Shown: positions 1-64,000 of the stretch, piece after piece
Numbering within the stretch: the first letter of the stretch is position 1
How the letters are laid out: each line of letters opens with the position of its first letter
Source of the DNA: an uncultured delta proteobacterium
GTDB lineage: Bacteria > Desulfobacterota > Binatia > UBA9968
Direction of reading: 5' to 3'
Length of the DNA: 64,000 bases
Assembly: GCA_963804165.1 (NCBI GenBank)
Contig: CAWDPO010000001.1
Coordinates: 64,001 to 128,000, forward strand
Notes under the pieces: model-generated
What the model was told of the DNA's origin: nothing
Seen by the model: the letters and a program-made list of their open reading frames with translations, nothing else
The model's database searches: none
Translations under genes and position numbers: made by a program

Positions 1-1028
1 ACATCCGCACGACGATTGTGTCGCAGACCAGCGGCGGCATCGCGCCAATCATTCCGATCCTCCTATGCGCCCCCAAGTACGTCGGAGGGACCATGACTCT
101 CGGCGAAGTCATGCAGGCCGCTTCCGCGTTCGTCATCGTGCAGACGGCGTTCAATTGGCTCGTGGAAAACTATCCGCGATTGGCCGATTGGACCGCGTCG
201 GCGCGACGACTCGCGTCGTTGCTGGTGTCGTTGGACCACTTGGAGCGCGCCGACCGTGAAGAGACGACCGGGCGAATTGGTCGCCGGCAAACCGAGGATG
301 GGGCGCTCCGGTTGCGAAACCTCTCGGTGACCTTGAATGATGGCAGCGCGGTGGTGAACGAAGCCGATGTCGCGATCACCCCCGGCGAGAAGGTGCTTGT
401 CGTCGGCGAATCCGGCACCGGTAAGAGTACGCTGGTGCGCGCGATCGCCGGCCTGTGGCCGTGGGGCGGGGGCGAGATCTTGATCAAATTCGAAGGGATG
501 TTCTTGATGCCGCAGCAGCCCTACGTGCCGCTTGGAACGTTGCGCCGCGCCGCGACCTATCCCCTCTCGCCCGAGACGGTCGATGATGCCATGGTCCGTA
601 AGGCGGTCGAGGAAGTGGGGCTGGGTCATTTTCTCGACCGTCTTGATGAAGAAGACACACGCTGGGAACACATACTCTCCGGCGGAGAAAAGCAGCGGCT
701 CGCGTTTGCCCGCGCGCTTATCCAGCGTCCTAACATTATCGTGATGGACGAGGCCACCGCCGCCCTCGATCCATTGAGTCAGGACCAGTTGATGCAACTG
801 GTCCTGGAGCGGCTCCCTGAATCTACCCTCGTCAGTGTCGCACACCGCGCCGAGCTCGAAGCATTTCACACGCGCAAGCTTGTCCTGGAATATCACCCTG
901 AAGGGGCGCGCCTTGTCCGCGATGAACCGCTGCCAAGAACGTTCCGCCGCTCGGCGCGGTTGCTCTCGAGGCTGCGGACGCGCGACAAATCGCCGAAGGC
1001 GCCAAATGCGGATCGGGGAGCCAGATAA
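1..1028 (+). CDS. ABC transporter fused permease/ATP-binding protein (YddA/ABCD-like), 5' partial
   Basis: Walker A GESGTGKS, signature LSGGEKQRLAFAR, Walker B IIVMDE, PQQPY Q-loop; the frame is open to the window start. Confidence 0.9.
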   Translation, partial: IRTTIVSQTSGGIAPIIPILLCAPKYVGGTMTLGEVMQAASAFVIVQTAFNWLVENYPRLADWTASARRLASLLVSLDHLERADREETTGRIGRRQTEDGALRLRNLSVTLNDGSAVVNEADVAITPGEKVLVVGESGTGKSTLVRAIAGLWPWGGGEILIKFEGMFLMPQQPYVPLGTLRRAATYPLSPETVDDAMVRKAVEEVGLGHFLDRLDEEDTRWEHILSGGEKQRLAFARALIQRPNIIVMDEATAALDPLSQDQLMQLVLERLPESTLVSVAHRAELEAFHTRKLVLEYHPEGARLVRDEPLPRTFRRSARLLSRLRTRDKSPKAPNADRGAR

Positions 1029-1186
1029 TGGCTGATAGCTCACCGTTCAGGGATCATCTCTTGTCGGTTTCGTCGTCTGGAGCTTGGACTTTCAATGGAC
1101 GAGCCGCGTGGATCCAGTTTGACGCTTGCCTGCAGCATCATCTGCCCGTTCAGACATAGCGCGCACGCGGTCATGCCATCGTGCGC

Positions 1187-2063
1187 TTATTCGATCTTGA
1201 CCACTTTCTTGTAATCCATGCCGTCATGGGAATGATGCAAGTCGAGTTTCCCGCGCGGGGGCGTCTTAGCTTCGCGCCCGGCCAAGGCGCCGATCGCGCC
1301 TTTCGCCGGCGTTATGCCGCCGTCGACGAGCCATACCGCACCGGTGACGTAGCTTGCGTCGTCCGACGCCAGGAACGCATAGACGTTGGCGACTTCCTCG
1401 GCCGTTCCCCCGCCTGCCGAAGGGTGTGGCAGCGACCAATGCTTCTTCGATCTGCGCATCGACGGCGCCGGTTTCCTTATGCGTCCAAGCGGTGTCAATC
1501 GGGCCGGGAGAGACGCAATTGGCGCGCACGCCGTATTGCGCTTGCTCCACTGCGACGCCCATCATGAACGCGTGCAAGAATGCTTTTGTCCCGCCGTAGG
1601 GTGTATTTCTCGGCTGCCCGTTCACGCCGGCTTCGGAACCGGCGCTGATGACGTTGCCCTTGGTTTGGCGCAGATCCGGCAGGGCGAACTTGGTCATGAG
1701 GAAAGCCGAGCGGATATTGCATCGGATATGTTCATCGAAGACGTCGACAGGCATTGCGTCGGTCTCGGCGTTGGCGAGCAAGACGCCCGCGTTATTGATC
1801 AGAACGTCGAGCTTGCCGTACTGCCGGATAGCGGCATTAATGCATTCGCGGGCCAGTTGCTCCTGCGAGACATCACCGGCAACCGGGATTGCCTGGCCGC
1901 CCTCATGCACAATCGCATTGGCTACATCGGCAATCGGATCACTTGGCAGTCCGTTGACGACAATCTTCGCGCCTTCGCGAGCGAACTTTCGGCAAATAGC
2001 CTCGCCGATGCCCGTCCCGCCGCCCGTAACAATAGCAACTTTGTCTTGAAGCTGACCTGTCAT
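1187..2063 (-). CDS. SDR family oxidoreductase, frameshifted near 1410
   Basis: TGGGTGIG, NNAG and YGGTK motifs; the C-terminus (AEEVANVYAFLASDDASYVTG..VDGG) continues in ORF 1187..1498. Confidence 0.9.
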
Positions 2064-2429
2064 GACTTCTCCTTATGTTTGAATGAATTCTTTTCACCGA
2101 GCTTTTTCTAAACGTCGACATCACCAGCCCTATAAATCCTGGAGTGTGTCGCAGTTTCGTTACAGCCGTCCGAAAAATGCGAACATGGGTTTTTTCAGGG
2201 CAATCGCTTCATTTAATCTTTTCACGCAGCGCGCGCACCTAATTATGCGGAGTTTTCACACCTGTTAGAGAAAATACTGCATCACGTGTGCCACACAGCT
2301 CTTCTACCGGAGTGAAATTTTGTGAACTGAGCCGCGCGGGATCGTTTGAAGGCCGGTTGTCCCAGTTTTCCATACGACAATTCACCTGCGTGGTATCGAA
2401 AATTCTTTAAAAATGAACCGCCGCCGCGC

Positions 2430-2444
2430 CGGTATCGTTCTTGC
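2430..2444 (+). promoter_or_regulatory. Putative sigma54 -24/-12 promoter for the ferritin-like gene
   Basis: CGGTAT-CGTTC-TTGC (GG-N10-GC) about 100 bp upstream of the ATG at 2547. Confidence 0.55.
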
Positions 2445-2546
2445 GAAACATTAGCCTAACGCCCCTTAGGTGTTGGCAGCACACTTTATCTATCTTAATG
2501 CGCATCTCTTCGCGGAAATGACGAAATGAAATGAAAGGAGACAATC

Positions 2547-3080
2547 ATGGCGAATCAAAAAAATAGCGTTGGTGAAGTTCAGCAAGCCATCAAGCAAGGC
2601 GCGATAACTCGCGAATACCAAGCCGACAAGGAGCATGTTGTCCAAGCACTGAATAGTTTACGCTCCACCGAAATTATGAGTTATCTGCAATATATGCAGC
2701 ACCAGTACATGGCGGTCTCTCTGCTGTCGCCGGGAATGAAGACCGAGTTCGAAGCGCATGCCACCCAGGAGCTTGATCATGCCAACCGGCTCGCAGATCG
2801 AGTGCAGCAATTGGGAGGAGTTCCTATCTACGATCCGAAGGAAATTTCTTCAAAGGCAGCCAACGCCGGCGTCGCTCCTGAGCAGGGCGCGACTTTGGCG
2901 GAAATGGTTACGGAAGATTTAATGCTCGAAAGGCAGCAAATAGAAGTTTACAGCGCGCTCATTCGCGAGATCGGCGACCAGGATTTGGTAACGCGGCAAG
3001 TCTTATTAAGCATTCTAGTAGAAACGGAAAAGCACGCCAGCGAATTGGCCGATTATCTCAAGAGATCGTCGAACCAATAA
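2547..3080 (+). CDS. Ferritin-like (bacterioferritin/DpsL-type) diiron protein
   Basis: E..SYLQY, ELDHA, ERQQ and EKHA diiron pattern; strong RBS AAAGGAG. Confidence 0.85.
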   Translation: MANQKNSVGEVQQAIKQGAITREYQADKEHVVQALNSLRSTEIMSYLQYMQHQYMAVSLLSPGMKTEFEAHATQELDHANRLADRVQQLGGVPIYDPKEISSKAANAGVAPEQGATLAEMVTEDLMLERQQIEVYSALIREIGDQDLVTRQVLLSILVETEKHASELADYLKRSSNQ

Positions 3081-3746
3081 GATCCAGATAGTGCCATCAT
3101 CTAATTTAATGTGTGGCCGGCGCTGGAGTGCCGCGCGTCCGCCGCAGCATTGGTGTGAAAGTGCGGGCTCCGGCGCCGCCCCCGCAGGTCGGCAAACGGT
3201 CAAGTCTGGAATTGATTAAATCTGCGGAGCCTCGGCAGCGTAGGCGACAAGATCAACTGTGAACACAAAGTAACGCCAACTATCTAACTCCAGATTTGAT
3301 CTCGTTCGCCTACGCGGACTGAGATGGCCCGGATTCCGTCTGACGCAGATCCCAGCGTGAGACAAGTTAAGCATCAAGAGTCCCGGCCCCATAGGCCTTC
3401 CCTCGTTTGGTGCTATTTGGGTTCCTTGCTTAAGGATATCATCGATCTTTTAAGTGTGAAGTAGCCATCCTCTTCGATCGAGTCATTCATCCGCCGTGGA
3501 TATAAAACCGGCAACGACCACGTATCGTTGATCTCGCTCGTGCCCGGCTGCATCAAAACACGCGACAAACATCCTTCAGGTAACCCTCGCAAATATACAG
3601 AAAGCCGCTAGGTTCGGGTTGATCAGCTTCTTTACCAAGCTGACGATCTCATCATAGGTGTAATGCAAGCCTATGGAGAAATTCAGCGCTCGGTGGCTGA
3701 GCTCGAGCGCCTAACACAGCTTGGATCGCGGCGGCCCCTCCTTCGG

Positions 3747-3818
3747 CGGCCGATGGCCCTGCACGCACGGCGTAGGTTACCACGGACTCGGCGATCCTTT
3801 TACGAATTCAGCGGGCAT
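3747..3818. repeat. Dispersed ~70 bp repeat, copy 1
   Basis: Near-identical to 5912-5983 and partly to 4549-4592 (core GGCGATCC(C)TTTTACGAATTCRGCGGGCAT). Confidence 0.85.
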
Positions 3819-3836
3819 GGGGACGAGCACCCCTTT

Positions 3837-4462
3837 TCATTTCTTTTCAGAGCCCCACAGCTCTTGCAGGCGTTGGTCGCGGCCGCAGCCATAGCGGTAG
3901 ACTTTGTAGCGAATGGGGTTCTTTTTGTAATAGTCCTGGTGATAGTCTTCGGCCGGATAGAATTCCGAAGCGCGAACGATTTCCGTGACGATGGGTTGTT
4001 TGAAACGACCCTGAAGACTTTCTTTGACGCTTCCGCAAGCTTCTTCTGTGCATCATCGTGGTAAAAGATGGCGGAGCGATATTGGTTGCCGGAGTCGCAG
4101 AACTGGGCGTTGGCGGTGAGCGGATCGATGTTGCGCCAAAACACCTCGAGCAGTTTTTCATAGCTGATTTTCTTCGGATCGTAGGCGATCTGTACCGCTT
4201 CGGCGTGGCCGGTGTTGCCTGACACGACCTCCTCGTAAGTAGGATTCTTTTTAGTGCCGCCGATATAGCCGGAGATCGTGGACATCACCCCGTCGAGCTC
4301 ATCGTAGGGCGGTTCCATACACCAGAAACAGCCGCCGGCAAAGGTGGCTTTGGCCGTCGGCGCGCTGCCGGGACTCGGCGCGGCGGCGTACCCCGCGCCG
4401 ACTAGGATCAGTAAAATCATCGCAATCCGTGACAGCGACTTCAGACAAGTTACGGTGCTCAT
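3837..4462 (-). CDS. msrA: Peptide-methionine (S)-S-oxide reductase with signal peptide, frameshifted near 4015
   Basis: [19 protein letters not shown] and GHAEAVQI motifs; the alternative frame gives [16 protein letters not shown]...[12 protein letters not shown]. Confidence 0.93.
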
Positions 4463-4548
4463 ACATTCCTCCGAGGCCGCCAGTTCGGCGCGTCTATCTG
4501 TCCCATGGATCTTAATCGCAGGCCGTTTAGTCTGCAATCACACATTCC

Positions 4549-4592
4549 CCCGGGCTCGGCGATCCCTTTTACGAATTCGGCGGGCATGGGCA
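4549..4592. repeat. Dispersed repeat, partial copy 2
   Basis: CGGGCTCGGCGATCCCTTTTACGAATTCGGCGGGCATGGG. Confidence 0.8.
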
Positions 4593-4784
4593 TAAGCACG
4601 AAGCGCGCGTCGAGCTCGACGCTCCGGTACTCCCGTGGCTGGCGGAGCGCCGAGCCGTTACGGCTGTAATTGAACTGAATTCTCCAACGAAACAAACTCA
4701 CGCTGAATCAAACTCACGGGTCGTTTGACATTTCATGCGATTCTGAACGGATAACACCAAATTTTACGACTGAGAGGTGGCCAC

Positions 4785-5348
4785 TTGAAGCTCAAGCAAA
4801 TCGCATCATTCTTAGCTTTACTATTCGTTTTGAATAACGCCACGGTCTGGTCACAAGAGCCCATCCCGTTTGTGCCCACGACGATGCCAGTTGTTGAGCG
4901 TATGCTTGAACTGGCTGGAGTCAGGAAAGGCGACGTAATATACGACCTGGGCTGCGGCGATGGACGGATACTCATTCATGCCGCGAAAAAATATAGCACG
5001 CGAGGCGTCGGAGTTGATTTGGACCCGCAACGCATAGCGGAGGCTAAACAAAAGGCGACAGAGGAAGGGGTCAGCCATCTGCTCGAATTTCGCGCGGAAG
5101 ACGGGACCCAAACGGATATTTCCAAGGCAACGGTAGTCACACTCTACATGTTCAAATGGTTCAATAATGCAATTCGATCCAAGCTACAGAAACTCAAACC
5201 GGGATCCCGTATCGTGGCGCATGATTATGACATCGACGACTGGAAACCCACGCGGGTTGTAAATCTTGAGCCGGGGAAGGACCCCGACATCGAAAGGCAT
5301 CACACGCTCTATTTATGGGAGGTTAACGCGGAGTCACCCGCGCCATAA
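4785..5348 (+). CDS. Class I SAM-dependent methyltransferase with N-terminal signal peptide
   Basis: PFVPT, YDLGCGDGRI, GVDLD, VVTLY and LKPGSRIVAHDY motifs. Confidence 0.9.
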   Translation: MKLKQIASFLALLFVLNNATVWSQEPIPFVPTTMPVVERMLELAGVRKGDVIYDLGCGDGRILIHAAKKYSTRGVGVDLDPQRIAEAKQKATEEGVSHLLEFRAEDGTQTDISKATVVTLYMFKWFNNAIRSKLQKLKPGSRIVAHDYDIDDWKPTRVVNLEPGKDPDIERHHTLYLWEVNAESPAP

Positions 5349-5455
5349 AACGCAATCCTCTACGGGCAATGCTGGTAGAGGGCGCCGTAGAAGTTTCTTG
5401 AGCGCCTAGCGTGTCACACTTGCCTAAGTCTATTAACTCATGACAGGCCAGAACG

Positions 5456-5575
5456 ATGCCGCGCCACCCGCGAGTTCATGTCGAAGGATTGCTCTTCCAC
5501 GAAATGGCCCGTGGCAATGATGGGCAGAAGATCTTTCTCAGCCAAAGCGACTATCAGGCTTTCATCGAGGAAATA
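5456..5575 (+). pseudogene. N-terminal remnant of a REP-associated (IS200-like Y1) tyrosine transposase, RAYT
   Basis: MPRHPR..EGLLFH.MARGNDGQKIF...DYQAF matches the RAYT N-terminus; the HUH motif and catalytic Tyr are absent and the ORF runs into repeats. Confidence 0.75.
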
Positions 5576-5584
5576 AGGAAACTA

Positions 5585-5828
5585 GTTCCAATTGTTCCAA
5601 ACGTTCCAGCCGTTCCAATTGTTCGACCGTTCGAGAAGCCTCACGGCAGGCTTCCTCGACAGCCTTCAGTTCCGAGCCCGTCGAGGAATCACCATGAGCG
5701 GTTCCGATTTTACGCTCATCTGAGTTCATCGAAGGATTCGCGGAATCTGTCCTGAGCAAGGTCGTGCAACTCACACGCCGGTTCCAGTCGTTCTAAGCGT
5801 TTCAATGGTTCCAGTCGTTTCAACGATT
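5585..5828. repeat. Two short arrays of 9 bp-period GTTCCANNN units flanking degenerate REP-like hairpins
   Basis: GTTCCAATT GTTCCAAAC GTTCCAGCC GTTCCAATT at 5585 and GTTCCAGTC GTTCTAAGC GTTTCAATG GTTCCAGTC at 5781; GTCCTGAGC and TCGAAGGA motifs lie between them. Confidence 0.75.
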
Positions 5829-5911
5829 GGACTATTACGATCAAGAGATTCCTTGACGGCGTCGCTGGCGCGGCGGTCATCTGTCTCCTGTCTCCTCAGC
5901 CGATGGAGCGC

Positions 5912-5983
5912 CGGCCGATGGCCCTTCACGCACGGCGTAGGTACCACGGGCGCGGCGATCCCTTTTACGAATTCGGCGGGCAT
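5912..5983. repeat. Dispersed ~70 bp repeat, copy 3
   Basis: Matches 3747-3818. Confidence 0.85.
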
Positions 5984-5993
5984 CGGCAGACAC

Positions 5994-6913
5994 TCAGGCC
6001 GCTTTTGCCGACGCGGTGAATGTCGCCGCATTCTTCCTGACGAAATCCTGCACGCTCAGCGGCCCTTGCCCCGTTAGCGTGCGCACGTCGTCCGACATCC
6101 GGTCGTAGCGGCCCACGCGGTGTAGATCGGCCATAGTCGCGAGGTGGTTCACCAGGTGAACCGGCAAGCCGCGCTCGAGCAGCCCGTCCCGCCACGGCTC
6201 GACCGGAATGTCCTCAAAGGTGATCGTGCGGCCAAGCGCCTTCGAATACTCCTGTGCATAGAAATGCATGTTCTCGGACTGCGGACCGGTCAGGTGATAG
6301 ATCTTGCCGATGTGCGGCTGCGGATTAGCGAGCAGCGCGGCGAGCACACGTGCAACGTCTTCCACTGCGACCGGCGAAGTCTTGCCCTCGCCGAACGGTA
6401 GTCTGATCTGATTTGATTGCCTGACCGAATCCGCAGTGAAAATTAGGAAGAAGCCTTCGAGAAGCACTGTCGGCCGCACGTGCACGACCGGCAGACCGGA
6501 CCAGTTCAGCGCCTGCTCGGAGAGCCAGTGCAGCTTGTGCTGCGGACTCGCGTGTGGTTTCGGTAATGCTCATCTGTGAGAGCGTCATCTGCGACATATT
6601 GATGAACGCCTTCACGCCGTGATGCTTCGCCACCGCCGCCGCATTGACCGTCGCGGCCAGATAGGCATCCGAAACCGACATGCCGAAGTACATCGTCTCG
6701 CAGCCGGCAATCGCCCTATGCATCGCATCGAGATCGAGCAGGTCGCCGACTACGACCTCCGCACCCATGTCGCGCTAACGCCTGCGCGCGTTCGTCTTCA
6801 TTTCGCACCATCGCACGCACCGCTTTGCCTTGCTTCAACAGCAGTTCGGTGACCGTGCGCCCTACCGCGCCCACGCGGCCCGCCGCGCCAGTGACCAGAA
6901 TGGGGTTCTCCAT
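5994..6913 (-). CDS. NmrA-like NAD(P)H-binding protein (atypical SDR), two frameshifts
   Basis: ILVTGAAGRVGAVG in 6716..6913; GAEVVVGDL in 6325..6768; RPT..VAVEDVA..YHLTGP in 5994..6485. Confidence 0.85.
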
Positions 6914-7097
6914 GTTTTTTCCTCCCCTGCGTTCACCTAAATCGAAAGTCAGATTTGTTGAATGTATGCATTCGCCGGCAGAATCACTTTTGCCTCACTA
7001 CGTCACGTTCGAAAACTTTTGCAAAGCCAGGCGTCTCCCGCCGGTTATGAGCCTCGTGTGTATCGCTGCCCGACGAGCCTCGTCGACCGCGCCCGAC

Positions 7098-7544
7098 CTA
7101 TCTCTGAACGGGTTGCTCCACGAAAGTCGCGATCGGCTGGCCTGTCTCGACGATATAAGTCGACAGCATCCTCCCGGTTTCCGGGCCGAGGTCGCGCGCA
7201 TTATGAGGGGTCCGCGGGGGGATCAGAAATCCATCTCCCGGATGCAGTACAACGGTAGCACGTCCCTGTACCCTCATCTCGACCTGGCCGGCGATGATGT
7301 AGCCGACCTCTTCTCCTGGATGAACGTGCCATCCGGACTCGACTCCCGTCGGAATCAACGTCTCGACCTGCACCATCTCGCGACTTGGAATCGATAACGG
7401 CGAGCGTTGGACCTCGCGCCGAGCAAGCTTGCCCGCCAGATCGTCCCGTGTCCCCTTATTGGCTTGTCCAGATGCGGGGACGATGTAGGCGACCATCCCG
7501 GCCATCGCTACGACTGCAACAAGCACGAAAACAATCCGTCTCAT
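7098..7544 (-). CDS. Secreted cupin domain protein
   Basis: Signal peptide; WHVHPGEEVGY and PHNA cupin motifs; RBS AAGGAG. Confidence 0.85.
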   Translation of the reverse strand: MRRIVFVLVAVVAMAGMVAYIVPASGQANKGTRDDLAGKLARREVQRSPLSIPSREMVQVETLIPTGVESGWHVHPGEEVGYIIAGQVEMRVQGRATVVLHPGDGFLIPPRTPHNARDLGPETGRMLSTYIVETGQPIATFVEQPVQR

Positions 7545-7753
7545 ACGGTGTCTCCTTCAAGCATGCGTAAGTGAACCCATGCGTAATCCGGCAAATCGCG
7601 GATCATGGTTCACAACAGGGCGTGATCACAAAACAATCCCGAATAAGGACCGCCTATCGGGCTTCGAATACGGACGATCCTTTGCGTAAGTCATTCTATT
7701 CACATTAGATTCGAGCGCGCCACGGACTTGGGTGAACAAAGCCCGCCATCGAG

Positions 7754-8845
7754 CTAACCGAACGTGAACGCAAAAGCCTCCACGCCTGAATCGAGAAACT
7801 CGATCTCGAACTGTCGCTCAGTAATAGGCTTAGATTGTCGGATCAGCTGATACAGCCGCTGTTCGACAACCGTGCCGTTGCCCTGGACATCAAGGTCAAT
7901 CCCGTGAGCAGCGCCCGGCGGCTTGCCATCGATGAGCACGCGAAATCGCACGGAAGTTCCTCGCGCCGCCGGTCCCATGACGAGATGAAGATCGCGGGCG
8001 TGAAAGCGGTACGCGATCTTCCCGTTGGCATTGTTCAGCACAGTGGCCTGTTTCTTCACCGTCCAATCACCCGAAAGGGCCCAATGATTGATTTTCAACC
8101 GCGCGGGAGCAGCATAGACACGACGCCTGTCCAAGACTGCACCGCCGGGAGACGCAAAATTCTCGGTGCGCTCATGGCCGAGATAGTTTTCCGGAGATTT
8201 CAAGCTACCCCAATCGGCGGGAGCTTCCAGACCAGGGGCATTGACCGAAACCAGTTTAGGATCGATGTTGCTGCTTCCGGCCTCGGCCAGCAATTGTTGA
8301 ATAATCCTTTCCGACTGTTCGTATTCGCCCTCGCCGAAATGATGACCGCGAATATGCCCCTTGGCATCGACGAAATAGAGCGCCGGCCAATATTGGTTCT
8401 TGAGAGCACGCCAGATCGAATAGTTGTTATCGATCGCGATTGGAAAATCGACCCTTATGTCCTTCGCGGCCCGGCGAACGTTATCAATGTTTTTCTCGAA
8501 TTCGAACTCAGGCGTGTGAACACCGATCACCACCAAACCTTGGTTCTTGTATTTCTCGGCCCATGCGCGGACATAGGGAAGCTGGCGTAACCAGTTGATG
8601 CAGGTGTAGGTCCAGACGTCGATCAGGACGACTTTTCCGCGCAGGCCAGCCGCCGTCAGTGGTTGGGAATTTAGCCACCCGGTCGCGCCCCCGAGCGAAG
8701 GCAATTCCCCTTCGATGGGTAGTTGACGCCCTGCAGGCGCGACCTGCTGCACCACAGGACCGAAAATATTGAGTGAGGTAGCGCCGAGAATAAGCGCCGC
8801 AGCGGTAAGAAAGCGGCGGCGATCATGGTTGATTTCTTCTGACAT
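7754..8845 (-). CDS. Tat-exported thioredoxin-like (DipZ C-terminal-type) protein
   Basis: DRRRFL Tat motif; WLNSQPL, WTYTCINW, GVHTPEF, YWPALY, SPENYLG and QRLYQLIRQ motifs; ends AFTFG. Confidence 0.88.
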   Translation of the reverse strand: MSEEINHDRRRFLTAAALILGATSLNIFGPVVQQVAPAGRQLPIEGELPSLGGATGWLNSQPLTAAGLRGKVVLIDVWTYTCINWLRQLPYVRAWAEKYKNQGLVVIGVHTPEFEFEKNIDNVRRAAKDIRVDFPIAIDNNYSIWRALKNQYWPALYFVDAKGHIRGHHFGEGEYEQSERIIQQLLAEAGSSNIDPKLVSVNAPGLEAPADWGSLKSPENYLGHERTENFASPGGAVLDRRRVYAAPARLKINHWALSGDWTVKKQATVLNNANGKIAYRFHARDLHLVMGPAARGTSVRFRVLIDGKPPGAAHGIDLDVQGNGTVVEQRLYQLIRQSKPITERQFEIEFLDSGVEAFAFTFG

Positions 8846-8924
8846 ATATCGATCTTCGCATCGTTCCAGTATTCACGGAGCCAATCGCGCAAAGACGAAA
8901 TCGTGCCCTTTCACGTTTAGATCA

Positions 8925-9105
8925 TCGGCATGGCCGCGCCGGTCGTGGGCTAACCCTGCTTGAGGAAGAACAGCATCTGCGTATCCCAGTCGTCGGCCGA
9001 TAGCGGCCAGCCGTGGCTGAACACCACGGGCTGCCCGCTGCCCCAGTCCTTATAATAGATCTCGATCTCCCTGGAATTTTCCTTGCCGACCGTGACGTAT
9101 GGCAT
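8925..9105 (-). pseudogene. Truncated non-heme haloperoxidase/alpha-beta hydrolase
   Basis: My translation: [51 protein letters not shown], followed by an out-of-frame HDRRGH; the rest is absent. Confidence 0.85.
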
Positions 9106-9196
9106 TGGCGCTCTCCTGATTCCGCAAGATTTAAAATCCGTTTAGTCGGTTTCGATAACTGTGCATAGTGCTGCAACGGGCGAGATGCCCCGCCGA

Positions 9197-9817
9197 TCAA
9201 TTACCACCGCCGCTGCCGCTGTCGGAGCCGCCGCGTCCTCGCGCCTGGTCGCGGCGCGCCTTGTCGATCTCCTCGTCGAACTGACGCCCGATGTATTCGC
9301 CCGCCATGATAAGCTGCGCGTCATCCAGTTTGGCGGCCAATGTTTTTCGAATGTCGTTGCGAATTTGCATACCGGGATCCCAAAAGACGCCGTACACGCG
9401 GTCCTCGGAGAAATATTCGAGTGTGTCATCGATCAACTTGAGCCCCACTTCGATTTCTCTCCGGCCGCGTTCGCGGTCACCGGTTTTCAACATCGCGATT
9501 CCAAGATAAAGATGCGCGAATGCATCGTCCTTATCGACATTGACCGCCCTTTCCAAAGTTTGCCGCGCTTCTTTGTCTCTGCCGGTTTCGAGGTAGGCCC
9601 GTCCCAGCAACGCCAGAACGCGGGCAGGAACCCGGTAGGGGAGCCTGTAGTTTGGATCGAGCTCGGCTGCTAGGGCCAGATAACCTACGGCGTCGTTGGG
9701 GCGTCCGGTTTGTAGCGCATTGCGGCCCGCTTGAACGTCGCCCCCGACGCTGGAGCAACCCGACATGAACAGCAACACTAAAAAACAGATGGGCACAAAA
9801 CCACGATTTGATGTCAT
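9197..9817 (-). CDS. Tetratricopeptide-repeat lipoprotein
   Basis: Lipobox LFMSGC; TPR helices LLGRAYLETG and AHLYLGIA. Confidence 0.8.
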   Translation of the reverse strand: MTSNRGFVPICFLVLLFMSGCSSVGGDVQAGRNALQTGRPNDAVGYLALAAELDPNYRLPYRVPARVLALLGRAYLETGRDKEARQTLERAVNVDKDDAFAHLYLGIAMLKTGDRERGRREIEVGLKLIDDTLEYFSEDRVYGVFWDPGMQIRNDIRKTLAAKLDDAQLIMAGEYIGRQFDEEIDKARRDQARGRGGSDSGSGGGN

Positions 9818-10123
9818 AAATTTATCTCCTGTTTTCAGTTTCTGAGAATCACCGGATGGTTTTCGGCTTCCCCCAGCCTCAATGTTCGGTACAGACAACA
9901 TTATTTGGTTGAAAAATGTTTTTTCACGCTAATATGCTTTCAACTTTCATCGGTGCTGATAATCACCATGAAGTCGTTACTGCCTCCGGACAGCAGTTGT
10001 CAAGCCGGCGTGGTCGGCGTTAGAAAGAATTCACGCGATTTCACTGGCTACGTCGATTGACACATAGTTTGGCTTTCTATAAGACACAACTTGTCGATCA
10101 ATCATTCCAGCTCGGATCATTGA

Positions 10124-10933
10124 ATGAGACTGCAAAATAAAATCGTTTTGGCCACAAGCGCGCAAAACCCTTGCGCCAAGGCGATCGTCCTGGGTTTCGC
10201 CCGCGAAGGCGCAGATTGCGTCGTCATCGATGAAGACGTGAGTCAAGCAGCACAGCTGGCAGGCGAAGCTCGATCTCTGGGCCGGCGAGTTTTGTCGCTC
10301 CGGTGCGATGTCACGAAGAAATCCGATATCGAGGACGCCGTGCGGCATGCCGTCGCCGAGTTTGGCCGCATCGACGTCCTGGTCAATTGTTCGGGGATCA
10401 CACGCGATAGCGATTTCCTAAGTTTCACTGAAGAAGCATTCAACGAATGCATCGAGCGCGGTCCCAAGGCTTACTTCCTTATGTCGCAGACCGTCGGGCG
10501 GCAGATGGCCGAGCAGCGCTCCGGAAAAATTATCAATCTCTCGACCACTGATGCTCGCATCGGTTCAGGTGAGTCGACCGGCAACAGCGCGGCCTATTCG
10601 AGCATCGACTCGATGACGCGTGCCATTGCCCAAGCGCTGGCATTTTACGGCGTCCAGGTGAACTCGCTCGTCTGCGGGCCGCTGGAATATTTTTCCCTGA
10701 CCGCCGATGAAGCAGGCGAGCGCCTGCGGCGCATTCCGGCGGGACGTTTGGGTAAACCCGAAGATCTCGTGGGCGCGGCGATTTTTTTGGCTACCGACGA
10801 TTCCAATTTCGTCGCCGGCGAAAGCCTCGTCGTCGACGCCGGTTATGCCAATGCCGCGGTAACGGAAGACAGCTTTCGACCGTCATGGGGCCGGACCTGG
10901 GGTCCATTCGAAATTCCATCCCGGAATAAGTAA
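10124..10933 (+). CDS. Atypical SDR family oxidoreductase
   Basis: CDVT, FGRIDVLVN, GKIINLS and PEDLVGAAIFLA..VDAG motifs; lacks the canonical GxxxGxG and YxxxK. Confidence 0.85.
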   Translation: MRLQNKIVLATSAQNPCAKAIVLGFAREGADCVVIDEDVSQAAQLAGEARSLGRRVLSLRCDVTKKSDIEDAVRHAVAEFGRIDVLVNCSGITRDSDFLSFTEEAFNECIERGPKAYFLMSQTVGRQMAEQRSGKIINLSTTDARIGSGESTGNSAAYSSIDSMTRAIAQALAFYGVQVNSLVCGPLEYFSLTADEAGERLRRIPAGRLGKPEDLVGAAIFLATDDSNFVAGESLVVDAGYANAAVTEDSFRPSWGRTWGPFEIPSRNK

Positions 10934-10954
10934 CCGTGTAAGAGGGACAATTAT

Positions 10955-11833
10955 ATGGGAACCAAATTTAAGGAAGTGAACACGCTATCGTTCATCGGCC
11001 ACGTCGGCCCCAAAGCCGAACGGTTGTGGAAGGAAGTCGATGAGGAAGTCGACATCATCGGCTGCAAAGACAAGTTCGACCGGCCCTGTCAACTGATCGC
11101 GCCGTTGAAATTACTCGAAAAGGATCTCCCCGGCGACGGCGACACCAAACAGATTCCGATCTTCGTCAATGATGCCGTGCGGATCGAGTTGATGCATTGC
11201 CGCTCTTCGAAGGGCGCGGATGGACACAGGCCGGCGGGGTTTTCCGAAACCCAGATCCAAGTCCAAAACAAGCGCGTCACGAAGACCTCCGAGGGTGATT
11301 TTGAATTGGTCGAAGGTGACGTCCTCGTCGTGCCGCCGAATATAAGCCATGAAAATATTGGCGATGGCCCGACCACACGATTAATCGTTTACACCCGCAA
11401 CCCGGTTCAGATCGCGCAGACCTATCCCGTCAAAGAAAGCGTCGTGCCGAACAAGCAGTGTACGTTCCTCAAGCCAACGACGGTGCTCGACAAAGTCGAA
11501 GAAGGCGGCTCCGGCGGCAAGCATTTCGAGCTGGTGGAAAACGCCGACATCATGGTCGAAACCACGCATCGCTCCGACGCGCAGAGAATCTACCACCGTG
11601 GTTTCGGTCAAGACGAAGTCGCCTTTCAACTCTCCGGCCGGCGCGCCACGCTGACCAACCAGGGGGAATACATGTTGGAGACCGGCGATTTTCTGTTAAT
11701 CCCACCGGGCACATCGCACCGCAATATCGGCGACATGGCGACGATCCGAATCATCCTCTACGCCAGAAAGCCGGTGCGCTTGGCCGATGAATTCATTGAG
11801 CGCGCTAAACGGGCCGGACAGGCGATCTCGTAA
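10955..11833 (+). CDS. Bicupin protein (putative dioxygenase/isomerase)
   Basis: Two cupin repeats: H-R..E..Q / GDVLVVPPNISH and H-R..DE..Q / GDFLLIPPGTSH. Confidence 0.8.
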   Translation: MGTKFKEVNTLSFIGHVGPKAERLWKEVDEEVDIIGCKDKFDRPCQLIAPLKLLEKDLPGDGDTKQIPIFVNDAVRIELMHCRSSKGADGHRPAGFSETQIQVQNKRVTKTSEGDFELVEGDVLVVPPNISHENIGDGPTTRLIVYTRNPVQIAQTYPVKESVVPNKQCTFLKPTTVLDKVEEGGSGGKHFELVENADIMVETTHRSDAQRIYHRGFGQDEVAFQLSGRRATLTNQGEYMLETGDFLLIPPGTSHRNIGDMATIRIILYARKPVRLADEFIERAKRAGQAIS

Positions 11834-11877
11834 AACCAAAAGTCTTTCTCGAATGGCCAGACATTATTTACAAAACA

Positions 11878-12860
11878 ATGTTCGAAAAGTCGTGCGTCGG
11901 TTTTATCTCGTTCCGCTTTTTTGACGAGTCGCAGTCCTTCGCCCTCTCGGCCGACAACATACGAGTGTCTTATGCGACGCTCAGCGCAGCGTACATGGAC
12001 CATATTTGCGCGATGGACAAAGGTTACTTCCGCGAAGAGGGGATTGAACATCGAAGTCATTCGCGCCCCGGGCGGTGTGGCGACTCCGGGTCTGCTGTCG
12101 GGCCAGTTTCAGTTCAGCAGCTCGGCAAGCTCAGCGGTGAGCGCCGCGGTGCGCGGCGGTCCGGTGAAAATCGTCTATACGAATCTCTCGCGTCCGAGCT
12201 ATACCCTGGTTTCGATAAAGCCGGAGATCACTTCGGCGAAGGAGTTGATCGGAAAAAAAATCGCCATCAATAGCTTTGGCGATACCGGCCATCTATCGAC
12301 GATTCTCTATCTGAAAAAAATGGGCGTTAATCCGTCGTCCGTGCTTTTCATCGCGGTCGGCAGAAACGAAGTCCGTTTTCCGGCTCTCCGTACCGGTGCC
12401 ATCGATGCCGCTCCATTGGTGCCGCGCGACATGGTGGTTTTGAAAGACCAAAAACACATCGTCCTCGCCGATTTGGGTAAAGAGATCCAGTTGGTGTGGA
12501 ATGGCGTTGCCGTATCCACCAAGCTTTCGGCCGAAAATCCGCAACTGGTAGAGCGATTCCTGCGCGGCTTGGCGAAGGGCCGGGAGTTTGCCCGGCGCTA
12601 CCGCGACGAAACGATTTCGCTCATCAGCAAGCGTGATCCTTCGCCTCTCGATGCCATCAAAGTCGACTACGAAGTGACCAGAGCGAGCATGACCGAAGAC
12701 GGCTCGTTGCCTGACGATATTCTTAAGAGATGAAGTTGCGACCCGATCCGAGCTGACCAAAGTTGCCAATCCACCCAACATATCGACCGTGTTTGATTAC
12801 AGTGTTACGAGAAAAAACTACGCCCAGCTAAAGGCAGCCGGCTGGCAGCCGGTCCGGTGA
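11878..12860 (+). CDS. ABC substrate-binding protein (NMT1/THI5/SsuA-like), frameshifts near 12040 and 12725
   Basis: KGYFREEG(L), L.GKKIAI and GAIDAA motifs; paralog of 16763..17788. Confidence 0.8.
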
Positions 12861-12864
12861 ACCA

Positions 12865-13657
12865 ATGAAACTTGAAGGAAAAATAGCCATCGTCACCGGT
12901 TGCAACGGCGAGTTCGGTTCGGCCATCGTGCCCGGATTTGCCGCCGAAGGTTGTGATCGTCGCTTGTGTGGATTTCAAGCAGAGCGGACGCCGATGCAGC
13001 GGCGGAAAAAGTGCGGCAAAAGGGCCGGCGCACTCTCGCGATCGCGATTGATCTACGCAAGCGCGGCGAAATCGAAGCGATGGTGAAGCAAGTCGTCGAA
13101 ACGTTCGGGCGCATCGACATCCTCGTCAACACCACCATGGCTTCGCACAACCAGGAGTTTTTGAATTTTAAGGAAGAAGACTTTCGACGATTCGCTGAGC
13201 CGAGGCGTGAAGAGTTACTTTCTCACCTGCCAGGCGGTCGCGCGGCAAATGGTGCAAGCAACGCTACGGCAAAATCATCAATCTCAGCTCCATCGTCGGC
13301 GTGCTCGGCCCCGGCCAGGCGGCGTCATGGACTGCGGATCGCGGCGCGTCAACGGGCTGACCCGCGCGGCGGCGCATGCGCTGGGATTTTACGGTATCAA
13401 CGTGAATGCAGTCGCGCGCGGCAACACCGCGCGCAAGCCTTACAACGCCGGCGTTCTCGAACGAGTTCGCAGGTTGCCTTTGGGCCGGACTGAAACCGCT
13501 GAGGACATGGTCGAGCCCTGTGTCTTTCTTGCCTCCGACGGGTCGAGTTACGTCACCGGAACGATTCTCTATGTCGACGGCGGCTACACTGTCGCCGGCG
13601 TCACCGACGACCGTTATCGCCCGGAGTGGGCGCGCGCAGGCGCCGAGAGAAAAATAG
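12865..13657 (+). CDS. Atypical SDR family oxidoreductase, multiple frameshifts
   Basis: LEGKIAIVTG, FGRIDILVN, GINVNAVA and FLASDGSSYVTG..VDGG spread over ORFs 12865, 12966 and 13207; the stop position is uncertain. Confidence 0.75.
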
Positions 13658-13712
13658 CATCTTCCTTTCGCGAATCGGATTTCAGCATTTTGTTGCAGTC
13701 GCACAGGATAGA

Positions 13713-13816
13713 TGTCATGTCGAGCGAAGCGAAACATCTCGACTCTCAAGAAGATAACAAAGACGAGATCCTTCAGCGAAGTTTATCCCGAGAACATCGA
13801 AGGGCCTCGAATGACA
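13713..13816. repeat. REPIN-like palindromic element
   Basis: TGTCATGTCGAGCGAAGCGAAACATCTC ... GAGATCCTTC...TCGAATGACA; same family as 17828-17890. Confidence 0.7.
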
Positions 13817-14785
13817 TAACGTTTTCGTCGACCAATACATTCTCCGAAAACATATCCTTGATAGCTAGCTTCCTGTCCGTCACGCCGACCATCTCCGCAT
13901 AACGCGCCATGGTCTCCAAGACGACCTGGTTGTCTCGAATATTGTAGGGCCACGCGTCGTCCCCGAATAGCTCTCTTTCTTCTTCCAACTCCGCGCCGTA
14001 CCAAGCGAGAAATGAGCGCCGCGTATCGCTCACATGTTTGATGCCTATCTCCTTGGCTGTGATAAAAGCCTCGACAAGACTTCGAGCCACCCACGGATGA
14101 CGTTCCAGGATGGAATTCTTCACCACCACCACGTGGCGGATCGGGAAGATCTTGGTGCGCAGATAATATTCTTTTTCGACCTCGCGAAAATTCGGCCACA
14201 AGCGGCGCACTCCGGGAGTATGACGGATGTGCTTCGGCGAGATTTCCGGCAACATGCACGCGTCGATCTCGCCGCTCGGCAAGCACATCTTCTATTTTTT
14301 GTCCCTTCGGCAAACGCTCGATCTCCATCCACTCCGGCGGTTGCCAGCCGGGAACCTGCTCCTGCTGATTGGTGCGTATGCGCAGTGAGCGCGCCGGCAC
14401 GTCGTGTTCTTCCTGCAGCACGCCGCGCATCCAGAGCGATACCGGATTGAAGTGGGCGCGCATGCCGATGATTTTTCCGGCAAGGTCTTCGGGTTTTTGA
14501 ATGCCGCTGGCGGCATGGACGAGCACGTTGCCATGACAGAATTTCCGGTGCGGAAAAACCGGGATCGCGCTAAACGGCGCACCGCGACCGATCCAACCGA
14601 GAAATACACCCATCTGCAGCTCGCACACGTCGAACTCCAGATCGCGGGAAAACCGTCTGTGACGCTCTTCCGACGGCAAGGATAAGATTTCGAGATCGAT
14701 TCCTTCCGCCTTCACGGTTCCGTCGACCGAGAAATCGCGTTCGATCGTATTCGTTGCAGGATAAGGTCAGACGAAGTGGTGCCAT
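13773..14785 (-). CDS. 4,5-dihydroxyphthalate decarboxylase-like protein (SBP fold), frameshifted
   Basis: LTLSCNEYDRT, V.AEGIDL, FDVCEL, IPVFPHRKF, IFPIRHVVVV and D.WPY motifs across three ORFs. Confidence 0.75.
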
Positions 14786-14789
14786 ACGA

Positions 14790-15742
14790 TTATCGGGCCA
14801 ATTGCGGCTTGATTTCATTTAACAACAGACGCGACTGAGCGCGCACATCATCCGACGCGATCCGCGCGATGATAGCGGTAAGACCTGCCGCGGCGTATCC
14901 TTTTAACAAGCGCACGCATTCATCCGCCGTGCCGAAGATCGTGAAATGATGGCTGAGGTTTTCCCGGGGTTGCTCGAAGAACCGCTCCATCCATCTCCAG
15001 CCTTCGTCTCTGCCCGGTCACCATTGGTTTGAATATTGAATGTCGCGTATAACGCGCTCACCCGACATTTCCCCACGCGGCCATGCTCCTGAGCATATCG
15101 ATCGATCTTGCCCCGCGCCGCAGAAAATCTCTCCAATGTCGGCGCTAGCGTGACCCAGCCATCGCCCAAACGGCCTACCCTCTTAAAACCGTTCTCGTTT
15201 CGGTCGGCGGCGATCCAGATGGGTATTCCCGGTTTTTGCGCGGGGTGAGGCAGGATTCCGACATCATCCAAATTATAGTAACGCCCTTCATAGCTGATCG
15301 TTCTCTCGCTCCACAGCCGGCGCATGATCTCGATGCACTCGCTCAAACGTCCGGCTTTCTCGTGCGGCGGAACTCCACACGCGGCGAATTGGCGCTGGAT
15401 GTAATCCCGTACGGGCCCTACGCTGACGCCGAGGATAATCCGGCCTTGCGAGATGACGTCCACGGTGGCGAGCGCGTGAGCCAACAAGACCGGATTTCTC
15501 AACGCGGGGAGCATGGGCACCGCGCCGATTTTGATCTTATGCGTGCGTGCCGCCAGCGCCGCCATCGTCGTCAAACAATCGCCGCGCGCTTTGTCCAAAA
15601 CCGTGACGCTGTCGCCCAGCCAAATATGGTCAAAGCCTAACTCTTCTGCTTGCGCCGCATCCGCCCAGAGTTGCTCGAAACTTTTCGCCGCGTCTTCCTG
15701 CCGGATGATTTGGCGCGTGTGTAAGAGAATACCGATATCCAT
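14790..15742 (-). CDS. LLM class flavin-dependent oxidoreductase, frameshift near 15000
   Basis: AEELGFDHIW, RNPVLLA..D.ISQGR, PHPAQKPGIPIW, GDGW and GT.DEC motifs. Confidence 0.88.
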
Positions 15743-15863
15743 ATCGTCGCCGTCAAATTTGCTTAACCTTTTAGAACGCCAAAACGCAAGCGCCGTTGGC
15801 GTGAATCGCGACTTGTCTGACCTCGGCACCTGATATATACACGCGAATTGAGGAGTAACGAAG

Positions 15864-16766
15864 ATGTCGAACACCGATACAGTCGCGTTGGAGCGAATCG
15901 ACCACGGCGTAATTCCCTCCAACGATCTCGGCCGAGCCTACCGCTTTTGGTCGACCTTTATGGGCGCACGGCTTGGCTTTCATGCAAATCTCAACGCGCG
16001 AGGGCTCAATCGCGAAGTGCCGATGATCGTTTTTTTTACGGTTGCGAATCACTCCGGCTTCGGTCTCGCCTTGCAGGATTTCCGTTTATCTCCGATCCCG
16101 GCGCGCCGTCTGGAAGGTGTGGTTTGGGGTTTCGAGGTCGCCGATGATGATCTCACGGCGGCCGCCGATGAAGCCGCGAAGCAAAAGCTGCGCTGGGAAC
16201 GTGTAGCCGACTTTCCGCCGTCCAGCCCGATAAAGGAGTCGTTGTTCGTCCTCGATCCCGACGGCAACACCGTGGAGCTCTGTATTCGGAAGCAACCATC
16301 GGATTTAATCCCACAACAGGCGACCATTCCGCTGCGTCGCATCAGCCACGTGCGCATAGAAGTAACCGACCTCGAACAAGCGCGCTCTTGGTACAGCAAA
16401 ACTTTCGGTATGGTCGAAGCTGACCAAGTGCGGGCGGAAGACCAGTTGACCCTGACCGTGCCTAAATCGGGGCAGTTGGTGATCATGAGAAAAGTTGCGC
16501 AAGTCGCCGAGCGCAGCACGCAGTGCTTCAAGGGACCGCATATCGATTTACGCTCCAGCGAGGAATATTATCCGGAGATCTTGAAACGTTTCAATCGCAA
16601 GGAAACGTATTGGGGTCCAGATCCCGATCTCATCCCTTGGCATGAACCGGATCCCAACACGGCTTACGGTTACGATCCGTTCGGCAACCGCATTCAGATC
16701 GGCGTCCTCGCCCAGCGTCCGATGCACTTCGGCAACGTGTCGCGTTTCGCCAACAGCGGCCATTGA
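15864..16766 (+). CDS. Two-domain VOC (glyoxalase/extradiol dioxygenase) family protein
   Basis: IDH..DL.RA..F, DPDGNTVEL, ISH..V.DL..A..WY and DPFGNRIQI motifs. Confidence 0.85.
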   Translation: MSNTDTVALERIDHGVIPSNDLGRAYRFWSTFMGARLGFHANLNARGLNREVPMIVFFTVANHSGFGLALQDFRLSPIPARRLEGVVWGFEVADDDLTAAADEAAKQKLRWERVADFPPSSPIKESLFVLDPDGNTVELCIRKQPSDLIPQQATIPLRRISHVRIEVTDLEQARSWYSKTFGMVEADQVRAEDQLTLTVPKSGQLVIMRKVAQVAERSTQCFKGPHIDLRSSEEYYPEILKRFNRKETYWGPDPDLIPWHEPDPNTAYGYDPFGNRIQIGVLAQRPMHFGNVSRFANSGH

Positions 16767-17788
16767 TAACGAAGATTCTTCCCTGTCCCGTCATGTTAAT
16801 GAAAACAGGTCCGGTCCTCATCTTCACCCTGCTCGGCGCAATTTTCATAGCGCCGCAAAATATCGATGCCGCCCACCCGGAAGAAAAAGTCCGTTTCTCG
16901 GTCGCCGCGGTCACCGGCAGCTACATGGATGAGTTCGTCGCCATCGAAAAAGGCTATCACCGCGAGGAAGGGCTGGCGGTGGAAATGATCCGCGCCGGCG
17001 GCGGTATCGCCACCCAGGCGCTGATCGCCGGCGATCTCCAATTCAGCACGTCGGCCGGCTCGGCACTCACCGCCATGCTGCGCGGCGCCGAGATCAAGGT
17101 CGTCTACACCAACATCGACCGGCCGGGCTATCAACTCTGGTCCGCACAACCGGAACTCAAGCACCTGAAAGATTTAATCGGCAAAAAAATCGGCGTCACC
17201 AGTCGCGGTGACACGCAAGAATTGTCCGTGCGCCTGTTGCTGCGCAAGCATGGCATCGACGCCAACTCCGTTGTGTATATGCCCGTGGGTTTCGGCGGCA
17301 CGCGCCTGGCCGCGCTGCAAGCCGGCACCGTCGATGCTGTGCCACTCGGCGCCGGCGACTTCGCTCAGCTCAAGCAGCCCAAAGGACACATGCTGGGCGA
17401 CACCGAAAAAGAAATCCGTTTTGCCTACGTCGGTCTGGCCGTGTCGAGTCGATTGCTGGCGCGCCAACTCAATTTGGTCGAACGTTTCTTGCGCGGCGTG
17501 ATCAAAGGCCGAGAGTACGCGCGGCGCTACCGTGAGCAGACCATTCCGATGCTCGGCAAGTACACGCAGCGCAAGCGCGAATTCAATGAAATCGACTACG
17601 ATTCAACAGTTCCGGTCTTGACCCCAGAAGGTTGGGTCAGCGATGAAGTCCTAAAGGAAGACGTCGCCATGCGGGCTGAATTGGTTGGCGTAGCCGCGCC
17701 CGCCGATTACAGCAAGTTTTTCGACTATAGCATCGTGAAAAAAATTTACCGCGATCTCAAATCGACGGGGTGGAAGGCGAGTCCGTAA
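16763..17788 (+). CDS. ABC substrate-binding protein (NMT1/THI5/SsuA-like)
   Basis: Signal peptide; A.EKGY.REEGL.VE, LKDL.GKKIGV and AALQAG.VDA motifs; the true start may be 16793 or 16799. Confidence 0.88.
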   Translation: MITKILPCPVMLMKTGPVLIFTLLGAIFIAPQNIDAAHPEEKVRFSVAAVTGSYMDEFVAIEKGYHREEGLAVEMIRAGGGIATQALIAGDLQFSTSAGSALTAMLRGAEIKVVYTNIDRPGYQLWSAQPELKHLKDLIGKKIGVTSRGDTQELSVRLLLRKHGIDANSVVYMPVGFGGTRLAALQAGTVDAVPLGAGDFAQLKQPKGHMLGDTEKEIRFAYVGLAVSSRLLARQLNLVERFLRGVIKGREYARRYREQTIPMLGKYTQRKREFNEIDYDSTVPVLTPEGWVSDEVLKEDVAMRAELVGVAAPADYSKFFDYSIVKKIYRDLKSTGWKASP

Positions 17789-17827
17789 GAACTTGCGTGG
17801 CAATGACGAACCCATATAGCCCGATAG

Positions 17828-17890
17828 TGTCATTCTGAGGCGAAGCCGAAGAATCTCGACCGAGATCCCTCGCGTGCGCTCGGGATGACA
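17828..17890. repeat. REPIN-like palindromic element
   Basis: TGTCATTCTGAG..GAAGCCGAAGAATCTCG / CGAGATCCCTCGC..GCTCGGGATGACA inverted repeat. Confidence 0.8.
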
Positions 17891-17931
17891 ACGTGACAGA
17901 GAGACGATTCTGATGAATTGAAGGAGAAATC

Positions 17932-19047
17932 ATGACCACTACGTATCAAGTCGCCGATATGATGATCGGAGTTCGCAACATGATCGAAGCCGCCGATCTG
18001 CGCCGCGGCGATCAAGTGCTCCTGTTGGCCGACACGCGCAGCGATAAAACCACATTGGAAGCGCTGACCGCGGGGCTGCGTTTTTTTGGCGCCGAGCCGA
18101 TGACTCTCGTCACCGAACCGATCGCGCGTTACGGCGCCGTGTCGCAGGCAGTGTTAGCGGCCATGCACGAGTCGGACGTGGTCATTTGGGTGTGGCCTGT
18201 GTTCATCACGTTCACGCCGGCGCATCGCGCCATGGGCCGCAAGCGCGAAGAAAGCGGCACCCAGCTTCGTGAAGAACGGATGAAGCCCTACCATATATAC
18301 TTCGAAGGCAATGCCGGACTTCTCGCCCGCGACTACGCGAAGTTTCCCAACAAGGTGCTGTGGAAATTGGCCGAGAAAGTGCGCGAAGTCGTCGCTGCCG
18401 GAAAAGTTGTGCGCCTGGAAGACTCGCTGGGCACGAAATTGACGGCAACTTATGACGGCAAACGCCTGTACGGCATGCAGTTTCGCGCCGGCGATCCGCC
18501 CGGACGGTGCCACTTTCCGTGGGGACGCTGCGGCGTGTTCAACGGCGATGGACAGGCCAACGGCGAAGTGTATTTGACTTGCGTCCAAGGCGTCGCCGGC
18601 AGACTGGCGGAACCGATGCGCTGGAAAGTGAAAGAGTCTTTGATCACCGAGGTAGACGGCGGCGGTGAAATCGGCGAAGAATGTAAGCGCTTGTTCAAGG
18701 ACGTTCCCGAATCGAATCGGCTGATCGAGATCATGTTCGGCTACCATCCGAAAGCGTCGGCGCAACATGGCATCAACGATCCGATGCATTGGGAGCTCAT
18801 CAGCAAAATGCCCTGGGCCGGCTTGGGGACGCCACGCAAGCATCCCAATTTTAGACATATCGACGGCTCGGTATTTAATGCACGCCTCTTCATCGATGAC
18901 CGACTCGTTGTCGACATGCACGGGATGCTCGATCGCGCGCTGCTGCACCACCCGGAAGTGCTCGATGCGGCGGCGGAGTTCGGCGATCCTTATAAAGTGC
19001 TGGCGCCGGTTTCGCATGAAGCGCACGGCTCGGGATCGAGCTGGTAG
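17932..19047 (+). CDS. Peptidase M29/aminopeptidase T-fold protein (possibly a NicX-like ring-cleaving enzyme)
   Basis: GTKLT, NGEVY, EP.RWKV...I.EV.GG, IE..FG.HPKA and RHIDG motifs. Confidence 0.6.
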   Translation: MTTTYQVADMMIGVRNMIEAADLRRGDQVLLLADTRSDKTTLEALTAGLRFFGAEPMTLVTEPIARYGAVSQAVLAAMHESDVVIWVWPVFITFTPAHRAMGRKREESGTQLREERMKPYHIYFEGNAGLLARDYAKFPNKVLWKLAEKVREVVAAGKVVRLEDSLGTKLTATYDGKRLYGMQFRAGDPPGRCHFPWGRCGVFNGDGQANGEVYLTCVQGVAGRLAEPMRWKVKESLITEVDGGGEIGEECKRLFKDVPESNRLIEIMFGYHPKASAQHGINDPMHWELISKMPWAGLGTPRKHPNFRHIDGSVFNARLFIDDRLVVDMHGMLDRALLHHPEVLDAAAEFGDPYKVLAPVSHEAHGSGSSW

Positions 19048-19050
19048 AGA

Positions 19051-19077
19051 CGCGCGCGCGCAAGGCGCTTTCTTTTT
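19051..19077 (+). terminator. Putative intrinsic terminator
   Basis: GC-rich short stem followed by TTTCTTTTT directly after the stop at 19047. Confidence 0.5.
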
Positions 19078-19287
19078 GATCGAAGCGCCAGCGTTCCCTT
19101 GGAAGACTCTTCACCGGTCAACGCTAACGAGGCGGTCGCCATGAATTATCGCGCCCCCAGAAATTTGACGGCCTGGAGGTGGCTACAAACAACCCGCGCG
19201 TCGGAATGTCGGGCGCGCGCTCTGCTGCTGAAATTTTCCCGCATTCGCACTTGACCCGACAAGCGTCAATCCATTACCCTAAGGGCT

Positions 19288-20697
19288 ATGGCTACGACTG
19301 ATCCTAGAGTTGCAGTCAACATATTGTACGCTGAAGACGATCCCGCCTCTGGCCGTCTGGTAAAATCGATCGCATCCACCGAAGGATACTCCGTCATGGT
19401 GGTTCCCACTGGCGAGGAGTTCTTGCGAGCCCTGGATGACAAGCCCGACCTGATACTCCTCGATCTTCACTTACCGGATGCATCCGGGCTGGACTTGCTC
19501 GCGCGCTCGCGAGCGCGCTATCCGGACGTGCCGGCGATCGTCGCAACCGCATCAAATTCGATCAACGACCCCGTGGCCGCGCTCAAAGGCGGCGCGATGG
19601 ACTATCTCACTAAACCCATCGACCATCAGCGTCTCGTCGTCTCGCTCGCCAACGCGATAAAAATACTGCGCCAACAGCAAGACCTTACCCAGCTTCGGTC
19701 AGAGCTCAAGGAAACCTATAAACTCGAGCATATGATCGGCGGCTCGCCCGCGATGTCCCACGTTCGGGAACTGATCCGCCAGGTCGCGCCAAGCGATGCG
19801 ACCATTCTAATCATGGGCGACAGCGGCACCGGCAAAGAACTCGTCGCGCGAGCGCTTCATTATTCCAGCCCGCGAGTGGGCAAGCCCTTCATTGACGTAA
19901 ACTGCGCGGCGCTCAGCGAGACCTTGATCGAAAGCGAATTATTCGGTCATGAAAGAGGCGCGTTCACCAGCGCGATTTCGCGTCGACGCGGAAAGTTCGA
20001 GCAAGCGAACGGCGGCACGCTGTTTCTCGATGAGATCGGTGACATGCCGCTGTCGACTCAGGCAAAGATGTTGCGCGTGCTGCAGGAGCGAACGTTTCAG
20101 CGCGTGGGAGGAGAAGATAAGATTACGGTCAACGTTCGCGTCATCTGCGCCACCAACCGCAATCTTGAAGATGCGGTTCAAGCAGGAACATTCCGTATGG
20201 ACCTTTTTTATCGGGTTAATATGTTTGTGATCGAGGTCCCGCCGCTGCGTGAGCGCGCGGCCGACATTCCCGAGTTGGCTCGACATTTCTTAGCGATGAG
20301 CAGCCGATCCGGAAAATATGCCGCTCGGTCGATTTCCGACGCGGCGCTCGTCGCGCTCGGCAAACATCGTTGGCCGGGAAATGTGCGCGAGCTACAGAAC
20401 GCGATCGAACGGGCTCTGATGATTTGTCATGAGGAGGAAATCCAAACCTCACACCTGCCCCCGGCTGTGCTGCATGAACCCCGGTCCGATCCCCAACAAG
20501 CCTACAATCCCGCTAGCCTTAACGGTCAAAATTTGGTGGAAGCAGTGGAAGATTTCGAACGCTCCATGATTCTGGCCGCGTTGGAAAAATGCGACTGGAA
20601 TAAGTCCCAAGCGGCGCGACAACTCGGAGTCACGCGGCGAATCTTATCGTACAAGATGAATAATCTCGGCATCGACAAGTCCACTCTCGATCAATAG
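19288..20697 (+). CDS. Sigma54-dependent response regulator (NtrC/AtoC type: REC-AAA-HTH)
   Basis: REC with LLDLHLPD and KP; [30 protein letters not shown] and WPGNVREL; Fis-type HTH. Confidence 0.95.
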   Translation: MATTDPRVAVNILYAEDDPASGRLVKSIASTEGYSVMVVPTGEEFLRALDDKPDLILLDLHLPDASGLDLLARSRARYPDVPAIVATASNSINDPVAALKGGAMDYLTKPIDHQRLVVSLANAIKILRQQQDLTQLRSELKETYKLEHMIGGSPAMSHVRELIRQVAPSDATILIMGDSGTGKELVARALHYSSPRVGKPFIDVNCAALSETLIESELFGHERGAFTSAISRRRGKFEQANGGTLFLDEIGDMPLSTQAKMLRVLQERTFQRVGGEDKITVNVRVICATNRNLEDAVQAGTFRMDLFYRVNMFVIEVPPLRERAADIPELARHFLAMSSRSGKYAARSISDAALVALGKHRWPGNVRELQNAIERALMICHEEEIQTSHLPPAVLHEPRSDPQQAYNPASLNGQNLVEAVEDFERSMILAALEKCDWNKSQAARQLGVTRRILSYKMNNLGIDKSTLDQ

Positions 20698-20926
20698 CTT
20701 AAACTGCACTGCGGGCAAATTGATGGAGTTGAGCCGTCGCCGAAATCACTGCCCACCCAGTCGCACGTCAAACACGCCGGCTTGGGATCCACGCCCGGCC
20801 TGACCCTAAATCGCATCTTTGTCCACTTCTGTTCGTTTTTGTAATTCGCACGCATCCCAGCGCTGAATTCACACTCATTTCTAATTGAAAATATTGAGAA
20901 TTCATCAGGTCAGGAGCGCTTAAGTT

Positions 20927-20941
20927 TGGCATAATGGTTGC
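20927..20941 (+). promoter_or_regulatory. Sigma54 promoter
   Basis: TGGCAT-AATGG-TTGC, 230 bp downstream of the sigma54 activator gene. Confidence 0.75.
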
Positions 20942-20952
20942 CTGGTATTTTG

Positions 20953-21060
20953 TAGCATCGCAACCGAAACCGACGGCATCCTTAACCCTTTTAACCATCG
21001 TTATCACCTCCTCGATTGGTTATTCGCTCTGCCGTACGGTTCCGACACCGGCACAAGCTA
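20953..21060 (+). ncRNA. Candidate sigma54-dependent hairpin sRNA with anti-Shine-Dalgarno loop
   Basis: Outer stem AACCGACGGCA/TGCCGT(A)CGGTT, inner stem TAACCATCG/CGA(T)TGGTTA, loop TTATCACCTCCT; begins at the expected +1 of the sigma54 promoter. Confidence 0.45.
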
Positions 21061-21382
21061 ATGACTCATCGATCTCACCAAAAGCACTGCACGCAACTGT
21101 TTGCGCTGGATCTATTCACGCCGTTGACGCTTCTCGCGCGCGTTAATTTCCGGATCCCGCCAGCTAGTCGGAAAATCACTGACAAAGGCAACGGCATCGA
21201 TCACTGCCGTGTGCGGTTTGCACACGCCCATTCTATCGATCACGCGAAGCCTGCATTTGCACTTGAAGAATGTCATCGGGATGCCGATGCAGTTAACTGT
21301 ATAGCAAGCAAATATTTGGGGAATTTCGCGAATGCCCGACCATACTCCCAAGAGACTGGACAGCGAGAAAGAACAGGGCTCG

Positions 21383-24046
21383 ATGGCGCTGTTTAGCCGA
21401 TTGCGCTTCGGTCTCGCGGCGCAAATCGTGACCGTGGTCGTGCTGATGGTTGTACTGGTCGGCGGGCTGATCAGCACCGTGATGGTGCGCCAGAGCCAAA
21501 ACATGCTGCACGCGCAGATCATCGCCAACAATCTTGCTTCCGTCGACCTTGCCGCTGAATTGGCCCACCGCTACATCGAAGGCACACAGATAGCCATCCG
21601 GCTTTTTGCCCGGAGCCCGTTCATCGAACAATCGGTGTTCAGCGGCGATTTCAGCCGCGCAAGTCCGGAGCTCCAGGAATTTCTCCGACTCAACCCGCGG
21701 GTGAACAGTTGCGGCCTGATCGACAGCAATGGCAACTACCGCGCCACGGGCACGACTCGGGCAGTAAGCCTCGGTAACTCGGCACGACACCGGGAATGGT
21801 TTCAGCACGTGATAGCGACCGGGAACGCCTATCTCGGATTGCCGACGATTACGCGCAGCAACGCCCGGCCCGTGGTTCCCTACGTCGTTCCTATTCGCAC
21901 TTCAGAAGCAGAAACAAAGGGTATGCTCATTTGCGGCATCTCGCTTGCGGCGCTCAACGACGCGTTCACAAGGTTCCAAACCGGCCCTTCCTCCCGTGCT
22001 TCTCTCACCGATCGGCGTGGTAATGGCATTATCCTAGCTGACCGGGACCGCAATCGCATCCTGGCAACGCCCACGGGACGCAACCAAGCAGTAGATCGGA
22101 TGCTCAAGGGCGAGCGCGGTGCCATCGAGACGACCGACAGCGCTGGCGAGCTGAATCTTGCAGTCTACGCACCGGTACCGGACTTGCCTTGGGGAATCAT
22201 GATTCTGCAACCGAGCAAAGCTGCCTTCGCTCCCATCCACGAAGCCGCACGGCAGGGCGCGTTTTTCATAGCCCTGCTTCTGGTACCTTCAGCGGTGGTC
22301 AGCGGATTATTGGCGCGGCGCGTGACCCGCCCGCTGATACGGCTTCGCACGGCGGCCGGCCGCCTCGCCGCAGGCGATATCGCAACACGGCTGAACCTTA
22401 CCCGACACGACGAGGTCGGCGACCTCGGCCGCGCTTTCGATCAGATGGCGATGGCGCTCGCGGACCACTCGGCACAGTTGCGGGCTGCCAACGAGGACTT
22501 GCACGCGCAATATCTCCAGGTCCAGGACGCCAATCGCTTGAAAAGCGAATTTCTCGCCAATATGTCCCACGAATTGCGCACACCGCTGAACGCCATTATC
22601 GGTTTTGCCCAACTCCTGCACGACGGTAAAGTTGGAGCGGTCAGTGCCGACCAGCGGGAATATCTTAACGATGTCCTCACCAGCGCCGATCATCTGCTCC
22701 AACTCATTAACGACGTGCTCGATCTCGCGAAAGTAGAGTCGGGCAAATTGGAGTTCGATCCCGAGCCGGTCCATCTCACGAAATTGATCGCCGAGGTGCG
22801 TAACATCCTTCAGCCTCTGGCGGCGGCCAGGCGATTAACCATCGCCGCCGAGGTCGACGATGCCGTGGAGCAGGTAGTCATTGATCCAGCGAAACTGAAG
22901 CAGGTGCTGTACAACTATCTTTCCAACGCCATCAAGTTCACGCCCGAGGAGGGACGTATCTCAGTGCGAGCGCGCATGGAGGATCGTGCGCATTTTCGTC
23001 TGGAGGTCGAAGACAGCGGTATCGGCATCCTGCCCGATGAAATGGAAAAGCTTTTTGTCGCATTTCAACAACTCGATTCGAGCACGACGAAAAAGCACCA
23101 AGGCACCGGACTCGGACTCGCTCTCACCAAAAAGATCGTCGAAGCTCAAGGCGGCCGCGTCGGTGTTCAGAGTCATCGAGGGCGAGGGAGCATCTTCTAC
23201 GTGATTTTGCCCCTAGCCGCAGATATGAAAAAATCGCCCGCGCCGGTCCATTCTGCGCCCGAGCCAGACGCGCCCACCATCCTTGTCATTGAAGACAACG
23301 AAGCGGATCTCAACTGGTTGAACCAGACTTTGACCCAAGCGGATTATCGCGTTGAGACAGCAAAGACCGGCGCCGAAGCGATAATGAAATCACAGGCACG
23401 CCTGTACGCGGCGGTTTTGCTCGATCTCATTCTGCCCGACACCGGCGGCTGGGAGATTTTGCACGCGATTCGTAGCGCCGGTCCCAACGCGAACACACCG
23501 GTAGTCGTCGTTACCGTCGTCGCCGAAAAAGGCGTGGCTCGGGGTTTTCCGGTTCAAGACTACCTGGTGAAACCGATCCAGCCCAATGCGCTCCTGCACG
23601 CGTTAAAAAACGCCGGCGTACACCCCAGGGACAACGCAAAAAAAGTCATGGTCCTGGATGACGACGCAAAAACCCTGAAACTCGCCCAGGTCGGTCTTCA
23701 AGCCGACGGCTATGAGGTTGTATGCCATCGCAGCGGCGCCAGCGCGCTTCATGATGCAGCGCAGTCAGAATTTGCCGCAGTTGTCCTGGATTTGTTGATG
23801 CCACAGATGGACGGTTTCGAATTTCTCGATCGCTTTCGCCAAATCGACAAGTGTCGAAACACGCCGGTGATTGTCTGGACGAACAAAGATATCACCAGCG
23901 CCGATTTCGAACGGCTTAAAACTTCGGCCCAGACCATCGCACTGAAGAACCGTGATGGCATCGGTACCGTGCTTAAAGCGTTGCAGCACCAAACGCCAGC
24001 GGGCGGAACCGCACCGACGATAGAAAAAACTGGAAACGCCCGTTAA
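21383..24046 (+). CDS. Membrane hybrid histidine kinase (dCache-HAMP-HisKA-HATPase-REC-REC)
   Basis: Two TM helices; HAMP DEVGDL; FLANMSHELRTPLN, NAIKFT, DSGIGI and GTGLGL; two REC domains; alternative start at 21332. Confidence 0.93.
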   Translation: MALFSRLRFGLAAQIVTVVVLMVVLVGGLISTVMVRQSQNMLHAQIIANNLASVDLAAELAHRYIEGTQIAIRLFARSPFIEQSVFSGDFSRASPELQEFLRLNPRVNSCGLIDSNGNYRATGTTRAVSLGNSARHREWFQHVIATGNAYLGLPTITRSNARPVVPYVVPIRTSEAETKGMLICGISLAALNDAFTRFQTGPSSRASLTDRRGNGIILADRDRNRILATPTGRNQAVDRMLKGERGAIETTDSAGELNLAVYAPVPDLPWGIMILQPSKAAFAPIHEAARQGAFFIALLLVPSAVVSGLLARRVTRPLIRLRTAAGRLAAGDIATRLNLTRHDEVGDLGRAFDQMAMALADHSAQLRAANEDLHAQYLQVQDANRLKSEFLANMSHELRTPLNAIIGFAQLLHDGKVGAVSADQREYLNDVLTSADHLLQLINDVLDLAKVESGKLEFDPEPVHLTKLIAEVRNILQPLAAARRLTIAAEVDDAVEQVVIDPAKLKQVLYNYLSNAIKFTPEEGRISVRARMEDRAHFRLEVEDSGIGILPDEMEKLFVAFQQLDSSTTKKHQGTGLGLALTKKIVEAQGGRVGVQSHRGRGSIFYVILPLAADMKKSPAPVHSAPEPDAPTILVIEDNEADLNWLNQTLTQADYRVETAKTGAEAIMKSQARLYAAVLLDLILPDTGGWEILHAIRSAGPNANTPVVVVTVVAEKGVARGFPVQDYLVKPIQPNALLHALKNAGVHPRDNAKKVMVLDDDAKTLKLAQVGLQADGYEVVCHRSGASALHDAAQSEFAAVVLDLLMPQMDGFEFLDRFRQIDKCRNTPVIVWTNKDITSADFERLKTSAQTIALKNRDGIGTVLKALQHQTPAGGTAPTIEKTGNAR

Positions 24047-24065
24047 CGCGGGAGGATTTGAACCG

Positions 24066-26426
24066 ATGCCGAAAAAATCTCCGCCACGGCGACCAAAGAA
24101 ACGCACACAGGGACGCAATCCACCTCCAAAGATAGGACGCGGGCTGCGCACGATGCTCCTCGAAGCTTCACCGGACGCGCTGATCGCACTGAATCTCGAC
24201 GGTACCATTCTTTATTGGAGCGCCGGGGCCGAGGGCGTGTATGGCTACACCAAAGAAGAGGCGATCGGCATGCGCCTGGATGATTTAATCGTGCCGCCGG
24301 AGCTCACCGGCGACAGTGAGCAGATCACTCGGGAGACCATCGACAGTGGCGCCGCGGTGCATGAAACATTACGTCACAAAAAAGACGGCTCGACCATTTA
24401 CGTTAATGTTACCGCCAAAGCCGTGCGCGCTCAGAACGGCGACGTCGAGTTCGTCGCCGAGAATCACAAGGATGTGACCCCGCTCAAAGTCTCAAATCAC
24501 GGAAAAATGCTCGAGGCGAGATACAGCGGCCTTCTCGAATCGGTGCCCGACGCCATCGTCATGGTGAACAAGACCGGACGAATCGTTCTCGTAAACGGAC
24601 AAGCCGAAGAATTGTTCGGTTACAGCCGCGACGAACTGCTGGGAAAGCCCGTGGAAGAGTTGTTACCCAAACGTTACCGCGACGGTCACGTGGCGCACCG
24701 GACCCGTTATTTTTCCGAGCTCAAGACCCGCTCCATGGGCGCCGGTTTAGAGCTATTCGCCAACCGCAAAGACGGCGCGGAAATTCCCGTCGAAATCAGC
24801 CTGAGCCCGCTCCGAACCGCAGAAGGCGTGTTCGCCATGACCGCCATCCGCGACATCACGGATCGAAAAAAGCTCCAGGAAGAACTGCGCAAGACTAACG
24901 AAGAGCTGCAACAGCAAAACCTGTCGGCGCAACAAGCCAATCGCCTCAAGAGCGAGTTTCTCGCCAATATGTCGCATGAGCTGCGCACGCCGCTCAACGG
25001 CATCATCGGTTTCGCCGAGATCATGCATGATGAAAAAGTCGGCCCGATCTCGCCGGATCACAAAGAGTATCTGCACGACATTCTGACTAGCGCGCGCCAT
25101 CTGTTGCAGCTGATTAACGATGTCCTCGATCTCTCCAAAGTGGAATCCGGAAAGTTCGAATTCATGCCGGAAAATATCGATCCGGTGATCCTCGTCGGCG
25201 AGGTACGGGATATCGTGCGCACGCTGGCGGCCAAGAAGCGGATCAAGCTCCAAACCGAGATCCATCCCTCGCTCTCGAGCATCGAAGGCGACGCACGCAG
25301 TCTGAAGCAGATCCTTTACAATTACATCTCGAACGCTCTCAAGTTCACCCCGGAAGAAGGCGAAGTCAAAGTGAGCATCATGCCGCAAGACGCCGGCGAC
25401 TTCCGCATCGAAGTGGCCGACACCGGCATCGGCATCCGGCCGGAAGATTTGAATCGGCTCTTCGTGGAATTCCAGCAGCTCGACACCAGCAGCACTGAGC
25501 AATACGCCGGGACGGGTCTGGGGCTCGCGTTGACGAAAAGGATAGTCGAAGCACAAGGCGGCCATGTTGGCGTCAAGAGCACGCCGGGCAAAGGCAGCAT
25601 CTTTTACGCTACGTTGCCGCGAGCCAAGGGTGTAGCGGCAACGATTGTCCACGAGACGCAGGCGGTCGCGATGCCCGGCGCGCCGCTGATTCTCGTTGTC
25701 GAAGATGATGCCAGCGACCGCGCTTCCATCGCCACGGCATTGCGCGGCGCCGGTTACGCGGTCGAGGCCGTCGCCACCGGAGCCGAGGCTCTGGTGCGCT
25801 CCCGGGAGCAGCGCTTCAACGCCATCACTCTCGATATCATACTGCCGGACATGAGCGGGCGCGCCGTACTGGAGAAGCTGCGCGAGCGCGGCCTCAACCA
25901 GCAGACGCCGGTGATCATTGTGACCTTGCTGGCGCACAAGGGAGTCGTCGCCGGTTTCCAAGTCACCGATATCCTGTCAAAGCCGGTCGCCCAGAGTGAA
26001 CTCATAAAAGCCCTCGAGCGCTGCAGCGTCGCCCCCGGCAAGGTTCGGCCCATTCTTGTCGTGGATGATGACGAAACCTCTTTGCGGCTTGCCGATGAAA
26101 TGCTGCGCCAGCTCGGCTACCGGACGGTTTGCCACCAAGATGCTAAGAGGGCACTGCGGGCTGCATCCAAGGAACACCCGGCTGCGGTCGTCCTCGACCT
26201 CGTCATGCCGGAAATGACCGGCTTCGAGTTTCTCACGCGCTTTCGCAAAACCATCCGAGGCCGGCGTACTCCCGTGATTGTTTGGACCGGCAAGGACTTG
26301 ACCGACATGGAGCGCGCCGAGTTGCGCTCCGCGGCGAGTATCATCACCAGGAAAACGGAACAAGCCGAGGAACTGGTGCACGAAATCCAGAGCATTCTGA
26401 GGGCGCCGGAGAGGTTCGCACACTAA
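24066..26426 (+). CDS. Cytoplasmic hybrid histidine kinase (PAS-PAS-HisKA-HATPase-REC-REC)
   Basis: Two PAS domains (PDA..., RKDG, RDITDRK), SHELRTPL, HATPase boxes and two REC domains. Confidence 0.93.
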   Translation: MPKKSPPRRPKKRTQGRNPPPKIGRGLRTMLLEASPDALIALNLDGTILYWSAGAEGVYGYTKEEAIGMRLDDLIVPPELTGDSEQITRETIDSGAAVHETLRHKKDGSTIYVNVTAKAVRAQNGDVEFVAENHKDVTPLKVSNHGKMLEARYSGLLESVPDAIVMVNKTGRIVLVNGQAEELFGYSRDELLGKPVEELLPKRYRDGHVAHRTRYFSELKTRSMGAGLELFANRKDGAEIPVEISLSPLRTAEGVFAMTAIRDITDRKKLQEELRKTNEELQQQNLSAQQANRLKSEFLANMSHELRTPLNGIIGFAEIMHDEKVGPISPDHKEYLHDILTSARHLLQLINDVLDLSKVESGKFEFMPENIDPVILVGEVRDIVRTLAAKKRIKLQTEIHPSLSSIEGDARSLKQILYNYISNALKFTPEEGEVKVSIMPQDAGDFRIEVADTGIGIRPEDLNRLFVEFQQLDTSSTEQYAGTGLGLALTKRIVEAQGGHVGVKSTPGKGSIFYATLPRAKGVAATIVHETQAVAMPGAPLILVVEDDASDRASIATALRGAGYAVEAVATGAEALVRSREQRFNAITLDIILPDMSGRAVLEKLRERGLNQQTPVIIVTLLAHKGVVAGFQVTDILSKPVAQSELIKALERCSVAPGKVRPILVVDDDETSLRLADEMLRQLGYRTVCHQDAKRALRAASKEHPAAVVLDLVMPEMTGFEFLTRFRKTIRGRRTPVIVWTGKDLTDMERAELRSAASIITRKTEQAEELVHEIQSILRAPERFAH

Positions 26427-26477
26427 TGCAAAAATACGTGAGCGTGCGCCGAGACGCGGCAATTTTGGAGGTTTAGC

Positions 26478-26873
26478 ATGGAGCAAGACACGATCTTGGT
26501 CGTTGACGATAATCCTTTGAACATGAAACTTGTCCGGGTCCTGCTCGCCGGAGAGGGTTATCACGTGCGAACCGCCGCTGACGCCGGAGAAGCTCTGACG
26601 GTTCTGAACGAATGTCATCCGCGCTTGATTCTAATGGACATCCAGTTGCCGGGGATCGATGGCCTCGAACTAACCCGGCGATTGAAAGCCGACCCATCGA
26701 CCCGTGACATCACGATCGTCGGGCTCACGGCGTACGCGATGAAAGGCGACGAGGAACGGATTCGCGCCGCCGGCTGCGACGGTTACATTCCCAAGCCGAT
26801 CGACACGAGAACGTTACCAGGCTTCATCAAGGCATACTTAAAGGACGACGCGCCAAAGACCGGCGCCACCTAG
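26478..26873 (+). CDS. Single-domain response regulator, DivK-like
   Basis: VVDDNPLNMKL, LILMDIQLPG and TAYAMKGDEERIR..GCDGYI.KP closely match the DivK pattern. Confidence 0.9.
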   Translation: MEQDTILVVDDNPLNMKLVRVLLAGEGYHVRTAADAGEALTVLNECHPRLILMDIQLPGIDGLELTRRLKADPSTRDITIVGLTAYAMKGDEERIRAAGCDGYIPKPIDTRTLPGFIKAYLKDDAPKTGAT

Positions 26874-27045
26874 AGCGCCACCGAGCTACCATCGAGGGCC
26901 GCGCAAATGCAGCCGCTGAAGAACGAGACTTCGATTATGGAAGAAAGCTTCGGTCGCAAAAATCGGCGGCCGGCGTGTTCGGACCGGCAGCAGCCGGCCA
27001 ACGGTGAAACTCGGATGCTTGAGGGTGGAGCGCTGAGGCTTTGAC

Positions 27046-30000
27046 ATGAAAATCCTGGTCGCCGACGACGACGCCGTGAATCGAAAGTATCTGCGCGCTT
27101 TACTGACGCTTGAGCGCCATACGGTGGTCGAATGCGAGGACGGCTTGGATTCCCTCTCCTACCTCGAACAAAACCCATGATCTCCGATGTCCTAATGCCG
27201 CGGATGGACGGCTATCGGCTATGTTACGAAATCCGCAAAAATGAAAAACTCAGAGCCACGCCCATCATCCTCTACACCGCGAGCTATTTATCCGACGCGG
27301 ATGAAAAGGCGGCCCTGGCCATGGGCGCCGATCGATTCATTTCGGAAGCCGGTTCCCGAGCTCATCGTCAAGACCCTCCACGAGGTCATCGCAGCCCGCC
27401 CCGCGCTCAACGACGCGCCGCTGCAGGAGCCAAAGGATTCCTCCGCCCTACGCGAGTACAGCGAAGCGTTGGTGCGCAAGCTCGAAGAGACCAACGCGCA
27501 GCTTGCGGCGGCTAACGAGTCGCTGCGCGAGAGTGAAGAGCGCCTGCGCCTAGCGGCTTCGGCCGGCAATGTCGGCATCTGGGAATGGGACCCCGCCACA
27601 GACCGTCTCGTCTGGAGCGACCAGCAAAAAATCGTTTTTGGTTGGCAGCCCGACAGCCAAGGTCTAACGCTTCAAACATTCTTAAACGCAATTCACGGAG
27701 AAGATCGCAAATCCGTCGAGGAATCCCTTCATGCCGCGGTGGCAGAGCGCACCGATTATGAAGCGGAGTACCGCGTGATCTGGCTCGACGGCAGCGTGCA
27801 TTGGATCGCCGACAAGGGGCGCGGCGACTATGATGCAGCCGGCCGGTGTCTGCGCATGAGGGGGATCGCGCTCGACATCAGCCGTCGCAAGGAAACGGAC
27901 GAGGCATTACGGAAGAGCGAGGCGCGATTTCGCGAGATGGCGGACAGCGCGCCGGTGATGATTTGGATCACGCGATCCGACGGTTTTTGTATTTATCTCA
28001 ATAAGCAATGGCAAGACTTTACCGGTCAGTCTGACGCCACCGGTCTGGGCTTCGGCTGGTTGGATGCCGTCTATCCGGAGGATCGCGAGCGCACCCACAC
28101 AGAGTTCCGCACGGCGATGGAGCGCCGTGAGGAATTACGCATGGAATCCTGCGCCGGCACGACGGCGCGTATCGCTGGGTGATCGACTCGGCACTGCCCC
28201 GAATAGGTCAAACGGGAGAATTTTTCGGCTTTATCGGTTCAGTCATCGATATTACCGATCGTAAACTGGCCGAAGAGGAGCGCCAAAGCGTTCTCGAGCG
28301 GATTCGCTTCCTCCATGAAATCGGTTTGTCTATCAACTCGAGCTTGGACCTGCAAACAATTCTCGATACGCTCTTGGAAAAATCGATCTGTTCATCCCCT
28401 ACCCCTCGGCGACGGCCGTAAGATTGTTAAACAAAAATAGCGGCCGATTGGAGGCGCTCGCCTGCCACAACCTTGATGCGGTTGAATGGAAAAATTATTT
28501 CGACGTCGCGCCGGTGGGGCGTGCTAAAGACGTGCTGGAGAGCAAGACGCCGGTGATCGTGCGCAACGTGCTGACGGATCCCGAAACGGCAAATCCCGCC
28601 ATTTATCGGCGGCTGGGCGTGGTTTCCTTGATCGGCGTTCCCTTGATCATCGAAGGCGAAGCTTTGGGTATTCTCAACTTTTTCACCAAGGAAGAGCGCG
28701 AGTTTACTTTCGAGGAAATTGAATTTCTTATGACCCTAGCCGGGCAAGCGGCGGTCGCAATCCACAACGCCCGGCTCTACGATGAGAACGAGCGGCGGCG
28801 GGATGAAGCGGAAGAGCTCGCCAGCATCGCTCGATCGCTCACGGAAACTCTCGACCTGAAAGCGATCGGAGAGCGTGTCGTGTCCAGCGTGGTGAAGCTC
28901 TTCGGCGTCAAAGGCGCGACCGTGCGGTTGCGCGAATCCGACGGCTCGCTGCGTAGTTTCGCCGCAACGGGCGAAGTGTTTTCGCAAACTCCAGCGGGCG
29001 CGGTGGTGCCCGCCGGCGCGGGGCTGGCGAGCCGCGCCTTTACCGAGGAAAAACCGGTCTGGTCCACTGACATGCTGAACGATCCCAGCATTCGTCTCAG
29101 CGATCGGATGCGCGACTACCTCTCCCAGTCGGGTGATGGCTCGATGATCGCCGTGCCGCTGCGCGCTCACGACAATCTTATCGGCGTTCTCTCCCTCGGC
29201 GATCGCACTGGGCGAAACTATCTCGAGAGCGAGGTCGCGCTCTTGCAAACTTTCGCCGATCAAGTCGCTCTAGCGCTCCAGAACGCCCGGCTCTACGAAC
29301 AAAGCCAGAGTCATCTCAAGCGCATCGAAGCACTGCGCGAGATCGATCGAGCGATCACCTCGACGTTGGACCTGCACTCCGTTCTCCATCTTCTGCTCGA
29401 GAAAATCGACGTCTTTCTACCCTATCCCGCGGCAACGACGATCCGACTATTCAACGGCGCCACGAGAAAGTTCGACAACACCGCGTGTCGGAACATCGAT
29501 GAACGCGAGTGGAGAGCGCGGATCGGTCAGGGCTCCGGCAATCTCTCGGAGCAGGTTCTGAAAACGAAGCGCCCTGTCATTGTCCCCAATATTCAAGAAG
29601 ACGCGCAAAGATCCGCTTCGCTCTTTTATCGCCAGTATGGCTTTGTCAGCTACCTCGGCGTGCCGCTGCTGGCCAAAGACGAGGTTCTCGGCATCCTCGG
29701 CTTTTACACCAAAATAGCTCATGAATTTACCCGGCTGGAGACCGACTTTCTGTTGACATTGGCGGGCCAAGCCGCCATCGCCATCAACAACGCCCAGCTT
29801 TACGAAGAGATCGATCGATCCAAGAAGGAACTGGAAATCACCAACCGGTCGTTGGAAACATCGCTAAAAAAGCTTGACAGTCTGTATACCGCCTTGTCGC
29901 CCATCACGACGACTGTATCGACGCAAGAGCTAATGAGTGGCATCATCAACCGGATCATCGAGGCTACCGGAGCCGACGCCGCGCTCATCCGAATAAGAGA

Positions 30001-31762
30001 TCACAATGATGATAGCTTGCCCATCGTCGGCCACTACGGTTTTTCTCATGAATATCTCACGCGGGTTGCAATAGCGCCCATCGCTGGCGCGGCGGCGTGG
30101 GTTATCGAACATGGGGAGCCGATTATTGCCCCGGATATCGCCGCGGAAGCACGGCTTACGGGCAAAGTTCAGCTACAGCTCGGCTTGCGCTCCTGTGCCA
30201 TGCTGCCGGTCAACGTCCACGGCGAGGTGCAGGGCATTTTGCATGTCGCCAGCCGCGTTCTAGGGCATTTCGACGAGGAGCAGAGAAACCACTTAGTGGC
30301 GATCACCCGACAGATAAGCATCGCCATGGAAAACCGCGAGCTTTTTGACAGGGTTAAAGCTTCGCGCGATGAGTTGGAACGGGCAAATGCGGCACTCAGA
30401 GAAAGCAATCGCATGCTGTCGGCGCTTCACGCGGTGGCGGCTGCGTCGAGTCAAACTTGGAATCTCGACCTGGTTCTAAATTCCGCGATTCAAAAGATCA
30501 CCGACATCTTTCATTTCGACGCAACGCAAATTCATGTTTGTGACAAACAACTCGATGAGCTCCGTCTCCTGGCTTCATTTGAAAACGATCCGGCGCGATT
30601 CTCGACAGCCCGGTCTTTCAAAATGGGGCAAGGTATCATTGGCAAAGTGGCGCAGTCCGGCGAAAAAATCATTTTTGCCGACGTCCAAACCGATCCACGA
30701 TACCAGGAGCTCAGCCGCACCAAGACCTCGGGACGACATGGCTATCATTTCTTTGCGACCTTCCCAATGAAAAGCAAGACGCGAAACTTGGGGACAATCG
30801 CCTGTATCGGCGCCGACCGCCGGGAGCTCGCCGCGAGCGAAGTTCAACTCCTGGAGGCGATCTCGGATCAACTTGCGGTGGCGATCGAAAACAGCGAGCT
30901 CTATGAAGACGTCCGACTCAAAGTCGAGGAGCTCCAGCGCAAGACCACTGAGCTGGAACAGGCAAACAAAGTGAAAGACGATTTTCTCGGCGTGGTTTCC
31001 CACGAGCTACGCACCCCGATCAATGTCATCATGGGTTATACGTCGCTCTTCAAAGACGGATTTTTCGGCGAGGTCAAACCGGGGCAGGACGAGGCTCTAG
31101 CCAAGATTGCCCGTGAATCCAAGGACCTGCTGGCGATGATCAATAGCGTCTTGCATGGGACCGCGCTTGAAGCTGAATGGGCGCCGCTCGAAACCATGGA
31201 GTTCAGCGTCGAAAGTCTCTTGGCGGAATTACGCGCGAACTATGCCGTAACCGTGCCGCGGCAATTGAGCCTTTATTGGAATTATCCGACCGACTCGCCG
31301 CAGCTCAAAACTGACCGCAGAATGCTCACACAAATTCTCGACAACTTGCTCGGCAACGCGGTGAAATTTACCGAAGAGGGCACGGTGACGATCACGGCGC
31401 GAGTCGGGGACGGTAAGGAGCGAAGCTGCGAGGGCACGGGAAAGGTTTCCGAGTTCGCGCCGCCCTGTCCCCAGAGGTCGTTGCTTGAATTTGAAATAGC
31501 CGACACCGGCGTGGGGATACCGAACGATCGGTTAGGCAAGATCTTCGATAAATTTTACCAGGTCGACAGCTCGGAGACGCGACGTTTCGGCGGCGTCGGC
31601 ATCGGTCTATACATCGCGAAGAAATTCGCCGAGCTGCTCGGTGGAAGAATCAGCGTTGAGAGCCGCGAAGGCAGCGGCTCGAAATTCACACTGACCCTAC
31701 CGTGCGAATCCGCTGCGGCAAACTCTTTCGAAGCGGCACCGCATCCGCCGCCGGCTCCCTAG
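27046..31762 (+). CDS. Giant sensor histidine kinase (REC-PAS-PAS-GAFx5-HisKA-HATPase), about 4 frameshifts
   Basis: MKILVADDDAVNR at 27046; ISDVLMP, PAS and GAF segments in consecutive ORFs 27132, 27241, 28179 and 28424; SHELRTPIN, NAVKFT and GVGIGL. Confidence 0.85.
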
Positions 31763-32021
31763 GCGAATTCGCTCCTCACTCACCGCCCATCGTGCCGACG
31801 ACAGAGAATCCGACTAGCGATCGAAAACGCCGCGCGAACTTGACAACTTTGACAACACTTCCCATAATTCGGGCCTCCCGATGGCCAGAACGGACATGAT
31901 CCCCCCTAGTGCCCTAAAAATCGTGTATGCAAAACGATCTTGCAGGGTTTTTCACCGCGTTGCTCGCGCAAGCGTCCGGCGGCAGCGGCGCCAAATAGTC
32001 GCGGGTTTAGAATCACCACAG

Positions 32022-35000
32022 ATGAAACTTCGTTCCTTTCTCATTCTGCTCGTTATCGCCGCGGTCCTGCCGGTCGTGATTTTCGCCGCGGTCATGACCT
32101 ACTTATCGTACCGGCAGCAACGAGAGAAACTTGCTGATCGCATGATCGAGAGGGCACGCGCGATTTCAGCGGCGTTGGATCGCGAGTTTATGGTTTCCAT
32201 TCAGAGCTTGAAGGTGCTCGCGGCATCGACGCATCTCGATAACGGAGAACTCGCGGAATTCTACGGCGATATGAAAGGCGCGCTCGCAGCCTACAACCGC
32301 GCCTGGCAAAACCTCACACTGGTCGACGCATCCGGTCAGCAACTGATCAACCTTCGCCGCCCTTTCGGCGCGCCCCTGCCGGCCACAGGCAATCCCGCAG
32401 CCCTTGAACAGGCTCGCCGGACGAAACAGGTCGTTATTGCCAACGTTTCTCCAGGACCCGTAACCGGTGCTCCTGGCGTCGTTGTGCACCTACCCATTCT
32501 CAAGGACGGCGAGGTTAAATATTTTCTTAATGCCATCTTTTATCCGGCACCGCTGACGGATCTTCTCTTGCAACAAAAACTCCCAGCCGGCTGGATCGCC
32601 ACGATTATCGATCGCAACCACAACATCGCGGCGCGGACTCGCGACGTCGGGAAGTTTATCGGCAAACCCGTGTCGGCAATCTTTGCCGCGCAGGCGAAAC
32701 AGTCCCAGGAAGGCACCTGGCGCGCCACCACGCTCGACGGCTCCGCCGTCGTCGCCGCTCATCATCGCTCGGATTTCACCGGCTGGACCGTGGGCATCGG
32801 CAGTCCCATTGAGGAGATTGACGCGCCGCTTATGAGATCGCTGATGACGACTGGCGCCGGCGGGCTGGTGCTTCTCTGTTTCGCCCTTGCTTTCGCGGTG
32901 GCTCTTGGGCGACGTATCGCCGGGCCGGTCGCGATGCTCTCCGGCGCCGCCGAAAAGTTGGGCCGCGGGGAAATAGCGAAGGTACCCGGATCGCCGATCG
33001 CCGAACTAAACCGCCTGGCCCAAGGGCTGGGAAGTGCCGCGAAGCTGCGTATCGAAGCAGAGGAACAACTGCGTTATCAGCTGCAGCTCAGCCAAAACAT
33101 CACGGATAAAGCGGCCGACTCCATCTTTGTCTCTGATAAACTGGGCCGAATAACCTTTATCAACCCGGAAGCCGAACGAACTTTCGGCTTCGGCGCCGAA
33201 GAGCTTATCGGTCAGACTCTGCACGAAAAGCTTCATCACCATTATGTCGACGGTCGCCCGTTCCCGCCCCAGGACTGCGTCCTCGAGCAGATTCCCGCCG
33301 CGGAGAACTCCGTGCGAAACAAGCAAGACGTATTCTTTCGCAAGGACGGCTCGGCAGTCGAAGTGGAGTGCTCCAATGCTTCGCTGGAAGTAAACGATGA
33401 GCGGGTCGGCGCAGTCTTGATGGTGCGCGATGTCACGGAACGGAACAAAAACGCGTTGCGTATTCGGCAGCTAAACCGCGTCTACGCGGTTCTGAGCGAC
33501 ATCAACCAAGCCATCGTGCGCCTGCGCGACCGGCGAACGCTTTTGACCAGCGCCTGCCGCATCGCCGTCGAGAAAGGCGGGTTCCGCATGGCATGGATCG
33601 GCCGTGTCGATCCGCGAACCGGAAGACTCGAAGCCGCCGCCGAGGCCGGCTTCGCCGACGGCTACGTCGAGCAATTGACGAGCGTAACGGGAAGCTCTCA
33701 GTACAACGACGAACCTTCGGCCAGCGCCCTACGCCAAAGCGCGCACGAAGTTTGTAACGATATCGAGCTCGACCGGGGCTCGGTTCCATGGCGAGAAGAA
33801 GCGCTGCGGCGCGGTTTCCGCTCGTGCGCCGCCTTGCCGCTCAAGATCGGCGACGAAGTGGTCGCAACGTTTAATCTTTATTCGAGCGAGCCGGGATTTT
33901 TCAACGCCGAGGAATTGGCTCTCCTCGATGAATTGGCGGCGGATATCGGCCTAGCATTGGAAATCCAACGTCAAGAGTCGGAAAGATCTCTCGCGGAGAA
34001 TGCTCTGCGCGAAAGCGAAGAGCGGTTCCGCCAATTAGCCGAAAACATCCGTGAAGTTTTTTGGCTAAGCACACCCGATAAGTCGCGCATCATTTACGTC
34101 AGTTCGGGCTATGAAATGATCTGGGGTCGCAGTTGTCAAAGTCTGTACAACTCGCCGCGCGATTGGCTCGACGCCATTCATCCCGAAGATCGCGAGCCGG
34201 TGCTCCAGGCCGCGCTGAGTGAACAGGAAACCGGCATCTACGACAAGGAATTTCGCATCGTACGACCGGACGGCGCTATCCGCTGGATTCGCGACCGGGC
34301 CTTTCCGGTGCGCGACGTCGCCGGCGCGGTTTACCGCATCGCCGGGATCGCCGAGGACATCACCGGCCGCAAGGACGCGGAAGTCCGGGCGCAAACTCAA
34401 AACAAAGAACTCCAGGTCCTGCACGATATCGGACAGGACATTAACTCCGTTGATTCACCGGACGTCGAGTTGCGGGACGTTCTCGCGCATATCCTGCAAA
34501 GATTGATCGTCGTCGGATCGTTTGATCTTGGCAGTATTCGTGTCGAAGACGTATCCGACGCACTCCCGCTCATACTGGTCCATCACGGCTACCACCACCC
34601 CGAACAGATAAATCGATCCACGAGAATTATGAATCGAGGGAACGCCGCTCAATATCCCGCGCGATATCGCGTTGTCGAGACCGGCAATGCTAAGGCGGTG
34701 GATGACGTCCAGAGCTATGACGGTCTGACCACGCTCAAAGCTGAAGGTCTTCGCTCGGTGCTCTTGGTGCCGCTGCGTCACGACGAAAACACTGTCGGCC
34801 TGCTGCAACTTGGGTCGCGCAGCCCGCGCAAATTTGCTCTTGATGAGATTCGTTTTTACGAGACCCTGGGCAGCTACCTGGCGGTGGCCACTCAACGACA
34901 CCGGCTCTTGGAAAAATTGACGGCGGCAAAGGAGGGTCTTGAAATCGAAGTCGCCGCGCGCACGCGTGAATTAACCGCGGCCAACGAAAGGCTGACCGAG

Positions 35001-35693
35001 CTGGACCAACTCAAATCGCAATTTCTCGCCAATATGTCCCATGAGCTGCGCACGCCGCTGAACGCCATCATCGGTTTCACGCAGCTTATGCACGACGGCA
35101 AGGTCAGCGGACCGGTGTCCGCCGAGCAAAAGGAATACCTCGGCGATATTCTGAGCAGCGCCACGCACCTCCTGCAACTGATCAACGATGTCCTCGATTT
35201 GTCAAAGGTCGAGGCTGGCCGAATGGAAATTCTCGAGAGCACGTTCTCTCTCGACGAGGTCATCGTCGAGGTCGTGCAAAACGTCACGCCCATCATGTCC
35301 GTCAAAGGGTTGAAGCTGATCCGCGACATCCCGCAGGACCTTGCACCGATCACCACCGACCGGAGAAAGCTTGTGCAAATCCTGCTAAATCTCGCAAGCA
35401 ATGCCGTGAAATTTACCGATCACGGTGAGATCGGCATCCATTGCCAGGCGTCCGCGGGCACCCTCCGAATGAGCGTGTCCGATACGGGTATCGGCATCAA
35501 ACCGGCGGAATTGGCGCGGCTGTTTCAACCGTTTTCTCAGATCGATGACAGTTTGCAAAAGCGCCACGAAGGAACCGGCCTTGGGTTGTACCTATCCGGG
35601 CGACTGGCGACCCTCCTCGGCGGTGACCTTACGGTTGAGAGCGAGTATGGCAAAGGCTCGACGTTTACGCTTACGCTTCCGTACACCAACTGA
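32022..35693 (+). CDS. Membrane sensor histidine kinase (Cache-HAMP-PAS-GAF-PAS-GAF-HisKA-HATPase)
   Basis: TM segments; PAS (IHPEDR, RPDG), GAF and FLANMSHELRTPLN; NAVKFT and GTGLGL. Confidence 0.93.
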   Translation: MKLRSFLILLVIAAVLPVVIFAAVMTYLSYRQQREKLADRMIERARAISAALDREFMVSIQSLKVLAASTHLDNGELAEFYGDMKGALAAYNRAWQNLTLVDASGQQLINLRRPFGAPLPATGNPAALEQARRTKQVVIANVSPGPVTGAPGVVVHLPILKDGEVKYFLNAIFYPAPLTDLLLQQKLPAGWIATIIDRNHNIAARTRDVGKFIGKPVSAIFAAQAKQSQEGTWRATTLDGSAVVAAHHRSDFTGWTVGIGSPIEEIDAPLMRSLMTTGAGGLVLLCFALAFAVALGRRIAGPVAMLSGAAEKLGRGEIAKVPGSPIAELNRLAQGLGSAAKLRIEAEEQLRYQLQLSQNITDKAADSIFVSDKLGRITFINPEAERTFGFGAEELIGQTLHEKLHHHYVDGRPFPPQDCVLEQIPAAENSVRNKQDVFFRKDGSAVEVECSNASLEVNDERVGAVLMVRDVTERNKNALRIRQLNRVYAVLSDINQAIVRLRDRRTLLTSACRIAVEKGGFRMAWIGRVDPRTGRLEAAAEAGFADGYVEQLTSVTGSSQYNDEPSASALRQSAHEVCNDIELDRGSVPWREEALRRGFRSCAALPLKIGDEVVATFNLYSSEPGFFNAEELALLDELAADIGLALEIQRQESERSLAENALRESEERFRQLAENIREVFWLSTPDKSRIIYVSSGYEMIWGRSCQSLYNSPRDWLDAIHPEDREPVLQAALSEQETGIYDKEFRIVRPDGAIRWIRDRAFPVRDVAGAVYRIAGIAEDITGRKDAEVRAQTQNKELQVLHDIGQDINSVDSPDVELRDVLAHILQRLIVVGSFDLGSIRVEDVSDALPLILVHHGYHHPEQINRSTRIMNRGNAAQYPARYRVVETGNAKAVDDVQSYDGLTTLKAEGLRSVLLVPLRHDENTVGLLQLGSRSPRKFALDEIRFYETLGSYLAVATQRHRLLEKLTAAKEGLEIEVAARTRELTAANERLTELDQLKSQFLANMSHELRTPLNAIIGFTQLMHDGKVSGPVSAEQKEYLGDILSSATHLLQLINDVLDLSKVEAGRMEILESTFSLDEVIVEVVQNVTPIMSVKGLKLIRDIPQDLAPITTDRRKLVQILLNLASNAVKFTDHGEIGIHCQASAGTLRMSVSDTGIGIKPAELARLFQPFSQIDDSLQKRHEGTGLGLYLSGRLATLLGGDLTVESEYGKGSTFTLTLPYTN

Positions 35694-35728
35694 ATCGGCC
35701 TTGATTCCAAGCCGCGGGATTCTACATC

Positions 35729-35754
35729 GGTCGACTGTAAGTCGACTTTTTTTT
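35729..35754 (+). terminator. Intrinsic terminator
   Basis: GTCGAC-TGTAA-GTCGAC stem-loop followed by T8, downstream of the kinase stop. Confidence 0.7.
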
Positions 35755-35920
35755 CGCTGAATCCGAGAACCCAGCTGCCGCCCTGCGGTCATCAATACAG
35801 CCGCAACCGAGCTGTTAGACACAAGCTCCAAACTCAAGACCAACCAACCGCTATTGATTACGTACCGGGAGTGAGTATCGTCGTGACGAGGTCCATTCAG
35901 AATGAGGAGAGATCTAAACG

Positions 35921-36715
35921 ATGAGCTATGATAGTTTTGATTTTGACACCACTGATGGCATCGCCACCATTCGCTTCAACAACCCGGAGAAACTCAATGC
36001 GCTGACCTTCCAAACCTACGCCGATTTGGAAAAAATCATGGAAGATTTGGCCCATGACGACGCGGTCGACGTTGTCATGATTACGGGGACCGGCAAAGGA
36101 TTCTGCTCCGGCGGCAGCGTCAACGATATCATCGGCCCGCTCCTCAGTATGGCAAGCGACGAGCTCTATAACTTCACGAGCATGACCTGCAATGTCGTGA
36201 GAAACATGCGCCGGCTGAAAAAGCCCATTATCGCCGCGGTCAATGGCATCGCGGCAGGCGCCGGCGCGGTGCTCATGCTCGCCGCGGACCTCAGAATCTT
36301 CTCGGATCAAGCGCGCGCGGCGTTTCTCTTCGTCAAAGTCGGCTTATCCGGTGCCGACATGGGCGCGCTCTATTTACTGCCTCGCATCGTCGGTTTAGGC
36401 AAAGCAACCGAGCTGATCTTCTTCGGCGATAGCATCGACGCTCAAGAAGCTTATCGCATCGGCCTCGCCAATCGCGTCGTGCCGGCTGAAAGCCTGATTT
36501 CTGAAGCGCGTCAATGGGCGCTCCGTCTAAAGGCCGGGCCCCGGCACGCTCTCGGTGTCACCAAGGCACTTTTTGAGAGCGAAGCAAACTCGGAGTTGGA
36601 AGCCGCTTTGGAAATGGAAGCACGGGCACAGGCTCAATGTATGCAAGCGAGCGATTTCCGCGAGGGCTTCAACGCTTTCCTAGAAAAACGACCGCCGCGA
36701 TTCAACCGCTCATAG
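35921..36715 (+). CDS. Enoyl-CoA hydratase/isomerase family protein
   Basis: PEKLNAL, FCSGG, KPIIAAVNG.AAGAG, F.KVGL and EG..AF.EKRPP motifs. Confidence 0.92.
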   Translation: MSYDSFDFDTTDGIATIRFNNPEKLNALTFQTYADLEKIMEDLAHDDAVDVVMITGTGKGFCSGGSVNDIIGPLLSMASDELYNFTSMTCNVVRNMRRLKKPIIAAVNGIAAGAGAVLMLAADLRIFSDQARAAFLFVKVGLSGADMGALYLLPRIVGLGKATELIFFGDSIDAQEAYRIGLANRVVPAESLISEARQWALRLKAGPRHALGVTKALFESEANSELEAALEMEARAQAQCMQASDFREGFNAFLEKRPPRFNRS

Positions 36716-36850
36716 GCATCGATCCCGCTGATTAGATGCGCAAGACCATCTTGCATGAATCATCGCATCCGCGATGCCGGCGATGCTCAGAGGCGTATAC
36801 CGCGCAAGCGTTCGTCATTGCCGTCTTTGAGGTTCTTTTGTCCAGGCAAA

Positions 36851-37078
36851 TCAGTACAGCACAGCTCGCAGTCGAGGATGGATCGCGGTCAGGCGATTGT
36901 GATGACCCTTCCAGAAAGTAATGTTGGATTTCGTCAGGTAAACAAGATCGAGAGCTTCGATCGTGAGTCCCAACCCCCACACCACCGAGGCACACGGCTC
37001 GCAGACCTTCAAATCGACAACCTTGCCGTAGGCCCGATACACGGCTTTGGTATGTCTCCGGCAGCGCTGGCAGTTCAT
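36851..37078 (-). CDS. Small hypothetical protein with two CxxC motifs
   Basis: MNCQRC...VCEPC; RBS GAGG. Confidence 0.55.
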   Translation of the reverse strand: MNCQRCRRHTKAVYRAYGKVVDLKVCEPCASVVWGLGLTIEALDLVYLTKSNITFWKGHHNRLTAIHPRLRAVLY

Positions 37079-37093
37079 CAACCTCATCGCGGT

Positions 37094-37420
37094 TTAGCCA
37101 ATCACGCAAAAAATCCGCTGCTTGGACGCCGCATCGAGCTTTGTCCAACCGCGCGTTGCCTGTTTGTTCTCGCCGCGCACGTCATTCCGTCGGTTTGTCA
37201 TTTCGCTCGTGCGTAGGTTGACCGAGGCGACTCGATCCCGTGAAGTTTGCGAGTCCTTAACCGGATCGTCACTGCTTATCCTTAGGTCCTCCGGCTGCAG
37301 TGACAGCCTGACGCCATCGTCAGGGAAAACCCAGCGTCCAAGCCAAGGACCGCGGCTGACGGAATCCTGCTGATTTAAGGCGTGCCAGAAAAGCGGCCAA
37401 TCGATTTCTGCTATTTTCAT
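37094..37420 (-). CDS. Hypothetical protein
   Basis: RBS GGGAG and a protein-like N-terminus; no recognised domain. Confidence 0.35.
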   Translation of the reverse strand: MKIAEIDWPLFWHALNQQDSVSRGPWLGRWVFPDDGVRLSLQPEDLRISSDDPVKDSQTSRDRVASVNLRTSEMTNRRNDVRGENKQATRGWTKLDAASKQRIFCVIG

Positions 37421-37688
37421 TTCACTTATCTCCCAAGTAAAATTACCGCGCGCGCCCGCCCATCAATTCGCCTGCGTACCGGCCGGATCCGCGGCGCAGA
37501 TAGCGCAAGCGGGTTTGAAACCACGTGCCTTCGGGCCACTGCCAATTGTTTCCGGGGAGCCCTTCACCACCATAGGCGCCGTTATTTACGCGACTTAGAG
37601 TAAAAATTAGTTCCCATGAGTTCATTGCAAAATCTCCTCCTCTTTCGGATGACGTTGAACGGGTCTCATGCCGGATTCCGTGCGACGC

Positions 37689-38111
37689 TCAACCGGCGAG
37701 CTTGGATCGCTCCGCGACCTCGGCATAGCGATTCGTTTTTTGGTTTCTTTCTTTCCATCGCAGCAACCCCTGGCGCACGTATTCGGGGTTTAACCCCAAT
37801 GCTTCGCAAACGCTGTCGAAGGAAAAAATCCAATCGCCGGACGCCGTGCGGATCCATTGCTCGGTTTCTTCGAATAACCTCTTTTTCTTGGCGCCGCGCG
37901 AAATCAAATTGACCTGGTAGCAATTAATTGCGTCTTCCAAGAGCGCCAGCATAAGCCGCTTCTCCGGCTCGAAGTAGGTTTTTCTGCGCAGGTTTTCAAA
38001 GTACTGAGCCGACAGCAACATGTCGGGCTGAAACAACGACGTGATCTTCTCGTCTGCCGTGAGCGCGCTCTGCTCACTATCGTGACTTACGCTGGCCGCG
38101 CGTGGATTCAT
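37689..38111 (-). CDS. Conserved hypothetical helical protein (PEKRLMLA..EDA / FSF..VCE.LGL.P family)
   Basis: Recognisable motif family; RBS GGAGG. Confidence 0.75.
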   Translation of the reverse strand: MNPRAASVSHDSEQSALTADEKITSLFQPDMLLSAQYFENLRRKTYFEPEKRLMLALLEDAINCYQVNLISRGAKKKRLFEETEQWIRTASGDWIFSFDSVCEALGLNPEYVRQGLLRWKERNQKTNRYAEVAERSKLAG

Positions 38112-38123
38112 GCTTCCCTCCCG

Positions 38124-38465
38124 CTAATCAATATTGCGACCCATGTGAGGGTCGATTTTGCGCACGATCTCGGTTTTGCTCGCGGCGCCCAGCAGGCGTT
38201 CGATTTCCGCGCCGTCTTTAAAGAGAATCAGTGTCGGAATCCCGCGAACGTCGTAACGCGCTGCGGTGCGCGGGCTGTCGTCGACATTCAATTTGACAAC
38301 CCGGCCGCGCTCAGCCCAATCGATCGCGAGCGCTTCAACCGTCGGCGCGAGCGCACGGCATGGCGTGCACCACTCGGCCCAAAAATCCACCAATACCGGT
38401 TTTTCTGAGTGCAAAACCTCCTGCTCGAAATTGTCATCGTTTATTTCCCCGATCGCTCTACTCAT
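38124..38465 (-). CDS. trxA: Thioredoxin
   Basis: PVLVDFWAEWCTPC, KLNVD and RGIPTL.LFKDG motifs; the start overlaps the upstream stop (ATGA). Confidence 0.9.
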   Translation of the reverse strand: MSRAIGEINDDNFEQEVLHSEKPVLVDFWAEWCTPCRALAPTVEALAIDWAERGRVVKLNVDDSPRTAARYDVRGIPTLILFKDGAEIERLLGAASKTEIVRKIDPHMGRNID

Positions 38466-38737
38466 CGTCGTTCTCCTCCTTTGATCTCTTCGATGATCGC
38501 GGTGATCATGCAACCCGCGGCGGCCAGCTCCGCGCCTTGCCGATGCATCTCGGCTAATACGATCCGTCCCGCCTGATCGACATACGACACCTGTTTCAGC
38601 ACGACGGTGACCTGCTCGCCGCTGCCGACAGCGCGCTGCCAGCATTCTTTCAATTCTGCGACCCAAGGACCGGTGAGGCTCCCCTCGAGCTCAAGAATCG
38701 TCTGCTGACCGTCAGCGTGAGTCGTGATTTTCAACAT
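38462..38737 (-). CDS. STAS-domain (anti-sigma antagonist-like) protein
   Basis: MLKIT..LELEG.L.GPWV.EL, V.L..VSYVD..G..L. Confidence 0.75.
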   Translation of the reverse strand: MLKITTHADGQQTILELEGSLTGPWVAELKECWQRAVGSGEQVTVVLKQVSYVDQAGRIVLAEMHRQGAELAAAGCMITAIIEEIKGGERR

Positions 38738-38754
38738 AAGTCAGAAAAAAGCCC

Positions 38755-39168
38755 TCAAAAAAAACTGCCCTCGACCAGCGGAACAAAGACTCCTTCAAGC
38801 TGCTCTTCTCCCTCGACGAACGCGCGATCGACGGCTACTCGTTGAATGCCAAAGCGATCGAACCAGGCAACGGCAACGAGACTACCGTCACGGTTGTAGA
38901 CCTCGAGATAATCCGACGTTCTTTGGGTCGATGGATCGTCGTAAACGACCGCCAAGCCCAGCGCTACGCCCTGTTCCACCAGGGGAGACAACAAAACCAA
39001 ACTCAACGGCTGCTGCGACATATCGAGCGTCGGTAAATCGATTTTGCTCCCCGAGCCGCCCTCCGCGGCACTGACATTCGGGCTGACTTGCGACGCGATC
39101 AAGATGGTCGCGGCGGCGAACAGCACAAGCTTGAACCCGGCTAAAGAAACTTTGTGTTTGAATGACAT
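38755..39168 (-). CDS. Secreted hypothetical protein
   Basis: Signal peptide; YDDP.T.R..DY.E.Y..W.DRFG motif; RBS GGAGG. Confidence 0.7.
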   Translation of the reverse strand: MSFKHKVSLAGFKLVLFAAATILIASQVSPNVSAAEGGSGSKIDLPTLDMSQQPLSLVLLSPLVEQGVALGLAVVYDDPSTQRTSDYLEVYNRDGSLVAVAWFDRFGIQRVAVDRAFVEGEEQLEGVFVPLVEGSFF

Positions 39169-39249
39169 TGTCGGTCCTCCCCGGTGCGACATTCTCACTG
39201 CCAAATAATTTGCCGAATAGACCCTAAGTCTCACGATGATCGAATCGGC

Positions 39250-39426
39250 TTAGGTTAACAGTCGACGGGCATCGCCGATGATTCTCGATCCTGCGCGCAT
39301 ACCGCGCAGACCAAACTCAATCGCCGTCGAAATCAGCGCCGCTTCGAAACCGTGGATTTGTGCTCGCGCCAGCCAAGCAGTGCCAATCCACAACAACCCT
39401 GCAAACATCGGAATATCGAGCTTCAT
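39250..39426 (-). CDS. Small (58 aa) membrane-associated protein, absent from the ORF track
   Basis: MKLDIPMFAGLLWIGTAWLARAQIHGFEAALISTAIEFGLRGMRAGSRIIGDARRLLT; RBS GGAGAGG; first ORF after a sigma54 promoter. Confidence 0.5.
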   Translation of the reverse strand: MKLDIPMFAGLLWIGTAWLARAQIHGFEAALISTAIEFGLRGMRAGSRIIGDARRLLT

Positions 39427-39471
39427 AACTTCTGCCGCCTCTCCAAGCTGTTCCTGTCATAAGGTGCTATG

Positions 39472-39487
39472 GCAACATGGGTGCCAA
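39472..39487 (-). promoter_or_regulatory. Sigma54 promoter
   Basis: TTGGCAC-CCATG-TTGC on the minus strand. Confidence 0.85.
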
Positions 39488-39582
39488 ACGTCCCGTGTGA
39501 AAAATGGCTCCGCAACTCGTGATAATTTGACAAGTTACGTCGGTGGAATGCGATTGTCCTAATGTGATGCCGAAAGTCTTGT

Positions 39583-39614
39583 GACGACCTGTCGGCACGC
39601 GCCGACATTATGGC
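39583..39614. promoter_or_regulatory. Tandem palindromic enhancer (UAS), copy 1
   Basis: GACGACCTGTCGGC-ACGC-GCCGACATTATGGC, 97 bp upstream of the -24 element. Confidence 0.7.
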
Positions 39615-39781
39615 TTGTCACGCGGGAGTAGAGGCTAATTGTTTGGCAGGAGCGAGACGGCGGGCGGACGCTGCGAGCGCTCCAAAGCCATCCGCTTTCG
39701 GCTAGGCGAAAGCAAAAAAGTAACGGAGAAGTTGGACTGAGGCGGCCTCCGCCATCGGCAATGCACTAACCCGCTGAACGA

Positions 39782-39853
39782 CCCTCGGCCTGAGCCGAGG
39801 GGGCTTCAAGTTTGTCGTTGACTTTAGTTCCCGTCATTCCCGCGTACGCGGGC
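39782..39853. repeat. Hairpin plus REP fragment
   Basis: CCCTCGGC-CTGA-GCCGAGGG and CGTCATTCCCGCGTACGCGGG. Confidence 0.55.
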
Positions 39854-40502
39854 TCTTTCTTGTTTTTATTCAATTCAAATCGACCCTGAATATTGGCCGG
39901 AGTTTATCCTGAGACTGATACGGATGTTGAGATCGAGACCAAGGCCTCGCAAAAGCGTACAACGGAGCAATCGTGTGTTGTAAGGAGGAGACCTTTAGTT
40001 ATAGCGCAAGCGCGATGCCCTCCGACGTAATTCAGACGAGCTAAGAAATGCTTGATAACCGGGATGTCAAGGAAACGCGCTGATGGAGCAAAACCAGTTG
40101 CTGAAAGACGCTGCCGAACTGCCGGAAGGTGACTCAATCTGGGCTTTAGTTTGCCTGAGCGATCGCACTCATTCAGTTCAGTTGCGATCGACGCAAACAA
40201 AACTCAGCTAAGAAAGAGAACCGAATCAATAGAAATTAGTCCCAGCCATTGATCACCAATCTTTTCATGAATAGCTTCGACACGCCTTGACATGAGCAAA
40301 ACGTGCGCTATGGGTGAATTAAGGATCACAAAAAAGCCTGCATTAATTTCCACGTGTAATTCTTCGCGTCTAGTTTTGCAAAAACTTCGTCCGGCATTCC
40401 AGGTCTGGCCGGCTTGTTTCGATCGAAAGCTTTAATCTCCTGATCGCAACAACCGCTGTGGTTTTGCGTGGTATAAAAACTTTTTCTTGGGGGAGGACTC
40501 TC

Positions 40503-40766
40503 ATGCGACTAAGAGAACACCCGAAAATCCAGTGGTCGCCGAGGTGGTCAGAGCGGGCTGAAAACTCGCTTGGGGGAGAAGACGGGATTTTAAAAGACGT
40601 GGATTTTGACGGACCGAGCAAGCTGCTTCTAAGCAACGAAATGGACGGGCAAATTTATTCTGCCGAACTATATTGCTTCAACACGGCTTTCACCCGCAGG
40701 CTCCACGAAAAACTCATGCCCATGTTGGGGCGACCAATACGAGAAGTGGGGGAACTCGATTTATAG
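40503..40766 (+). CDS. Hypothetical protein
   Basis: RBS GGAGG; 87 aa ORF MRLREHPKI..W. Confidence 0.6.
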   Translation: MRLREHPKIQWSPRWSERAENSLGGEDGILKDVDFDGPSKLLLSNEMDGQIYSAELYCFNTAFTRRLHEKLMPMLGRPIREVGELDL

Positions 40767-40799
40767 GATTATAGGATGACTCTAAAAAAGGAGGACATC

Positions 40800-41270
40800 A
40801 TGAGGCATGCAACACACGGGGATACCGTAAAGGTTCATTACCGCGGCAAACTGCACGACGGCTCTGTATTCGATGATACCGGCGATCGCGAACCCCTACA
40901 GTTTACTATCGGTGAAGGTCAAGTCATCTCGGGTTTTGAGGAAGCCGTGGTCGGAATGAAACCCGGTGATTCGAAAACGACAGAGCTACCGGTAGAAAAA
41001 GCTTTTGGGCCCTACTTAGAAGAGAGGGTGGTTGAGGTGCCTAAAAACAAGTTTGCGCGCTGGGATACGGAGCCGACCGTAGGTGAACAGGTACCCATCC
41101 CTCAACCGGACGGACCGCCCATAGATGTAACCGTAACTGAGGTCACCGAATCGAAAGTGACTGTGGATTTCAACCACCCGTTGGCGGGAGAAGAATTGAC
41201 TATTGACATCGAGCTGATCGACAATCGACATCGTCTATGGGGCGCACTGACTATGAGAGCGAAACATTAG
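40800..41270 (+). CDS. slyD: FKBP-type peptidyl-prolyl isomerase (SlyD-like)
   Basis: GDTVKVHYRG, PL.F.IG.GQVI.GFE, AFG and DFNHPLAG motifs; no His-rich tail. Confidence 0.85.
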   Translation: MRHATHGDTVKVHYRGKLHDGSVFDDTGDREPLQFTIGEGQVISGFEEAVVGMKPGDSKTTELPVEKAFGPYLEERVVEVPKNKFARWDTEPTVGEQVPIPQPDGPPIDVTVTEVTESKVTVDFNHPLAGEELTIDIELIDNRHRLWGALTMRAKH

Positions 41271-41377
41271 CCAGTAATAATAGTGGCTGTGAGTAAAGTG
41301 GAAAAGAGCAGGGTCGAGAGACCACAGACAGCCTACAGCAAAAACGCCTGAAGACAGATAGAGGACTGTAACCGAAC

Positions 41378-41788
41378 ATGGAAACAAATTTATGCGAGAA
41401 AACGCTTTTTGAGTTGCTCCGGCAGGCGGAGCCAGAGCTACGCCAAAAGTATGGTGACGACTCAGCGGTTCAGATCCTGGATGAAGTGCTGTATCCGATT
41501 GCCGAAAAATTGATTGCAACGGATGCACGTTCGTCGGAACAGGCTGCAGCAAATAAACCCGTCCGAGAAGCGACGCAGCCAAAAACGGACAGGGAGCGGC
41601 TTGAGCAAATGCTCGCTACGCCAATAGAGGAAATGGTAAACGAAAGCATGCTGCAAGTGATCGCCAAAGCGCTCAGTATGTGCATCGATGAGCTTGATGA
41701 GTCTACAACCGATGAAGAGCGTTTTAATACGCTTGGCCGTGTTCTCAAGTCTATGGTCGTGTTGGGGCGATGGTCCGTGCTGCAATAA
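41378..41788 (+). CDS. Hypothetical protein
   Basis: 136 aa acidic helical ORF with RBS GAGG. Confidence 0.5.
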   Translation: METNLCEKTLFELLRQAEPELRQKYGDDSAVQILDEVLYPIAEKLIATDARSSEQAAANKPVREATQPKTDRERLEQMLATPIEEMVNESMLQVIAKALSMCIDELDESTTDEERFNTLGRVLKSMVVLGRWSVLQ

Positions 41789-41948
41789 GCCCAGCGCCTC
41801 GTGCAACCCGTGCGACGCGAGTAGGTTTACCACCACACGCTCTCGCGCCGCTTGTCCCCTTCCCTAACTGGCCGCTCCGAGGCCACCACCCCGCCGGCCC
41901 TAAATTCTGCTTTGGAAGCGCCTCCGCCGGAGCGGACCACAGCTGTCT

Positions 41949-42212
41949 TCACGACGGCAGATCCAGCCAGTAGCCGGCAAATTCGAAGCGGAGACGGGTT
42001 GCTTGTGACAGTTCAACAATTCGCTCGATCTCGAATTCGATCAGTCGCTCTCCGCCGGTGAATTCGGCAATCCGTGGATCCTCCCAAAGAATTTTTGCGC
42101 TTCCTGTAAGCTGTAACGCGTCGCCTGTTTGAAAGTTTGGAAACAGCAAACCGGCGCGCGGGTTCGAAAGGATGTTGCCGAGCGAGTTGAACATGTTATT
42201 GCCACGGTAGTA
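41949..42212 (-). pseudogene. C-terminal remnant of a pyridoxamine 5'-phosphate oxidase family protein
   Basis: YRGNNMFNSLGN..NPRAGLLF.NF.TG..LQLTG.A; the N-terminal part is absent. Confidence 0.75.
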
Positions 42213-42222
42213 CCTTATCGAC

Positions 42223-42684
42223 TCATCTGCGAGACGGCGGCTGATACGTTCCCGGCTCAGCGCGAAAACTGATCGTAATGCGATTCCAAGCGTTGATCGT
42301 GACCACCGTTAGGGTTAAATCCGCCAACTCCTGTTCACTGAATTGCCGGCGAGTCTGTTCGTAGAGTTCATCCGGCGCGTGATTGTCGGCGATCAACGTC
42401 AGAGTTTCGGTCCAGTCCAGGGCGGCGCGCTCGCGTTCGCTGTAGTACGGCGCCTCCCGCCACGCGACCAAACCGTAAAGGCGCTGTTCGGTTTCGCCTG
42501 CGGCCCGCGCGTCTTTCCAATGCATATCGATGCAATAAGCGCAGCCGTTGATTTGCGACGCGCGCAGCTTGATCAATTCGCGCAGCGGCGGCTCGATGCT
42601 GCTTTCGGCTAAATATTTCTCCAGGCCATACATTGCCCGTAACGCGCCGGATGCGACTTTGGTGTAATCGATTCGGGGTAACAT
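42223..42684 (-). CDS. Carboxymuconolactone decarboxylase/AhpD family protein
   Basis: LRASQINGCAYCIDMH, WRE, ERAAL and INAWNR motifs. Confidence 0.92.
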   Translation of the reverse strand: MLPRIDYTKVASGALRAMYGLEKYLAESSIEPPLRELIKLRASQINGCAYCIDMHWKDARAAGETEQRLYGLVAWREAPYYSERERAALDWTETLTLIADNHAPDELYEQTRRQFSEQELADLTLTVVTINAWNRITISFRAEPGTYQPPSRR

Positions 42685-42725
42685 CAAATTTCTCCTTTTT
42701 GTTTAATTCTCGAATCAGGTCGGTT

Positions 42726-43038
42726 TTAGCCAATGTGACTCATCGCCATTTCCTCAGCTCGGCTGGACTGCTCGTTTCGTTTCTTGGACGTTGCTGATCG
42801 ACGCACCTGAAAGAGCGTGACGAGATGAAGCATGACAAACAACGGAACAAAAAACGCAGGGATCAGAACCAGCGGCAAGCGCGCCACTGGAAAGGTGGTG
42901 ACGCCAATCGCGGGTACCGGCGGCACCCCGGGCGCTCTGACAAATGCTCCGCTAGCGCCAAGCACAAAAACCAGCCCGAACCAAATCGCCAGCCCGGCTG
43001 CGACGCTTGACGGCATTAGGATCTGGCATCGTTTTCAT
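42726..43038 (-). pseudogene. Membrane protein remnant with apparent internal deletion and frameshift
   Basis: N-terminal TM (WFGLVF.LGA.GAF) is joined directly to the C-terminal M/V..LPLVLIPAF.VP..LH segment. Confidence 0.55.
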
Positions 43039-43092
43039 GACAACCTCACGATTGTTAATTTGAACATTCTGCCCAGGCAATTTCTAACCTTG

Positions 43093-43107
43093 GCAATGGT
43101 TGTGCCA
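43093..43107 (-). promoter_or_regulatory. Sigma54 promoter
   Basis: TGGCAC-AACCA-TTGC on the minus strand. Confidence 0.85.
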
Positions 43108-43204
43108 CGCCGCTCGGGGAGCGTAAAAAATGTCGCCGATGATGCAATTGATCGAAGATTATTGTGAGGCGATCTGCGGCCTAGCGATAACTCAGCCGAA
43201 GTCT

Positions 43205-43236
43205 GACGATTTTTCGGCACGTGACTAAATCTAGGC
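43205..43236. promoter_or_regulatory. Tandem palindromic enhancer (UAS), copy 2
   Basis: GACGATTTTTCGGC-ACGT-GACTAAATCTAGGC, 98 bp upstream of the -24 element. Confidence 0.65.
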
Positions 43237-43297
43237 GCGCCAGAATTGAATGCGACTCGGTCGATAATTGCCCATGCGATGTGTCGGGAAGAGCGCT

Positions 43298-44401
43298 TCA
43301 GCCTCGCAACGCCAATGGCAGAACTTCGTCGATCAAGACCTGATCGAACTTTTTGGGCTCTTCAAACGGTGGATTATGAGCCGACTGCTCGAACCAAACC
43401 AATCGTTTGTACGGCGCGTTGACTTTGTCGAAGTACGTTTTGGCCAGAACCGACGGGACATGCCAATCATACCGTCCAAGCAGAAAGAAAATCGGCACGC
43501 CAAAGGATCGATACTGTTCACGAAGATTTAACCGCGCATTCTCGTCATCGAGATGGGTCAAGGAAAAGTGGTTACCCTGTCCAAACTTGATCAGATCGAC
43601 CAAGTTAGTCTCGTCCGTATTCAAAGCCGTCCAGATCAGCTTGCCGGTGGAAAGACCGCCATGGTACATGCCGCCGAACCGCTCCACCCACTCGCCTAAC
43701 GTAAGCCGATCTAAGACATTGCGAGGCAAAGGACAAATTCCACTCAGTTCACGCAAGGCGCTGTCATCGCCGTGTCTTTTGGCCGCCGACAAGGCGAACT
43801 CACAGGATAGCCGGGTTTCTTCGACGGGATTGGAAACTTGCGCGACTCCGACGTAGGCTGCGACATTCTCAGGATGGCGGTAGGAATAGATTGCCCCTAA
43901 CGCGCTGCCCCAGGAATGACCGAGTAGTACGACTTCATTTTTATGAAAGCGCTGCTTGACTAACTCGACGACTTCGTCGAGATCGCGTAAAAGTTGCTCA
44001 ATCGTCATCGACTCGGGCGGAATGTCCGAATGATACGAGCGGCCCGCGCCGCGCTGCTCCCAGTAAACAACCAGAAAGTGTTTTTCGAGTTCGGCGTTGT
44101 AATGGCGAAAAAGCGCGGATTCACTGGCGCCCGGCCCGCCGTGCAGCAGAATAAGTGCAGGGTTGTTACGGTCTTGACCGCGAAACCAGATACTTTGGGA
44201 AACGCCGCCGATACTGACGTTTTCCATTGTCGCGACGCTGCCGGGAATCACGCCACCGTGCGCATCCGTGAATGGCGCCGTACGAACGCATCCCGGGCAC
44301 GACAACAAAAGTAGGATAACGGCAAAGCGCGGAAAAAAATAACAGGATGAAAAACCGATGACCGAACCATAATCCTGGCTCGCTGTGCGAAATGTCTCCA
44401 T
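43298..44401 (-). CDS. Alpha/beta hydrolase (proline iminopeptidase-like), exported
   Basis: LHGGPG, WEQRGAG, GHSWG nucleophile, GRYD and SAH.P..EEP motifs. Confidence 0.9.
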   Translation of the reverse strand: METFRTASQDYGSVIGFSSCYFFPRFAVILLLLSCPGCVRTAPFTDAHGGVIPGSVATMENVSIGGVSQSIWFRGQDRNNPALILLHGGPGASESALFRHYNAELEKHFLVVYWEQRGAGRSYHSDIPPESMTIEQLLRDLDEVVELVKQRFHKNEVVLLGHSWGSALGAIYSYRHPENVAAYVGVAQVSNPVEETRLSCEFALSAAKRHGDDSALRELSGICPLPRNVLDRLTLGEWVERFGGMYHGGLSTGKLIWTALNTDETNLVDLIKFGQGNHFSLTHLDDENARLNLREQYRSFGVPIFFLLGRYDWHVPSVLAKTYFDKVNAPYKRLVWFEQSAHNPPFEEPKKFDQVLIDEVLPLALRG

Positions 44402-44449
44402 CCACGCTGAATCAACTCCAGCAGTCCAGCGCGGCTCGCATGGCGTCGT

Positions 44450-45139
44450 TCATTTATCCAGCCAAATATTCATCCCTGTGCCGGTTTCTTCGATGGCGAG
44501 TTTGCTAAAACGACTGCTTGCGACCAGTTCTTCGATCTCATTTTTGACATAGGCGCGTTTCTTCAGCATCAGCTCAAAAGTCCATTTCGTAATGAACGTG
44601 TCCCACCAGCTCAGGCCGATCGTGTCGACGTATTCATCGATGGTTTCCTTCGGCGCGTCCCGGCGCAAATCTATGATCAATGCTCTGGCGCCGTCTTTCA
44701 AAACGCGATGCATTTCATTGAGCGCGGCGGCGGGATGGGCAAAATTCTTGAACGCCGCGCGGCAAACGAGGAAATCGAATGTGGCATTTTCGTATGGCAT
44801 AACTGCCACATTGCCCTGACGAAAGTCGATGTGGACGCCCGCTGCGCGGGCATTTTCTTGGGCGATTTGGACAAAAGTTCTGCTGATATCCAAGCCAAAA
44901 ATCTGATAACGGCGTAGCTTCGCAAGCTCGATGGCGAGATAACCCGGTCCTGGAGCGACTTCCAAAACTCGGCTGCCCTCCGGCAAATGTCTGGTTATAT
45001 CGCTTGCGCACTGTTTGAACTCTGTGAGCGTTTTCGCCGTATTCTTCGCATACCAACGGGCGACCGGCCCCTCCATCGCCAGTCCTTTGTAGCCCTTTGA
45101 GTGTTTCGGCCTGATCTCGTCAGTCTGAATAATATCCAT
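44450..45139 (-). CDS. Class I SAM-dependent methyltransferase (UbiE-like)
   Basis: VLEVAPGPG, GLDIS, FD and EMHRVLK motifs; start placed at 45139, downstream of the promoter. Confidence 0.9.
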   Translation of the reverse strand: MDIIQTDEIRPKHSKGYKGLAMEGPVARWYAKNTAKTLTEFKQCASDITRHLPEGSRVLEVAPGPGYLAIELAKLRRYQIFGLDISRTFVQIAQENARAAGVHIDFRQGNVAVMPYENATFDFLVCRAAFKNFAHPAAALNEMHRVLKDGARALIIDLRRDAPKETIDEYVDTIGLSWWDTFITKWTFELMLKKRAYVKNEIEELVASSRFSKLAIEETGTGMNIWLDK

Positions 45140-45160
45140 GTTCGCTCCGCTTGAATTAAA

Positions 45161-45177
45161 TGCAATGTCGGTGCCAA
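45161..45177 (-). promoter_or_regulatory. Sigma54 promoter
   Basis: TTGGCAC-CGACA-TTGCA on the minus strand. Confidence 0.8.
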
Positions 45178-45589
45178 TAGTGAATTCCACAGAGAGTCCG
45201 GAAAACTAAAGACTGCAATTATCGCGAGGCGAAATCACAATCAAAATTGTGATGAACTGAGACCTGTTCATGCCTCAGCGGCACGGGCGCAGGAAGATTC
45301 ATACACGCCGCTTCATTTCCTCCATACGGCCGGTGGCAACGGTTGAAGATCCATCGATGTCGTGCGCGCCAATAACGACCAAAAATGTAGGAGGAAAAAA
45401 CCTTCGACGGCTTAAGCGCAGATCAGAACGACTCGGTGCGATCCTCACCAAAGATTTCCTTGTGCTTGGCGTCAACCAGATTGGCATTGAACCAACTCGG
45501 GTAAAGGTTCGCCGGCGCGGAGATCCGCCGACTCGAAGCAACTCAAAAGAACTTGCTACGTCAATGACGAAGCTGGAACGAGCACGCCT

Positions 45590-45997
45590 TCAGTTGATTT
45601 GCTCTCGCTCCCGTGGATACGCCGGCAGTCGATCATCTAAAACAATCCAGGATAGACAGCTCTCCGTCCAGGTATGATCTTCCGGTATCAGTGTTTCCGG
45701 TTCGTCCAGGCTGCCGAGTGTTACGTCAATGGAGTCCGGCAAATCGGCGCGACGATAAGTCAATGCAGTTCCGCAATGACTGCAGAAAGTGCGCTTGACG
45801 TTTGGCGAGGACGCGTAGAAAGCCGGTTCGCGCTTGGTAAACGTGAATTTGTCTGTATCGAAACCGGCCCACGTCACAAACGGCGCGCCGCTCGCACGGC
45901 GGCAGGTTTTGCAATGGCAATGGGTGATGCCATGAGCCGGTCCATATGCGCGATAGCGAATTGCGCCACAAAGACATCCGCCTTCAATAGCTTCCAC
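45590..45997 (-). CDS. GFA (CENP-V/glutathione-dependent formaldehyde-activating) family protein
   Basis: GGCLCG, CHC..CRR and R.FC..CGT motifs. Confidence 0.92.
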   Translation of the reverse strand: MEAIEGGCLCGAIRYRAYGPAHGITHCHCKTCRRASGAPFVTWAGFDTDKFTFTKREPAFYASSPNVKRTFCSHCGTALTYRRADLPDSIDVTLGSLDEPETLIPEDHTWTESCLSWIVLDDRLPAYPREREQIN

Positions 45998-46079
45998 GAT
46001 GATCGTCTCCTTTGAATTGTAAAAACGCGTGAGGTTTTCCGTGGTTCGAACCTGATCGTTACCCTATTCCCATACTGAC

Positions 46080-46502
46080 TTATGTGAAGTTGGCACCCTT
46101 TCTGATTAACCCCACCCCCAAAGTGATGACTCCGGCAGCCAGAACAACTGCGCCGACATACGCCAGATAGATCAATCCGTTGGGCTCGCGGGCTTGGGGC
46201 GATAGGACCGAAAGGAAAAAAGCTACCGGCAAAAGAATCGCCGCGGACGGCGCGGCCAACCTGACGAATCTCTTTGCTGGCTCCGACAAATGCGCGTCGT
46301 CGACGTAGCGAAGAACCAGCAGACTCAAAATCAGCAGCAGGCCGGCATGCGCGTGACCAGCCCGCCAGAGATTTTGTCGCAACGGGTTAGCCGCGTAACC
46401 TGGCTCCCAAATCAGCATGGATAATAGGCTCCCGCCACCGATCATGACGGTTGGGAGAACGACCAGTAGAATCCCGGCGATTCGGTACGATTCTTTGCTC
46501 AA
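46080..46502 (-). CDS. 4-TM membrane protein with RAGHAHAG motif
   Basis: Four hydrophobic segments; conserved HAH motif; RBS GAGGAG. Confidence 0.75.
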   Translation of the reverse strand: MSKESYRIAGILLVVLPTVMIGGGSLLSMLIWEPGYAANPLRQNLWRAGHAHAGLLLILSLLVLRYVDDAHLSEPAKRFVRLAAPSAAILLPVAFFLSVLSPQAREPNGLIYLAYVGAVVLAAGVITLGVGLIRKGANFT

Positions 46503-46577
46503 TTCTGTCTCCTCAAGCCTCTACCTACGAACGACGACTCACCCGGGGAGAGTTGCGATCTCATCCGCAGAATTTGC

Positions 46578-46763
46578 CTAGTCGGCTTTTTCTTCATCGC
46601 ACACGGACACGTCCAACAACGCTCCAGCTTCGCGGCAATCCAAGTCATATTGCTGCATGAGTAAGGTCGCCGCATCTTCGCGGCGATCTTCATGCAACGC
46701 GTTACGCGCTTCAGGAGACAGCGTCTTTCCGCCAAGCAGAAGTGGCACAAACGAAAGTTTCAT
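46578..46763 (-). CDS. Small Cys-pair protein A (61 aa)
   Basis: MKLSFVPLLLGG..SPEAR.AL...DAA..L...Y.L.C.EAG.LLD...C; RBS AAAGGA; paralog at 50347-50524. Confidence 0.75.
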   Translation of the reverse strand: MKLSFVPLLLGGKTLSPEARNALHEDRREDAATLLMQQYDLDCREAGALLDVSVCDEEKAD

Positions 46764-46806
46764 GAGAAATGATCCTTTCTTGAGTCTTTTGTCGGACGTG
46801 TTATGC

Positions 46807-46822
46807 GCAACGCGCATGCCAA
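46807..46822 (-). promoter_or_regulatory. Sigma54 promoter
   Basis: TTGGCAT-GCGCG-TTGC on the minus strand. Confidence 0.85.
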
Positions 46823-46926
46823 CGCGGTTTACCGGATAAATTCCGTGTTAACTGTACCAATCCGGGAGCTTGGACGACAGAAATTTCGTCTTGAAAAGAA
46901 AACCGAAAATGTGCCGAAGGCTGCGT

Positions 46927-46958
46927 GCCGATTTATCGGCAGACGCCGAAATGATGGC
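46927..46958. promoter_or_regulatory. Tandem palindromic enhancer (UAS), copy 3
   Basis: GCCGATTTATCGGC-AGAC-GCCGAAATGATGGC, 106 bp upstream of the -24 element. Confidence 0.75.
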
Positions 46959-47040
46959 TTGAAGCGAAGTAGCTGACCACTCTCATCATCACAGAGCGGA
47001 TAGCTCTTAGGATCGGCCTGCACGACTCATTTGAATTTCC

Positions 47041-47793
47041 CTACTGTAACGGCGCAGTTCTCCACCTTTCGAGGCGAAAGCCGGGATCCCAGCCCAGCTC
47101 GCGGCGCGCTTTCGCAATCGAAACAAAGCCGGTGTCCGCAGCGATGTTGAAAATACCGGTTACCGTTCGCTCGATCGCCAGCAGCGTCGCTTGCGCTGCG
47201 GCGTCGACGTGAACTGGTGCTGACCCATTCGGTTTAGCGCTGCCAGTTGCAGGACCGTAGAACTGCCCATAACGCAGGACCACGCCGACAAGCGGCGCCG
47301 ACCCCAGGGTCAATCGCTCCAACGTGGCGACGCCCTGTACGCTGATGGCACGGGCTCCGTCGGAGGCCAGATCGAGCGGAGCACTTTCTAAATAAGGCTG
47401 CGGCCCTGGCGCATAGGCCCAGGCGATACTCTGCGCAATCAGGCGGCTCGCTCCCGCTGCCGAAGCGGCAGCAACGAGATTTTTCGTTCCCTCACTGCGA
47501 ATGCGCGCGTTACGTGCGGTCGCCTCCGCTCTCAGCTTTGGATCGCGGCCGAGGCGCAGATCCGAGAGCTGGTGAATGACGATGTCCGGCTGCACCGTAG
47601 TCATCACGAGAGACAACGCCGGCGCGTCAAATACATCGATGACGATCGGCTTCACACCGGCCGCCTCAAGTTCAGCGGCTTTCGTCTCTGACCTGGTCGT
47701 GCCGAAAACTTCATATCCGGTATTCGCGAGGAGCGGCCCTAGCCGACTGCCGATCGCGCCGGTCGCTCCTGCAAGAAAAACTTTGCGCGGCAT
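47041..47793 (-). CDS. NAD-dependent epimerase/dehydratase family protein
   Basis: VFLAGATGAIG, PDIVIHQL, LRYG.FYG and VHVD.AA motifs. Confidence 0.88.
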   Translation of the reverse strand: MPRKVFLAGATGAIGSRLGPLLANTGYEVFGTTRSETKAAELEAAGVKPIVIDVFDAPALSLVMTTVQPDIVIHQLSDLRLGRDPKLRAEATARNARIRSEGTKNLVAAASAAGASRLIAQSIAWAYAPGPQPYLESAPLDLASDGARAISVQGVATLERLTLGSAPLVGVVLRYGQFYGPATGSAKPNGSAPVHVDAAAQATLLAIERTVTGIFNIAADTGFVSIAKARRELGWDPGFRLERWRTAPLQ

Positions 47794-47865
47794 AAATGTC
47801 ACTCCAAGGATTTTAAATTCGATCCGACAGCGGGCCCGACTGTCCTCGGGAATCTCGGACGTCAA

Positions 47866-48646
47866 TCAATAAATAGTTCGGACGAGACCGCCTTCCGCCC
47901 GCAGGGCAGCACCGTTAGTGGCCGACGACAGAGGACTTGCAACGAAAGCCGTCAAGTTTGCAATCTCACGTGGGTCAATCAAGCGTTGCAAGAGAGACGA
48001 AGATCGGTGCTTTTCAAAAAATTCCTTCTCGGCTTCTGCCGGTGTGGGTTCTGTCTTCGAGGACACGCTCCGCAAGAAATCGACGATTCCTTCAGACATC
48101 GTCGGTCCCGGGAGAATCGAGTTGACGGTAACTTTCGTTCCCTTGGTCAGCTCGGCGAGCCCTCTCGCAACCGCAAGCTGAGCTGACTTGGTAAACCCGT
48201 AGTGAACCATTTCTGGGGGAGTCATGATGCCGGAGTCGCTGGAAATGAAAATGATCCGGCCGAAGTTGCGCTCTAGCATGCCGCGCATGTAGTGACGCGC
48301 GAGACGAACGCCGCTCATCACGTTGATCTTGAAAATATGCATCCAGTCGGAATCTTGAAGCTCGAAGAATGCCGAGGTTGTTCACCAATACATCGACAAC
48401 AGGCACGGAACTGATCATCGTTTCGATGCCGTCAGGTATACCCAAATCGGCCGCCACGACCATAACATCCAAGGCTTTTCCTGAGGATGATTGAATCGAT
48501 TCCTTGGCTTTCTCGAGTTTCGCTTGGCTACGACCCGCGATGATCACGTTCGCCCCTTCACCTGCCAGCGCCGTAGCGATCGCCAGCCCGATGCCGGAAG
48601 TCGATCCTGATACGAGCGCTTTCTTGCCGTCCAATTGTAAGTTCAC
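47866..48646 (-). CDS. SDR family oxidoreductase, frameshift near 48350
   Basis: SGSTSGIG and NNLGI in the first ORF; NVMSG, YGFTK, VNSILPG and TNGAALR.EGG in the second. Confidence 0.88.
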
Positions 48647-48709
48647 CTGCAAGTCCCCCTTTTGATACTACTCAACTCGAATTTCTATGTCGTCAACACG
48701 CGAAGCGAA

Positions 48710-49144
48710 TCAGAGGTTCACCAGTCCCATCATCTCTTCAGGATAACGCCCGCCACTTGCTACGCCGCGCGGCGCGACCTCATCGATACGTTCTAGCTCT
48801 TTCGCGCTGAGCTGTATTCCTACGGCAGCGGCGTTCTGCTCCAGATAGCTGCGCCGCTTCGTTCCAGGAATCGGAATGATGTCATCGTCTTGCGCCAGCA
48901 CCCAAGCGAGCGCTAGTTGTGAAGCGGTGCAACCCTTTTCGCTCGCAATCGCCTCGACGCGTCGGACCAATTCCAGATTGCGGCGAAAGTTTTCCCCCTG
49001 GAAGCGGGGATTGGTGCGGCGCCAATCATCCGCCGACAGATCCTCCTCCCGCTTGAACTCGCCGTACGCGTAAGACATGCCCATGCAGCCAAGACCGATC
49101 GCCGAAACCAACGGTCCATTCTTACCTAAACGTCTTTGCTTCAT
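48710..49144 (-). pseudogene. Aldo/keto reductase with large in-frame internal deletion
   Basis: N-terminal GLGCMGMS..YG fused directly to the C-terminal PRFQGEN, QLALAWVL and PIPGTK; the catalytic D/Y/K/H region is missing. Confidence 0.85.
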
Positions 49145-49203
49145 TTGTTGTTCTCCCTTTTTCTCAAGACACCTGACGGTGCCAAAATAATATTCCCGCG
49201 TCG

Positions 49204-50217
49204 TTATTGCTTTTGCTGCGCGACGCGGACGATCAGTTTGCCGAAATTGCGTCCTTGCAAAAGTCCAATCAACGCTTCGGGCGCATGCTCCAAACCATCG
49301 ACGATATCTTCACGGTATTTGATGCGCCCATCGCGCAGCCACGCGGATACATCGCGCAAAAAATCGCCGAACCGCGCGCCGTGGTCGGTGATGATAAAAC
49401 CGCGCACCGTCAGGCGCTTGCTAAGCACATGTCGGAAGTCCGGGCTCGGAGCCGACGTCGCGTCGTTGTAGTGCGCAACAAGTCCGCAGACAACCGCGCG
49501 CGCGAAATTATTGAGCAGCGGCCAGATTGCCTGCAGTACAGCGCCGCCGACGTTTTCGAAATCGACGTCGACTCCATTCGGACAAGCGCGCGCGAGCGCC
49601 GGTGCGAAATCCGCCGCGCGATGATCGATGCATGCATCGAAGCCAAGTTCATCAACGACGTAGCGGCGCTTCGTCTCGCCGCCGGCAATACCGATTACTC
49701 GGCAGCCTTTGATCTTGGCGATTTGGCCAACCACTGAACCCACCGCGCCGGAAGCGGCTGACACGACTATGGTTTCCCCGGGCTTTGGCTGACCAATATC
49801 GAGCAGACCGAAATAGGCCGTATGTCCCGGCATGCCGAGCACTCCGAGCGCCGTCGAAACCGGCGCCAGCGCCGGATCTAACTTGCGCAATGTTTTGGCG
49901 GGAATGACCGCGTAGTCTTGCCAATTGCCGAAACCGACGACGATATCGCCGGGAACAAAGGCCGGGTCGCGCGAAGTGATCACCTCGCCGACCGTCTGGC
50001 CGACCATGACGCCACCGATCGGCACCGGCGCGGCGTACGATTTCGTTTCGTTCATCCGCCCGCGCATGTACGGATCGAGCGAAAGAAAAAGCGTGCGCGT
50101 CAGCACTTCTCCATCAGACGGCTCGGGAATCGGAGCATCGACGATCTCGAAATTGGCTTGGGTGGGCACGCCCACCGGCCGGGAGGCCAATCTAACTTGC
50201 CGGTTCAGCTTTGCCAT
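49204..50217 (-). CDS. NADP-dependent oxidoreductase (MDR, CurA/PGR-like)
   Basis: SLDPYMRGRM, LGMPG.TAY.GL, AASGAVG, ENVGG and G.NFGK motifs. Confidence 0.93.
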   Translation of the reverse strand: MAKLNRQVRLASRPVGVPTQANFEIVDAPIPEPSDGEVLTRTLFLSLDPYMRGRMNETKSYAAPVPIGGVMVGQTVGEVITSRDPAFVPGDIVVGFGNWQDYAVIPAKTLRKLDPALAPVSTALGVLGMPGHTAYFGLLDIGQPKPGETIVVSAASGAVGSVVGQIAKIKGCRVIGIAGGETKRRYVVDELGFDACIDHRAADFAPALARACPNGVDVDFENVGGAVLQAIWPLLNNFARAVVCGLVAHYNDATSAPSPDFRHVLSKRLTVRGFIITDHGARFGDFLRDVSAWLRDGRIKYREDIVDGLEHAPEALIGLLQGRNFGKLIVRVAQQKQ

Positions 50218-50346
50218 GCCACTTTCCTCCATGGGTCATTCGACTCAACCGCCGGGCGTTCGCCAAACGATTGCAAAATTACGCGACGCTGATCAGAAAA
50301 CGGTCAGAACCGTGCAACATCCCTTTCTAGAAACCAAATAAAGCGA

Positions 50347-50524
50347 TCAATCATCCTGGCACGCGGCGATATCTAAAAGATGTCCGGCTTCAACACAATT
50401 CAACCCGTATCCCGCGATCAAGATGTCCGCTGCATCCTTGATACGGTTCTCCCGCAAAGCCTGACGCGCTTCAGCTGAGATGCTTTCTCCGGTGAGCAGC
50501 AAGGGCACAAGTGAAAATTTCCAT
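50347..50524 (-). CDS. Small Cys-pair protein B (~58 aa), one extra G after the ATG; absent from the ORF track
   Basis: (M)KFSLVPLLLTGESISAEARQALRENRIKDAADILIAGYGLNCVEAGHLLDIAACQDD*, clearly homologous to 46578-46763. Confidence 0.7.
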
Positions 50525-50587
50525 ATGACATCGTCCTTTCTTCATAGTCCCGTTGTTTGAAAGACTGCGCAAGGGACGACGCTCCTT

Positions 50588-51322
50588 TCACACCTCACAC
50601 CACGCCGCGGCCAGCTTGCACGTTTGTCCGGTGATCCAACGGGCGGCGTCACTGGCGAGAAATAAGGCCACCTCGGAGATGTCTTCCGGAGCACCGACGC
50701 AATTGAAGGGCGACAAACTCGCGCCGTAATCGCGGTACTCATCGGGCATGTCCGTATCGGTAAATCCCGGCGAGAGAACGTTTACGGTGACATTGCGCGG
50801 ACCCAACCCGAGCGACAGCGAGCGAGCGAACTGCTCGATGGCCCCTTTACTGCCGAGATAGAGCGACATGTTGGCAAAATGCATTTTCGTACCGCCGGTC
50901 GAAACGACGACAATGTGACCGCCCTCGCGCACACGGCGGGCGGCCTCTTGCAACGTGAAAAAGACCCCTCTCGTATTGATGTCGAAAATGTAATCGTAAT
51001 CCGCCTCGGTGTTTTCGATCAGCGGTTTTTCAATATGGACGCCGGCGTTGGCGATGACGATATCGAGACCGCCCATCGCCTTTTCAGCTTCGCTGAATAA
51101 GCGCCGCACCTCCGCAGGTCTGGAAACATCAGCGTGAATCGCTATGGCGTTGCCGCCCTTCGTCGAGATCGACATTACGACCTCATGGGCCAGTTGTTCG
51201 TTACGCGCGTAGTTGATAACGACCGACGCACCATCTGCAGCAAGCCGTTCAGCGATTGCCCGGCCGATGCCACGTGAACCGCCGGTAATGAGCGCCGTTT
51301 TTCCCTCGAGTGACATAGACAT
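50588..51322 (-). CDS. SDR family oxidoreductase
   Basis: TGGSRGIG, ANAG, YLGSK and PGFTDT motifs; the last residues are probably frameshifted. Confidence 0.92.
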   Translation of the reverse strand: MSMSLEGKTALITGGSRGIGRAIAERLAADGASVVINYARNEQLAHEVVMSISTKGGNAIAIHADVSRPAEVRRLFSEAEKAMGGLDIVIANAGVHIEKPLIENTEADYDYIFDINTRGVFFTLQEAARRVREGGHIVVVSTGGTKMHFANMSLYLGSKGAIEQFARSLSLGLGPRNVTVNVLSPGFTDTDMPDEYRDYGASLSPFNCVGAPEDISEVALFLASDAARWITGQTCKLAAAWCEV

Positions 51323-51412
51323 GTTCTCTTCCGGTTAAATTTTTATTTCAAACACCGCTGGGGGACAGATCACGGATGCCGCGGTGGCCTCCCATGTTGT
51401 CCCAATAGTTTA

Positions 51413-51428
51413 ACAAGGTGCGTGCCAG
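51413..51428 (-). promoter_or_regulatory. Sigma54 promoter (TTGT variant at -12)
   Basis: CTGGCAC-GCACC-TTGT on the minus strand. Confidence 0.65.
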
Positions 51429-51526
51429 GCCCTGTGGTGTTCGAAGGAAGCCTATAAATGCTTCGCACAGACGCACTTAGACAGCTCCTGATTAGGGTTT
51501 GAAAACGAACGTGATGAAGAAAGCCT

Positions 51527-51558
51527 GCCGACTTATCGGCAAGCGCCGAAATAGTGGC
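51527..51558. promoter_or_regulatory. Tandem palindromic enhancer (UAS), copy 4
   Basis: GCCGACTTATCGGC-AAGC-GCCGAAATAGTGGC, 100 bp upstream of the -24 element and abutting the activator stop codon. Confidence 0.75.
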
Positions 51559-51559
51559 G

Positions 51560-53620
51560 CTAGTTGGTGCGAGCGATGCCTAACTTTTTCATTCTCGACT
51601 GCAGCGTGGTTCGCTTTATGCCGAGCCGGACCGCGGCGCCCGTAGGTCCGCCGATGGTCCAGTTCGTTTCGGAGAGGGCGCGCATGATGTGGTCTCGTTC
51701 GGCGTGCTCCAGCGTCGCGAGACCGTTTGAAGATTCGAACACTGGGGTTTTCGTTCTTTGCTTTAACTCCGCCAGAGGAAACTGGAGCTCCGTACCGCGG
51801 GATAGAATCACCGCGCGCTCGATGAAGTTTTCGAGCTCGCGCACATTGCCGGGCCAGTGATATTCCGTCAGGGCGCTCATTGCCTTTGTCGGTATCGTAT
51901 CTATCGGCTTTTTCATCCGGCGCGCGTGCTTCTGCGCGAAATACCGCACCAGCAGCGGAATATCTTGCCTCCGCTCCCGTAGCGTCGGCAGGACGATCGG
52001 AAAAACGTTGAGCCGGTAGTAGAGGTCCCTGCGAAATTGATTCTCGGCCACCTTTTGCGCCAGATCGGCGTTGGTGGCGGCGACTAAACGAACGTCTACC
52101 CGGATCGTCCGCGCGCTACCGAGACGTTCGAATTCCTGCTCTTGCAGCACGCGGAGAAGCTTGGGCTGGAGGTCGAGGGAGATGTCGCCGACTTCGTCGA
52201 GGAAGAGCGTGCCTCGGTGCGCGAGCTCGAATCGCCCTTGGCGCTGGGCAATAGCCCCAGTAAAGGCACCCTTTTCGTGTCCGAATAGCTCGCTTTCGAG
52301 CAGGCCCGTCGGAATCGCAGCGCAGTTTACCTTGACCAGCGTGCGCTCGCGTCGGGCGCTCAAATGATGTATGGCGCGCGCGATCAATTCCTTGCCGGTG
52401 CCGGTCTCGCCCAAGATGAGAATCGTCGAATCGGTGGGCGCCACGGTCTGCAATTCTTTAAGAATCCCCTTCAACACGGGACTTTCACCGACGATCTCTT
52501 CAAAGTTGTACTCGGTGCGAATCTCATCTTGCAGGTAGAGCTTTTCTTCGCTCAGTTGATTGGCCCGCTCCACTTCCCTGCGATAGGCGAGCGAATTTTC
52601 GACCGCGATGGCGATCTGATTGGCGACGTTTCGCAGCAGTTCGGCATCGCGTTCCGGAAAATTCTCCTCGTGCAGACTGGCCACAACGAGCGTACCCAAA
52701 GGTCGGCCGTGAGAAATCAGGGGCAAGACGTAGCCCGACTTCAGCCCTTCGGCGAGGATACGCCGGGCAATGTCGGAGCCAAATTGTTCAATGTCGCTAC
52801 GGGTGATGAAAACCGGCCGACGCGTGGTCAAGGCCCGACCGGTCGGTGTCCCCTCGATGGGCACCGAAAGACCCTCTTGAATAAGCCCCTTGCTGATCGG
52901 GAAGTCTAAGGCGTGAATTTGCAGCCGCTGTGTTTCCGGATCGAAAAGAGACAGGCTGGCGTATTCATGTGGCACCAAGCGTCGCAGCGAGCCTGACACG
53001 GCGTTCAGCAACTCGTGCAAATCGAGCACCGAGACGATGGTATTATTTACTTCAAGCAGTATATTCAGACGGTCGCGTTCTTCCTTGAGTTGCTGCTGCA
53101 CCGATTGGGCTTCGGCAAAATTAAGCGCGTTATCCAAAGCGACCGCGACTTGCCGAGCTACCTGCTGCAGGAAGATGACGTCAATCTCAGAATAGGCTCC
53201 TTCAAGTCGGCTGCCGAAAGCCAGGGCTCCGAGTTTCCTGAGCGCTGTGGTCACTGGAACGACGCAGAGCGACGATACCCCGCGGCTGCATAGCCACTGC
53301 GCCACCTCAGGAAACCGCGTCTCGCTGCTAAGCTTTGCCGCCACCCACGGTTTTTGCGTATCCCGCACCCAACCGCCCGGGGTTTCCATCGGACAATCGC
53401 CGGGCGGACAAGTATACGCCGGGTCCGGCGTCTCCAGAACATGGGATTTCATCACCTGCCGCGTCGGTTCGTAGAGAATCAGATTGGCAAAGTCGAACTG
53501 CACGACATGATGCAGCCGCGGCGCAAGGTCTTTGAAGAGCTGGTCGAGATCGCGTTGCGACGCGATTCTTTCGGAAATTTCGAGCAAAGTTTGGAATTGG
53601 CTGTGCAAAAGATCCATCAT
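51560..53620 (-). CDS. FhlA-type sigma54 enhancer-binding protein (GAF-GAF-AAA-HTH)
   Basis: Two GAF domains; [23 protein letters not shown] and WPGNVREL; HTH GAAVRLG.KRTTL. Confidence 0.95.
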
Positions 53621-53978
53621 TTGGCACTCGCGGGAACTGAATTCTACGCGCCTAAGAGTATACGGCGACCGGCGCCGGATCAAGACGTCGGGCTCGATGA
53701 CCCCGTCAGATCGTCGCGACAGTTTGACCCATTCAAGGTCAATCATGGAAAACAATAATTCAGAAAAATTCTGGCAGTGGATTGCTCGTTCGAGTAATAT
53801 TTCATTGCGACATTCTTGCGTGGTTGAATGACACCTTGGGAGAACACCAGTATTTGATTTTGGTTGCGGGGCACCTTTGATCCTCCTCTGATTGGGCAGT
53901 CAGATTTAGAAGATCTTTCTCTCCAGCAGCTCGCCTCCGTTCCTTAAAAAAATCTGCAAACGTCGCAGGCTAGGAGTT

Positions 53979-55112
53979 ATGTTGAGATACCTGCGAATAT
54001 TGATCGTTATTGGCAGCCTCTGTCCGGGGCTGGCATGGGCCCAAACGCCGTGGTCAGATGTGCCTACAGACATCTTTCGCCCGACGAGCTTTTCACCGGA
54101 CAGTAACGACTATATGGAAGGGCTTCGCAAGGAATTCGACCCGCCGCTTATTAAACAAGCGTTTGCCCTCGATTTGGGCCCAAAAATCATTGAGCTGAAA
54201 GCGCTCTATATGGAGAGGCGCGAAGGTAGCAGTGCTCTGGCCGACTCTTTAAACGACCCGAACACATCCAAATGGGGGCGCTACTTCAACGTGCTCGCCA
54301 GCGGATCTCACTTCGACGGCAGATTGGTCGGCGAGGGCGAGCTGGCGTATAGCAGCCTCGGTAATCTGACTTTCAATGACCAGCGACCGATGATGTCACG
54401 ACTCATGCTCAGGGGGAATTTTGGCAATACCACTTTAGGCGCACTGCACCGAACCTTCGGAAGCGGTTTCATCCCGTTGAACGGCCCCGCAATTGACTAT
54501 GATCGCACGGAAAGCCAAATGTGGGGTGAATATAATTTTGGACTTTTTCGCTTAAAAGCAAGCGCCGGCCAGTTATGGGAAAGAAATGCCGTGACTAATG
54601 AATTCGCCTTAACAAAAACTGCCGCGACTTTCTTCAACCTGAGCCGACCGGGGTGGAACACAATCTTGTCATCAAGTTACTCGGTCATAGGCCGCGGCGA
54701 AGACGCCAGTCAGAAAAGCCTTGCCTTCGCTAATAGGGTATCCATCGCCTATCGTCCGCTCGCGATACTGACGATCGAACCCATACTAAATTTCAGTCAA
54801 GAATGGGACCGAGCGACCGGTTTTAAAACCGACACGCCGTCGGGAGGACTATCGCTGAATTGTAGTCCTTTTCTAAACGTACAGTTGACCGGACGCGCTG
54901 CATACGCCAAAGGCATGAGCGAGGATCCGCTGCGAGACACTTCGACCGTGAACACAGCGGCGATCGTGAATTGGAAAATCGGCAACTCCCCCTTTGGTGA
55001 ACAGTCTTTGTCGTTTCAAGTTGAATACCAAAACACGCTTCACTCCAATCCTGCGACTAAATTGCCGCCTGCTGTTACGGGCCTGGTTCAATTCAGGATG
55101 GCCGGTTTCTGA
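53979..55112 (+). CDS. Secreted, probable outer-membrane beta-barrel protein of unknown function
   Basis: Signal peptide (AWA|Q), alternating amphipathic strands, C-terminal Phe; RBS AGGAG. Confidence 0.6.
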   Translation: MLRYLRILIVIGSLCPGLAWAQTPWSDVPTDIFRPTSFSPDSNDYMEGLRKEFDPPLIKQAFALDLGPKIIELKALYMERREGSSALADSLNDPNTSKWGRYFNVLASGSHFDGRLVGEGELAYSSLGNLTFNDQRPMMSRLMLRGNFGNTTLGALHRTFGSGFIPLNGPAIDYDRTESQMWGEYNFGLFRLKASAGQLWERNAVTNEFALTKTAATFFNLSRPGWNTILSSSYSVIGRGEDASQKSLAFANRVSIAYRPLAILTIEPILNFSQEWDRATGFKTDTPSGGLSLNCSPFLNVQLTGRAAYAKGMSEDPLRDTSTVNTAAIVNWKIGNSPFGEQSLSFQVEYQNTLHSNPATKLPPAVTGLVQFRMAGF

Positions 55113-55227
55113 TCAGGCGACTCTCTCGACTGCCGCCAGTTGCATCGCCAAACTTCCGACTGATCCAGACGCTGCTAGTATTCTGATATTCTGACCCAGA
55201 AGTTTGTTGAATAAGTCATTGGTCTTG

Positions 55228-55490
55228 CCGTCATGCCGGCGCAGGGCGGCAGGGTATCCATATGTCTTTGAAATTTCTGGATTCCGGGTCGCGCTAGCTA
55301 ACGCCAGCTTGCCCGGAATGACGTTTGATTCATCTTGCGAACTTCTGGGACAGGACACTCCGGTTGCTGAGAAAGACCTCGCAATGCTTCGAGACTCTCA
55401 GCATGAATAGAAAATCATCGACGATTTCAATCTACTCCGTTCGTCCTGAGCCACGTCGAAGGACTCCGAGAGGGTTTTCCAGCAGCGTGC
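55228..55490. repeat. Two adjacent REPIN-like elements
   Basis: CGTCATGCCGGC...TCCA / TGGATTCCGG...CCGGAATGACG and CTTCGAGACTCTCAGCATGAA / TTCGTCCTGAG..GTCGAAG. Confidence 0.7.
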
Positions 55491-55516
55491 CAATTCCGCC
55501 GCGAGGAGCTTCGTTC

Positions 55517-55717
55517 TCATGTGGATTTAAGAACCGAACCCTTTTTCAGCCGTACTCGTCGCGACACTATCAAATCATTCAAAATGTAGGACACCAAGAT
55601 GTCAGCGTTCGCTGTGTTCTTCGCCAACGGATATACCGCATCGGACACCGCTACAATTAGATCACCTAAGGTCGTGTTTATGTGTTTTCTTCCATGCATG
55701 CTCACTATCTCCTTCAT
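55517..55717 (-). CDS. Small hypothetical protein (TTLGDLIVAV.D motif)
   Basis: 60-66 aa ORF, RBS AAGGAG before the Met at 55699; sigma54 promoter upstream. Confidence 0.6.
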   Translation of the reverse strand: MKEIVSMHGRKHINTTLGDLIVAVSDAVYPLAKNTANADILVSYILNDLIVSRRVRLKKGSVLKST

Positions 55718-55767
55718 TCACTTGGCTGACGTCAAAATTTTCAATACTCGTCGAGGCCCTTAAAGAC

Positions 55768-55783
55768 AGCAAGGGCTATGCCA
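55768..55783 (-). promoter_or_regulatory. Sigma54 promoter
   Basis: TGGCAT-AGCCC-TTGCT on the minus strand. Confidence 0.75.
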
Positions 55784-56259
55784 CGAGAAAAACTCACGCA
55801 TTATCCTGAAATTATTTTGAACGGCGCGAATTCGACGACCCGAACGATACTGCGAAGACCGACAAAGCGCATGATTTTTTCTTACAAACCCGCGAGGATT
55901 TTGCTCTCGGAAATAATTTTCATACAGTACGAGTCGAAATCTAAAGTCAGTAAATCGCGCGAGCTGATGATAATGTTCCTGAAGCGCCCGTGGTGTCTCC
56001 CGTACCAAGTAAAGCCAGCTTCGTGGTGACGGCGCGACTGTTTGCTTGCCCCTCTCCGAGCAAATTCACGAGATAGACTAGCGCTGCGAAAACGCGCGCG
56101 TTCCGGATCTACGGCGTAAACGCGGTTTAGACAGCTGCCATCCCATCTTCGTCTGATTTTTCCTAATTGGAGATGTCGACAATTCCTGACAAATATCTTG
56201 AAGATCGTCCCTCTGTCTTCTAAGTTCTTAGAAGCATGGGATTATGTATCGACCTAGGT

Positions 56260-56275
56260 TTGGCACGGGCTTTGT
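56260..56275 (+). promoter_or_regulatory. Sigma54 promoter (TTGT variant)
   Basis: TTGGCAC-GGGCT-TTGT. Confidence 0.55.
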
Positions 56276-56303
56276 ACTTGTTGTTCCGTGTGTGCAATTG
56301 ATT

Positions 56304-56528
56304 TCGTACGTCGACGACCGGACGATCACGACTTCTGTGAAAGCCAAACTGACCGCGAATAAAGTCGCGAATTTCACGCGGGTGGATGTCGACACGACAA
56401 ACAAAGGCGTCGCGCTCAACGGCATCGTCGAGTCCTCTGCCCAAAAAGCACGCGCGGAGGAACTCGCAATGCAAGTGAGCGGTGTTCGCAAAGTGGATAA
56501 CAATCTGCAAGTCCAGGCGCGCAACTGA
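56304..56528 (+). pseudogene. BON (OsmY-like) domain protein lacking its N-terminal signal/start
   Basis: YVDD.TIT..VKAKL, V.V.T..G.V.L.G.V and GVRKVDNNL motifs. Confidence 0.75.
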
Positions 56529-56606
56529 TAATCGTTTAGCGGCCGAGAGTCCTAAACTAAGCCGTAATTAAGCGATGATCAGCGAGCGCAGAAGGATGAT
56601 AGGACG

Positions 56607-56870
56607 ATGAAATCCAATAACGAGCTCGGCATATTTTACATGGTAGTCGGTATCGGCTTAGGCCTGATCGCGGGGCTTTTGTGCGCGCCGCGCCCGGGGC
56701 GAGAAACGCGAGATGAGCTTCGCCGCGGCGCGCTCGACGGCTTGGATTATGTGAGTGAAGAAGCGACCAAGGCTCGTGAGGGCGCCAATCGGTGGATCGG
56801 GAAAGTAAAGAATAACCTGTTTCACCGGCGGGATTCGGGCGCGGAATCCGCTGCCGGACCCTCGCTCTAA
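56607..56870 (+). CDS. YtxH domain-containing protein
   Basis: G.G.GLIAGLL.AP..G.ETR..L. Confidence 0.82.
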   Translation: MKSNNELGIFYMVVGIGLGLIAGLLCAPRPGRETRDELRRGALDGLDYVSEEATKAREGANRWIGKVKNNLFHRRDSGAESAAGPSL

Positions 56871-56965
56871 TAAACTCACAGACAACTTTTTTTCTAATCG
56901 AGTGCGTGCGCCTCGCGCCAGTATGGGACTCGACGTCTTGTCACGCGCGCCCGATAAACTACACC

Positions 56966-57115
56966 ATGCTCTTGACGATCTTTTTCATCATCATAATCCT
57001 GTGGTTGGCTGGAGTCGTCATGGCGTACACGCTGGGAGGATTGATTCATCTTCTGTTGCTTTTGGGTGTGATTATTTTGTTCATTGAATATCTCGAGCGA
57101 CGCAAAGTGATATAG
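56966..57115 (+). CDS. lmo0937-family (DUF5670) small membrane protein
   Basis: MLLTI..I..ILWL.G....YTLGGLIHLLL. Confidence 0.8.
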   Translation: MLLTIFFIIIILWLAGVVMAYTLGGLIHLLLLLGVIILFIEYLERRKVI

Positions 57116-57142
57116 AATAAATCTACCAGACAGTGTCCCCCG

Positions 57143-57557
57143 CTACGTGTCCGAAGTCTTCTGCTCATCCGCCGTATCCGATTTTGCAGTCTGAGCTCGT
57201 TCCTTTTCTTTGTAGAAACCGATGTTTCGGACTTTTAAAATAGCCAACAGTTCGGGGCGCTCGACCACGTCTTTGCTCAAAAGCAATTTCGCCAACTCTT
57301 TAAGGGCTTGGCGATGCGACGCCAGTGCGTCGCGCACCTTGTTGTGCGCGTCCACCAGTAATTTCTTTGATTTCGCCGTGGATGGCTTTTTCACCGACAA
57401 CGAGATTGGCGACCAAGCCCGTTTTAACCAACGCTTTGAACTGGCTGTAATTGATGGTTTCGATCTGCGGCGACGCGAGATAGGTCTGCAGGAGAAAAAG
57501 TAGGAGCAACGCGACGAAGAAATAGCCGATGGAAAACTGCTGGCGCCATTTGTCCAT
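57143..57557 (-). pseudogene. ftsH: FtsH remnant: N-terminus joined to C-terminus, AAA and M41 core deleted
   Basis: FSIGYF..TM..INYSQFK.LV..G.V fused at EIK to KLL..AH.KV...L..HR.AL.ELA..LL.K..V. Confidence 0.75.
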
Positions 57558-57755
57558 GGACACCCCCCGATACCGGGAAGTCTAACACCGGTTACTTAGC
57601 ACTTCGATATAACGTAAGCGTGCAAGACGAAAAAAAATCGGAATGGGTTGCTGCACTCCCGCTCTGTAACAGATCAACACAAAGCCGCGTGTTTGCTGTT
57701 TTCCGGCCCGACCACCGAATTCGCTGTAGCTCATTTCGCAAGAGGTATATCGCAC

Positions 57756-58625
57756 TCATTTCTTGTTCTTCGACCGTACGGATTTTGCTCCGCGTCGCGA
57801 TCTCTTAATTGCGCTCGGCGTTGTTGCTCGGATTACGTCTGCACCGGCTTTAGAAGCCTCCGACATAAAATTGCGAAAGTCTGACGCGGATGAAAATTCG
57901 GCATCGGCAATCAAGTACTCACGATAAAGGCTCCCGCCATCGGGCGCGACTGGAACCATGTCACGGTGAAGCAGCTTACCCTTCTTAAGGATTTCGACTT
58001 GGCTGCCGCCCGACTCAGCACTGGCCGGCGCGGAAGCACTTGGCTCCTGGCTCCGCCCAGTCATCAGATTAATAATCCGCTGTGATAAGTTGATCGGACT
58101 GCTCGTCACTCCCGGCTCTCGTTGGGTGTCCTTCTTCGTGCCCAGTGCAATGCTAAAATAGCCGTCATCGTCCGTTGTAGCGGAAAGCGCTGTGGCCCGG
58201 CCAGTCTTGCTGCCCGTAACGCGCACGGTCAAGCCCCCGAGCGGCACCAAATCGGTATTGGAAACAAAGCCGTGAAAGACTTCGTCGTTGCTGGCGACTG
58301 CGACGAGCGCACGCTGGATTCGCACTTGGCCGCGCCGGGCTGTGCTCCGCAGGAGATCGGCGTGATCAATCGATGTCTGCAAGGCAGCGACTCGCGGGTC
58401 TTTCTCGTCGCCGGACTTCAGCACCCTCTCGTGCTCGCGTCGCTGCGAAGCGGTAAAAGCATCGGACAGAATACTCATCAACCCAGCCAGCTCAACACCG
58501 GTACCCAGCGCCGCTTGACCCGCTGCATCCATGGGCGCTTCGATGAATTGCCGGCGCAGGTTTTCGGTTGACTGCGTGTCGGCAAAAAACTCAGGAAATC
58601 CTGTCTTTCGGGATTGGGTTGCCAT
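57756..58625 (-). CDS. Hypothetical protein with carboxypeptidase-regulatory/transthyretin-like segment
   Basis: HGFV....VPL.GLTV.V...TTDDDGYFSI; RBS AAGGAG; co-oriented after the DUF6519 gene. Confidence 0.6.
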   Translation of the reverse strand: MATQSRKTGFPEFFADTQSTENLRRQFIEAPMDAAGQAALGTGVELAGLMSILSDAFTASQRREHERVLKSGDEKDPRVAALQTSIDHADLLRSTARRGQVRIQRALVAVASNDEVFHGFVSNTDLVPLGGLTVRVTGSKTGRATALSATTDDDGYFSIALGTKKDTQREPGVTSSPINLSQRIINLMTGRSQEPSASAPASAESGGSQVEILKKGKLLHRDMVPVAPDGGSLYREYLIADAEFSSASDFRNFMSEASKAGADVIRATTPSAIKRSRRGAKSVRSKNKK

Positions 58626-58655
58626 GATACATGCTCCTTAAGATTGTCGGTGCAG

Positions 58656-61600
58656 TTAATCGTTTCCGAATCGGCCGCATTCCCCAGGACAGAACGCAGT
58701 CACCAGGGACAGGTTGTCTCTGAAAACACGCATGCCCGGTAGTAGGGCTTGCGCCATCAGACAGTGTGTCGCCTGGTTGTCGGTTGTTGTGTTCATACCA
58801 GCAACCGACAGAGCCGAGAACCCAGCATGCATCCAGGTCTCTGAAAAACGGTCGTCAGCCACGCGCACGCTGCCGCCCAGCAAAACTGCATCAGAGTAGA
58901 AGAACACGTTGGTCGTAGTAATCTCACACTGGTTGTCGGTCATGCCAAGGTCGTCGAGGGTAAAGACCAAAATCGAGCTGATTCCAAAGCCAAAAGGTTC
59001 GTCGATGAGATCGAGAGTGATCTGATTTTCCGTGAGCAGCGTTTTACCCGTCGCCCATTGGGATACCACCGGCGGCCAAAAAGACGGCGGTTTGCTCGGA
59101 TTGATCAGGCCAAACGACTTGGCAAGCTGACAGTACGATCCTGCAGGTAGTGCCATACCACCGACCGGGCCCTGAACCAACACGGCCAGCAAGCCGAGCG
59201 TCCATTCATTGCTGACGCCGAAGTTGCCGATCAGAACTGATGCCGCAAGCAAATCCAGGCCACGGCCGGTAGTGCCCTGGCTCACGAGACGGTTACGAGC
59301 CACCACCACTTGGTCCAAGCGCGAACAATGTGACGGCGCGGCCAAGCGGCGCGACAATGATATTGTCGCGTATCGAGCAGGCTGGAATTCCGTTGCGCAC
59401 TGAACGTCTGCTGACGTGCGTCAATGCATTCGAGCTTGACGCCGTCTCGATGACGGGCAAAACGATCCAGATGTGCACCCCGCCGCGCACTCCGTTCTGC
59501 GCGTTCGAAGATGTTGCTGCCTCCGTACGCGCTCCGTTGTTGAGTATGCGATTGTCGTCGAGTTGCAATCCCTCCACTACGATTGCAAAAACCCCGCAGA
59601 TAGGTTGAAGGTGGCTGGTGCCGTTGTTCACTATCTCGTTCCGAAGAATCCGTAGATCAATCACCTTCGCCAACGCAATGCCTCCGTATCCTACGAGAAA
59701 CTGCATGGCTTGACTAACCTGCGCCAAATCGCGCCGCATACACCGAGCAATCAAGTTGTCGGTCACGTGCAAACCATGCACGCCGATCATGTCGCCGCCG
59801 GTTGCGAGGTTGAAGAAGCGAACCACGCCAATACCGTTGATACCCATGTCGCTGATGTGATTATCGACAATCTCAATATCGTACAAGTCTCCCGCAGATT
59901 CAAAGCGAACATTTGTGCCGCCCGGATCGTCGTCGCCCAGATCAACGGGCCTGCACGGATCGCACGGATCTTCCGAGGTTGGTTTGTCGGGATTGTCGCC
60001 TGGATCGTTTGAACCAACGATCTGAATACTGCCCAACGTTACACCATTCCAGATGCCGCCTCGAATGATGTTGCGGACAATCCGAACCCGGTCGGAACCG
60101 CCTCCCAACTGAATGCCTCCACGAGTCGCGAAGCCGACTGTGACTGGATCCTGCGGCGTGTTGACGCCGGCCGGCGCAGCTACTGTGCCCAAAGCAGGGG
60201 GCACGGTCGGCTTTGGTGGTCCACCTTCACGCGGCAATACTTCGATTATGTTCGAGTCGATCAGCACATCGTCGCCGCGCGAAAAGATCGCTTGCCATAA
60301 AGTCGGCCGATCTCGCATCTGAATCAAACAACGCTGAACGGTGACGTGACGTGCATTACTGATTTGTACCGCGCTGCGTGGTCCCGACTCAATGGCCATG
60401 TCTTCAAGGGTTATGGCAGTCGAATTCGAAATCATGAATGCCGGTAGCGCCGTACCGTTCGCATCTACGGTGGCGCGAACCCTCGTCCTTGGCCCACAAC
60501 CGTGGATCTTTATCGCCACTCGCGCGTTGATAAGCACACTTTCGTTGTAAACACCTGCGAGTACACAAACCTCTCCCCCACTCGCCGGCAAAGCGTTTAT
60601 AGCGTCTTGAATCTTGGTGAAATTGCCATAACTGTGTGTGCCGTCACCAACGGTGAAAGTGCAGCAACCTTTTATGCGTGTAAGCGGCAAAAACGTAGGC
60701 CGGCAATCATCAAGTACTTCGACCGGCGCATCCGCGCTGGTCCAATGAATAATTCCCAGCGGCGCGATCCAACGTCTGATTCCGTGAGGCGACCGGCCGT
60801 GACTCAGCTCCCACGGAACGAATACGTTCGGTGTTTCCGGGCGCGCCGCGATGATCCAGAAATCGTTCGTTCGCAGGTTGGTACCGGCAAATGTAACCTG
60901 GATTCCGGTCTTCGCCAGAGAAACCGGCGTACCCGGCACGAAGTTGATCGCGGCAGGCGAAGCAGTGTCGCCGCCGCGGTTCCAAACGCGCATGTAGAAG
61001 TAGACCTCTTCCGGCGGATCTTCGTTGCTAATTGCCGTGTTGTCGCTACGAGCACTCCATCGTTGGCCAAAAGGCATAACGGGGGTTCCCGTATCGTTAC
61101 CCGGAGCCGTAACGATGTGTAGATCCTGCGTGTCAGGGTTGTAGCCACCGTCGACCTTTGCCATGAAGCCCGACAGCTCTGCGTTCTTCTGTCCATTAGA
61201 TAAGAGGGCAGACCACGGTAAGAGTTCTACGACCTGACCCTCGAGCGGATAGTGCGCCTGGTCTTTGGGCACGGTAAGCAGGTGTATGCGCCGCAAAGCT
61301 CCGGTGCTATCGGGCAGAAGTTTCACCCGATAAAGGGGCGCGCCATTATCGAATCCCCAGGTGAACTGATTAGCGCCGACAATTTGAACTCGGATCGCCT
61401 GGTTTTCTGCTCCCAAGATAACCACCGCTCACTGGCGGTGAGCAAAGATCGTCAGTGCCGGCTGTGCCGTCGGGCTCAACAGTGAGCGTCGCGTTGGGTA
61501 CCAACTCGAAGTCGCCATTGACGGTGCCTTCTGGGTTCAGCGAGGTCAGGAGCTGCGTCCAGGCAGCGGCGCAATCCACGTTGCCCACGTTTCTCAGCAC

Positions 61601-62078
61601 CCGGGCGCGGCGCATTGTGCGGATGCGCGCGGAAGTGTCGGCGCCTCCCAAAGCCGCTTCGAACAACTCTTTGTCTTCAACCGCCGACACCGGCTGCTGC
61701 CACACATCCAGCCAGACAAAGTCGAATTGCTGGGTCGTGGGCGCGGTTAGCGTCTCGCCCGGACGTGAACCCTGTTGTAACCAATCCTTCTGGAGGTTAA
61801 AGGGTTCGTCGCTCTCCAGTTCGAGACGAAGACCGCCGACGTAGAAGGTCCCGGCGCTCAATACCAGCTGACCAGCGACTGATTTTGAGACGGAATCCGT
61901 CGTCTGGGCTTCCGGCCGGGCCAATCACATCCACGCGCACACGACGCGCGTCTTCGGCATCGAGCCGCTCGGCCTCGTTGAAGTCGTCATCGGTCAGCAC
62001 CCGGCCTTGTTGCATGTGCACACGGTCGTAGTGTTTTCGGTCATCGGTTGCGTCTCGTGAGATGTCGATATTAGGCAT
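58656..62078 (-). CDS. DUF6519 domain protein with right-handed beta-helix (tail/fibre-like), 3 frameshifts
   Basis: DISR..D.RKHY..V.MQQGRVLTD.D.NE, G.FYVGG, WLDVWQ.PV.AVED..L...LGG.DT, GY.GAENQ..RV, D.W.IAARP and DCR..F.PL motifs, followed by beta-helix repeats. Confidence 0.8.
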
Positions 62079-62089
62079 AAGTCCTCGAT

Positions 62090-64000
62090 TCAGGTTTCAA
62101 ATACATAAACCTGCAGGAGCCCGAACGGAGCGAACTCCTCAACCTTGGCCCGTAAACTGTCGAGCCTAATGGGATTCAACAGACTGCTGAAGGCCCCTAT
62201 TTCAGATTTGTTTTCCGCGCCCCGCCGCAGAAACTCCGGCGCGCTCTCCGCCAGTTGCGCATAGCCGGGTTGGCCAAAAATCAGCGAAGTAAACGCGCCA
62301 TCGAATTCCCTCACAAAATATGATTCATACGGGTGGGGCACCCGACTGTGTGGCGAGGCGGGATTCAGCGGGTCCTGCCGTTCCAGTACGGCGCTGAAAC
62401 GGAAACAACCTTCCTGTGTGTTGGTTACGTTCGTGAATCCGGTAATCAAAGTTTCTGAGGCGTCGAGCCACTCGACTTCAACCTCACCAAAAACGGTGAC
62501 GCTTCGCATGGTCGACGCGTCCCGCCGGCACGGAGATCACTGGCGCCGCGGAGTGCTGGCCATCGATGATGGAATCGCGAATTTCGAGATTGGTAAGCTC
62601 GCCCGCGCCTTCGACACCGAACCGGGCCGACAATCGAATTCTCGATGATGAGTTTCTCGACGTTTCCGCGGATGCTCAAAGGCACGGGCATGATGGGATT
62701 TCCGGCTGCATCAACACCCCCCGGATCAAGCGTCATATGACGAAGGGTAACGCGCTTGTAATCACCTATCAACTGGATCTGAGAATGCACCGGTTGCGCC
62801 AATCCACAGCCCGTCGAGCGTGAGCTCGGAGTCGACGTTTGCCGATGTATTCAGTAGCCAGTTATGCGTCAAGCGCAGATAGGGCCGCCTGCGATTGGCC
62901 GCGCGGAATTCGAGCTGAGTGATCTGATTGCGATTGTCGATTGGCGTGTAGTTAGCAGAATCGCGAACCTCGGCAACATCTCGGATCGACGCCCCCTGGC
63001 GGGAGGAAGTTCGGCTCCGCCTGGAACCGTCGTTTGAATGGCCCCGCCACCGCTGATCACGCGCGTGACCGCGGCCGTTAGTGCGTACCTGCGCGATCAT
63101 AACCGCCGGCTCCGATGTCTCGCGGAGAAGCCGTAGTGATAACTGACGAGCGGCTGTGGCGCCGCGCCGCCTCCAACCCAGCGCAAGCGGCCGCGTCTTA
63201 GGATCGATGACCCAATCTTTCGCGACGCCGGCTAATGCTCGCCGTATAGTTTTCCAGGTCGCCCCCAACGATCAACTCTCGGGCTGCTGGAACAAAGCGC
63301 GGGAATACAGATCATTCCGAAATCGTCTTCACTACAACAGAAGCGTCGGATGTATCCTGCTGCCGTCGTGCTCGGCGCTGTATCTGCTGCATAAACGCCG
63401 ATCGGAAGCAGCGCTCGTTTGCCGCATCGTCGATCGAGCGGCAACCAGGAGTGGATTCCAGACCAGAGGATTGCGTAGCGCGCTGATCACGCAGTGGTGC
63501 CGGCAAGCGCCGCGGAGATCTGAAACAGCCGCGCCTCGCTTGGAATGCGTTGCTGATGGAATCTACGCAACAACGCGAGGATCACATCCGCATTGCGGGC
63601 GTAAGGGAAATTGGGGGGCACGTAAGAATGGGATTGAGCCGGCCAGAGACCTGTTCCGTGATGACAAACTCGGCATGATTCAGGACGACGACAACGCATA
63701 GGCGACGGGGACTTCCCATTCCTTTGCGGATATCCAGTCTTCCCAATCAAAACGTTCGCGATCGTCGGTGCGATGACGCCGCGCATAAATAGAGGTATGT
63801 CGCGTCCTGAAGGATCAAAAGTAAATGTGTCCGGCCAGCGGACCAGGCCGCGGCGTGATGTCGTCAAGTCGGGTTGACTTAGGCGGTAGAGATGAAAGCC
63901 GAGCTTCGCGATTCCGTAGCGGCCATCGCGTCCCCGAGGTCGTCTGACGTCGGCGTGTGATGAAACTCATCAAACGGCGAGTCGGCCAACTCGGCGCCAT
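62090..64000 (-). CDS. Phage-tail/baseplate-associated protein typically found upstream of DUF6519; 5' partial, many frameshifts
   Basis: FTFDPSGRD.PLF, IDP..GR, H.TLDPG, GCFRFS and FTS..FG.PGYAQL..GAEN.SE.GAF..L..K.EEF.P.GL motifs. Confidence 0.7.

Follow-up and report, generated by a model that had tools for sequence, protein, structure and literature searches.

A sigma-54 promoter beside an NtrC-type activator gene, its probable kinase operon, and a 16S rRNA tail match in the predicted leader

In the window (the whole stretch of DNA analyzed, 64,000 nt), the gene for an NtrC-type activator is followed by a sigma-54 promoter-like site, a nested hairpin, and, in the loop of that hairpin, a copy of the 3' tail of 16S rRNA. 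These three features raise the question of what kind of RNA would start there. The original prediction was a stand-alone small RNA (sRNA) presenting an anti-Shine-Dalgarno (anti-SD) loop, the RNA output of a kinase island. The reading that we consider fairly probable, judging from sequence comparisons, is that the site is a sigma-54 promoter for a kinase operon, that the hairpin lies in the long leader of this operon, and that the mimic of the rRNA tail probably has no function. The features of the locus are as follows.

19288 to 20697, plus strand: NtrC-type sigma-54 activator (REC, sigma-54 interaction AAA+, and Fis-type HTH domains by Pfam), 469 aa
20768 to 20998, minus strand: 76-aa open reading frame (ORF) with AGGAGGTGATAACG-ATG, overlapping the promoter and the upstream blocks
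20834 to 20844, plus strand: upstream block CGTTTTTGTAA, about 110 nt ahead of the predicted start, near-invariant in G000, G041, G015, and G056
20864 to 20904, plus strand: imperfect inverted repeat found by repeat search (18-nt arms, 78% complementary)
20927 to 20941, plus strand: sigma-54 promoter TGGCAT-AATGG-TTGC (−24 GG, −12 GC; predicted start at about 20952 to 20954)
20953 to 21331, plus strand: predicted 5' leader of the kinase operon, about 380 nt, the first ~45 nt conserved
20968 to 21041, plus strand: nested hairpin (outer stem 20968-20978/21030-21041, inner stem 20992-21000/21013-21022)
21001 to 21012, plus strand: 12-nt loop TTATCACCTCCT, containing ATCACCTCCT, the 16S rRNA 3' tail
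21332 to 24046, plus strand: hybrid histidine kinase HK-B (dCache, HAMP, HisKA, HATPase, and two receivers by Pfam), 904 aa, the first gene past the promoter
24066 to 26426, plus strand: hybrid histidine kinase HK-C (PAS, HisKA, HATPase, and receivers by Pfam), 786 aa
26478 to 26873, plus strand: single-domain response-regulator receiver (Pfam Response_reg, E = 2.4e-26), 131 aa

Promoter, activator, and upstream sites

The near-consensus motif TGGCAT-N5-TTGC had been described as lying 230 nt after a REC-AAA-HTH gene and about 400 nt before the next coding sequence, and all of this was present: the site begins 230 nt past the activator stop (20697) and is 391 nt ahead of the coding sequence at 21332. 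It has the GG and GC, 10 nt apart, of the consensus TGGCAC-N5-TTGCW, and its final base, a C, leaves the stricter TTGCW form unmatched. We counted the pattern TGGYAY-N5-TTGC in the window, where it occurred 6 times against 0.32 expected (a count reached by 0 of 100 shuffles), and in the whole genome, where it occurred 175 times against 49 in a reversed-sequence control (about 3.6-fold enrichment). Of the 175 matches, 140 (80%) fell outside crude gene calls, which is 23% of the genome; these calls took ATG-first ORFs of 100 aa or longer and settled overlaps greedily, and the distances and percentages derived from them are approximate. This motif class is enriched both in the window and in the genome, and the promoter is the only one of the three features to stand above chance. 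The genome also encodes RpoN (Sigma54_DBD match, E value = 5.4e-62, contig C38). With respect to crude gene starts, 56 of 139 motif sites lay within 100 nt of a gene, and 391 nt falls in the upper part of the distribution; since nine further intergenic sigma-54 motifs were 350 to 500 nt from the next crude gene start, this distance is unusual but not unique. By its sequence, the site at 20927 to 20941 is a genuine sigma-54 promoter.

The activator gene next to it encodes a protein with Pfam matches to Sigma54_activat (E value = 2.7e-72), Response_reg, and HTH_8. It has at least 53 matches within its own genome (52 of 130 candidates scored) and similar numbers in relatives, and the lineage, in this genome and in the family, is very rich in sigma-54 activators. 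The most likely activator of the promoter would be this NtrC-type protein encoded just upstream, and there are two candidate activator sites upstream of the promoter, the inverted repeat at 20864 to 20904 and the conserved TTTTTGTAA block. The boxes of the repeat, TGAATTCA (20864 to 20871) and AGAATTCA (20897 to 20904), are both of the (T/A)GAATTCA type, with centers at about −85 and −52 from the predicted start, and conserved blocks sit alongside them. The repeat is a plausible candidate enhancer (UAS), and the block at 20834 to 20844 is a possible site for the activator or for an architectural protein. Two blocks were common to four loci (this genome, G000, and G041, G015, and G056), namely TGTC...CGTTTTTGTA, some 110 nt ahead of the start, and AATTC, at around −50. 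A search with the upstream motifs for other targets of the activator gave no convincing second site.

Elsewhere in the window we observed five more sigma-54 promoter-like motifs, all on the minus strand (39472 to 39486, 43093 to 43107, 45162 to 45176, 46807 to 46821, and 55769 to 55783). Four of the five lie within 8 kb, ahead of small redox/detoxification-type genes, and the set looks, from its sequence, like a second, separate sigma-54 regulon. The genes concerned are listed here.

38124 to 38666: thioredoxin, behind the minus-strand motifs
42223 to 42687: CMD/AhpD-like protein, behind the minus-strand motifs
44450 to 45190: methyltransferase, behind the minus-strand motifs, with an alpha/beta hydrolase at 43298 to 44401
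45590 to 45997: GFA-family protein, behind the minus-strand motifs
51560 to 53755, minus strand: GAF-GAF-AAA-HTH sigma-54 activator, near the minus-strand motifs

Orthologous loci and the kinase operon

As DNA, the intergenic region matched nothing in 40 relatives and was single copy in its own genome, and we compared loci by way of the activator protein instead. Orthologues of the activator (67 to 96% identity; paralogues have about 47% or less) were present in 10 of 89 other family genomes, a count that, like those for the genus, takes in the unpublished genome G005, on which no specific claim rests. Usable downstream sequence was available for eight of the ten loci (the G006 sequence ends 85 nt past the activator gene, and that of G020 breaks off within it). 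When metagenomes were scanned with the activator protein, only paralogues were recovered, the best match being 47% identical, and a scan of genome contigs gave identities of 38 to 47% among the matches listed. Three of the eight loci have a sigma-54 motif past the activator gene.

G041: motif TGGCATACCGGTTGCC, 229 nt after the activator stop; the next gene, about 140 nt on, encodes a kinase
G015: motif TGGCTCGGTGGTTGCT, 198 nt after the activator stop; the next gene, about 95 nt on, encodes a kinase
G056 (another genus): motif TGGCACAGCCATTGCT, 272 nt after the activator stop; a small ORF about 55 nt on, then a longer one

No such motif was found in the other five loci (G045, G024, G012, G092, and G063); in G063, a kinase gene begins 46 nt past the activator gene. 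The distance from activator stop to promoter is near-identical here and in G041 (230 versus 229 nt), and in all three motif-bearing loci a gene starts 55 to 140 nt downstream of the promoter, a histidine kinase gene in G041 and G015. The small ORF of G056, about 60 aa long (MGRFLTIDEAAAMLQVSKRTLHRLIRR...), may resemble short helix-turn-helix DNA-binding proteins. With rpoN present and the −24/−12 elements and upstream blocks conserved in three orthologous loci, the part of the original prediction that placed a sigma-54 promoter beside an NtrC-type activator is supported.

The genes downstream were compared in the same way. HK-B is 72% identical to its G041 counterpart, counted as third past the activator gene, and HK-C is 78% identical to the neighboring kinase in G041 and 72% identical to the one in G015. 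The gene order in G041 is activator, promoter, HK-A, HK-B, HK-C, and the order here is activator, promoter, HK-B, HK-C, receiver; kinase A is thus absent from this locus. The receiver gene at 26478 to 26873 is the probable last gene of the kinase operon. HK-B of G041 and G020 is longer, with an extra N-terminal multipass membrane domain of about 200 aa that is absent here. The G020 activator is 96% identical to ours, and nucleotide homology with G020 starts only at 21381. A 903-aa protein from another assembly, P0006, has the same N terminus as HK-B (MPDHTPKRL...; MPGHTHKRLNAEKEQVSMAL versus MPDHTPKRLDSEKEQGSMAL), which indicates that the short form is not an assembly artifact and supports the start codon at 21332. 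The proteins of the closest relatives are labeled Candidatus Binatia bacterium.

Between the hairpin and the conserved part of HK-B, we found no detectable relative of the sequence at 21042 to 21380. This stretch of about 340 nt, which includes the first 17 codons of HK-B, was otherwise seen only in the one other assembly, that of P0006. We considered whether 21042 to 21331 might be the decayed remnant of the first kinase. Nothing significant was found by tblastn, blastn, or tblastx, and Smith-Waterman alignment with the N termini from G041 and G063 gave P values of 0.15 and 0.62 by shuffling. This candidate was dropped, as none of the similarity searches supported it. No terminator-like site was found between 20400 and 21600, where shuffled sequence would be expected to have 1.5, nor was there another promoter-like site between the hairpin and 21332.

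From this arrangement, we infer that transcription from the promoter would read through into the co-oriented operon, comprising the dCache kinase gene at 21332, the PAS kinase gene at 24066, and the receiver gene at 26478. The activator would then raise the level of its probable partner kinases in a feedback loop, and the hairpin at 20968 to 21041 would be part of the 5' leader of the operon mRNA. The loss of the first kinase, together with the N-terminal membrane domain of HK-B, probably left the leader of about 380 nt, which would be unusually long only in this lineage. The kinase array behind the promoter gains and loses genes, and in this genome the outcome would be the long leader.

Sigma-54 promoters beside genes for enhancer-binding proteins are known to drive adjacent two-component genes, as in autoregulation of the NtrC/glnALG type. 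The present locus resembles that type in the canonical spacing of −24 GG and −12 GC, in the NtrC-type REC-AAA-HTH activator next door, in the candidate upstream sites at about −50 to −110, and in the co-oriented operon with probable partner kinases. It differs in the place of the activator gene, which precedes the promoter and is not part of the operon, whereas glnL-glnG are inside the operon that is regulated; moreover, the leader here is about 380 nt long, and besides the two hybrid kinases and the single receiver, the operon has no obvious gene for an effector.

The hairpin, its loop, and the opposite strand

The nested hairpin is present as originally drawn and is the predicted minimum free energy (MFE) fold of 20953 to 21060 (−25.3 kcal/mol, z score = −2.24, 2 of 200 shuffles as good). 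For 20960 to 21045, the MFE was −23.2 kcal/mol (z score = −3.86, 1 of 200 shuffles as good). We then sampled 150 of the 1,086 intergenic regions that are 400 to 900 nt long, and all 300 strands contained an 86-nt window of −23.2 kcal/mol or lower, with a mean best value of −34.9 kcal/mol. The intergenic region of the hairpin itself has stabler 86-nt windows (−29.1 and −31.0 kcal/mol). The stability of the hairpin is ordinary for this genome and not exceptional, and its favorable z score comes from a locally low G+C content. Folding of the 393-nt leader as a whole left the nested hairpin out of both the MFE and the centroid structures, and the 5' arm of the hairpin paired with a distal segment; CCUCC was unpaired in the local folds and in the full 393-nt fold. 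Four public DNA runs yielded only short contigs, identical to the locus over 20923 to 21116 (X4) and 20784 to 20934 (X3), and the hairpin was free of variants.

Conservation of the structure was assessed on two or three leader sequences. The G041 alignment spans the promoter through the 5' arm (ATCGC.A.CC.AAACCG.CGGCAT) and resumes around the 3' arm, the interior of the hairpin being 51 nt here and 49 nt in G041. Only the core of the outer stem is common to G041, and nothing equivalent to the inner stem or the CCUCC loop was found in the leaders of G041 or G015. The leaders of these two genomes folded no better than shuffled sequences (z scores = +0.45 for G041 and −0.57 for G015). The RNAalifold consensus of two sequences was weak (−4.4 kcal/mol, 11 pairs, 10 of them invariant), and the only pair changed on both sides (alignment columns 5 and 104) lies outside the nested hairpin. 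In its centroid structure, G041 pairs CCGGCGG with CCGCCG. Pairing by hand turns A20973-U21035 into G-C in G041, a pair absent from the RNAalifold consensus. A lack of structural conservation, which the original prediction had itself named as a ground for refuting it, was thus observed in these leaders: the closest relative that could be aligned has neither the inner stem nor CCUCC.

The first ~45 nt past the predicted start (within the stretch 20945 to 20998) are conserved in G041 and, according to the protein P0004 described below, in a closer relative, and both comparisons show more change in the DNA immediately ahead of −24 than in these nucleotides. The pattern hints that the 5' end of the leader is under some constraint. 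A tandem AACCGA AACCGA was also seen at 20962 to 20973, within the conserved part.

That the 12-nt loop holds the anti-SD sequence was confirmed against the 3' end of the genome's own 16S rRNA: the single 16S gene detected ends in ...GGATCACCTCCTTTCT, so the 10-nt identity between the loop and the rRNA tail is real. The same 10-mer, however, has 13 copies in the genome on both strands, against about 14 expected for a random 10-mer, and is at chance frequency. As a cis target, we checked the start region of HK-B, with which the loop forms a duplex of −5.5 kcal/mol; this equals the genome median, and 51% of genes do as well or better. The mimic of the 16S tail is lineage specific and, on sequence evidence, most likely without a function of its own. 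We also observed that CCTCC occurs in the first ~100 transcribed nt at 4 of 140 intergenic sigma-54 sites, against about 17 by a rough estimate from composition, and this scarcity may mean that leaders avoid anti-SD sequences.

On the minus strand, the bases of the loop read AGGAGGTGAT, an SD sequence. They could be the ribosome-binding site (RBS) and start of a real, young gene (76 aa, 20998 to 20768), of which the plus-strand anti-SD would be the complement; we regard this as unlikely. The start is ideal (AGGAGGTGAT, AACG, ATG), and the ORF was called by the gene caller in the source assembly (P0002). SD motifs are used in this genome (GGAGG precedes 11.4% of crude starts, versus 0.8% in the control), and of the 395 AGGAGG-N5-9-ATG sites lying outside crude genes, 344 begin reading frames of 50 aa or longer (100 aa or longer in 263 cases, 50 to 99 aa in 81; the other 51 frames are shorter). 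The composition of the ORF points the other way, with a codon-usage score of −0.088 and a GC3 of 0.43 that are non-coding-like. Among first-76-codon chunks of long genes, 97% score higher, as do 87% of SD-led ORFs of 50 to 99 aa; relative to ORFs without an SD, the score is at the 31st percentile. A mixture estimate from the score tails has such low-scoring SD-led ORFs spurious in about four cases out of five. There was no Pfam family match, the only match among 5.8 billion proteins was the ORF itself, and nothing better than an E value of 0.04 was found in 30 other genomes of the genus. With the promoter as anchor, the corresponding frame is interrupted by 5 stops in each of G041 and G056, and in G015 nothing similar is seen. 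Furthermore, the ORF runs antisense over the conserved promoter and upstream blocks, and no promoter-like site was found for it.

A phmmer search against 1.84 billion representatives produced one real match to the ORF, P0004, a 29-aa protein from a single 2,876-nt metagenome contig that is 79% identical to residues 1 to 28 and has the same start. (A 1,356-aa match, P0003, is a repeat protein that matched residues 27 to 49 nine times and was judged a composition/repeat artifact.) P0004 could be counted in favor of a gene, but in our reading its changes track the anatomy of the promoter and not a protein pattern. There are seven differences: the codons over −24 and −12 are unchanged, one difference falls in the N5 spacer, and changes affect 4 of 5 codons upstream of −24 and 2 of 18 over the first part of the transcript. 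Taken by side, 2 of 21 codons are changed toward the transcript start and 5 of 8 upstream (P value of about 0.02 by a post hoc binomial test for the clustering). One change, V9A, implies by the codon table an A-to-G substitution at 20973, the same base as in G041. The minus-strand ORF at 20768 to 20998 is probably not a conserved gene. The RBS alternative that accompanied the original prediction retains its perfect SD, start, and frame, but with non-coding codon usage and a frame broken in relatives, it is weak.

Alternative readings and known systems

Two further readings give the plus-strand RNA a function. One is that the hairpin is a cis-acting leader element, either a 5' stabilizing stem or a translational/attenuation switch, with the outer stem as its conserved part and the loop as a possible participant. 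The alignment of the first ~45 nt of the transcript with G041, including the 5' arm AACCGACGGCA, is consistent with this, as are the CCGGCGG/CCGCCG pairing in the G041 centroid over an interior of similar size (49 versus 51 nt), the change of A20973-U21035 to G-C in the hand pairing with the same A-to-G implied by P0004, and the z score of −3.9 against shuffles. The comparison of leaders covers two sequences whose stem registers differ, and the consensus pairs, 10 of 11 of them invariant, are uninformative either way. Moreover, the G041 and G015 leaders are no stabler than shuffles, the hairpin is lost in the MFE fold of the full leader, and the complementarity of the loop to the HK-B start is only median (−5.5 kcal/mol). 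We consider such an element quite unlikely. The other reading is the predicted stand-alone sigma-54-dependent sRNA of about 90 to 130 nt, whose loop would pair, as a mimic of the 16S tail, with the SD of target mRNAs. It fits the unpaired state of the loop in local and full-leader folds, a geometry like that of Pxr (see below), and the 4-in-140 frequency of CCTCC after sigma-54 motifs, which makes this site unusual. It fits poorly with most of what surrounds the promoter, which precedes a protein-coding gene in three orthologous loci and here has a co-oriented kinase operon downstream, with no other promoter-like site and no terminator-like 3' end (20400 to 21600). Neither the seed nor the inner hairpin is conserved, the 10-mer occurs about as often as chance predicts, and no paralogue was found among 175 promoter-downstream segments. 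An Rfam scan of 20600 to 21400 with E values up to 10, the check proposed with the prediction, returned no relevant family, only two chance-level matches elsewhere in the region (E values = 6.4 and 7.7). A stand-alone anti-SD sRNA as the output of the kinase island is thus unsupported, and we hold it to be very unlikely indeed.

Small RNAs of the AbcR type, with C-rich loops, pair with SD regions, and the C-rich loops are their conserved part. The present hairpin likewise presents CCUCC in a loop, but the nearest relative that can be aligned lacks the motif. By geometry, the closest sRNA analogue is Pxr of Myxococcus xanthus, which is 108 nt long and encoded 262 nt after the activator gene nla19 with a sigma-54 promoter (PMC5568312; see also PMC5684412 for the sRNA behind nla19). 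Both loci have a sigma-54 promoter a few hundred nucleotides past the gene of a sigma-54-dependent response regulator and a stem-loop-rich RNA predicted to start there; unlike in the Pxr case, structure and loop here are not conserved, and a co-oriented operon follows without a terminator-like site. NtrC-family activators also drive regulatory RNAs from sigma-54 promoters in the pairs LuxO/Qrr sRNAs and CbrB/CrcZ (PMC4878744, PMC11407668, and PMC6296734). Qrr and CrcZ are conserved RNA families, in contrast to the region studied here, which has no Rfam match or conserved seed.

A more speculative version, which we rate as a long shot, would have the sigma-54-started RNA, with its loop-exposed 10-nt copy of the 16S tail, serve as an SD decoy or competitor, whether in trans, for mRNAs with a strong SD, or in cis, for the kinase operon. 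It would couple a two-component signal directly to translation initiation, the element having arisen recently and only in the lineage of this Binatia-like soil bacterium, on a conserved leader stem of greater age. If the loop acted on ribosome-binding sites, this would be a new kind of two-component output, and nothing here supports that.

We return to the kinase-operon promoter as the reading we prefer. What the analysis adds is mostly negative: the resemblance of a hairpin loop to the rRNA tail, striking as it is, comes down to a chance-frequency, nonconserved 10-mer. For annotation, the promoter and its upstream blocks have a value of their own as a conserved regulatory module across at least two genera. 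As found, the locus would represent an ordinary sigma-54 promoter in an uncultured soil lineage, feeding back on the kinases of its own signaling module.

Follow-up and report, generated by a model that had tools for sequence, protein, structure and literature searches.

Two copies of a small gene within a predicted sigma-54 regulon

The window, that is, the whole 64,000-nt stretch of DNA analyzed here, derives from the Binatia, which are abundant, uncultured soil bacteria without genetics. Two ORFs of the window encode a domain of about 55 residues, which is called S in the following; these ORFs and all other features of the window described here are located on the minus strand. Copy A (type A, 46578..46763) is an intact 61-aa gene (MKLSFVPLLLGGK...CREAGALLDVSVCDEEKAD), which is under purifying selection and functional. 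Copy B (type B, 50347..50524) consists of an ATG (50522-50524), a single additional G (50521), and then, in the +1 frame, 58 codons followed by a stop, beginning with AAA TTT. The deduced proteins align without gaps with 30 identities in 58 positions (52%; BLASTP, E 3e-21) and have the motif C-x-EAG-x-L-[LV]-D-x3-C in common. Judged by sequence, they are paralogues within an unnamed, lineage-restricted family, and the initial annotation had already described them as paralogous ORFs of about 60 aa.

The unusual ATG-G-AAA start of copy B was also found as described before, whereby the extra G puts the ATG out of frame. This G is absent from three B-type relatives in the alignment (L086, L092, and G199). 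A stop codon is present 7 codons upstream in the protein frame, and no ATG, GTG, or TTG occurs ahead of GTG 50508. None of the contigs compared with the locus spans position 50521, the nearest one (X4 record 31) ending at 50508. As assembled, copy B either is a start-frameshifted pseudogene or contains a one-base assembly error.

Copy A is the first ORF behind a predicted sigma-54 promoter (46807..46821, TGGCATGCGCGTTGC), as had been proposed. The promoter reads TGGCAT-GCGCG-TTGC, presents the -24 GG and -12 GC elements in the spacing of TGGCAC-N5-TTGC, and lies 58 nt upstream of the ATG. Among 37 type-A loci, 35 have the same element 45-70 nt ahead of the gene (26 of 28 if only unique upstream sequences are counted), and none of the 38 true type-B loci has its own directly upstream; the sole promoter-positive row binned as type B (L059, 1 of 39) is actually a type-A gene interrupted by an internal stop. 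At a distance of about 105 nt, the copy A promoter is preceded by an enhancer-like site (CATTTCGGCGTC-TGCCGATAAATCGGCA, 46926..46953), which contains the exact palindrome TGCCGA-N4-TCGGCA (46926-46941). If one mismatch is allowed, 29 of 36 type-A loci have this palindrome at 150-184 nt ahead of the start codon; the palindrome carries a third half-site in CATTTCGGCG. The second gene behind the promoter encodes a 140-aa hydrophobic protein without family match (46080..46502, cluster c20), which also follows S in L038, L042, and L045, and the third one is a GFA-family gene of the glutathione-dependent formaldehyde-activating type (45590..45997). S is the first cistron, whereby the genes downstream vary between loci.

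Both copies had been suggested to lead redox gene blocks. This is true for copy A, but copy B is located 61 nt downstream of a short-chain dehydrogenase (SDR) gene (50588..51322; Pfam adh_short_C2, 2.3e-54), which is the first gene of the SDR-copy B unit; an SDR gene directly precedes S in the 16 type-B loci listed. The conserved promoter is found upstream of this SDR gene (51413..51427, TGGCACGCACCTTGT) and reads TGGCAC-N5-TTGT, thus with TTGT as the -12 element, and TGGCA[CT]-N5-TTGT is present in front of the SDR gene in all 13 type-B loci with sufficient sequence. A further enhancer-like site (TATTTCGGCGCT-TGCCGATAAGTCGGCA, 51526..51553), with the exact palindrome at 51526-51541, follows directly after the stop codon of an activator gene. 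The same site also scores as a terminator-like hairpin.

The leaders of copies A and B had been regarded as homologous. They do share the heptamer TTGCGCA, at equal spacing but for one nucleotide (48 nt before the ATG in copy B, 47 nt in copy A), and the AAGAAAGGA ribosome site, but the heptamer is not kept in B-type relatives, so that it might be a relic or a chance occurrence in copy B. As noted previously, copy B retains the -12 TTGC as part of this heptamer and has lost the -24 GG, since by eye the -24 position reads AGCGTC where copy A has TGGCAT. Behind copy B follow an ADH_N_2/zinc-ADH reductase gene (49204-50232), an aldo-keto reductase remnant (48710-49144), an SDR gene split over two frames (47866-48652), and an NAD-epimerase/NmrA-like gene (47041-47865); this region (47041..50232) shows indels compared to the contig of a relative.

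A third unit of the same predicted regulon (37443..39609) has an enhancer (39582-39609), a promoter (39472-39486), and five genes, which code for c8 (38755-39234), a STAS-like protein (38462-38737), a thioredoxin (38124-38465), c3 (37689-38111), and c27 (37443-37625). Elsewhere, the c3 and c27 families are found fused to S. The extended 28-nt enhancer-like site occurs in four copies in the 7.5-Mb genome, three of them within the window, compared to none with the reversed control; two of the four precede the two S units. The palindrome is located about 100 nt upstream of four promoters. The genome also harbors rpoN (Sigma54_DBD match, 5.4e-62, contig C38), and thus the sigma factor gene, an enhancer-binding protein gene, and upstream palindromes are all present. 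That both S units are under predicted enhancers and sigma-54 promoters is borne out by the presence of these elements here and in relatives, and copies A and B are thus placed, as far as can be read from the DNA, within a small local sigma-54 regulon beside the gene of a GAF-GAF-AAA+-HTH activator. A complete sigma-54 circuit can be read from the locus, from the activator and the enhancer site via two variants of the promoter to the target genes, and S, the best-conserved output, belongs to a protein family described in no database. A literature search yielded no paper that joins Binatia with sigma-54; the family itself has no name and is therefore not searchable as such.

In the window, the regulon comprises SDR, alkenal-type reductase, aldo-keto reductase, GFA, and thioredoxin families, i.e., reductase and thiol-repair kinds, to which relatives add glyoxalase and AhpD-like genes. 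Enzymes of these kinds would remove reactive aldehydes and repair oxidized thiols. The stress signal assigned below is a guess from these gene families, and among the listed literature matches on sigma54, enhancer-binding proteins, and GAF domains the term "electrophile" was absent.

The S family

The S family comprises 106 clusters, all of which are unnamed or "hypothetical" except for one with the JGI label "galactokinase" (P0073), and 67 representatives were found at E <= 1e-3 among 1.84 billion proteins. All named sources are Candidatus Binatia (uncultured, soil). Both types are under purifying selection, with a median dN/dS of 0.089 for 29 unique type-A genes and 0.184 for 21 type-B genes, dS being above 1. 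Four long repeat proteins (P0111, P0137, P0163, and P0169) were rejected as low-complexity chance matches, and a weak match in the same genome on contig C8 turned out to be an unrelated protein with an N-terminal hydrophobic stretch.

The initial annotation did not recognize the family, and no assignment was obtained from Pfam, NCBIfam, PDB-sequence profile search, Foldseek, or VIA-align either. Copy A yielded no Pfam family at E <= 10 and no NCBIfam family at E <= 1, and copy B no Pfam family and a single NCBIfam row (E 0.11; 11.7 bits vs. a cut-off of 427). The PDB-sequence profile matches were only to designed helical repeat proteins, caused by a helix pair of the type EAR-x-AL-x-E-x-R-x-x-AA, and were discarded. 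The S model (61 residues) is all-helical with four helices of 6-12 residues and of moderate confidence when predicted alone (pLDDT 76.6); its best Foldseek match in the PDB had an E of 4.2, and among 48,161 chains VIA-align gave a best Z of 3.9 (rmsd 2.6, 39 residues aligned) to a designed mini-binder. The ESM Atlas returned only unnamed clusters with scores below 0.9. A possible likeness of the C-terminal half to the L7/L12 C-terminal domain was dropped, since the S model contains no strands. A thioredoxin- or glutaredoxin-type identity was rejected as well, as the cysteines do not form a CxxC but stand 11 residues apart, and the model consists of helices only.

Conservation of both cysteines could be confirmed only in part. 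The last one, C55, is invariant in 28 close members and conserved to >=90% in 38 wider ones, and several members terminate exactly at this residue. In contrast, the first one, Cys43, with which the predicted last helix (H43-50) begins, is missing from 8 of 38 aligned members, where it is lost or exchanged for R, F, W, or Q. Thus, a two-Cys switch is not family-wide.

S is also found as the C-terminal part of longer proteins, where it has no Met of its own. True fusions exist to c3 (L027, G020a, P0136, P0164, and P0177/L023) and to c27 (L026, L028, G038, G020b, and P0130). These are the only fusions that were found, and none involves the activator, which as far as partners are concerned points to c3 and c27 rather than to the activator. 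In G020, both fusions are located between a thioredoxin and a thioredoxin-reductase-like gene. The model of a c3-S fusion has a pLDDT of 90-97 in the S part but a pTM of only 0.59, which does not allow a statement on how the two parts pack. Its comparison with known structures by Foldseek and VIA-align gave no family (best Z 6.6, generic helical bundles), and the searches with c3 and c27 gave no function or fold match.

The neighboring activator and its link to S

The activator gene (51560..53755) encodes 731 aa as called, with the Pfam domains GAF-GAF-AAA+-HTH_8. Its best NCBIfam model is FhlA (1.3e-169) with 566 bits, which is below the equivalog cut-off of 830. The first GAF domain has a CPxGEC motif, whose Cys pair is kept in 13 of 15 sequences, with C164 in 14 of 15; due to this conservation, the activator may sense directly.

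Co-occurrence was analyzed in 61 genomes of the family-level clade, with the sensory half of the activator (residues 1-400) as query at E <= 1e-50. S was present in 24 of the 32 activator-positive genomes and in one of the 29 activator-negative ones, the latter match being doubtful (E 9.5e-4). Conversely, 24 of 25 S-bearing genomes have an activator match at this threshold, and in 11 genomes both are on one contig at a distance of about 12 kb or less. The linkage to GAF activators that had been suspected is thus apparent, although genomes of one clade are kin and the counts overstate independence. In eight genomes with a close activator homologue S was not detected (G161, G204, G206, G217, G229, G236, G237, and G241), which means that the activator works without S. 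An hhalign comparison of the S profile with the activator profile, including HTH_8, gave a probability of 0.3%. Complex prediction for S and activator residues 40-670 gave no answer (score 0.00) and speaks neither for nor against binding.

Possible functions of S

S may tentatively be regarded as an accessory protein of non-enzymatic, thiol-dependent kind with feedback on the activator. The neighboring activator would bind the palindrome and activate the regulon in response to carbonyl, electrophile, or thiol stress, which it would sense probably via its own GAF1 CPxGEC motif. S, whose cistron is the best-conserved one and comes first behind the strongest promoter, would accumulate during the response and might damp or tune the activator in a negative feedback of the PspA-PspF type, acting via its nearly invariant C-terminal Cys, whereby Cys43 may assist. 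Modification of the S thiol by the stressor would then release the brake. Of the small redox- or metal-sensing feedback partner envisaged in the initial annotation, the lack of a known family, the last Cys, the activator linkage, and the promoters have held up, whereas the replaced first Cys, the eight activator-bearing genomes in which S was not detected, the Cys motif of the activator itself, and the fusion partners do not support it. The lack of an own promoter directly ahead of type B was counted against the feedback. Modulation of the activator by S would mean that GAF-type enhancer-binding proteins have an additional layer of control by a small protein, and S would offer a compact switch, based on a thiol, that answers to aldehyde or electrophile stress. 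For this role and for the effector role considered below alike, the circuit is of a size that can be rebuilt in E. coli, which has sigma-54, so that the question is directly testable.

PspA of E. coli belongs to the IM30 family and is a coiled-coil protein of 222 aa involved in membrane stress, and PspF has no sensory domain. Both systems have a sigma-54 activator, and in both the product of the first regulon gene is non-enzymatic and could feed back. However, S is a 61-aa protein without Pfam match, its helices of 6-12 residues are not a PspA/IM30 coiled coil, and the activator has two GAF domains; the feedback is putative for S. ZraP is a periplasmic, zinc-binding protein that acts on the sensor kinase of ZraSR. 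S resembles it as a small accessory protein with a sigma-54 promoter beside activator genes, with a putative back-action, but lacks a signal peptide, and the locus contains no kinase gene. The activator shares the domain order GAF-GAF-AAA+-HTH with FhlA of E. coli but scores below the FhlA cut-off and its targets are not formate-hydrogenlyase genes; this likeness concerns the activator and not S. PexR of Myxococcus xanthus is reported to be a GAF sigma-54 activator with dyad repeats as binding sites in front of genes for stress defence; it senses the oxidant via its single GAF domain, which binds metal, and its targets are ahpC and katB (PMC12754779). By this description, it is similar to the activator here as a GAF-domain sigma-54 activator with dyad sites (here predicted) upstream of stress-type genes, but the latter has two GAF domains, the CPxGEC motif, and reductase/thioredoxin targets. 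The term "small protein" is absent from the PexR text, and its passages describe no small partner (PMC12754779). In the same source, FisR is presented as a sigma-54 activator that senses reactive sulfur species through Cys residues (PMC12754779), which is akin to the thiol-based input into a sigma-54 activator proposed here, but the sensing takes place inside FisR itself and no separate small Cys protein is mentioned there.

A rather improbable extension of the feedback is that S is a detachable thiol co-sensor of the activator and, once freed, also protects or escorts c3 and c27. Resting S would dock on the activator via its invariant S-x-VPLLL segment, which weakly resembles the GAF strand motif VPL-x3-G (top hhalign row, not significant), and would be freed when an aldehyde or electrophile covalently modifies the terminal Cys or by a disulfide with Cys43. 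In that case, S would be without precedent as a small-protein co-sensor of a GAF enhancer-binding protein, in a stress circuit seen so far in Binatia only.

Just as tentatively, S may instead be an effector-side partner that works physically with c3, c27, and perhaps thioredoxin, for instance as a thiol relay, a protective cap, or a small chaperone under electrophile or disulfide stress, in which case the stand-alone genes would be a split-off C-terminal domain. This would agree with the true fusions with their Met-less, confidently modeled S part, with the thioredoxin and STAS-like protein genes in the c3-c27 operon, and with the genes flanking the G020 fusions. However, the c3 family outnumbers S about tenfold (1051 vs. 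106 clusters), and c3 therefore mostly works without it; the low pTM of the fusion and the lack of function or fold matches for c3 and c27 in the searches also argue against it. If c3 and c27 are regulatory, as the STAS neighbor hints, an effector role would merge with the feedback on the activator. As an effector, S would represent a new kind of small stress protein, fusion-linked to two further uncharacterized families.

That S is a small metal or iron-sulfur protein, in which Cys residues from at least two chains would together coordinate Zn, Fe, Cu, or a cluster, and which would serve as a metallochaperone or redox carrier, is improbable: the two Cys 11 residues apart with the following acidic tail and the Zn/Fe center in the GAF domain of PexR, reported to be the peroxide sensor of this sigma-54 activator (PMC12754779), would suit it, but only a single Cys is near-universal, there is no conserved His or further ligand, and metal-transport and cluster-assembly genes are absent among the neighbors. 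It is very unlikely that S represents a truncated helix-turn-helix or some other module that binds nucleic acids or a sigma factor. The top Foldseek rows are weak matches to sigma region 4, CtsR, and DeoR DNA-binding domains, and by eye CREAGELLDVS may look similar to the first helix of Fis-type HTH motifs, but all these rows have E > 4 and TM <= 0.40, neither the best VIA-align Z nor the profile comparison with HTH_8 supports it, and S is acidic and stops where the recognition helix would start. Finally, it is hardly credible that the ORFs are leader peptides or upstream ORFs, chance ORFs, or modified-peptide precursors, as the shortness of copy A at an operon head and the missing usable start of copy B in the assembly might suggest: the neighborhood survey (516 ORFs, 39 clusters of at least three members, 38 scanned in Pfam) contains no peptide-modifying enzymes, whereas S is conserved over its whole length with dN/dS values of 0.09 and 0.18 at dS above 1, recurs in 106 clusters, and also forms the C-terminal domain of longer proteins.

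Conservation of the S family

S, the Cys-bearing domain of about 55 residues, is a strongly constrained small protein at the core of a compact sigma-54 regulon. Its two paralogues in the window are copy A (46578-46763, minus strand), which codes for 61 residues from an ATG start, and copy B, whose frame (50347-50523, minus strand) gives a protein collinear with copy A (30 of 58 identities, ungapped, E 3e-21 in BLASTP). By its sequences, S is judged to be a real gene family. A word-indexed search led to 106 S clusters with 59-100% identity, all unnamed or "hypothetical" except for one with the JGI label "galactokinase" (P0073), and the named clusters originate from Candidatus Binatia MAGs. An exhaustive search among 1.84 billion representatives yielded 67 matches at E <= 1e-3, of which 11 reach E <= 1e-10; four of the 67 were discarded as low-complexity repeat proteins. 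Within the class sample (201 genomes, consisting of 200 plus the window's own), the window's own family-level clade contributed 13 genomes, 5 of them with S, and none of the 187 genomes from 19 other families had it; a wider sample of the clade gave 25 of 61.

Pairwise Nei-Gojobori analysis of the first 55 codons resulted in a median dN/dS of 0.089 for type A (29 unique genes, 285 pairs) and 0.184 for type B (21 unique genes, 183 pairs), at a median dS above 1. Among 28 close members, S4, V6, P7, L8, L9, L10, G12, E18, A22, L23, A31, A32, L41, E45, A46, L49, D51, and C55 are invariant, and C43 is at least 90% conserved. The initial annotation had built on a motif with two Cys, whose joint conservation does not hold for 38 wider members: C55, which is the last residue in several S proteins, is kept at 90% or more, whereas 8 of the 38 have lost C43 or carry another residue in its place. 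AlphaFold2 modeling with 38 sequences predicted four short helices (residues 5-10, 17-24, 28-39, and 43-50; pLDDT 76.6, pTM 0.61). The S part reaches a pLDDT of 90-97 within the model of the fusion protein P0136, for which the whole-fusion pTM is only 0.59. Comparison of the S model and the c3-S fusion model with solved structures gave no convincing match.

Promoters and enhancer-like sites

For promoter analysis, S genes with the protein motif MKLS...DLDC or DLNC were assigned to type A and all others to type B. The 77 entries comprised 12 genome loci, 57 of 63 metagenome loci (L074 and L087-L091, with the S match cut by the contig end, were left out), both window copies, and six matches from five genomes (G020 holds two); many entries are near-identical, hence unique counts are given alongside. 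At a threshold of at least 8 of 11 against TGGCAC-N5-TTGCA, 35 of 37 type-A loci have a GG-N10-GC element 45-70 nt ahead of the ATG (26 of 28 when identical upstream sequences are counted once); L052 and L054 lack it, and L049 was dropped from this count for too little upstream sequence. The same element occurs directly before S in none of the 38 true type-B loci. The element is also present in L059, which the motif rule binned as B but which is a type-A gene interrupted by an internal stop. About 120 nt upstream of the type-A promoter, the palindrome TGCCGA-N4-TCGGCA is present with at most one mismatch in 29 of 36 loci (26 exact), embedded in the longer conserved string CATTTCGGCG-yy-TGCCGAyAAwTCGGCA.

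Type-B genes follow an SDR gene at a gap of 52-66 nt, and the motif TGGCA[CT]-N5-TTGT, a -12 GT variant, was found upstream of this SDR in all 13 type-B loci with enough sequence (three were too short for the SDR-promoter test). The palindrome, with 0-2 mismatches, lies about 100-140 nt upstream of the TTGT promoter in 12 of the 13, and the best match in the thirteenth, L083, has 3 mismatches. In the genome G105 the type-B gene is positioned directly behind the activator gene and has a promoter and palindrome of its own. The suggestion that S leads both redox gene blocks thus applies to copy A, which has its own promoter, but not to copy B, where the promoter is located upstream of the SDR.

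In the window, exact palindromes are present in the copy A unit (46926-46941; promoter 46807, minus strand) and in the SDR-copy B unit (51526-51541; promoter 51413, minus strand), and palindromes with one mismatch in the third unit (39582; promoter 39472, minus strand) and at 43204-43219 (minus strand; exact promoter 43093-43107, minus strand). The spacing from palindrome to promoter is about 100 nt at all four sites. A scan of the 7.5-Mb assembly for the 28-letter extended site with up to 3 mismatches gave four matches, three in the window and one on contig C6, the latter about 100 nt upstream of a perfect TGGCAC-N5-TTGC; the reversed control gave 0. The genome contains rpoN, and the neighbouring GAF-GAF-AAA+-HTH_8 activator (51560-53755, minus strand) would bind TGCCGA-N4-TCGGCA. 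Behind the activator gene, the region 51523-51544 additionally scores as a hairpin resembling a terminator. Here, we prefer the enhancer reading, since the letters, beyond pairing alone, are conserved across divergent loci and since the same letters precede promoters at other distances from gene ends.

Further promoter-like sites were noted. On contig C6 (L105, 3880-4010, minus strand), the fourth enhancer with its perfect promoter precedes an ORF that by eye is alpha/beta-hydrolase-like with the middle part missing. Behind the 43093-43107 promoter lie a hydrophobic ORF of 96 aa and then a CMD/AhpD-like gene (unit 42223-43219, minus strand). An exact sigma-54 promoter at 45162-45176 (minus strand), for which no palindrome was found, lies at the 5' end of a methyltransferase ORF (44450-45190). 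A near-identical TGGCACCGACATTGC[TG] string is located 108 nt upstream of methyltransferase genes in L034, L036, L046, and L048, and a string of this type lies inside the called methyltransferase ORF in L055; L018 and L030-L033 have a different promoter-like string, TGGCATCAGCATTGCG, 120 nt before the methyltransferase gene. An exact TGGCAT-N5-TTGC at 55769-55783 (minus strand) precedes a 66-aa ORF (55517-55717) unrelated to S. By eye, the SDR-copy B unit has a second conserved dyad (about 51455-51478, minus strand) lying between its enhancer and its promoter. This dyad is clearest in G199 and L021 (AAATGCTTC-N6-GAAGCATTT), while L025 and the window (AAGTGCGTC...GAAGCATTT) have only an imperfect form, and it could be bound by IHF or by a second regulator.

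Gene neighbourhood, activator, and the role of S

In the 77 entries, the regions up to 5 kb from S contain 516 ORFs with a length of 80 aa or more; these were clustered and the cluster representatives annotated with Pfam. The most frequent neighbours are aldo-keto reductases (42 ORFs in 35 entries), SDRs (40 in 31), GFA proteins (25 in 23, counting one wrongly chained ECF-sigma ORF), NmrA or epimerase-like proteins (16), the GAF-GAF activator (15), luciferase-like monooxygenases (13), thioredoxins (13), methyltransferases (11), ADH_N_2 reductases (9), and MFS_3 proteins (7); glyoxalases and CMD proteins of the AhpD-like type are found as well. Judging by what these gene families are known to do, we infer that the regulon answers reactive carbonyls, electrophiles or thiol oxidation.

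When the same 61 clade genomes were searched with activator residues 1-400, 27 genomes gave matches at E <= 1e-100, five at 1e-50 to 1e-67, six weaker ones, and 23 none. Of the 27 genomes with the best matches, 19 have S, as do all five at 1e-50 to 1e-67. Among the other 29 there is a single S match, a doubtful one of 32 residues in G247 (E 9.5e-4); eight genomes have a close activator homologue but no detected S. Without two genomes flagged as unpublished, G232 (S and activator) and G204 (activator only), the counts are 23 of 30 versus 1 of 29. The association is strong, but it does not constitute statistical proof, because the genomes are kin and partly incomplete. The GAF1 domain of the activator carries the motif C-P-x-G-[ED]-C-P(-M), conserved in 13 of 15 aligned homologues, and C164, conserved in 14 of the 15 (53260-53470, minus strand; residues about 96-164); the homologues without the motif are from G246 and G210, and both genomes still have S. 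Given this conservation, the activator may sense the signal itself, as is described for PexR and FisR (PMC12754779).

When the S frames were extended upstream and aligned, S proved to be fused, as a C-terminal domain, to members of two other families, c3 (about 125-170 aa, motif EPEKRLMLAxLEDA; fusions in L027, G020a, P0136, P0164, and P0177/L023) and c27 (Trp-rich core of about 45 aa; fusions in L026, L028, G038, G020b, and P0130). Only one more form, again c3-S, was found when longer S proteins were sought. The c3 family comprises more than 1051 clusters, all "hypothetical". In the window, c3 (37689-38111, minus strand) and c27 (37443-37625, minus strand) are stand-alone genes at the end of the third operon (37443-39609, minus strand), behind c8 with its hydrophobic N-terminus, a STAS-like gene (weak match below the cut-off, E 2.6e-5), and a thioredoxin, the only member of this enhancer and sigma-54 unit with known function.

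S might be an effector that works with c3 and c27, a tentative reading about as probable as the one that we commit to, likewise with low confidence, namely that S would feed back on the activator in a thiol-dependent manner. We chose feedback because S is the first cistron behind the best-conserved promoter, because its occurrence depends strictly on the activator's presence, and because PspA-type circuits are a precedent for such feedback. The feedback partner proposed initially is thus supported in part, with its two-Cys and both-blocks elements in need of correction.

Copy B and the damaged genes behind it

Directly after the copy B ATG (50522-50524) there is an extra G at 50521, which is absent from three B-type relatives. 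In the protein frame, a stop lies seven codons upstream, and the first canonical start is the GTG at 50508. With the extra G and no canonical start ahead of this GTG, full-length copy B cannot be produced from the sequence as assembled. The extra G is either a real frameshift or an assembly error; none of the public contigs aligned there spans 50521.

Behind copy B, the aldo-keto reductase gene is a remnant (48710-49144, minus strand) encoding the C-terminal 144 aa (profile positions 187-289 of 291 only), and the SDR gene (47866-48652, minus strand) is broken across two frames. Gene decay or misassembly could account for this damage. A relative's contig from the sequencing run X4 (433 aligned positions, 16 differing letters) shows a 1-base and a 17-base indel at the damaged genes, and this comparison leans toward real decay. 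A different long-contig assembly likewise has its S gene split over two frames (L029/G224 contig C2, about 1591362-1591521), and indel errors in long-contig assemblies are a possible common cause of the split S there and in copy B. A weak terminator-like hairpin (50300-50313, minus strand) is located between the copy B stop and the following gene.
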